Positions 1 through 4,005 of a DNA stretch of 4,005 nucleotides are shown piece by piece. Made by a program: the position numbers and the translations under genes. Positions within the stretch are counted from its first letter, which is position 1; each line of letters opens with the position of its first letter. The DNA lies in IMG/VR virus record IMGVR_UViG_2671180656_000018; one strand, given 5' to 3'. Source of the DNA: a virus. Its lineage: Duplodnaviria; Heunggongvirae; Uroviricota; Caudoviricetes. Under the pieces are notes generated by a model. The model ran no database searches and had not been told where the DNA came from. It worked only from the letters and a program-made list of their open reading frames with translations.

Positions 1-337
1 CATGCAGGCAGTGGTCGGCCGGAATGATGTCGTTATACGTACAACTCTCTCCACCCGGAGTTACCGTGCTGCGGCGCGCCAGCTGTTTAATGCGCGGATC
101 CGGAGCATCGTAAGAATCCGGTAACGGAAGCCCTTCACCGTAGGCCATGCCGTTGGACTGTCCGGCAAGCACAACCACGTAGAACCAGTCCGGCTTAGAT
201 GAAGGGCCGACCTGTGGATCTCCTTCAATAGCCACCGCCTGCAAAGGCTGCCAGCCCTCTTTCAGTTTGTGTGTCAGCTTTTCCGCAAGGTCTGACGGCG
301 ACGCCGCCCTGACAACATCATAGTGTTTAAATGCCAT
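1..337 (-). CDS. NanS-p-like sialate O-acetylesterase (DUF1737-like N-domain plus SGNH/DUF303 esterase), 5' part only; C-terminus lies beyond the window edge
   Basis: Minus-strand ORF runs from ATG at 337..335 to the window edge with no stop (112 codons). SD GGGAGGA at plus 341-347, 3 nt upstream of the ATG. An in-frame TAA 20 codons upstream fixes the start. Translation begins MAFKHYDVVRAASPSDLAEKLTHKLKEGWQPLQAVAIEGDPQ and continues VVVLAGQSNGMAYGEG, a block-I GQSN motif typical of SGNH sialate esterases. Family assignment is from memory of prophage NanS-p proteins, not a search. Confidence 0.75.
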   Translation of the reverse strand, partial: MAFKHYDVVRAASPSDLAEKLTHKLKEGWQPLQAVAIEGDPQVGPSSKPDWFYVVVLAGQSNGMAYGEGLPLPDSYDAPDPRIKQLARRSTVTPGGESCTYNDIIPADHCLH

Positions 338-530
338 GAATCCTCCCGGCCGGGATAATATTGTGAGTAAAATGAGGAGCGGGCTGAAGTCCGGAAGTTA
401 CAGGACAATGGCAGAAGAGAGACAACAGCCCGCAATACGAAAAAGGCCGCGCTATTGCGCAGAGTGATTACTGTCGGATATTATTCGCCAGCTGAAATAT
501 TACTTCACGTTTTGTTGTTTATTCCTTGCC

Positions 531-559
531 GCCCGCGTCTCCCTGCGCGGGCTTTTTTT
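531..559 (+). terminator. Intrinsic terminator on the plus strand with no obvious upstream gene
   Basis: GC stem GCCCGCG (531-537) pairs with CGCGGGC (546-552), loop about 6-8 nt, followed by TTTTTTT (553-559). On the minus strand the same hairpin is followed by GGCAAGGAAU, so it is plus-strand specific. Confidence 0.55.
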
Positions 560-570
560 GTCCATAAGAA

Positions 571-590
571 AGCCCCTCCGGAGAGGGGCT
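571..590. other. GC-rich 8-bp-stem hairpin (inverted repeat) of unknown function
   Basis: AGCCCCTC (571-578), loop CGGA, GAGGGGCT (583-590): perfect 8-bp inverted repeat with 4-nt loop. It lies 11 nt downstream of the plus-strand terminator T-run. On the minus strand it is followed by UUCUU, a weak terminator-like tail. Confidence 0.5.
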
Positions 591-786
591 GGAGAGTGGC
601 GCTATGTGCCATTGCATGGTGCCGGGTGCCTCCCGGTGAATTCAGTACCAGCACCTGAATCCGCGATTATCCCATATACCTACTCGCTGATTGCCCCTCC
701 GCACAGGGGGATTCACCATGCCAGTTTCTTTTAACAAACTCCCCGCAAACCAGACAACAGTCAACCGCCTGAATTGTGAGACATTT

Positions 787-811
787 AAAAAAAGGCCCGC
801 AAAAGCGAGCC
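787..811 (-). terminator. Intrinsic terminator 15 nt downstream of the last tRNA on the minus strand
   Basis: Minus-strand RNA reads GGCUCGC-UUUU-GCGGGCC (7-bp stem including one G-U pair, plus 794-811) followed by U7 (plus A-run 787-793). On the plus strand the same stem has a C/A mismatch and no U-tail. Confidence 0.6.
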
Positions 812-825
812 AGGGAAAATAAGTG

Positions 826-902
826 TGGCGCGTTGTACTGGATTCGAACCAGTGACCGATTGCTTAGAAGGCAATTGCTCTGTCCGGCTGAGCTAACAAC
901 GC
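826..902 (-). tRNA. tRNA-Arg, anticodon UCU (reads AGA), canonical cloverleaf; resembles the argO/argN-type tRNAs of Stx phages
   Basis: Hand fold of the minus strand: acceptor GCGTTGT/ACAACGC, D-arm GCTC-AGCCGGACA-GAGC, anticodon stem ATTGC/GCAAT with loop CTTCTAA (anticodon TCT), variable CGGTC, T-arm ACTGG-TTCGAAT-CCAGT, discriminator G, encoded CCA at 828-826. All stems are perfectly paired. Confidence 0.85.
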
Positions 903-915
903 AGGATACAGATAA

Positions 916-992
916 TGGACCGCCTTCGGGGATCCGAACTCCGCGCAACCAGCTTCGAAAGCTGGCGCTCTTTCCTGATGAGCTAATGGCGG
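916..992 (-). tRNA. tRNA-Arg-like, anticodon UCG in my fold, with non-canonical features; possibly a weakened or pseudo-tRNA
   Basis: Hand fold: acceptor CCGCCAT/AAGGCGG with an A6/A67 mismatch, D-arm GCTC-ATCAGGAAA-GAGC, perfect anticodon stem CCAGC/GCTGG with loop TTTCGAA, T-arm CGGAG-TTCGGAT-CCCCG with an A52/C62 mismatch and G at position 58 where A is near-universal, discriminator T, encoded CCA at 918-916. Confidence 0.5.
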
Positions 993-999
993 TATGTGA

Positions 1000-1075
1000 T
1001 GGTGGCCCTTGCTGGATTTGAACCAGCGACCTGGTGATTATGAGTCGCTCGCTCTCACCACTGAGCTAAAGGGCT
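1000..1075 (-). tRNA. tRNA-Ile2-like (anticodon CAU, ileX/ileZ-type, presumably lysidine-modified to read AUA) with three A/C mismatches; possibly degenerate
   Basis: Hand fold: acceptor AGCCCTT/AAGGGCC with A1/C72 mismatch, D-arm GCTC-AGTGGTGA-GAGC, anticodon stem AGCGA/TCACC with mismatches at 27/43 and 29/41, loop CTCATAA (anticodon CAT), T-arm GCTGG-TTCAAAT-CCAGC perfect, discriminator A, encoded CCA at 1002-1000. Overall sequence resembles E. coli ileX as recalled from memory. Confidence 0.6.
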
Positions 1076-1103
1076 GGGTCAAAAAATAATAATCAGATGA
1101 AAA

Positions 1104-1817
1104 TCAATAATCAAGCCCTTGCCTGGATACATATCTGTCTGGCGGGAAGCCATAATAGCGGTGAAATACAGAAATAAAGTAGGACCAGCTTGAATAACCG
1201 CATTTTTCTGCTACAGCCTGTCCATATCCATGCCGGGAACATAACATATTGACAGCAACACGCATCCGCTCTTCCAGCAACAAGCGACTGAACATGTGCC
1301 CTTCATTTTTCAGTTTTATCTTTAACAAACTCTCACTCATATGCAGGCGTAACGCAATCGCACCAAGCGTCCAGCTTGCTGATATATCTGTCTGAATTAT
1401 CGCCCTGACTTTGGCACTTATACTGGATAAACATCCACTTAAAAATAATAATATCCGTTCATCTGATTCAAACAGCGACAGGCATGCCATCATAAGAAAC
1501 ATATCCGTGGTATCTCCGGAAAATCTCTGGCTGGTAATTAAAGCCTCAGCCAACGCAGGGTTGTTGGGTTCCAGTGACAGATAAAGCGGAACGTCAGTCA
1601 GATGAGTTCTTGTCAGCTTATGCTGAATTTCCAGATATTGACTTACTATGGAATGGTTTATATCGAAAATTTTAACTTTGCCATAATGCATAAGGAAAAG
1701 CGCCCTGATGCATTTGGTGGCCAGAACGACTGAGCCGGGCTTAAGTGACAACGTATCCTTTTCAAGAAAAATATTAATTGGGGAGCAAACCATGATAACT
1801 GAACAGACAACAACCAT
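1104..1817 (-). CDS. AraC/XylS-family transcriptional regulator (AppY/GadX-like), 237 aa
   Basis: Uninterrupted minus-strand ORF (ATG 1817..1815, TGA 1106..1104). C-terminal dual-HTH signature ...WTLGAIALRLHMSESLLKIKLKNEGHMFSRLLLEERMRVAVNMLCSRHGYGQAVAEKCGYSSWSYFISVFHRYYGFPPDRY is typical of AraC/XylS proteins. N-terminus MVVVCSVIMVCSPI and the C-terminal block resemble prophage-encoded AppY as recalled. AT-rich with rare codons (ATA, AGA, AGG seen in the first 60 codons). No clear SD before either candidate ATG (1817 or 1793). Confidence 0.8.
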   Translation of the reverse strand: MVVVCSVIMVCSPINIFLEKDTLSLKPGSVVLATKCIRALFLMHYGKVKIFDINHSIVSQYLEIQHKLTRTHLTDVPLYLSLEPNNPALAEALITSQRFSGDTTDMFLMMACLSLFESDERILLFLSGCLSSISAKVRAIIQTDISASWTLGAIALRLHMSESLLKIKLKNEGHMFSRLLLEERMRVAVNMLCSRHGYGQAVAEKCGYSSWSYFISVFHRYYGFPPDRYVSRQGLDY

Positions 1818-1852
1818 TATAATTTTACTTTCATTAGCAATTGGTTAGTTCA

Positions 1853-1883
1853 ATTATAGCCCCAAAAGGTAAATTATCATCAA
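1853..1883 (-). promoter_or_regulatory. Candidate sigma70 promoter for the AraC-family gene
   Basis: On the minus strand, TTGATG (plus 1878-1883) as -35, a 19-nt spacer, then a perfect TATAAT (plus 1853-1858) about 36 nt upstream of the ATG at 1817. Spacer is longer than optimal; prediction by eye only. Confidence 0.3.
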
Positions 1884-1911
1884 CACATAAGCAAAGGACT
1901 GACAGGTGCCG

Positions 1912-2151
1912 CTAACACCCACCAGCCGCCCATTTACCACAAATAAAAAAGCCTTCAGGACTGAAGGCGTCTGTAACAACCGAACTGATAGTCTGCCAGA
2001 CCCGCATAACCAGCTGGGTCAGTATTAACTGGCAGCGCTCGCGTGAAAGGTACGTATTCTGCGCAATCTCCCCGACCGTCGCCGGTTCGGTGACGCTTAA
2101 TTCATCAAACACAACTCTGGCGGTTTCTGTCATATCCTGCTGTTTCAGCAT
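1912..2151 (-). CDS. Hypothetical small protein (79 aa, possible HTH); coding status doubtful because an intrinsic terminator lies inside its 3' end
   Basis: ORF from the track, ATG 2151..2149, GC-normal composition. HTH-like segment PATVGEIAQNTYLSRERCQLILTQL. Only a distant GGG about 10 nt upstream as SD. The last roughly 19 codons (...AFSPEGFFICGKWAAGGC) are a read-through of the terminator hairpin and U-run at 1941-1968, so a terminated transcript would lack the stop codon. Confidence 0.3.
   Translation of the reverse strand: MLKQQDMTETARVVFDELSVTEPATVGEIAQNTYLSRERCQLILTQLVMRVWQTISSVVTDAFSPEGFFICGKWAAGGC
1941..1968 (-). terminator. Strong intrinsic terminator on the minus strand
   Basis: Minus-strand RNA: GCCUUCA-GUCC-UGAAGGC (perfect 7-bp stem, 4-nt loop; plus 1951-1968) followed by UUUUUUAUUU (plus A-run 1941-1950). 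Confidence 0.7.
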
Positions 2152-2274
2152 GTCTTTTTACCCTTTCCGGTTAACGTGACACACCAATAACTCTTGTCGA
2201 AAAAGCCAGCAAGCTGAAAGACCTGTATTAATAACTACCAGCACATTTAACGCACTGCGCTACTTTGCGGGCAC

Positions 2275-2297
2275 AAAAAACCCGCTCAGAGGCGGGG
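2275..2297 (-). terminator. Intrinsic terminator downstream of the CPBP protease gene
   Basis: Minus-strand RNA: CCCGC-CUCUGA-GCGGG (5-bp all-GC stem, plus 2281-2296) followed by UUUUUU (plus A-run 2275-2280). Lies about 140 nt after the CDS stop at 2438. Confidence 0.5.
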
Positions 2298-2437
2298 TCA
2301 AGCTATGCGGCGAAATAACCACTCTTAACAGCATACCTGATTTTTTACGTACGTAAATGCTTTGCCGTGCATATTTTTCATGCAAATGTCACGTCCTGCT
2401 ATTTTTCAGTCTTATAAATTTAAAACCATAGAAAAAA

Positions 2438-3256
2438 TCAATTATGTTTTAAAAATGGATAGGTAAAGAATAACAAGTGACACAGATTCAAACCAAAATG
2501 GAAAAGGGTGGCAACCCACAAACGCCCACTCCACATCCATGACAATCCATACACAACACCAGATAACGTGGCAAATAATACAAGTAAAGCACCACCTGAA
2601 TAGTGATAAAAACCAAACAACAAAGCCGCCACAATTAATGCAACCAATGGAGACGTTACTTCTGATAGCCGTGATTGAATATACCCTCTAAATAATGATT
2701 CCTCTGCCAGAGACACAAAAAACAAATTAGCCAATATAAACTCTGGCAACCACTCAGGAAAATGAATCTCTGGCTTTAATCCACCAAAAAAAACAGCCAA
2801 AAACAGGATAAGAGGAACAGAGAGCGACAGAGCCCCCCACTTCCACAAAGACACTTCTGATTTTACTTCTTTTTTAAACAAAGAAGATGTACACAGGACT
2901 AACAAAAATGGCACCAGCGCTTTATCAAAATTAAAATACATTGTATAGGGAGTACTTTGAGGGCCAACAGTAACAGAATTTAGCACTACAGGATTGTGAA
3001 ACCCTGGCCATAGATGGAAAAATAATGCTATGGCTGATAAAACTATGCCAACTTCATATATAGATTTAGCCCAGGCGTTATATTTCCAGTTGAACTTCAA
3101 AATAATAAAAAAAACGATTGTAGCAACAAAAAATAACACCGACCAATCAATAATATCATTAAGCACAGCCAGGACAACAGACACCGTCAACAATGAAAAA
3201 GCCACTACCTTATGCCAACTGAGAGTTGACAGTGACAGTACTAACACAATCCACAT
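2438..3256 (-). CDS. CPBP-family (CAAX protease / Abi, PF02517-like) intramembrane metalloprotease, polytopic membrane protein, about 272 aa
   Basis: Minus-strand ORF. I place the start at ATG 3256..3254, which has a strong SD AAGGAG (plus 3262-3267) 5 nt upstream; the track start two codons earlier is a GTG with no SD spacing. Stop TGA at 2440..2438. Highly hydrophobic sequence. The three CPBP signature motifs are present in order in the C-terminal half: EExxxR (LAEESLFRGY), FxxxH (LLFGFYHY) and HxxxN (HFGLNL). AT-rich with ATA codons. Confidence 0.8.
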   Translation of the reverse strand: MWIVLVLSLSTLSWHKVVAFSLLTVSVVLAVLNDIIDWSVLFFVATIVFFIILKFNWKYNAWAKSIYEVGIVLSAIALFFHLWPGFHNPVVLNSVTVGPQSTPYTMYFNFDKALVPFLLVLCTSSLFKKEVKSEVSLWKWGALSLSVPLILFLAVFFGGLKPEIHFPEWLPEFILANLFFVSLAEESLFRGYIQSRLSEVTSPLVALIVAALLFGFYHYSGGALLVLFATLSGVVYGLSWMWSGRLWVATLFHFGLNLCHLLFFTYPFLKHN

Positions 3257-3287
3257 AAGCACTCCTTTTATTTAATGATGAAGATTG

Positions 3288-3316
3288 ATTATCAATATTT
3301 TCAATTCACCAGGCAA
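3288..3316 (-). promoter_or_regulatory. Candidate sigma70 promoter upstream of the CPBP protease gene
   Basis: On the minus strand, TTGCCT (plus 3311-3316), 17-nt spacer, GATAAT (plus 3288-3293), about 30 nt upstream of the SD. Prediction by eye only. Confidence 0.3.
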
Positions 3317-3407
3317 CATTTTATCTACCTTCCACAATACATGACCATCAAAAAATAAACATGTTAATTATAAACACAGAAAACATAACCCTCATCACTA
3401 TATATCC

Positions 3408-3779
3408 CTACCGCATATCCATATCTAACCGGACATTCAGAGCCATAAGCATTCCTTCAATAATACCTTCCGCTTTATAAAGCCTTTTACCAATAAGCCC
3501 ATCAGAACATCTATGCTTACGTGCAAGAGCCATAAATGTCATTCCACCTACGTAATAATCCACCAACAAATCGTGCAAATACTGATTATTCTTGTTTAAT
3601 CGTGCCATACAACCACAAATTATCATGGCGTCATCATCAGAACACTTAGGACGTGATTTCACTTTAGTCGGGATTAATCCTTTAAAACCAGCAGCTATCG
3701 AGGGCCATGTTACATCTTCATGATTATTTGCTGCCCATGCCCCCCATCGCTCAAGAACCATCTGGATATCACGCGCCAT
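3408..3779 (-). CDS. Phage late-gene antiterminator Q (QuuD/Q21-type, Phage_antitermQ family), about 123 aa
   Basis: Minus-strand ORF. I place the start at ATG 3779..3777 with SD GAGGTGG 5 nt upstream (plus 3785-3791); the track start three codons earlier is a GTG. Stop TAG at 3410..3408. Sequence [25 protein letters not shown]...[16 protein letters not shown]...LLVDYY... closely matches my recollection of E. coli prophage Q proteins (QuuD/QuuQ). Position is directly downstream of rusA, as in lambdoid prophages. Confidence 0.85.
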
Positions 3780-4005
3780 CGTTACCACCTCTGATTTCGT
3801 AAATCTTCACGCCCAGCCGTCCACCTGGCACAGGCTGACCGCGCACAATATTGATTTCATCAAACTGCTCGTCATCAATGAGCACTTCCGCATGCGTCAG
3901 CGCATCCAGCGGTGCTTTCAGAATGTTGTCCAGGTCACGGCGGCGCTTATCCGGTGGTTCTGCAATAATTTTTATTGCCAGCCGTCCGGACAGGCTTAAT
4001 TTCAG
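3769..4005 (-). CDS. rusA: RusA Holliday-junction resolvase, C-terminal 78 aa; N-terminus lies beyond the window edge
   Basis: Minus-strand frame is open from the window edge to TGA at 3771..3769. Translation ...[62 protein letters not shown] matches the recalled RusA C-terminus (PDRRRRDLDNL...GGRL...). The stop overlaps the Q start codon region. Confidence 0.8.

Follow-up and report, generated by a model that had tools for sequence, protein, structure and literature searches.

Results

The 488 bp that separate the tRNA cluster from the nanS-p gene in the DNA analysed here (4,005 nucleotides in full length, called the window below) are very probably the unoccupied cargo slot of the Sp4 late operon together with the fixed regulatory elements that lie 3' of the slot. 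In the same reading the empty allele is a widespread haplotype which is likelier to be a deletion derivative than a virgin site, and which is not demonstrably derived from a slot once occupied by stx. The site at which Shiga toxin genes are found is then a general cargo slot, with a tRNA module on one side and two regulatory RNAs on the other, which makes it easier to understand how the many lambdoid prophages of pathogenic E. coli acquire, exchange and lose toxin genes.

Identity and gene order of the window

The late strand of the window is the minus strand. Many O157:H7 chromosomes are 100% identical to the window except for one 36-bp indel, and the segment from ECs_1084 to ECs_1088 of the Sakai prophage Sp4 (NC_002695.2) is 99% identical to it; judged by this identity, the locus is that of prophage Sp4 of E. 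coli O157:H7. The window differs from Sakai Sp4 in the length of the T-run at the junction described below (T7 in the window, T8 in Sp4), in one substitution in each of two tRNAs, and in a 36-bp in-frame deletion in nanS-p that lies outside 338-825. The genes and signals that surround the interval are the following, in late-strand order.

3788-3408, minus strand: Q antiterminator
3262-2438, minus strand: CPBP/CAAX protease
2151-1912, minus strand: TrmB-like small ORF
1817-1104, minus strand: AraC-type regulator
1086..1114, minus strand: promoter-like site just 5' of the tRNA cluster, TTGATT, 17 nt, TATTAT (promoter scan)
1075-1000, minus strand: CAU tRNA, tRNA-Ile (ileZ) in RefSeq (ARAGORN)
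992-916, minus strand: tRNA-Arg(UCG) (ARAGORN)
826..902, minus strand: tRNA-Arg(UCU), argO-type (ARAGORN; Rfam tRNA, 70.1 bits; annotated argO1 in Sakai)
1..337, minus strand: 5' end of nanS-p, a SASA-family sialate O-acetylesterase, ECs_1088 (RefSeq; translation compared with the 933W, Sp11 and Sp15 paralogues)

At the place equivalent to 1086..1114, phage 933W carries the annotation “pT; putative tRNA promoter”. The interval is bordered on its left by the argO-type tRNA, with which the ileZ-argN-argO cluster ends, and on its right by the ATG of nanS-p at 337-335 (-), from which the ORF continues beyond the window. With the tRNA ending at 826, the extent of 338-825 given by an earlier sequence-only reading of this DNA is exact, and so is its statement that the interval has no plausible late-strand ORF: the ORFs that overlap it are of 32-53 aa, apart from one of 93 aa that extends across the tRNA genes, and all short minus-strand ORFs that touch the interval sit on RNA genes or terminators. 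The same reading had found “only terminators and hairpins” in the interval. The hairpins are indeed enriched, with six terminator-like sites in window 1-1200 compared to 1.3 +/- 1.1 in shuffled sequences (terminator scan), but the word “only” has to be given up, since the interval carries two known convergent genes for Hfq-bound sRNAs, EcOnc05 and EcOnc08/21. The elements of the interval are listed here in late-strand order.

788..811, minus strand: intrinsic terminator 3' of the tRNA cluster, stem-loop 811-794 and T7 run 793-787 (terminator scan)
784..787, minus strand: slot junction, late-strand TAAA (BLAST breakpoints 788/783 against 933W, locus L001 and all Stx2 loci)
560..750, minus strand: STnc100-family sRNA gene, EcOnc05 of Sakai Sp4 (Rfam RF02076; Hfq-CRAC peak; northern probe)
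485..559, plus strand: 3' part of the EcOnc08/21 RNA, with a U/G-rich single-stranded stretch, terminator hairpin 531-552 and T7 553-559 (terminator scan; fold)
394-557, plus strand: convergent EcOnc08/EcOnc21 RNA, span of the Hfq peaks (Table S2 peaks mapped)
394..479, plus strand: EcOnc21 Hfq peak, upstream part of the same ~271-nt RNA as EcOnc08 (Table S2 peak mapped exactly)
441..462, minus strand: terminator-like hairpin 462-447 with T-run, 5' of nanS-p, kept in 933W (terminator scan; fold)
338..446, minus strand: nanS-p 5' leader with Shine-Dalgarno GGAGG at 346-342 (alignment)

The fold of the terminator at 788..811 has -13.8 kcal/mol (z = -4.27), and the nanS-p leader is the most conserved part of the interval.

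The junction that takes the place of the stx cassette

The gene order of Stx phages had been given correctly in the sequence-only reading: 933W has argO, a terminator, stxA2, stxB2, a 486-bp spacer and nanS-p, and Sakai Sp5 has the same. When aligned to the flanks of stx2 in 933W and Sp5, the interval is homologous to both sides of the cassette, and this also holds for other Stx2 phages. To the left, window 788-903 matches positions 2295-2409 of the 933W locus (L004), that is argO and its terminator, with 94.8% identity over 116 nt, and this homology extends to L001, which is an Stx2a phage from a different lineage, and to all Stx2 loci examined. The alignment pairs the terminator at 788..811 with 2386-2409 of 933W, annotated “terminator upstream of the stx genes”, and the two are the same element. 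To the right, window 783-300 matches the stxB-to-nanS-p spacer of 933W with 71-96% identity. The lower value comes from window 783-613 (71%), for which the 933W block begins 41 nt past the stxB2 stop codon, while window 462-300 is 95.7% identical to 933W 4065-4227, which contains the nanS-p leader and start. Over window 338-783 the right flank is ~85% identical to Stx2a phages, and from the sRNA core onward it is 90.6% identical to the Stx1 prophage Sp15.

The breakpoint could be placed at 784-787, since in the BLAST alignments the left flank stops at 788 and the right flank begins at 783. The same 788/783 break is found in all other Stx2 loci examined. In 933W and L001 a cassette of 1,335 bp lies between the two flanks, made up of the stx2 promoter, stxA2, stxB2 and the 41 nt after the stxB stop, and in its place the window has the four bases TAAA (787-784), so that the terminator T-run continues directly into TAAAT at the right-hand edge. 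The same right-hand boundary is found in Sp15, an Stx1 prophage that lacks tRNAs: its stx1B is followed by 43 nt and then by the boundary motif of the window, which places stx1 directly upstream of AAATGTTAAAT...TCTCAATTCAG. With homologous flanks and no stx, 338-825 corresponds to the stx-bearing slot of Stx phages in a toxin-free form, as had been proposed.

A remnant of stx within the window was looked for and rejected, as a permissive blastn search with the cassette gave hits at chance level (E >= 0.66) and tblastn with Stx2A and Stx2B gave no match. The idea that short direct repeats might mark the junction also failed: the only word common to the two cassette edges is ATCTG (5 nt), which was reached in 1624 of 2000 shuffles, and the stx cassette is therefore flanked by no meaningful direct repeats.

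Contents of the slot in related phages

For a survey of the slot we took the first 120 IMG/VR contigs with the exact argO 3' end among the matches listed, of which 117 could be classified by what follows the tRNA. The sample is rich in O157-like genomes, and the class counts below, all among the matches listed, are not population frequencies.

Slot empty, window-like: 43/117 loci
Slot empty, sRNA unit duplicated in tandem: 12/117 loci
TerB-like gene, as ECs_2190 of Sakai Sp11, in some loci with two further small ORFs: 21/117 loci
stx2AB: 17/117 loci
Short remnants, 43 to 73 nt: 11/117 loci
Lysis cassette directly 3' of the tRNA module, without nanS-p: 9/117 loci
108-aa ORF: 4/117 loci

An empty slot is thus the most common class, with 55 of the 117 loci among the matches listed. 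The tRNA-to-nanS-p architecture had been taken as linked to stx, and this view does not survive the survey, because among the matches listed the slot is more often empty (55/117) or filled with a TerB-like gene (21/117) than filled with stx2 (17/117). The site is a general cargo (“moron”) slot and is not specific for stx.

The empty-site haplotype turned out to be widespread. When 5,426 complete E. coli genomes were searched with a 79-nt query spanning the junction (coverage >= 80%), the empty junction was found in 937 of them, non-O157 strains included. In 56 loci examined, among the matches listed, the junction reads T6-9 followed by AAATGTC, and the length of the T-run is all that varies.

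Origin of the empty allele

Every occupied context has the same two edges. RTATCYGCG stands right after the terminator T-run upstream of stx2, of TerB-type cargo and of the 70/69-aa ORFs, and also upstream of the lysis cassettes that lie directly 3' of the tRNA module. At the other end, (G/T)AAAT(G/T)TTAAAT precedes TCACAATTCAG in every occupied context (stx1, TerB-type, remnants), diverged in 933W to AAGTGTAAT. The empty allele is without both edges (RTATCYGCG and GAAATKT), its T-run passing straight into TAAAT, and when it is compared with the TerB-type loci the left homology (late-strand positions 2-38) and the right one (from 35/36 onward) have 3-4 T residues in common. Two of the remnant types, represented by loci L019 and L007, still have the last ~9 codons of a small ECs_5731-like ORF, which identifies them as deletion products. 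Since the edges are missing in the empty allele, the homologies overlap in the T-run, and the remnants are products of deletion, we mildly favour a history in which an occupied slot lost its contents through a deletion between T-runs, giving an empty allele that later spread. Whether the empty site is ancestral or derived is read here from short edge motifs, by parsimony. We also looked for a parent allele that still has cargo and whose right flank is nearly that of the window, but among the matches listed the right flank of no cargo-bearing locus exceeds 86% identity to the window.

A good deal less probable, but worth weighing, is that the empty junction is ancestral and was never occupied, and that the T-run later took up stx, the TerB-like genes and other cargos in separate insertions. 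Empty slots are the most common class (55/117, among the matches listed), an overlap of 3-4 T residues with the TerB-type loci is the pattern expected from insertion into a T-run with a short target duplication, and the insertion of morons downstream of PR' is an established concept (Juhala et al. 2000, as cited in PMC4104026). The edges speak against it: unrelated cargos share RTATCYGCG and (G/T)AAAT(G/T)TTAAAT, which independent insertions would not each bring along, and the empty allele lacks both. The remnants moreover form a graded series from 43 to 73 nt, which points to decay from occupied states.

The sequence-only reading had left the choice between an ancestral empty site and loss of the toxin cassette. 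What stands of this is the junction, now placed within 4 nt; what does not stand is the loss of stx in particular, as no stx remnant was found. It is improbable that the prophage of the window once had stxAB and lost exactly that cassette, with 784-787 as the scar. In all Stx2 loci the 1,335-bp stx2 cassette does begin and end within 4 nt of the breakpoint, deletions in the slot do happen (L019 and L007 are examples), the empty allele is without the RTATCYGCG and GAAATKT edges that all occupied contexts have kept, and phage Nil3 is a stx-less phage with a Q module of the 933W type. But neither blastn nor tblastn revealed a stx remnant in the window, and one junction, T-run length aside, is common to 56 loci and 937 genomes, which fits a single old haplotype and not recurrent toxin loss. 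Further, over the 446 nt of right flank that lie between the junction and the nanS-p ATG, the Stx2 loci agree with the window at just 54-86% of positions, the remnants that survive in relatives are of TerB-type cargo and not of stx, and Nil3, with its window-type tRNA trailer, could equally well have arisen when its tRNA cluster recombined with that of an Sp4-like prophage. These findings do not identify stx as the lost cargo, and nothing demonstrates that stx was ever present in the prophage of the window.

The late-strand RNA EcOnc05

The late-strand gene 3' of the slot, at 750-560 (-), matches the Rfam family STnc100 (RF02076) in full length (model positions 1-206) with 138 bits against a gathering score of 47 (E = 1.6e-31), and it has its own terminator at 590-571 with the U-tail at 570-563 (-). 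It is EcOnc05 of Sakai, for which an Hfq-CRAC peak and a northern band of ~222 nt have been reported on the late strand (Tree et al. 2014, PMC4104026, Table S2). The Hfq peak maps exactly to window 581-689 (-), and the northern probe is identical to the plus strand of the window at 658-692. EcOnc05 is a homologue of EcOnc27/sRNA103, which adjoins stx2B downstream, and Rfam finds an STnc100 with 207.7 bits at the same place after stx2B in 933W.

When 17 distinct STnc100 variants, including that of the window, were folded together with RNAalifold, the consensus had 35 pairs, seven of which show compensatory changes on both sides, and there is at most one broken cell per pair. The consensus fold consists of a long-range closing stem, three internal hairpins and the terminator, and two internal segments are hypervariable.

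From the published size of ~222 nt and the end of the U-tail at 563, arithmetic alone implies a 5' end of EcOnc05 near 777-785, which is the slot junction; by the same arithmetic the 5' end of EcOnc27 (~235/247 nt) would lie at the homologous boundary in 933W. As a separate observation, a candidate sRNA promoter consisting of TTGYCT, 17 nt and TTAAAA, judged by eye to be conserved across the variants, lies just 5' of GCATGG. This candidate would yield an RNA of ~157 nt, while the published sizes, ~222 nt for EcOnc05 and ~235/247 nt in the case of EcOnc27, agree instead with a start at the slot boundary.

The convergent plus-strand RNA EcOnc08/EcOnc21

Opposite to the late strand, Hfq peaks have been described for EcOnc08 and EcOnc21, both with ~271 nt on northerns (Tree et al. 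2014, PMC4104026). The EcOnc08 peak maps exactly to window 485-557 (+), and the northern probe shared by EcOnc08/21/42 is exactly complementary to the plus strand at 451-485. The element at 485..559 folds with z = -2.99, and its U/G-rich stretch, GUUUUGUUGUUUAUU, lies at 509-523. The terminator of this RNA at 531-559 adjoins the minus-strand sRNA terminator at 590-563, and the two genes are convergent. With the end at 559, the northern size of ~271 nt would put the 5' end near 288, and an RNA starting there would be antisense to the nanS-p leader, to the Shine-Dalgarno sequence at 346-342 and to the start codon. A promoter-like site at 455-484 (+), with TTGCGC, 18 nt and TATTAT, aligns with the promoters of AsxR and AgvB, and its -35-like TTGCGC is part of the complement of the late-strand hairpin at 441..462. 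If this putative promoter is active, a shorter EcOnc08/21 product is possible.

The position of EcOnc08/21 is that of known anti-sRNAs: in 933W and in two further loci (L039 and L111) AsxR or AgvB abuts the 3' end of STnc100, with AsxR (RF02703) opposite STnc100 in 933W and AgvB (RF02702) in the two others, and in the window EcOnc08/21 has that place. Identity of the plus-strand element with AsxR or AgvB was considered and rejected. Neither Rfam family has a match in the window at E <= 1, the conserved ~42-nt 3' region of AsxR/AgvB/EcOnc03 (AGTATCTCATGC..GCCCGAACCCAYTCGGGC) is absent from the window, and the 3' region and terminator stem found there are unrelated. The transcripts of the AsxR/AgvB/EcOnc03 family are moreover 51-60 nt long, whereas ~271 nt has been published for EcOnc08/21. 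A motif search showed that the plus-strand RNA of the window is a separate type, common to 44 other loci among the matches listed, and it is the commonest type at the AsxR/AgvB position (44 of the 88 related loci examined, among the matches listed).

That the hairpins of 338-825 are a passive spacer which terminates transcription, the RNA-family match reflecting conserved terminators alone, could appeal to the four terminator-like hairpins within 488 bp and to the fact that EcOnc05 and EcOnc08/21 are without demonstrated function, but is scarcely credible when the 138-bit STnc100 match spans model positions 1-206 and so reaches beyond the terminator, when the closing stem and two internal hairpins are kept by compensatory changes among the 17 variants while two internal regions are hypervariable, when Hfq crosslinking peaks and discrete northern bands are in print for exactly these sequences (PMC4104026), and when EDL933 has eleven STnc100 copies for which RNA-seq read counts are given (PMC5331693).

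Discussion

A working model of the slot

Taken together, the elements described above very probably have the following layout along the late strand. The tRNA module (pT, ileZ, argN, argO) ends in the intrinsic terminator at 811-788 and is followed by the slot at 784-787, which is empty in the window and holds stx2AB, stx1AB, a TerB-like gene or other cargo in relatives. Next comes EcOnc05 as a structured, Hfq-binding STnc100-family sRNA of ~220 nt with its own terminator at 590-563, towards which the opposite-strand RNA EcOnc08/21 runs, to end at its terminator at 531-559. A weak terminator at 462-441 then precedes the leader and ribosome-binding site of nanS-p. Late transcripts that have been modified by Q may pass these terminators and reach nanS-p and the lysis genes, and EcOnc08/21 could act either in cis, by antisense pairing with the start of nanS-p, or as a trans-acting sRNA or sponge in the manner of AsxR and AgvB.

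Cargo is probably swapped or lost by homologous recombination between conserved arms, namely the tRNA module on one side and the sRNA/nanS-p region on the other, and the edges of the slot (terminator T-run and RTATCYGCG to the left, GAAATKTTAAAT to the right) may serve as fixed arms for such cassette exchange. Phage Nil3 (AM051322), a stx-negative phage from an O157:H7 cattle isolate, appears to be a case in point. From roi through Q to the tRNA terminator it is 99.25% identical to 933W, with a Q, ninG and roi module like that of 933W and unlike that of Sp4; in contrast, its tRNA trailer, empty junction and right flank are all window-type, the junction and right flank being 99.8% identical to the window. 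This structure would result if a 933W-like phage and an Sp4-like prophage had recombined by a single crossover within their near-identical tRNA clusters, and Nil3 would then be a natural recombinant across the tRNA module. If the slot edges do serve as exchange arms, co-resident prophages could readily take up the empty allele and so lose stx, as may have happened in Nil3.

More tentatively still, EcOnc08/21 may represent, next to AsxR and AgvB, a third and so far uncharacterised class of prophage RNA in that position, one that would gate nanS-p in cis and could act in trans through its U/G-rich stretch. We regard this idea, like the separate one of slot edges used as exchange arms, as speculative and rather unlikely to hold.

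Comparison with known systems

The arrangement in Sp4 is already known from Tree et al. 2014 (Mol Cell 55:199, PMC4104026), who described convergent sRNA genes at the site downstream of PR' where morons are inserted, gave Sp5 as an example (stx2, then EcOnc27 and EcOnc02/AsxR), and reported a similar organisation in Sp3, Sp4, Sp9, Sp10, Sp11, Sp15 and Sp17. Relative to the Sakai version used there, NC_002695.2 is shifted by ~142 bp at Sp5 and by 0 at Sp4, as judged from the AsxR position and the probe sequences. The Sp4 moron site of that study is the locus of the window, with three Hfq peaks and both northern probes matching exactly. The window adds no new biology over the published Sp4, and its use is that of a clean reference for the unoccupied allele and the exact junction.

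STnc100 has been placed downstream of stx2B and equated in part with EcOnc27/sRNA103 (PMC12711010, PMC12370729), and sequence variation in the STnc100/EcOnc27 region just 3' of stx2 has been linked to clinical outcome (PMC12711010). The stx2 locus of 933W/Sp5 shares with the window the order of tRNA module, terminator, STnc100-family sRNA, convergent small RNA and nanS-p. It differs in the body of the sRNA, which is just 71% identical and has another hypervariable region, and in the convergent RNA, which is AsxR (54 nt) in 933W/Sp5 and in the window an RNA of ~271 nt with another 3' region and terminator.

In the slot of the Sakai Sp11 type, the same tRNA terminator, downstream STnc100-family sRNA and nanS-p are found, with cargo at the same junction. 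This cargo consists of the TciA/TerB-like ECs_2190 and the 55-aa membrane protein ECs_5731, and Sp11 is without argN. Structural relatives of STnc100 have also been reported from EPEC E2348/69, where PasD1 and PasD2 lie directly 5' of a prophage sialate esterase gene (bioRxiv 10.64898/2026.05.13.724894). Set beside the window by their description, they share this position, and are reported to have another seed region and another set of targets.

The tRNA module and its 3' edge

In phages that lack nanS-p (loci L088 and L069 and seven similar loci), comparison of the first ~1.5 kb after argO showed a lysis cassette immediately behind the tRNA module, its terminator and the CATATCCGCG tail. The products of this cassette resemble, by sequence, a pair of holin-like membrane proteins and a peptidase-type endolysin of 125 aa. 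The recurrence of the same module, terminator and CATATCCGCG tail immediately before the lysis cassette of phages devoid of nanS-p suggests that the tRNA module is a mobile unit in itself, with its 3' edge fixed.

Within the module of the window, the Arg(UCG) tRNA and the CAU (ileZ-type) tRNA each carry one substitution relative to Sakai Sp4 (window 933 and 1035). With the Rfam tRNA model the Arg(UCG) tRNA scored 44.1 bits, against ~55 bits for most homologues in the other loci, and the CAU tRNA 61.0 bits, against ~72.5 bits; for the latter cmscan flagged non-standard pairs in both the acceptor and the anticodon stem.

Variation between argO and nanS-p

Otherwise identical empty alleles differ in the length of the T-run at the slot junction (window 787-793), which is T7 in the window and T8 in Sakai.

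T-run lengths at the slot junction among empty alleles
T6: 8 loci
T7: 18 loci
T8: 27 loci, and one variant junction
T9: 2 loci

The sRNA unit also varies, as it is present in two tandem copies between argO and nanS-p in 12 loci (including L013, L021 and L084), with ~468 bp between the STnc100 cores and ~975 nt from the tRNA to the nanS-p start. One example is:

L015 6983-7660, tandem sRNA unit

At another locus, L082, the STnc100-family sRNA is broken inside its first hairpin, ~125 nt downstream of argO, by CTGTCTCTTGATCAGATCT, which resembles the inside end of IS50/Tn5; the insertion could be of natural or engineered origin.

A partial pseudo “hypothetical protein” is annotated by RefSeq/PGAP in strain Z1835 (L003 9642-9767), corresponding to window 606-731 (+). 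It overlaps the STnc100-family sRNA in antisense orientation, and the annotation is probably a spurious call.

The nanS-p allele and the neighbouring genes

Compared with Sakai Sp4, the nanS-p gene of the window is missing 36 bp (12 codons) at 243/244, around codons 32-44, such that L stands in place of YGGPVAITPYTLM in the N-terminal DUF1737-like part. Among the matches listed, the best 8 of 738 records of complete E. coli genomes, the otherwise identical O157 genomes all keep these 36 bp; since the matches cross the site as two pieces, the deletion allele was seen in none of the 8.

Just beyond nanS-p we found pchA and one copy of IS629, and then an inverted lysis cassette; the prophage is therefore rearranged downstream of nanS-p. 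Two genes within the window are annotated as follows:

1104-1817 (-), AraC-type regulator, 237 aa in Z1835 and 195 aa (ECs_1087) in Sakai
1912-2151 (-), TrmB-like small ORF, frameshifted in Z1835 according to RefSeq

In NC_002695.2, the current RefSeq version of the Sakai genome, the coordinates were shifted by ~+142 bp at Sp5 against those of the sRNA tables of Tree et al. (2014), with no shift at Sp4, so the published EcOnc coordinates need checking before they are transferred to this version.

Follow-up and report, generated by a model that had tools for sequence, protein, structure and literature searches.

Three tRNA genes lie side by side at positions 826–1075 of the window, a 4,005-nucleotide stretch of viral DNA (Caudoviricetes; IMG/VR record IMGVR_UViG_2671180656_000018), and two of them contain mispaired stems, which raises the questions of whether they still give working tRNAs and whether any decay has to do with a Shiga toxin missing from the same prophage. 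Many E. coli O157:H7 chromosomes match the window over its whole length at essentially 100%, and the trio is ileZ1-argN1-argO1 of the lambdoid prophage Sp4, a locus that is already annotated. We consider it likely that argO works, that argN is a pseudogene or crippled, and that ileZ1 is starting to decay under relaxed selection; we infer this loss of function and the relaxed selection from the identity of the locus and from the mutations, their distribution and their order, as set out below.

The Sp4 tRNA cluster and its surroundings

An ARAGORN run, which a sequence-only reading of the window had suggested, called exactly three tRNA genes, all on the minus strand and each with an encoded CCA end, at the following positions:

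1000..1075, minus strand: ileZ1, tRNA-Ile2-type, anticodon CAU, 76 nt, CCA encoded (ARAGORN, Rfam, Sakai/PGAP annotation)
916..992, minus strand: argN1, tRNA-Arg(UCG), 77 nt, CCA encoded (ARAGORN, Rfam, allele comparison)
826..902, minus strand: argO1, tRNA-Arg(UCU), 77 nt, CCA encoded, canonical cloverleaf (ARAGORN, Rfam)

In the Sakai chromosome, the counterpart (NC_002695.2 1179419-1179668) is annotated as ileZ1/argN1/argO1 within 'prophage Sp4, lambda-like phage', and it occupies the same locus of the same prophage, with the same flanking genes as in the window. The Sakai trio is bounded on one side by the AraC-family gene ECs_1087 and on the other by the esterase gene ECs_1088, beyond which lie pchA and the lysis genes, and the PGAP labels for the three genes are tRNA-Ile, tRNA-Arg and tRNA-Arg, none of which carries a pseudogene flag. 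The gene order of the window runs from Q through a CPBP protease gene, a TrmB fragment, an HTH gene, the tRNAs and the esterase gene to the lysis genes, which places the trio in the late region, after Q and ahead of nanS-p and the lysis genes. More closely, the trio has the Q-region accessory genes on one side and the nanS-p esterase gene on the other, and stx is absent.

The three genes, Ile(CAU)-Arg(UCG)-Arg(UCU), are arranged on one strand with short spacers and are homologous to the genes of phage 933W, and this match, together with the Sakai annotation, bears out the ileZ-argN-argO order that had been proposed from the letters of the window. Clusters of the same kind, 92–95% identical to that of the window, were found in 289 phage records, most of them Stx2 phages. 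In 933W (AF125520) and other Stx2 phages, the gene order is identical and the spacing nearly equal, all downstream of Q. The upstream neighbour of the trio differs, being the pR'/terminator region in 933W and an AraC-like gene in the window, and so does the ileZ-argN spacer, which measures 9 nt in 933W and Stx2a_1447 and 7 nt in the window (993–999) owing to an AT indel. A 2-bp deletion at the same ileZ-argN spacer site has been described in a clade 8 Stx2 phage (PMC2858043).

Three further elements frame the cluster, all on the same strand as the tRNA genes:

1086..1114, minus strand: promoter-like element, TTGATT, 17-nt spacer, TATTAT (consensus scan), ending about 10 nt upstream of ileZ
787..811, minus strand: terminator-like hairpin GGCTCGCTTTTGCGGGCC with a T run behind it, immediately after argO
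560-750, minus strand: STnc100-like element (Rfam, 138 bits), between the argO terminator, which it directly follows, and nanS-p

The promoter-like element extends into the 3' end of the AraC-like HTH gene, and its TATTAT -10-like motif is kept, with its distance unchanged, in phiSTEC1575-Stx2k and in 933W (annotated pT, putative tRNA promoter). The sequence of the hairpin after argO is likewise conserved in 933W and phiSTEC1575-Stx2k; in the 933W record, it is marked, upstream of stx, as a possible rho-independent terminator. Preceded by the promoter-like element and followed by the conserved terminator hairpin, the trio resembles a small transcription unit.

In Stx phages, stxAB starts just past the argO hairpin, whereas in the window the STnc100-like element and nanS-p are found directly there, and no stxAB lies between the argO terminator and STnc100/nanS-p. 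Because the STnc100-like element directly follows the hairpin and stxAB is absent, the window is an stx-less version of the late-region layout of Stx phages. In 933W, the STnc100-like element lies behind stxB, and the anti-sRNA AsxR comes next; a search of the window for AsxR gave no match.

Some features of the surrounding genes were noted alongside. The nanS-p/SASA esterase ORF (337 to 1, minus strand) is shorter in the window by 36 bp in frame (12 codons) at 243–245, and one SNP adjoins this gap; both are private to the source strain of the window in comparison with Sakai, Z1835 and four other near-identical copies. On the other side of the cluster, a small ORF at 1912–2151 (minus strand) is annotated in RefSeq as a frameshifted TrmB-family regulator, which is intact in related prophages, and IS629/IS1203 and ISEc8 insertions are found near this fragment. 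The frameshifted ORF and the nearby insertions suggest that Sp4 is a degraded prophage. The tRNA module is itself modular, since other prophages pair ileZ with different tRNAs, for example with Lys(UUU)-Thr(UGU) or with Arg(UCU)-Thr(UGU) (at three IMG/VR loci, among others), and at some IMG/VR loci a divergent ileZ-like gene carries the anticodon UAU or an altered one.

Mispairs in ileZ1 and argN1

All three genes scored above the gathering score of 29 bits when searched with the Rfam tRNA model RF00005 using cmscan (argO 70.1 bits, E = 1.9e-14; ileZ 61.0 bits, 5.7e-12; argN 44.1 bits, 2.6e-7). Relative to the Stx-phage alleles, the score drops by about 11 bits for ileZ (61.0 against 72.5 bits for the 933W copy) and for argN (44.1 against 54.8–55.9 bits for Stx-phage copies), and it is unchanged for argO. 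Inspection by cmscan and position by position found standard pairs in all stems of argO only, with three non-standard pairs in ileZ and two in argN. The fold drawn by hand in the sequence-only reading is thereby confirmed in its details: the UCU gene alone is canonical, with 0 non-standard pairs flagged by cmscan, the CAU gene has the mispairs that had been listed at 1:72, 27:43 and 29:41 (A·C, A·C and C·A in cmscan), and the middle gene has A6·A67, A52·C62 and G58 (cmscan; T-loop UUCGGAU). Unconstrained minimum-free-energy (MFE) folding was discarded as uninformative, as none of the ileZ and argN sequences, canonical or variant, folds as a cloverleaf in its MFE structure, and stability was measured instead as the predicted energy of an imposed cloverleaf.

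The last gene of the trio, argO1, has the same sequence as in Stx2a_1447 and differs by one base from that of 933W; it is intact and presumably functional. Intact products of the three genes would, as we assume, decode AUA in the case of ileZ (with C34 modified to lysidine by TilS), AGA and AGG in the case of argO, and CGA and CGG in the case of argN. Arginyl-tRNA synthetase (ArgRS) recognises A20, C35 and U/G36, and these identity elements are present both in argO (D-loop AGCCGGACA, anticodon UCU, A20, C35, U36) and in argN (D-loop AUCAGGAAA, anticodon UCG, A20, C35, G36). The T-loop normally contains U54 and A58, which form a reverse-Hoogsteen pair, and A58 is almost universal in elongator tRNAs; it is found in the T-loops of ileZ (UUCAAAU) and argO (UUCGAAU), and only argN (UUCGGAU) departs from it with G58.

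We compared the window argN with its relatives. An alignment showed that A6-U67, G52-C62 and A58 are all intact in the argN of the Stx phages 933W and Stx2a_1447, and the window gene differs from that of 933W by A52, G58, A59 and A67 plus loop changes. Sakai argN1 has A6·A67, A52·C62 and G58 in common with the window, but G59 where the window has A59; among the near-identical copies compared, A59 is found in the window only, and this private base may be a sequencing error. The other three changes extend well beyond Sp4, as A52, G58 and A67 occur together in 26 of the 169 IMG/VR clusters, and intermediates with A67 alone or with G58 alone exist. Judged by this distribution, A6·A67, A52·C62 and G58 are the mark of a widespread allele class that appears defective. 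We looked for the allele beside stx2 and in sequenced phages and did not find it there. The best match to the window cluster in the phage collection was 95.3%, whereas a copy with the defective argN allele and a canonical ileZ would score at least 98.8%, so none of the phage-collection records carries this allele.

The predicted energy of the imposed argN cloverleaf changes from -28.3 kcal/mol for the 933W allele to -20.0 kcal/mol, which makes the window allele 8.3 kcal/mol less stable by prediction, and argN1 has most likely become a pseudogene or a tRNA that functions poorly. It may persist because it is located between two conserved genes. In many E. coli prophages, ileZ and argO remain intact around a middle gene that has been damaged, scrambled or lost, and records with such degenerate tRNA genes label the middle gene tRNA-OTHER or pseudo or leave it unannotated; compared with these, the window argN resembles an early stage of such degeneration, in which a recognisable cloverleaf, the UCG anticodon and the CCA end remain. 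A common argN pseudogene allele (at six loci, for example) keeps both halves of the acceptor stem and has a replaced anticodon arm, and its poly-G tract varies in length from about 5 to 14 between loci, a variation that suggests slippage.

The mispairs of ileZ1 do not all tell the same story. Its anticodon stem reads A27·C43, G28-C42, C29·A41, G30-C40, A31-U39, and alignment with the ileZ of 933W and Stx2a_1447 showed that G1-C72 and C29-G41 are paired in these phages, which have A27·C43 just as the window does. Among 109 ileZ copies, taken from IMG/VR loci that were fetched by an argO pattern without conditioning on ileZ, 96 are one identical allele, A27·C43 is the sole non-standard pair in 106, and G1 and G41 alike are present in 106. 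We also assembled a background sample of 120 CAU tRNA genes from diverse bacteria by scanning genome contigs with a degenerate ileZ anticodon-arm pattern, the matches being mostly chromosomal CAU tRNAs of unrelated phyla with few ileZ relatives; in this sample, 27:43 is non-Watson-Crick in about 25% of the genes, seven of them with A·C, and 119 of the 120 have G at position 41. Because 933W and almost every sampled copy carry A27·C43, this pair does not represent decay and is, on the comparison of alleles, a harmless trait of the family: what appears to be a mismatch is a normal feature of the ileZ tRNA.

The two other changes have a narrow distribution. A1 was found in every O157-type Sp4 copy examined, namely in the window, Sakai, Z1835, strain 133 and CEC01302, and it is absent from the near-identical ileZ copy of the non-O157 strain 2013C-4538, while A41 was found in the window and Z1835 only, among the near-identical copies compared. 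Accordingly placed between the two states is Sakai ileZ1, which has A1 in common with the window but, unlike it, keeps C29-G41 paired through G41. This distribution identifies A1 and A41 as recent G-to-A changes that are, among the alleles compared, private to the O157 Sp4 lineage, with A1 arising first and A41 after it. Sequencing error was considered as the source of A1 and A41 and ruled out, as several independent complete genomes have them. The idea that mismatches of this kind would also be present in Stx-phage tRNAs holds for A27·C43, which 933W shares, and fails for A1, A41 and the argN trio; four or five of the mismatches in the original list (ileZ A1 and A41; argN A67, A52 and G58) are absent from Stx phages and resemble decay.

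By prediction, the imposed ileZ cloverleaf weakens in two steps, from -29.0 to -25.0 kcal/mol with A1 and to -19.6 kcal/mol with A1 and A41, and for both ileZ and argN the predicted gap to the best competing fold doubles relative to the Stx-phage-type alleles. A mismatch at 1:72 weakens EF-Tu binding. In bacterial initiator tRNAs, such a mismatch is combined with three G:C pairs at 29-31:39-41 and with A11:U24; an initiator-tRNA reading of the CAU gene was rejected, since the gene has the 1:72 mismatch only, without the three G:C pairs and with C:G at 11:24. The closest chromosomal counterpart that we compared, K-12 ileX (tRNA-Ile2, CAU), is about 89% identical to ileZ1 and has the same anticodon loop and the same C4:G69 and C5:G68 pairs; it carries G27·U43 where ileZ1 has A27·C43, and all its other pairs are standard. 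C4:G69 and C5:G68 are the major identity pairs for E. coli TilS (PMC11947777), and both are kept in the acceptor stem of ileZ1 (AGCCCUU/AAGGGCC), alongside the CAU anticodon. Substitutions in the anticodon stem impair E. coli TilS (PMC11947777), and C29·A41 is unpaired in the anticodon stem of the window ileZ1. A1 and A41 would open 1:72 and 29:41 and probably lead to less processing, lysidine formation or EF-Tu binding, and ileZ1 is probably beginning to decay in the O157 Sp4 lineage. A1 is fixed in every O157-type copy examined, and a harmless variant in a clonal lineage would look alike.

Uneven constraint on the three genes

We measured pairwise diversity among 75 unique cluster haplotypes anchored on ileZ, with the following values:

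ileZ: 0.004
argO: 0.021
argN: 0.163
second spacer: 0.21
3' flank: 0.29

A canonical argN is present in 53 of the 169 IMG/VR clusters and a defective one that can still be detected in about 40, and in 47 the gene is a remnant that escapes ARAGORN; in some of these remnants, the anticodon arm is replaced and comes with a variable poly-G tract, and in others it is missing. In the 38 detectable argN haplotypes, 9 of the 21 stem pairs are non-standard in at least one haplotype, and a search for compensatory double changes across the same 38 haplotypes found none. Because its diversity is near the level of the spacer and many copies are outright remnants, argN is, as judged from this variation, little constrained in resident prophages; by the same measure, ileZ and argO are strongly conserved, both beside stx and in its absence. 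Decay is thus uneven, with argN eroding across the whole family, in most resident prophages, and the damage to ileZ private to the O157 Sp4 lineage. The general suspicion that the tRNAs of the window are decaying therefore survives for argN, where it applies family-wide, and probably for ileZ1, but neither for A27·C43 nor as a uniform process.

A contrasting account holds that all three genes give working tRNAs and that the mismatches are tolerated polymorphisms of a divergent functional allele, in which A·C pairs act as wobble pairs and G58 is accommodated. We regard this as unlikely, though it draws on several observations: all three genes exceed the ARAGORN and Rfam thresholds, PGAP places a pseudogene flag on none of them, and neither the promoter-like nor the terminator element is damaged; A·C pairs are able to adopt a protonated wobble, and A27·C43 demonstrates that the family tolerates one; and G58 recurs on several otherwise perfect argN backgrounds, the defective argN allele being common and widely spread. 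For ileZ, however, the positions that changed are ones that almost never change otherwise, with G1 and G41 in 106 of the 109 sampled copies and G41 in 119 of the 120 CAU tRNAs, and a 1:72 mismatch is known in general to weaken EF-Tu binding. For argN, tolerance is difficult to reconcile with a diversity close to the spacer level and with the many copies that are outright remnants, and the alleles of the defective class gain further disruptive changes and 0 compensating ones. The predicted stability of the cloverleaf is also 8–9 kcal/mol lower.

The reading in which argN is dead or crippled and ileZ1 is starting to decay next to a working argO has consequences of its own. The constraint differs strongly among the three genes of a well-known Stx-phage tRNA module, and many argN copies that are called tRNA-Arg in annotations are probably dead. 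The copy-specific SNPs A1, A41 and A52/G58/A67 offer handles by which tRNA-sequencing reads could be assigned to individual prophages; a published tRNA-sequencing paper on EHEC (PMC13185646), examined for prophage tRNAs, does not report on them, and a search on ileZ, argN and argO found nothing relevant in the literature covered.

Toxin, copy number and an excess of changes

Could the absence of stx have caused the decay? The tRNAs would then exist to support Shiga toxin translation and would decay here because the prophage lost stx, an explanation that we consider most improbable. The codons of the toxin do lend it some support, as AUA (47 per 1000 codons) and AGA (19 per 1000) are abundant in stx2A, but CGA and CGG, the codons that argN would read, are modest in stx2A (6 and 9 per 1000) and stx2B has none, and the AraC-like neighbour gene in the window is also rich in AUA, AGA and AGG. 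Across the IMG/VR clusters, argN is canonical in 10 of the 11 clusters followed by stx2, whereas the clusters without stx comprise 30 with a canonical argN and 56 in which it is defective or reduced to a remnant (Fisher p = 5e-4), an association in which the sampled loci are not phylogenetically independent; moreover, Stx phages are active phages, and activity itself may explain an intact trio. The two tRNAs that correspond to the rare stx2A codons, ileZ and argO, hardly vary among stx-less prophages.

Regarding the past of Sp4 itself, there is no sign that it ever carried stx, and the stx-less arrangement is the much commoner one. Sp4-like phages can carry the toxin, since phiSTEC1575-Stx2k (L311 1946-4627) has the same TrmB-HTH-tRNA module as the window, with stx2k after argO. 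Yet the argN of this Stx2k phage is itself damaged, with a G53·A61 mismatch at a normally conserved pair. Because ileZ and argO are nearly invariant in stx-less prophages, the tRNA module is independent of stx; the earlier proposal that tied the decay to the loss of the toxin finds no support, and ileZ/argO conservation without stx bears more widely on arguments that phage tRNAs serve the toxin.

Toxin loss is in any case unnecessary to explain the decay of the Sp4 tRNAs. O157 chromosomes contain 6–7 places that match the tRNA cluster, a count of matching places of which the window-type and 933W-type copies were inspected. Strain F8952 combines a window-type copy with a copy that is 100% identical to that of 933W and lies beside stx2a, and in Sakai the copy in Sp5 is annotated as ileZ2/argN2/argO2. 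Within-genome comparison through IMG/VR pairs offered too few loci per genome to be used. Since the 6–7 clusters per chromosome include an intact 933W-type copy, relaxed selection on the Sp4 copy is plausible, and relaxed purifying selection on one copy among these clusters is the likely cause of its decay.

Lastly, the changes in the two affected genes are more numerous than expected. In a comparison of six near-identical copies (the window and five others) over 2,974 aligned bases, 3 of the 5 SNPs fall in the 153 nt of ileZ and argN and none in argO (binomial P = 0.0013, post hoc), and all three SNPs in ileZ and argN are G-to-A on the tRNA strand. This is an excess over simple neutrality, and something beyond relaxed selection may contribute. 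One could invoke a mutational hot spot in transcribed, structure-forming tRNA genes, selection against surplus copies, or a non-decoding role of the argN RNA, and in a clade 8 strain, a 2.5-kb q-stx2 fragment showed 4 differences (SNPs and the 2-bp deletion), 2 of which are likewise in or next to the first tRNA-Arg gene (PMC2858043). We give such special causes of the excess hardly any credence, as the numbers of SNPs are very small, the test is post hoc on a window that had been selected for these very mismatches, and the flanks are mostly coding and hence constrained; an alternative function for the argN RNA has no positive support, and the deletion or scrambling of argN in many prophages speaks against a conserved second role. 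The related claim that the tRNA genes of the module are preferred targets of change in the young O157:H7 clone is scarcely more probable; if true, the pattern could reflect a hot spot linked to transcription or structure, or selection that silences surplus tRNA copies.

What the first reader, a model, noticed from the sequence alone, without database searches (positions are those of the whole stretch)
1076..1883. AT-rich AraC/AppY-like regulator gene placed directly upstream of rare-codon tRNAs
Seen in sequence: an AraC/XylS-family ORF with a candidate promoter carrying a perfect TATAAT, ending 28 nt before the 5' end of the tRNA-Ile2-like gene. It uses ATA, AGA and AGG codons, which are exactly the codons read by the tRNAs immediately downstream (CAU-lysidine Ile, UCU Arg). 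Established knowledge: AppY-like regulators are prophage-encoded global regulators in E. coli, and phage tRNAs are thought to support expression of AT-rich cargo. Inference: a regulator inserted into the late region that could rewire host genes when the prophage is resident, possibly co-transcribed with the tRNA cluster.
Basis: partly seen in the sequence, partly recalled or inferred. Interest (0 to 1): 0.5.

Follow-up and report, generated by a model that had tools for sequence, protein, structure and literature searches.

The report
Known prophage regulator gene psrA

Summary
A 237-codon AraC/XylS-type ORF lies at 1104-1817 (minus strand). It has a TATAAT-containing promoter-like site at 1880..1853 and ends exactly 28 nt before tRNA-Ile(CAU), which is followed by tRNA-Arg(UCG) and tRNA-Arg(UCU). 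The gene is not new. Its DNA is 100% identical to ECs_1087 of prophage Sp4 in O157:H7 Sakai, which the literature names psrA. Published work reports that PsrA raises gadE and yhiF expression and so represses LEE type III secretion. Its nearest K-12 relatives are GadW (35%), YdeO (31%) and AppY (29%), all aligned from residue 1, so it is intact and not a fragment. Its ATA/AGA/AGG use (13 of 237 codons) is what its base composition predicts. It falls within the range of relatives that have no neighbouring tRNA. The psr-to-tRNA-Ile junction is present in all 726 genomes that carry a psr gene. A 28-nt gap makes that linkage expected, and the tRNA occurs in about four times as many genomes without psr. 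Read-through into the tRNAs is plausible because no strong terminator lies between them, but the tRNAs probably also keep their own promoter. Verdict: already known, low interest.

The parts
1104..1817 (-). psrA coding sequence (237 aa; AraC/XylS family, GadW/YdeO/AppY/PatE subgroup)
   Evidence: ORF. Pfam HTH_18 and HTH_AraC. 100% DNA identity to Sakai ECs_1087 in prophage Sp4, which PMC13502914 names psrA. Same protein accession WP_000261909.1 in FRIK944 and in resequenced EDL933. Full-length alignments from residue 1 with GadW, YdeO, AppY and ECs0287.
1853..1880 (-). Candidate psrA promoter (ATGATA-16-TATAAT; alternative -35 TTGATG at 19-nt spacing)
   Evidence: Best sigma-70-like match in the scan. 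TATAAT and TTGATGA are invariant in 7 psr loci of 85-100% identity. Function is not shown.
1951..1968 (-). Intrinsic-terminator-like hairpin plus T-run upstream of the psrA promoter
   Evidence: GCCTTCAGTCCTGAAGGC TTTTTTATTT. Conserved in most psr loci.
1912..2151 (-). Frameshifted copy of a 65-aa winged-HTH-like small gene that travels with psr
   Evidence: PGAP annotates it as 'TrmB family, frameshifted'. The alignment shows the frame is lost after residue 49 relative to four intact 65-aa copies. Weak TrmB/MarR-type HTH hits below the cutoffs.
1086..1114 (-). Candidate tRNA promoter overlapping the psrA stop codon (TTGATT-17-TATTAT)
   Evidence: The TATTAT about 10 nt upstream of ileZ is shared with psr-less prophages Sp5 and Sp10. 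[quoted passage not shown]
1000..1075 (-). tRNA-Ile(CAU) ileZ, 28 nt after the psrA stop
   Evidence: This copy carries G1>A and an anticodon-stem G>A change relative to 7 other copies.
916..992 (-). tRNA-Arg(UCG) argN
826..902 (-). tRNA-Arg(UCU) argO
794..811 (-). Intrinsic-terminator-like site closing the psrA-tRNA block
   Evidence: GGCTCGCTTTTGCGGGCC TTTTTTTAAA. The same element follows argO in Stx2 prophage Sp5.
788..2253 (-). Extent of the cassette shared at 93% identity with the paralogous psrB-type locus in prophage Sp11
   Evidence: BLAST of the window against Sakai Sp11. The Q and CPBP genes upstream are not shared.

Best explanation
[quoted passage not shown] It is an intact two-domain AraC/XylS regulator of the GadW/YdeO/AppY/PatE subgroup. 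It is carried as a moron between the Q antiterminator and the tRNA cluster of a lambdoid prophage. In the lysogen it is transcribed from its own promoter; that it is transcribed is published, but the promoter position is inferred. According to published work, it raises expression of the GAD-island regulators gadE and yhiF. [quoted passage not shown] Its position 28 nt upstream of ileZ-argN-argO is best explained by where the cassette was inserted: right at the tRNA 5' flank, replacing about 84 nt of Q-to-tRNA spacer. Tight physical linkage since then has kept the two together. Its rare codons reflect unselected AT-rich foreign DNA, not adaptation to the neighbouring tRNAs.
For: Identity: 714/714 nt match Sakai 1178677-1179390, which is ECs_1087 in Sp4 next to pchA. 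PMC13502914 writes 'psrA (ecs1087, Sp4)' and shows that it is expressed and regulated in lysogens. The protein accession WP_000261909.1 is also found in resequenced EDL933. Function from the literature: reviews PMC10877973 and PMC8565820 summarise Tree et al. 2011. Family: Pfam AraC HTH above the cutoffs. The GadX DNA-binding domain 3mkl matches at E=1.5e-18 and Rns at 4.8e-16. End-to-end alignments give GadW 35%, YdeO 31%, AppY 29%, ECs0287 37%, and the Sp11 paralogue 91%. Intactness: the 714-nt ORF and its ATG are conserved in 7 loci of 85-100% DNA identity. The gene is present in 726 of 5426 complete E. coli genomes. Insertion: comparing Sp10 with Sp11 shows that a 1244-nt psr cassette replaces 84 nt, with its boundary 1 nt from the ileZ 5' end. 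Codons: shares match the base composition. AppY has 96, the PatE-like protein 65, GadX 36, GadW 29 and YdeO 20 per 1000, all without adjacent tRNAs.
Against: I could not read the primary functional papers (Tree 2011, Yang 2015, Bender 2012). The mechanism therefore rests on two reviews and one later paper from the naming laboratory. Direct promoter binding is reported for PsrB and PatE, not explicitly for PsrA, in the texts I read. The reviews place psrA in OI-50/CP-933N. In Sakai and in the gapless EDL933 assembly the identical gene is in Sp4/CP-933M, and the CP-933N stretch has no psr. That discrepancy is unresolved. The promoter is a consensus match only.
Confidence: 0.93

Rival explanations
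1. psrA and ileZ-argN-argO form one transcription unit. Transcripts from the psrA promoter run into the tRNAs, and RNase P cleavage at the ileZ 5' end creates the psrA mRNA 3' end. This would couple regulator and tRNA output.
For: Only a weak 5-bp hairpin (1125..1112) lies between the psrA stop and ileZ. Terminator-like sites flank the block at 1968..1951 and 811..794. The 28-nt (26-28 nt) junction is kept in 7 of 7 diverse loci and in every one of the 727 records that carry psr.
Against: A promoter-like TTGATT-17-TATTAT sits in the last codons of psrA. Its -10 is shared with psr-less prophages. In one of those, dRNA-seq indicated a tRNA-specific promoter. The tRNAs therefore need not depend on psrA transcription. 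Conservation of a 28-nt junction is expected from physical linkage alone. No transcript data were examined.
Confidence: 0.35
2. The adjacent tRNAs are there to support translation of psrA and other AT-rich cargo, that is, selected codon-tRNA matching in cis.
For: 13 of 237 psrA codons are ATA, AGA or AGG. That is about 15 times the core-gene rate and about 2 times the prophage average (P=0.01 against the prophage rate).
Against: Codon shares equal the expectation from base composition. There is no CGA codon for argN. Relatives without neighbouring tRNAs are equally or more enriched. tRNAs act in trans, and an ileZ-type tRNA is found at 7481 places in 3053 genomes against 1324 psr places. The ileZ copy next to psrA in this prophage has two stem-breaking substitutions.
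Confidence: 0.08
3. The ORF is a decaying or silent remnant (pseudogene or fragment), as the shorter 195-aa Sakai annotation might suggest.
For: Sakai annotates only 588 nt. There is no obvious Shine-Dalgarno sequence before the ATG at 1817 (direct reading). The upstream partner gene is frameshifted.
Against: Alignments with GadW, YdeO, AppY and ECs0287 start at residue 1. The ATG and the full 714-nt frame are conserved in diverged loci. Expression and deletion phenotypes are published.
Confidence: 0.02

Closest known systems
PsrA (ECs1087 / z1789) of E. coli O157:H7
   Same: Identical DNA and protein, and the same neighbours: Q, CPBP gene, ileZ-argN-argO, NanS-type esterase, IS629/IS1203 and pchA.
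   Different: None within the gene. The window differs from all matched O157 records only by a net 36-nt loss in the downstream esterase gene.
PsrB-type paralogue (Sakai ECs2191 in Sp11; z2104 in EDL933)
   Same: 91% protein identity. The cassette is the same, with the small wHTH gene upstream and ileZ 28 nt downstream, and pchB is nearby. This fits the published '90% identity'.
   Different: It has a different Q antiterminator and no CPBP gene, and only ileZ and argO are annotated downstream. That ECs2191 equals z2104 is my inference.
PatE (z0321, OI-8); probable Sakai counterpart ECs0287 in Sp1
   Same: A prophage-borne AraC-type activator of acid resistance. It is 37% identical over the full length.
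   Different: It sits in a different prophage position with no adjacent tRNA, and its GC content is lower at 35%.
GadW, GadX and YdeO (E. coli K-12 acid-resistance regulators)
   Same: The same two-domain architecture, with 35%, 38% (C-terminal half) and 31% identity. They act on the same GAD regulon.
   Different: They are chromosomal core or island genes. The YdeO and GadX NCBIfam equivalog scores are far below cutoff (104 against 348, and 88 against 500), so PsrA is not an orthologue of either.
AppY (DLP12 prophage, K-12)
   Same: A prophage-encoded AraC-type global regulator that is AT-rich and rich in rare codons.
   Different: Only 29% identical. It lies at the far end of DLP12 near ompT rather than between Q and the tRNAs.

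Membership tests
AraC/XylS transcription factor family | C-terminal domain of about 100 aa with two helix-turn-helix motifs | tested here: met
   Pfam HTH_18 36.6 bits (cutoff 33.6) at residues 155-230. HTH_AraC 35.3 bits (cutoff 26.6). GadX DNA-binding domain 3mkl at E=1.5e-18 over residues 134-233.
GadX/GadW/YdeO/AppY/PatE subgroup | Full-length homology, including the N-terminal domain, to these regulators | tested here: met
   BLASTP from residue 1 to about 233: GadW 35% (5e-39), AppY 29% (1e-33), YdeO 31% (3e-31), ECs0287 37% (1e-52).
YdeO or GadX orthologue (NCBIfam equivalogs) | Score above the curated equivalog cutoff | tested here: not met
   YdeO 104.1 bits against 348. GadX 88.5 bits against 500.
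PsrA (named gene) | Sequence identity with the locus named psrA | tested here: met
   100% over 714 nt to Sakai ECs_1087. The name is given in PMC13502914.
PsrA (named gene) | Raises gadE/yhiF expression and represses LEE type III secretion | not testable with these tools
   Taken from the literature only.
PsrA (named gene) | About 90% identity to the paralogue PsrB, and association with pch genes in prophages | tested here: met
   91% identity to ECs2191. pchA lies about 4 kb from ECs1087 and pchB about 6.7 kb from ECs2191.
tRNA-Ile2 (lysidine-modified CAU anticodon) for the adjacent tRNA | CAU anticodon with Ile2-type rather than Met-type body (C4-G69 and C5-G68 are TilS determinants; recalled from Ikeuchi et al. 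2005, not checked here) | tested here: inconclusive
   The anticodon is CAT. The acceptor stem reads xGCCCTT/AAGGGCC, so C4-G69 and C5-G68 are present. PGAP and Sakai annotation call it tRNA-Ile/ileZ, whereas ARAGORN labels it Met. Lysidine modification cannot be tested. This copy has A1.C72 and C.A mismatches.
mRNA-tRNA operon (psrA co-transcribed with ileZ-argN-argO) | A single transcript spanning the psrA-ileZ junction | not testable with these tools
   Only sequence compatibility is available: no strong terminator in between, flanking terminators, and a competing internal promoter candidate.

The most novel reading that the evidence does not exclude
psr genes are obligately fused to the prophage tRNA-Ile(CAU) cluster as one expression unit. 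The psr promoter feeds the tRNAs, and RNase P processing defines the psr mRNA 3' end. Induction of PsrA (reported after host-cell attachment) would then also raise the supply of ATA/AGA-reading tRNAs for AT-rich, H-NS-silenced virulence genes. The invariant junction (727 of 727 records), kept across at least four antiterminator types and different downstream cargo including stx2, would then reflect selection and not mere linkage.
Probability: 0.1. Interest if true: 0.4.

Novelty: already known. Interest (0 to 1): 0.12.

Why it matters
It matters little as a discovery. psrA and its role in linking prophage carriage to acid resistance and type III secretion control in EHEC have been published since 2011. 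The scan did pick a biologically meaningful gene from sequence alone and guessed its regulatory targets correctly. This check adds four small points. The 237-aa start is supported over the 195-aa Sakai annotation. The psr cassette is always joined to a prophage tRNA-Ile gene. Its rare codons are explained by base composition. The tRNA-Ile copy beside psrA in this prophage carries two stem-disrupting changes.

Tried and rejected
(1) I looked for psrA in the prophage the reviews name (OI-50/CP-933N, which is Sakai Sp6) and in Sp10. Neither holds an AraC gene. The gene was found in Sp4/CP-933M.

(2) I tried to read the primary papers (PMC4288888, PMC3416394, PMC7099609). None is held. One look-up timed out.

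(3) Literature searches for ileZ/argN/argO returned nothing useful. The supplement with the Sakai transcription start sites is not held.

(4) I tested the codon-adaptation idea against core genes, prophage ORFs, paralogues and base composition. I rejected it as a specific signal.

(5) I considered the pseudogene or fragment reading and rejected it.

(6) TATAAT on its own is not enriched in the window.

(7) I did not run the large protein-database searches or a structure prediction, because the identity was settled by exact DNA identity and by the literature.

Full report
**What is in the window.** All features relevant to the finding lie on the minus strand, in this order:
- a Q antiterminator gene (3408-3788; Pfam Phage_antitermQ, 8.7e-52)
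- a CPBP/Rce1-like membrane protease gene (2438-3262)
- a small ORF (1912-2151)
- the flagged ORF (1104-1817, 237 aa)
- three tRNA genes: CAT at 1000-1075, TCG at 916-992 and TCT at 826-902
- an Rfam STnc100 sRNA match (560-750)
- the start of a SASA/NanS-type esterase gene

This is the start of the late region of a lambdoid prophage. The whole window matches E. coli O157:H7 chromosomes at about 100% identity.

**Check of the observation.**
- The ORF carries an AraC-type double helix-turn-helix at residues 155-230, with both Pfam models above their curated cutoffs.
- The stop codon ends at 1104 and the tRNA begins at 1075, so the spacer is exactly 28 nt.
- A perfect TATAAT sits at 1858..1853. 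With ATGATA 16 nt upstream it is the best promoter-like match in the region scanned.
- TATAAT alone is no more frequent than chance in this window.
- The ORF contains 7 ATA, 3 AGA and 3 AGG codons and is 42% GC.

**What it is.** The 714-nt ORF is 100% identical to Sakai NC_002695.2 1178677-1179390. That locus is ECs_1087 in prophage Sp4, annotated as an AraC-family regulator and lying about 4 kb from pchA. A 2026 paper from the laboratory that named the gene writes 'psrA (ecs1087, Sp4)' and reports its regulated expression in lysogens. The same protein accession (WP_000261909.1) is annotated in FRIK944 and in the gapless EDL933 assembly, with the same neighbours.

Two reviews summarise the experimental work of Tree et al. 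2011 and Yang et al. 2015:
- PsrA and its 90%-identical paralogue PsrB are prophage-encoded AraC/XylS regulators.
- They increase expression of the GAD-island regulators GadE and YhiF, and so repress LEE type III secretion.
- PsrA contributes to persistence in sheep.
- PsrB and PatE bind the hdeA and gadE promoters and raise acid resistance.

I could not obtain the primary papers.

**Family placement and integrity.**
- PsrA aligns from residue 1 to about 233 with K-12 GadW (35%), YdeO (31%) and AppY (29%), and over its C-terminal half with GadX (38%).
- It is 37% identical over the full length to Sakai ECs0287 in Sp1, the probable PatE counterpart.
- It is 91% identical to ECs2191 in Sp11, the PsrB-type paralogue.
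- Among solved structures, the best matches are the GadX DNA-binding domain and Rns.
- NCBIfam equivalog models for YdeO and GadX match far below cutoff, so it is a relative of both and an orthologue of neither.
- The N-terminal residues are shared (MVVVCSVIM in PsrA against MATTCSVIL in ECs0287), and the ATG at 1817 is invariant in seven loci of 85-100% DNA identity. The 237-aa start is therefore supported over the 195-aa Sakai annotation.

The gene is not a fragment or a pseudogene.

**The tRNA neighbourhood.** The psr gene occurs in 727 records (726 of 5426 complete genomes). A query spanning the psr 3' end, the spacer and ileZ is covered at 80% or more in exactly the same number of records. 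Every genome with psr therefore has at least one copy with the junction intact.

Seven loci I inspected individually all have tRNA-Ile(CAT) 26-28 nt after the stop. This holds despite at least four different antiterminator genes upstream. The downstream tRNA sets also differ (Arg-Arg, Arg-Gly, Thr-Gly, and in Sp11 only argO), as does the cargo (esterase, TerB, DUF6645, stx2).

The reverse does not hold. ileZ-like tRNAs occur at 7481 places in 3053 genomes, for example in Sp10 and in the Stx2 prophage Sp5, neither of which has psr. Comparing Sp10 with Sp11 shows a 1244-nt psr cassette replacing 84 nt, with its downstream edge 1 nt from the tRNA 5' end. The psrA and psrB loci share window 2253..788 at 93% identity. 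The simplest reading is one insertion next to ileZ followed by spread through recombination among lambdoid prophages. A 28-nt gap would rarely be split.

**Codons.** ATA+AGA+AGG make up 55 per 1000 codons in psrA. The rate is 3.7 per 1000 in 41 core genes and 24-28 per 1000 in long ORFs of three Sakai prophages. The synonymous shares equal what the gene's own base composition predicts (Ile-ATA P=0.36; Arg-AGR P=0.42).

Relatives with no neighbouring tRNA span the same range:

| Protein | ATA+AGA+AGG per 1000 codons |
|---|---|
| AppY | 96 |
| ECs0287 | 65 |
| PsrA | 55 |
| PsrB-type paralogue (has adjacent tRNA) | 38 |
| GadX | 36 |
| GadW | 29 |
| YdeO | 20 |

There is no CGA codon for argN. 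The codon match is true as an observation, but it is typical of AT-rich acquired genes and is not evidence of coupling. In addition, the ileZ copy beside psrA in this prophage differs from seven other copies by G1>A (an A.C mismatch at the top of the acceptor stem) and by a G>A change that breaks an anticodon-stem pair. It may therefore be a weakened copy.

**Transcription.** Terminator-like sites lie upstream of the psrA promoter (1968..1951, and 2296..2281 after the CPBP gene) and directly after argO (811..794). Between psrA and ileZ there is only a weak 5-bp hairpin. Read-through from psrA into the tRNAs is thus plausible.

However, TTGATT-17-TATTAT overlaps the psrA stop codon (1114..1086). 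Its TATTAT is shared with the psr-less Sp5 and Sp10 loci at the same distance from ileZ. [quoted passage not shown] The tRNAs therefore probably keep their own promoter. I found no transcript data that settle co-transcription.

**Verdict.** The only open question is whether psrA and the tRNAs share a transcript, which is a modest point. Novelty: already known. Interest: low.

Noticed in passing
window 560-750 (-), terminator 590..571: An Rfam STnc100 match (138 bits) lies between argO and the esterase gene. This is where PMC11774850 places the 154-nt sRNA EvrS (Esr023), between z1789 and esterase z1793. EvrS is reported to destabilise z2269 mRNA and lower LEE expression. I did not compare the sequences directly.
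   Followed up: partly
window 1000-1075 (-): This ileZ copy (identical in Sakai Sp4) has G1>A, giving A1.C72, and a G>A change in the anticodon stem, giving C.A. Seven other prophage copies have neither change. It may be a weakened or decaying tRNA copy.
   Followed up: partly
window 244-245: The window has 'AA' where FRIK944 and Sakai have a 38-nt segment. This is a net in-frame loss of 36 nt near the 5' end of the SASA/NanS-type esterase gene. The 20 best whole-window matches listed were all split into two pieces spanning 4041 nt, as this indel would cause; the sequence itself was compared only with FRIK944 and Sakai.
   Followed up: partly
window 1912-2151 (-): The small gene upstream of psrA is a frameshifted copy of a conserved 65-aa protein with weak winged-HTH (TrmB/MarR-like) similarity. 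That protein accompanies psr in Sp11, MS7163, STEC409 and EH031. Its function is unknown.
   Followed up: partly
L004 (EDL933 1630001-1680000), L018 (EDL933 1245001-1290000), L002 (Sakai Sp6): Reviews and the EvrS paper place psrA/z1789 in OI-50/CP-933N. In Sakai and in the gapless EDL933 assembly the gene is in Sp4/CP-933M next to yccA, and the CP-933N/Sp6 stretch has no psr. The original EDL933 prophage assembly may have misplaced this segment.
   Followed up: partly
L014 3223-4214 (STEC409); phage OQ243220.1: A psr homologue (about 89-92% identical) sits directly upstream of ileZ-argN-argO-stx2AB in an Stx2 prophage. It is also present in the isolated phage phiSTEC1575-Stx2k, so psr can travel on Shiga-toxin phages.
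   Followed up: no
window 1104-1691 versus 1104-1817: Sakai annotates ECs_1087 and ECs_2191 as 588 nt (195 aa). Homology to GadW, YdeO, AppY and ECs0287 from residue 1 supports the 714-nt (237 aa) form used by PGAP.
   Followed up: yes
window 2438-3262 (-) and 2281..2296: The CPBP/Rce1-like intramembrane protease gene lies between Q and the psr cassette. It has its own downstream terminator-like site and is absent from the psrB-type locus in Sp11. It is a separate moron of unknown role.
   Followed up: no
phage records H94-H106: Lambda-like environmental phages (Lambda_ev series, 1H12, mEp332, ev099) carry AraC-type genes 37-40% identical to PsrA. GadW/AppY-like regulators therefore seem to be a recurrent cargo of lambdoid phages.
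   Followed up: no

Follow-up and report, generated by a model that had tools for sequence, protein, structure and literature searches.

We found that the 79-codon open reading frame in the late region of prophage Sp4 is, by sequence comparison with its homologues, a 1-bp frameshift copy of a conserved gene for a 63 to 65 aa winged-helix protein. Taken as a whole, and with a probability of roughly 85%, we read this locus as a dead copy of a real late-operon gene whose native stop codon lies inside an intrinsic terminator (t2), with a late promoter (PR') and a first terminator (t1) upstream. The window, by which we mean the whole 4005-nucleotide stretch of viral DNA analyzed, corresponds to ECs_1084 to ECs_1087 in prophage Sp4 of Escherichia coli O157:H7 Sakai (99.9% identity). 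All relevant elements lie on the minus strand, which an original prediction made from the sequence had left unstated. The features on which the argument depends are as follows.

3408-3788, minus strand: gene for a Q antiterminator of the 933W type (Pfam Phage_antitermQ, E 9e-52; 74% nucleotide identity to the Sp5 Q gene).
3262-2438, between Q and PR': CPBP/Rce1-like moron (Pfam Rce1-like, E 1e-19).
2328-2355, minus strand: PR'-homologous late promoter (-35 TTTACG at 2355-2350, 16-nt spacer, -10 TATGCT at 2333-2328).
2275-2296, minus strand: t1, promoter-proximal terminator of the tR' type (CCCGC/GCGGG stem, 6-nt loop, UUUUUUG tail; terminator scan).
2176-2220, minus strand: conserved 5'-UTR block CTTTCAGCTTGCTGGCTTTTTCGACAAGAGTTATTGGTGTGTCAC (position-wise conservation in 95 distinct sequences).
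1912-2151, minus strand: 79-codon open reading frame (79 aa, ATG start, TAG stop at 1914-1912; open reading frame list).
1955-2151, minus strand: pseudogene of the 63 to 65 aa winged-helix protein, ECs_1086 (native TGA at 1957-1955; PGAP/RefSeq and alignments).
2004-2005, minus strand: site of the 1-bp deletion (ATGGCGGG to ATGCGGG after Met49, whose ATG is at 2007-2005).
1941-1968, minus strand: t2, terminator GCCUUCA-GUCC-UGAAGGC with U-tract UUUUUUAUUU, the native stop lying in the loop and 3' arm.
1897-1934, minus strand: remnant (5' part) of a methylase leader (alignments; scan match at 1927-1897).
1853-1880, minus strand: best sigma-70-like site in the window (ATGATA-16-TATAAT, 10/12; promoter scan).
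1104-1817, minus strand: psrA (ECs1087), an AraC-like regulator gene and cargo in the methylase's place (Pfam HTH_18/HTH_AraC; Sakai annotation).
In the intact module (e.g., phiP27 L23-L24): stem GGUCACAAGC/GCUUACUGAUC.

The segment that holds the small gene had been described as GC-normal, unlike its AT-rich neighbors, as resembling phage backbone, and as lying in a late-promoter/terminator zone, and on all three points our analysis agreed: GC content was 0.545 at 1901-2100 versus 0.32-0.41 in the flanking cargo genes, AT-rich morons sit on either side, and the elements listed above place it among late control signals. Downstream, ECs1087 carries the name psrA (PMC13502914), and the sigma-70-like site at 1853-1880, which lies just beyond the end of alignable similarity to the methylase leader, is from its sequence likely this moron's own promoter.

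Nucleotide alignment with the intact 65-aa gene of phage Stx2a_1447, whose TGA sits in the hairpin, revealed a one-base gap, and in the family protein alignment the window's product departs from all homologues from residue 50 on. Residues 1-49 are 92-97% identical to E. coli forms, and the open reading frame matched phrog_331 in PHROGs (E 5.7e-32). Its last 30 codons are an out-of-frame reading of the t2 terminator and the next conserved element, and the uninterrupted frame of 63 to 65 codons, with its ending ...GCY(K/R)RLQ and a stop in the hairpin, is absent from this copy. An AlphaFold model of an intact member shows a winged helix (pLDDT 89) with its wing, a beta-hairpin, at residues 53-62; these residues are replaced in the window's product, which, judged from the model, is without the wing of the fold. 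The frameshifted state itself was already known, as the RefSeq annotation (PGAP, "TrmB family transcriptional regulator, frameshifted", at exactly 1955-2151) precedes the present analysis. The original prediction had considered the open reading frame unlikely to be expressed as annotated, and our analysis agrees; the HTH-like peptide it noticed does derive from a winged-helix family, and its alternative of a truncated gene came nearest to the truth among its readings, the actual lesion being a 1-bp frameshift.

The intact form is widespread and constrained. There were 339 homologues, mostly of 63 to 65 aa, from E. coli, Salmonella, Klebsiella, Citrobacter, Buttiauxella, and Pantoea, and the family was present in about 1970 of 5426 complete E. 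coli genomes (about 36%). Among intact homologues the median dN/dS was 0.077, and pairwise differences at the three codon positions were 0.135, 0.110, and 0.459, the third being 3-4 times positions 1 and 2; these genes are under strong purifying selection and evolve as a protein. Orthologues of ECs_1086 include phiP27 L23 and unnamed open reading frames of SfV, cdtI, mEp460, and Stx2a/Stx2c phages (PHROG 331); like ECs_1086 they lie directly after PR' and its terminator and share the same stop-codon terminator, whereas ECs_1086 differs in the 1-bp deletion at codon 50, the loss of the wing, and the loss of the downstream methylase. The intact 65-aa form scored 17.8 bits against Pfam PF01978 (TrmB), below the gathering cut-off of 25.6, and despite its PGAP name the protein falls outside the TrmB family proper; an NCBIfam search gave no match for the small protein. 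Foldseek with the intact fold returned generic wHTH domains only (IclR, MarR, methyltransferase dimerization domains, and SelB; TM up to 0.81), and only two Cys are conserved in the family. In the literature searched we found no published function for any family member and nothing on ECs1086.

We weighed these data against the proposal that the 79-aa protein is real and attenuated by its internal terminator. Its ATG has an AAGGG Shine-Dalgarno sequence (2165-2161) 9 nt upstream, and 79-aa "TrmB family" proteins do exist in databases (P0001 and P0006). However, those entries keep family sequence to residue 63 and differ only by another indel, one within the loop of the hairpin, whereas the window's version loses family sequence from residue 50; what follows is translated terminator and conserved non-coding element, a Pfam search of the 79-aa form found no match, and 63 to 65 aa is overwhelmingly the commonest length. 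A functional 79-aa protein is therefore highly improbable, and the original prediction was not borne out on this point. Programmed frameshifting was ruled out, since family members normally have the in-frame 63 to 65 aa form, and an intact open reading frame also occurs in the psrA context. An exact 61-mer of the frameshift was present in 347 complete E. coli records and the intact 62-mer in 651; among 120 viral contigs, the window's state was seen in 2, and an intact open reading frame with methylase in 86. The frameshifted allele is 100% conserved across hundreds of genomes, which could mean retention; this uniformity would follow equally well from recent clonal descent among O157:H7 and related STEC.

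The terminator that the original prediction placed at 1941-1968, within the 79-codon frame, held up as a canonical, conserved element on the same strand as that frame. Its hairpin (1968-1951) has seven pairs, four of them G-C, a 4-nt loop, and a folding energy of -10.5 kcal/mol, and it is followed by TTTTTTATTT at 1950-1941, a U6AU3 tract whose last U lies 27 nt before the TAG of the 79-codon open reading frame. The terminator scan returned 12 terminator-like sites in the window versus 4.4 +/- 2.2 in shuffles, a count that taken alone is weak evidence for a terminator. Conservation was more telling: the hairpin is kept in 87 distinct homologues, where 4/4 counted pairs vary on both sides with 95% of cells paired, and by these sequences it is maintained by compensatory changes. 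Beyond the E. coli/E. albertii clade the U-tract 3' of the hairpin is weaker (UUUCUGCUGUG). The stop codon lies inside the hairpin in 19/19 related loci, and since the native TGA of the gene thus sits within the terminator, the arrangement is an ordinary one. An RNA of this allele that ends at t2 holds no in-frame stop, as was foreseen when the terminated transcript was described as a non-stop mRNA.

By homology, we place the Sp4 late promoter at 2355-2328, with the small gene as the first cistron after it and t1 and t2 on either side. The promoter, initial transcribed sequence, and first hairpin of the PR'-tR' region of Stx phages Sp5/Sp15 (the source of StxS, PMC7547250) are homologous to 2357-2275, and 2275-2357 aligned with Sakai Sp5 L003:1312-1393 at 75% identity (E 2e-7, blastn). 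In Sp5, the position equivalent to PR' is followed 258 nt further on by the end of the tR' U-tract, the PR'-to-tR' distance mapped there by dRNA-seq and Term-seq (PMC7547250). Transcription in Sp4 would start at about A2321 and run first through AAGAGTGGTTA, the conserved initial transcribed sequence, and t1 would extend from about +26 to +47. The t1 hairpin, with its 5-bp all-G-C stem and folding energy of -9 kcal/mol, is weaker than in Sp5; homologous hairpins occur in Sp5 (L003:1371-1397) and in Stx2a_1447. The PR'/t1 module is conserved in 15 distinct variants. More broadly, of 101 distinct regions upstream of the small gene, 91 hold a terminator-like hairpin with a T-run, the hairpin sequences differing, and three Q types match three PR' types with the same small gene downstream of all. 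The Sp4 PR' scores 8/12 versus the sigma-70 consensus, under the promoter-scan threshold, and lies 1 kb from the Q gene, parted from it, unlike in Sp5, by the inserted CPBP gene. We infer PR' activity, the efficiencies of t1 and t2, and Q dependence in Sp4 from these sequence relationships.

The original prediction had called for a promoter at about 2160-2270, and there our promoter scan found no sigma-70-like site on the minus strand and inspection by eye found no sigma-54 (GG-N10-GC) or sigma-32 pattern; the PR' homologue, at 2355-2328, lies outside that interval. The idea of a pR'-tR'-like unit was one step off: a PR' homologue with its own t1 stands upstream. The t1 terminator (2296-2275) had entered the earlier interval only as its edge.

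What does lie in that interval is the 5'-UTR block at 2220-2176, near-invariant across genera and always 3' of a terminator. It could be an independent promoter that drives the small gene, making promoter, open reading frame, and t2 an autonomous cassette expressed in the lysogen, and a -35-like TTGCTG with TAT 17 nt downstream would fit. We consider this unlikely: the block has no acceptable -10, its candidate lacking the -7 T (98% of sequences have G at this last position), nothing in it matched in the consensus promoter scan, and a 5'-UTR RNA element or a site bound by protein would account equally well for its conservation.

Comparison with well-described late leaders bears on whether the locus is instead a source of regulatory RNA. 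Sp5 and Sp4 have the same Q type, and each has a second terminator some few hundred nt further downstream, but the bodies between the terminators are unrelated: that of Sp4 is a decayed protein gene, and that of Sp5 is a non-coding AT-rich 200-nt segment, which is processed to the sRNA StxS (Sy, Lan and Tree 2020, PMC7547250). An alignment to late-promoter regions, the check proposed with the original prediction, matched PR' and t1 to Sp5 and found no match to the StxS body or to lambda; homology of 1900-2275 to StxS was not found, only PR' and t1 matching Sp5. With the lambda pR'-6S-tR' unit, Sp4 would share its logic, in which the late promoter is constitutively active, transcripts end early, and read-through depends on Q, and in lambda, too, an annotated but spurious frame, orf-64, runs through tR'. 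Homology of the 79-codon open reading frame to orf-64 was ruled out, the sequences being unrelated. The lambda leader is non-coding by all accounts, whereas that of Sp4 derives from a gene under purifying selection and has no sequence similarity to it.

These comparisons leave it quite improbable that an RNA made from PR' to t2 (about 380 nt), or a 3' fragment processed from it and ending at t2, serves in the lysogen as a regulatory RNA like 6S or StxS to which the open reading frame is irrelevant. Such an RNA would have the PR' homologue upstream to produce it, and the Sp5 equivalent of the t1 hairpin lies within the 258-nt StxS precursor, so that t1 is read through in vivo; the t2 stem with its long U-tail is typical of Hfq-binding 3' ends, and coding capacity is already gone in the Sp4 allele. 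Weighing against it, blastn gave no similarity to StxS or the lambda 6S region, no Rfam family matched 1900-2300 at E <= 1, and the literature searched yielded no Hfq or CLASH evidence for the locus. Intact relatives show constraint at the protein level, and any RNA role here would therefore be secondary and recent. By origin, then, the segment is not the non-coding 6S-like leader that had been proposed, but a protein gene (dN/dS 0.077).

Downstream of t2, the window retains about 40 nt of a methylase leader, whose 3' arm is degenerate here. The remnant holds the invariant 21-mer AATGGGCGGCTGGTGGGTGTT (1934-1914), including the Chi octamer GCTGGTGG (1926-1919), and the exact 21-mer occurs in at least 120 viral contigs. 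In most relatives the locus continues here with a highly conserved structured leader of ~150 nt followed by an N6/N4 methylase (PF01555, DPPY), which was found in 86 of ~95 informative viral contigs. The non-coding leader is more conserved than the module's genes, and the methylase start region is paired in its conserved stem. An Rfam search with the intact leader (L007) returned nothing at E <= 10 beyond generic terminator-like noise, and we found no description of the small-protein/leader/methylase module in Rfam or the literature searched. An antisense open reading frame ("MSEWLAGCYNTHQPPI") over the conserved hairpin was ruled out, since its frame is not kept from locus to locus, owing to 1-nt indels in the loop. 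The conserved inverted repeat is disfavored as a DNA operator for the wHTH protein: the 5' arm is invariant and the 3' arm varies in a G-U-compatible manner (UG 48/UA 39; GC 69/GU 17), which fits a sense-strand RNA rather than a DNA palindrome.

In Sp4, psrA stands in place of the methylase and most of the leader, with the usual PR'/terminator context upstream. Two other loci (L042 and L080) have psrA downstream and yet an intact small open reading frame, and the frameshift is therefore later than the psrA replacement. From this we would reconstruct an ancestral order, in many lambdoid prophages of Enterobacteriaceae, of PR', t1, the 63 to 65 aa gene, and t2, with leader and methylase in most; in Sp4, the psrA moron would have replaced the methylase and most of the leader, and one G would later have been lost after codon 49, so that the shifted frame passes the native TGA, crosses t2, and ends 40 nt on to give 79 codons. 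In the lysogen, PR' would be constitutive, most transcripts ending at t1 (about 47 nt) and the remainder at t2 (about 380 nt), and translation of the latter would end in ribosome rescue with no stable product. Upon induction, Q-modified polymerase would pass t1 and t2 into psrA, tRNAs, and the lysis genes.

The intact module invites comparison with two other systems. In phage Mu, the gene for Com, a zinc-finger protein of about 62 aa, directly precedes mom, a late DNA-modification gene with its translation start buried in an RNA stem. The intact module resembles this in its small protein and in a methylase start region paired in a conserved stem; unlike Com, the small protein here is a winged helix, and the window is without the methylase. 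In Stx phage PA8, PNB-2 forms a 1:1 complex with the methyltransferase M.EcoPA8orf6770P and determines its substrate (Gong, Chakraborty and Koudelka 2023, PMC10810198). Both PNB-2 and the small protein are winged helices encoded just upstream of a phage methyltransferase with a terminator ahead; however, PNB-2 has 143 aa and serves an MT-A70 enzyme (DPPW) in an early region, whereas here the partner is PF01555 (DPPY) in a late operon. Homology to PNB-1 or PNB-2 of PA8 was not found (PNB-2 BLASTP E 0.23), and this likeness is one of analogy only. Tentatively, and as a possibility we would not call probable, the intact unit (63 to 65 aa winged helix, stop-codon terminator, leader, and methylase) could be an undescribed late-operon control device, the small protein being a Com-like activator of methylase translation that binds RNA, or else a specificity subunit like PNB-2, with the ~380-nt PR'-to-t2 RNA of Sp4 possibly also co-opted as a StxS-like regulatory RNA.

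The finding itself changes little beyond removing a false lead: neither recoding nor an attenuated 79-aa protein nor a new class of RNA is involved, and ECs_1086 of the Sakai record should be treated as a pseudogene. The small-protein/leader/methylase module, first in the late operon and carried by about 36% of complete E. coli genomes, appears uncharacterized. For Sp4, the arrangement of sites suggests that the virulence regulator gene psrA could be transcribed from its own promoter and also by Q-antiterminated late transcription through the two tandem terminators upstream, and the latter would tie prophage induction to the control of type III secretion and acid resistance.

The window shares 99.9% identity with prophage Sp4 of E. 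coli O157:H7 Sakai, and its positions 1850-2420 are 100% identical to many O157:H7 and other STEC genomes. All of its genes lie on the minus strand, and psrA (gene name from PMC13502914) is followed, in order, by three tRNA genes, an STnc100-family sRNA, and the beginning of a nanS-p-type esterase. As the original prediction described, a GC-normal segment (0.545 at 1901-2100) sits between AT-rich flanking genes (0.32-0.41).

Genes and elements around the small ORF
3788-3408, minus: Q antiterminator (Pfam Phage_antitermQ)
3262-2438, minus: CPBP/Rce1-like membrane protease, between Q and the small ORF
2151-1912, minus: small ORF ECs_1086, between the CPBP/Rce1-like gene and psrA
1934-1897: remnant of the methylase leader (intact in homologous loci L004-L023, L002:5800-5965, and L146:3700-3848)
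1880-1853, minus: psrA's own promoter-like site
1817-1104, minus: psrA (ECs1087), AraC-like regulator

The Rfam STnc100 match at 560-750 (minus; 138 bits, E 2e-31) is full length, lies between the tRNA genes and the esterase gene, and is flanked by terminator-like hairpins at 531-552 (plus), 590-571 (minus), and 811-794 (minus). This site is what PMC4104026 describes, in Sp4 and further prophages, as the "moron-site" sRNA region, and STnc100 is reportedly related to PasD (bioRxiv 10.64898/2026.05.13.724894). The tRNA at 1000-1075 (minus) is called Met (cat) by ARAGORN and ileZ (tRNA-Ile, CAT anticodon, presumably lysidine-modified) in genome records, a difference in naming only.

The 79-codon ORF predicted at 1912-2151 and the intrinsic terminator within it were both recovered: the ORF list agrees (minus strand), and a terminator scan finds on the same strand a 7-bp hairpin (1968-1951) and, directly after it, TTTTTTATTT (1950-1941), a U-tract that ends 27 nt before the ORF's TAG stop codon. 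The inference that there is no real 79-aa protein was right, as was the location in a late-promoter zone, but the explanation is more mundane, namely a pseudogene already annotated as frameshifted, with a normal terminator at the gene's end. RefSeq/PGAP annotates 1955-2151 as "TrmB family transcriptional regulator, frameshifted," and alignment to the corresponding region of phage Stx2a_1447 reveals one missing G, changing ATGGCGGG to ATGCGGG at 2005/2004, right after Met49. The intact Stx2a_1447 gene encodes 65 aa with the C terminus ...GCYRRLQS, and its TGA corresponds to 1957-1955, in the loop and 3' arm of the hairpin of this terminator (t2). In a 23-sequence protein alignment, the window product matches the family up to residue 49 and is unrelated beyond; the frameshift costs it the winged-helix wing, and the final 30 residues of the 79-codon ORF are an out-of-frame translation of the terminator and the next conserved noncoding element. 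We conclude that the ECs_1086 ORF is a FRAMESHIFTED pseudogene. Allele-specific searches of 5,426 complete E. coli genomes, ~1,970 of which carry the segment in some form, showed that 347 records contain the exact 61-mer with the deletion and 651 contain the exact 62-mer of the intact form.

Two homologous database proteins (P0001 and P0006) reach a 79-aa product by a second, independent route, in which an indel in the hairpin loop deletes the stop codon to give ...YRRLQPEGFFICGKWAAGGC, so placing the stop within a hairpin is mutationally fragile. The start codon also lies within a small conserved hairpin, A-UGCUG-AAA-CAGCA (2151-2138, minus), which the terminator scan lists as a weak terminator-like site on the plus strand (2138-2150) and which might modulate translation initiation of the small gene.

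The intact small gene is a real gene. Its 339 homologues, mostly 63-65 aa, come from Escherichia, Shigella, Salmonella, Klebsiella, Citrobacter, Buttiauxella, Pantoea, and others; across 16 loci, pairwise divergence at codon positions 1, 2, and 3 is 0.135, 0.110, and 0.459, with a median dN/dS of 0.077 at a median dS of 1.3. The AlphaFold2 model (pLDDT 89) is a confident winged helix-turn-helix (wHTH), with helices at residues 5-17, 26-33, and 37-49 and a beta-hairpin wing at 53-62, and Foldseek returned only generic wHTH domains. "TrmB family" is a loose label, because the Pfam TrmB score is below threshold (17.8 bits versus a cut-off of 25.6).

We also conclude that t2, with a hairpin folding energy of -10.5 kcal/mol, is an ordinary, conserved gene-end terminator. 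A stop codon falls inside a hairpin at this position in 19/19 related loci from different genera, with differing hairpin sequences; among 87 distinct sequences, 95% of cells pair and 4/4 counted pairs changed on both sides. The U-tract after the hairpin is weaker (UUUCUGCUGUG) in sequences from outside the E. coli/E. albertii clade. A t2-terminated transcript includes the complete intact ORF, and a non-stop mRNA, the paradox raised in the original prediction, results only with the deleted allele.

A promoter had been proposed at about 2160-2270, where a consensus scan finds none; the strongly conserved block at 2220-2176 has a -35-like TTGCTG without an acceptable -10. Just upstream instead is a homologue of the late promoter PR': 2357-2275 is 75% identical over 84 nt (E 2e-7) to the sequence that immediately follows Q in Sakai Sp5. 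Sy et al. (PMC7547250) mapped the Sp5 PR' start to a point 258 nt before the 3' end seen by Term-seq at tR', and counting back 258 nt from where the tR' U-tract ends in Sp5 leads to a position 7 nt past the hexamer TATCAT.

Elements assigned by equivalence with Sp5
2355-2350, minus: -35, TTTACG
2333-2328, minus: -10, TATGCT
~2321, minus: transcription start
after the start, minus: conserved initial transcribed sequence AAGAGTGGTTA
2296-2275, minus: hairpin terminator t1

The PR'/t1 module aligns well across 15 distinct variants. Three kinds of Q gene (933W-like, lambda-like, and 82-like) occur across 20 genome loci, and behind each come a promoter of the corresponding type (with the AACGATGGG motif in the lambda-like promoters), a terminator, and then the same small gene. 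Of 101 distinct regions upstream of the small gene, 91 contain a terminator-like hairpin, whose median distance from the ATG is 118 nt. This order puts the small gene ahead of all other cistrons downstream of PR'/tR', with a terminator on each side.

The -35 of Sp5 lies right against the stop codon of Q. In the window, the AT-rich (33-40% GC) CPBP/Rce1-like gene region (2438-3407), with its own promoter-like sites at 3347-3275, is inserted between Q and the PR' homologue, leaving the late promoter ~1 kb from its antiterminator gene. At the same spot, Stx2a_1447 carries two genes on the opposite strand and phiP27 carries a GIY-YIG nuclease. Sp5 also has a strong terminator-like hairpin (8-bp stem and U7; L003:1371-1397) at about +25 to +52 of the PR' transcript, within the 258-nt precursor of the sRNA StxS; a ~50-nt transcript ending there would escape standard RNA-seq, and the sections of PMC7547250 consulted name only the +258 site tR'.

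After the small gene, 20/20 genome loci have a PF01555 N6/N4 methylase (~350 aa) and then lysis genes; this arrangement is shared by phiP27 (Q, inserted nuclease, L23, L24 methylase, tRNAs, and stx2e). The near-invariant 150-nt spacer between the small gene and the methylase, which holds an invariant 21-mer (AATGGGCGGCTGGTGGGTGTT), is conserved across Enterobacterales more than either coding sequence. It folds far more stably than shuffles (Salmonella form, z -3.8; E. coli form, z -4.8; 0/200 as stable), and the shared fold comprises the terminator hairpin, a long hairpin built on the 21-mer, and the stem GGUCACAAGC/GCUUACUGAUC whose 3' strand ends beside the methylase AUG, burying the methylase start region. 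Across 87 sequences, 98.5% of cells pair and eight pairs changed on both sides (3.8 in shuffles, with slid controls far lower). The fold is provisional in detail, since most pairs are invariant and RNAalifold folds from 21 and 87 sequences partly differ. G-U-compatible variation on one arm favors RNA rather than a DNA palindrome, and no Rfam family matches the leader, which is possibly a new cis-regulatory RNA. The invariant arm includes, inside the 21-mer, the E. coli Chi octamer GCTGGTGG (window 1926-1919, minus), which could be a by-product of the RNA hairpin or else a genuine RecBCD signal at a junction of the module; in perfect-palindrome leaders (L004, L002, L013, and L021) the Chi complement is also in the 3' arm.

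The window keeps only the first ~40 nt of this spacer (1934-1897), with psrA next. Among 120 viral contigs with the exact 21-mer, 86 have the intact ORF and methylase, 2 are identical to the window, and 3 have the intact ORF without the methylase. Two of these three (L042 and L080, from IMG/VR) carry the psrA-type replacement seen in the window yet an intact 65-codon small gene, indicating that the gene can persist without its usual neighbor and that psrA replaced the methylase first, the Sp4 frameshift being secondary. Five others (L075, L086, L091, L102, and L126) have leader and methylase without the small gene, which places the leader with the methylase; in each of the five, a hairpin and U-rich stretch ending ...CUGUGRA still directly precede the leader, and in L091 the tR' of a lambda-type PR' itself forms this hairpin.

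For Stx phages it is established that PR' is constitutively active in the lysogen (PMC7547250), as it would be in the Sp4 lysogen. Transcripts would stop at t1 (~47 nt) or, past t1, at t2 (~380 nt); the location of the Sp5 t1 homologue within the StxS precursor shows that t1 is indeed read through in vivo. On t2-ended RNA of the deleted allele, ribosomes would meet no stop codon, with ribosome rescue and degradation expected. On induction, Q-modified polymerase would be expected to pass both terminators into psrA, the tRNAs, and the lysis genes.

The likeness to the lambda pR'-tR' and Stx PR'-StxS-tR' units is limited to promoter and terminators; membership in that noncoding leader class is ruled out by protein-level constraint and by the lack of homology to the lambda and StxS leaders. 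Lambda orf-64 also runs through tR' but is unrelated to ECs_1086. The intact order resembles PNB-2/M.EcoPA8orf6770P (PMC10810198), a small wHTH gene before a methylase, although there is no homology between the proteins, and the two enzymes come from separate families. The pseudogene is in itself of low interest; worth following are the conserved module of small protein, leader, and methylase, and the displaced PR' that lies upstream of psrA.
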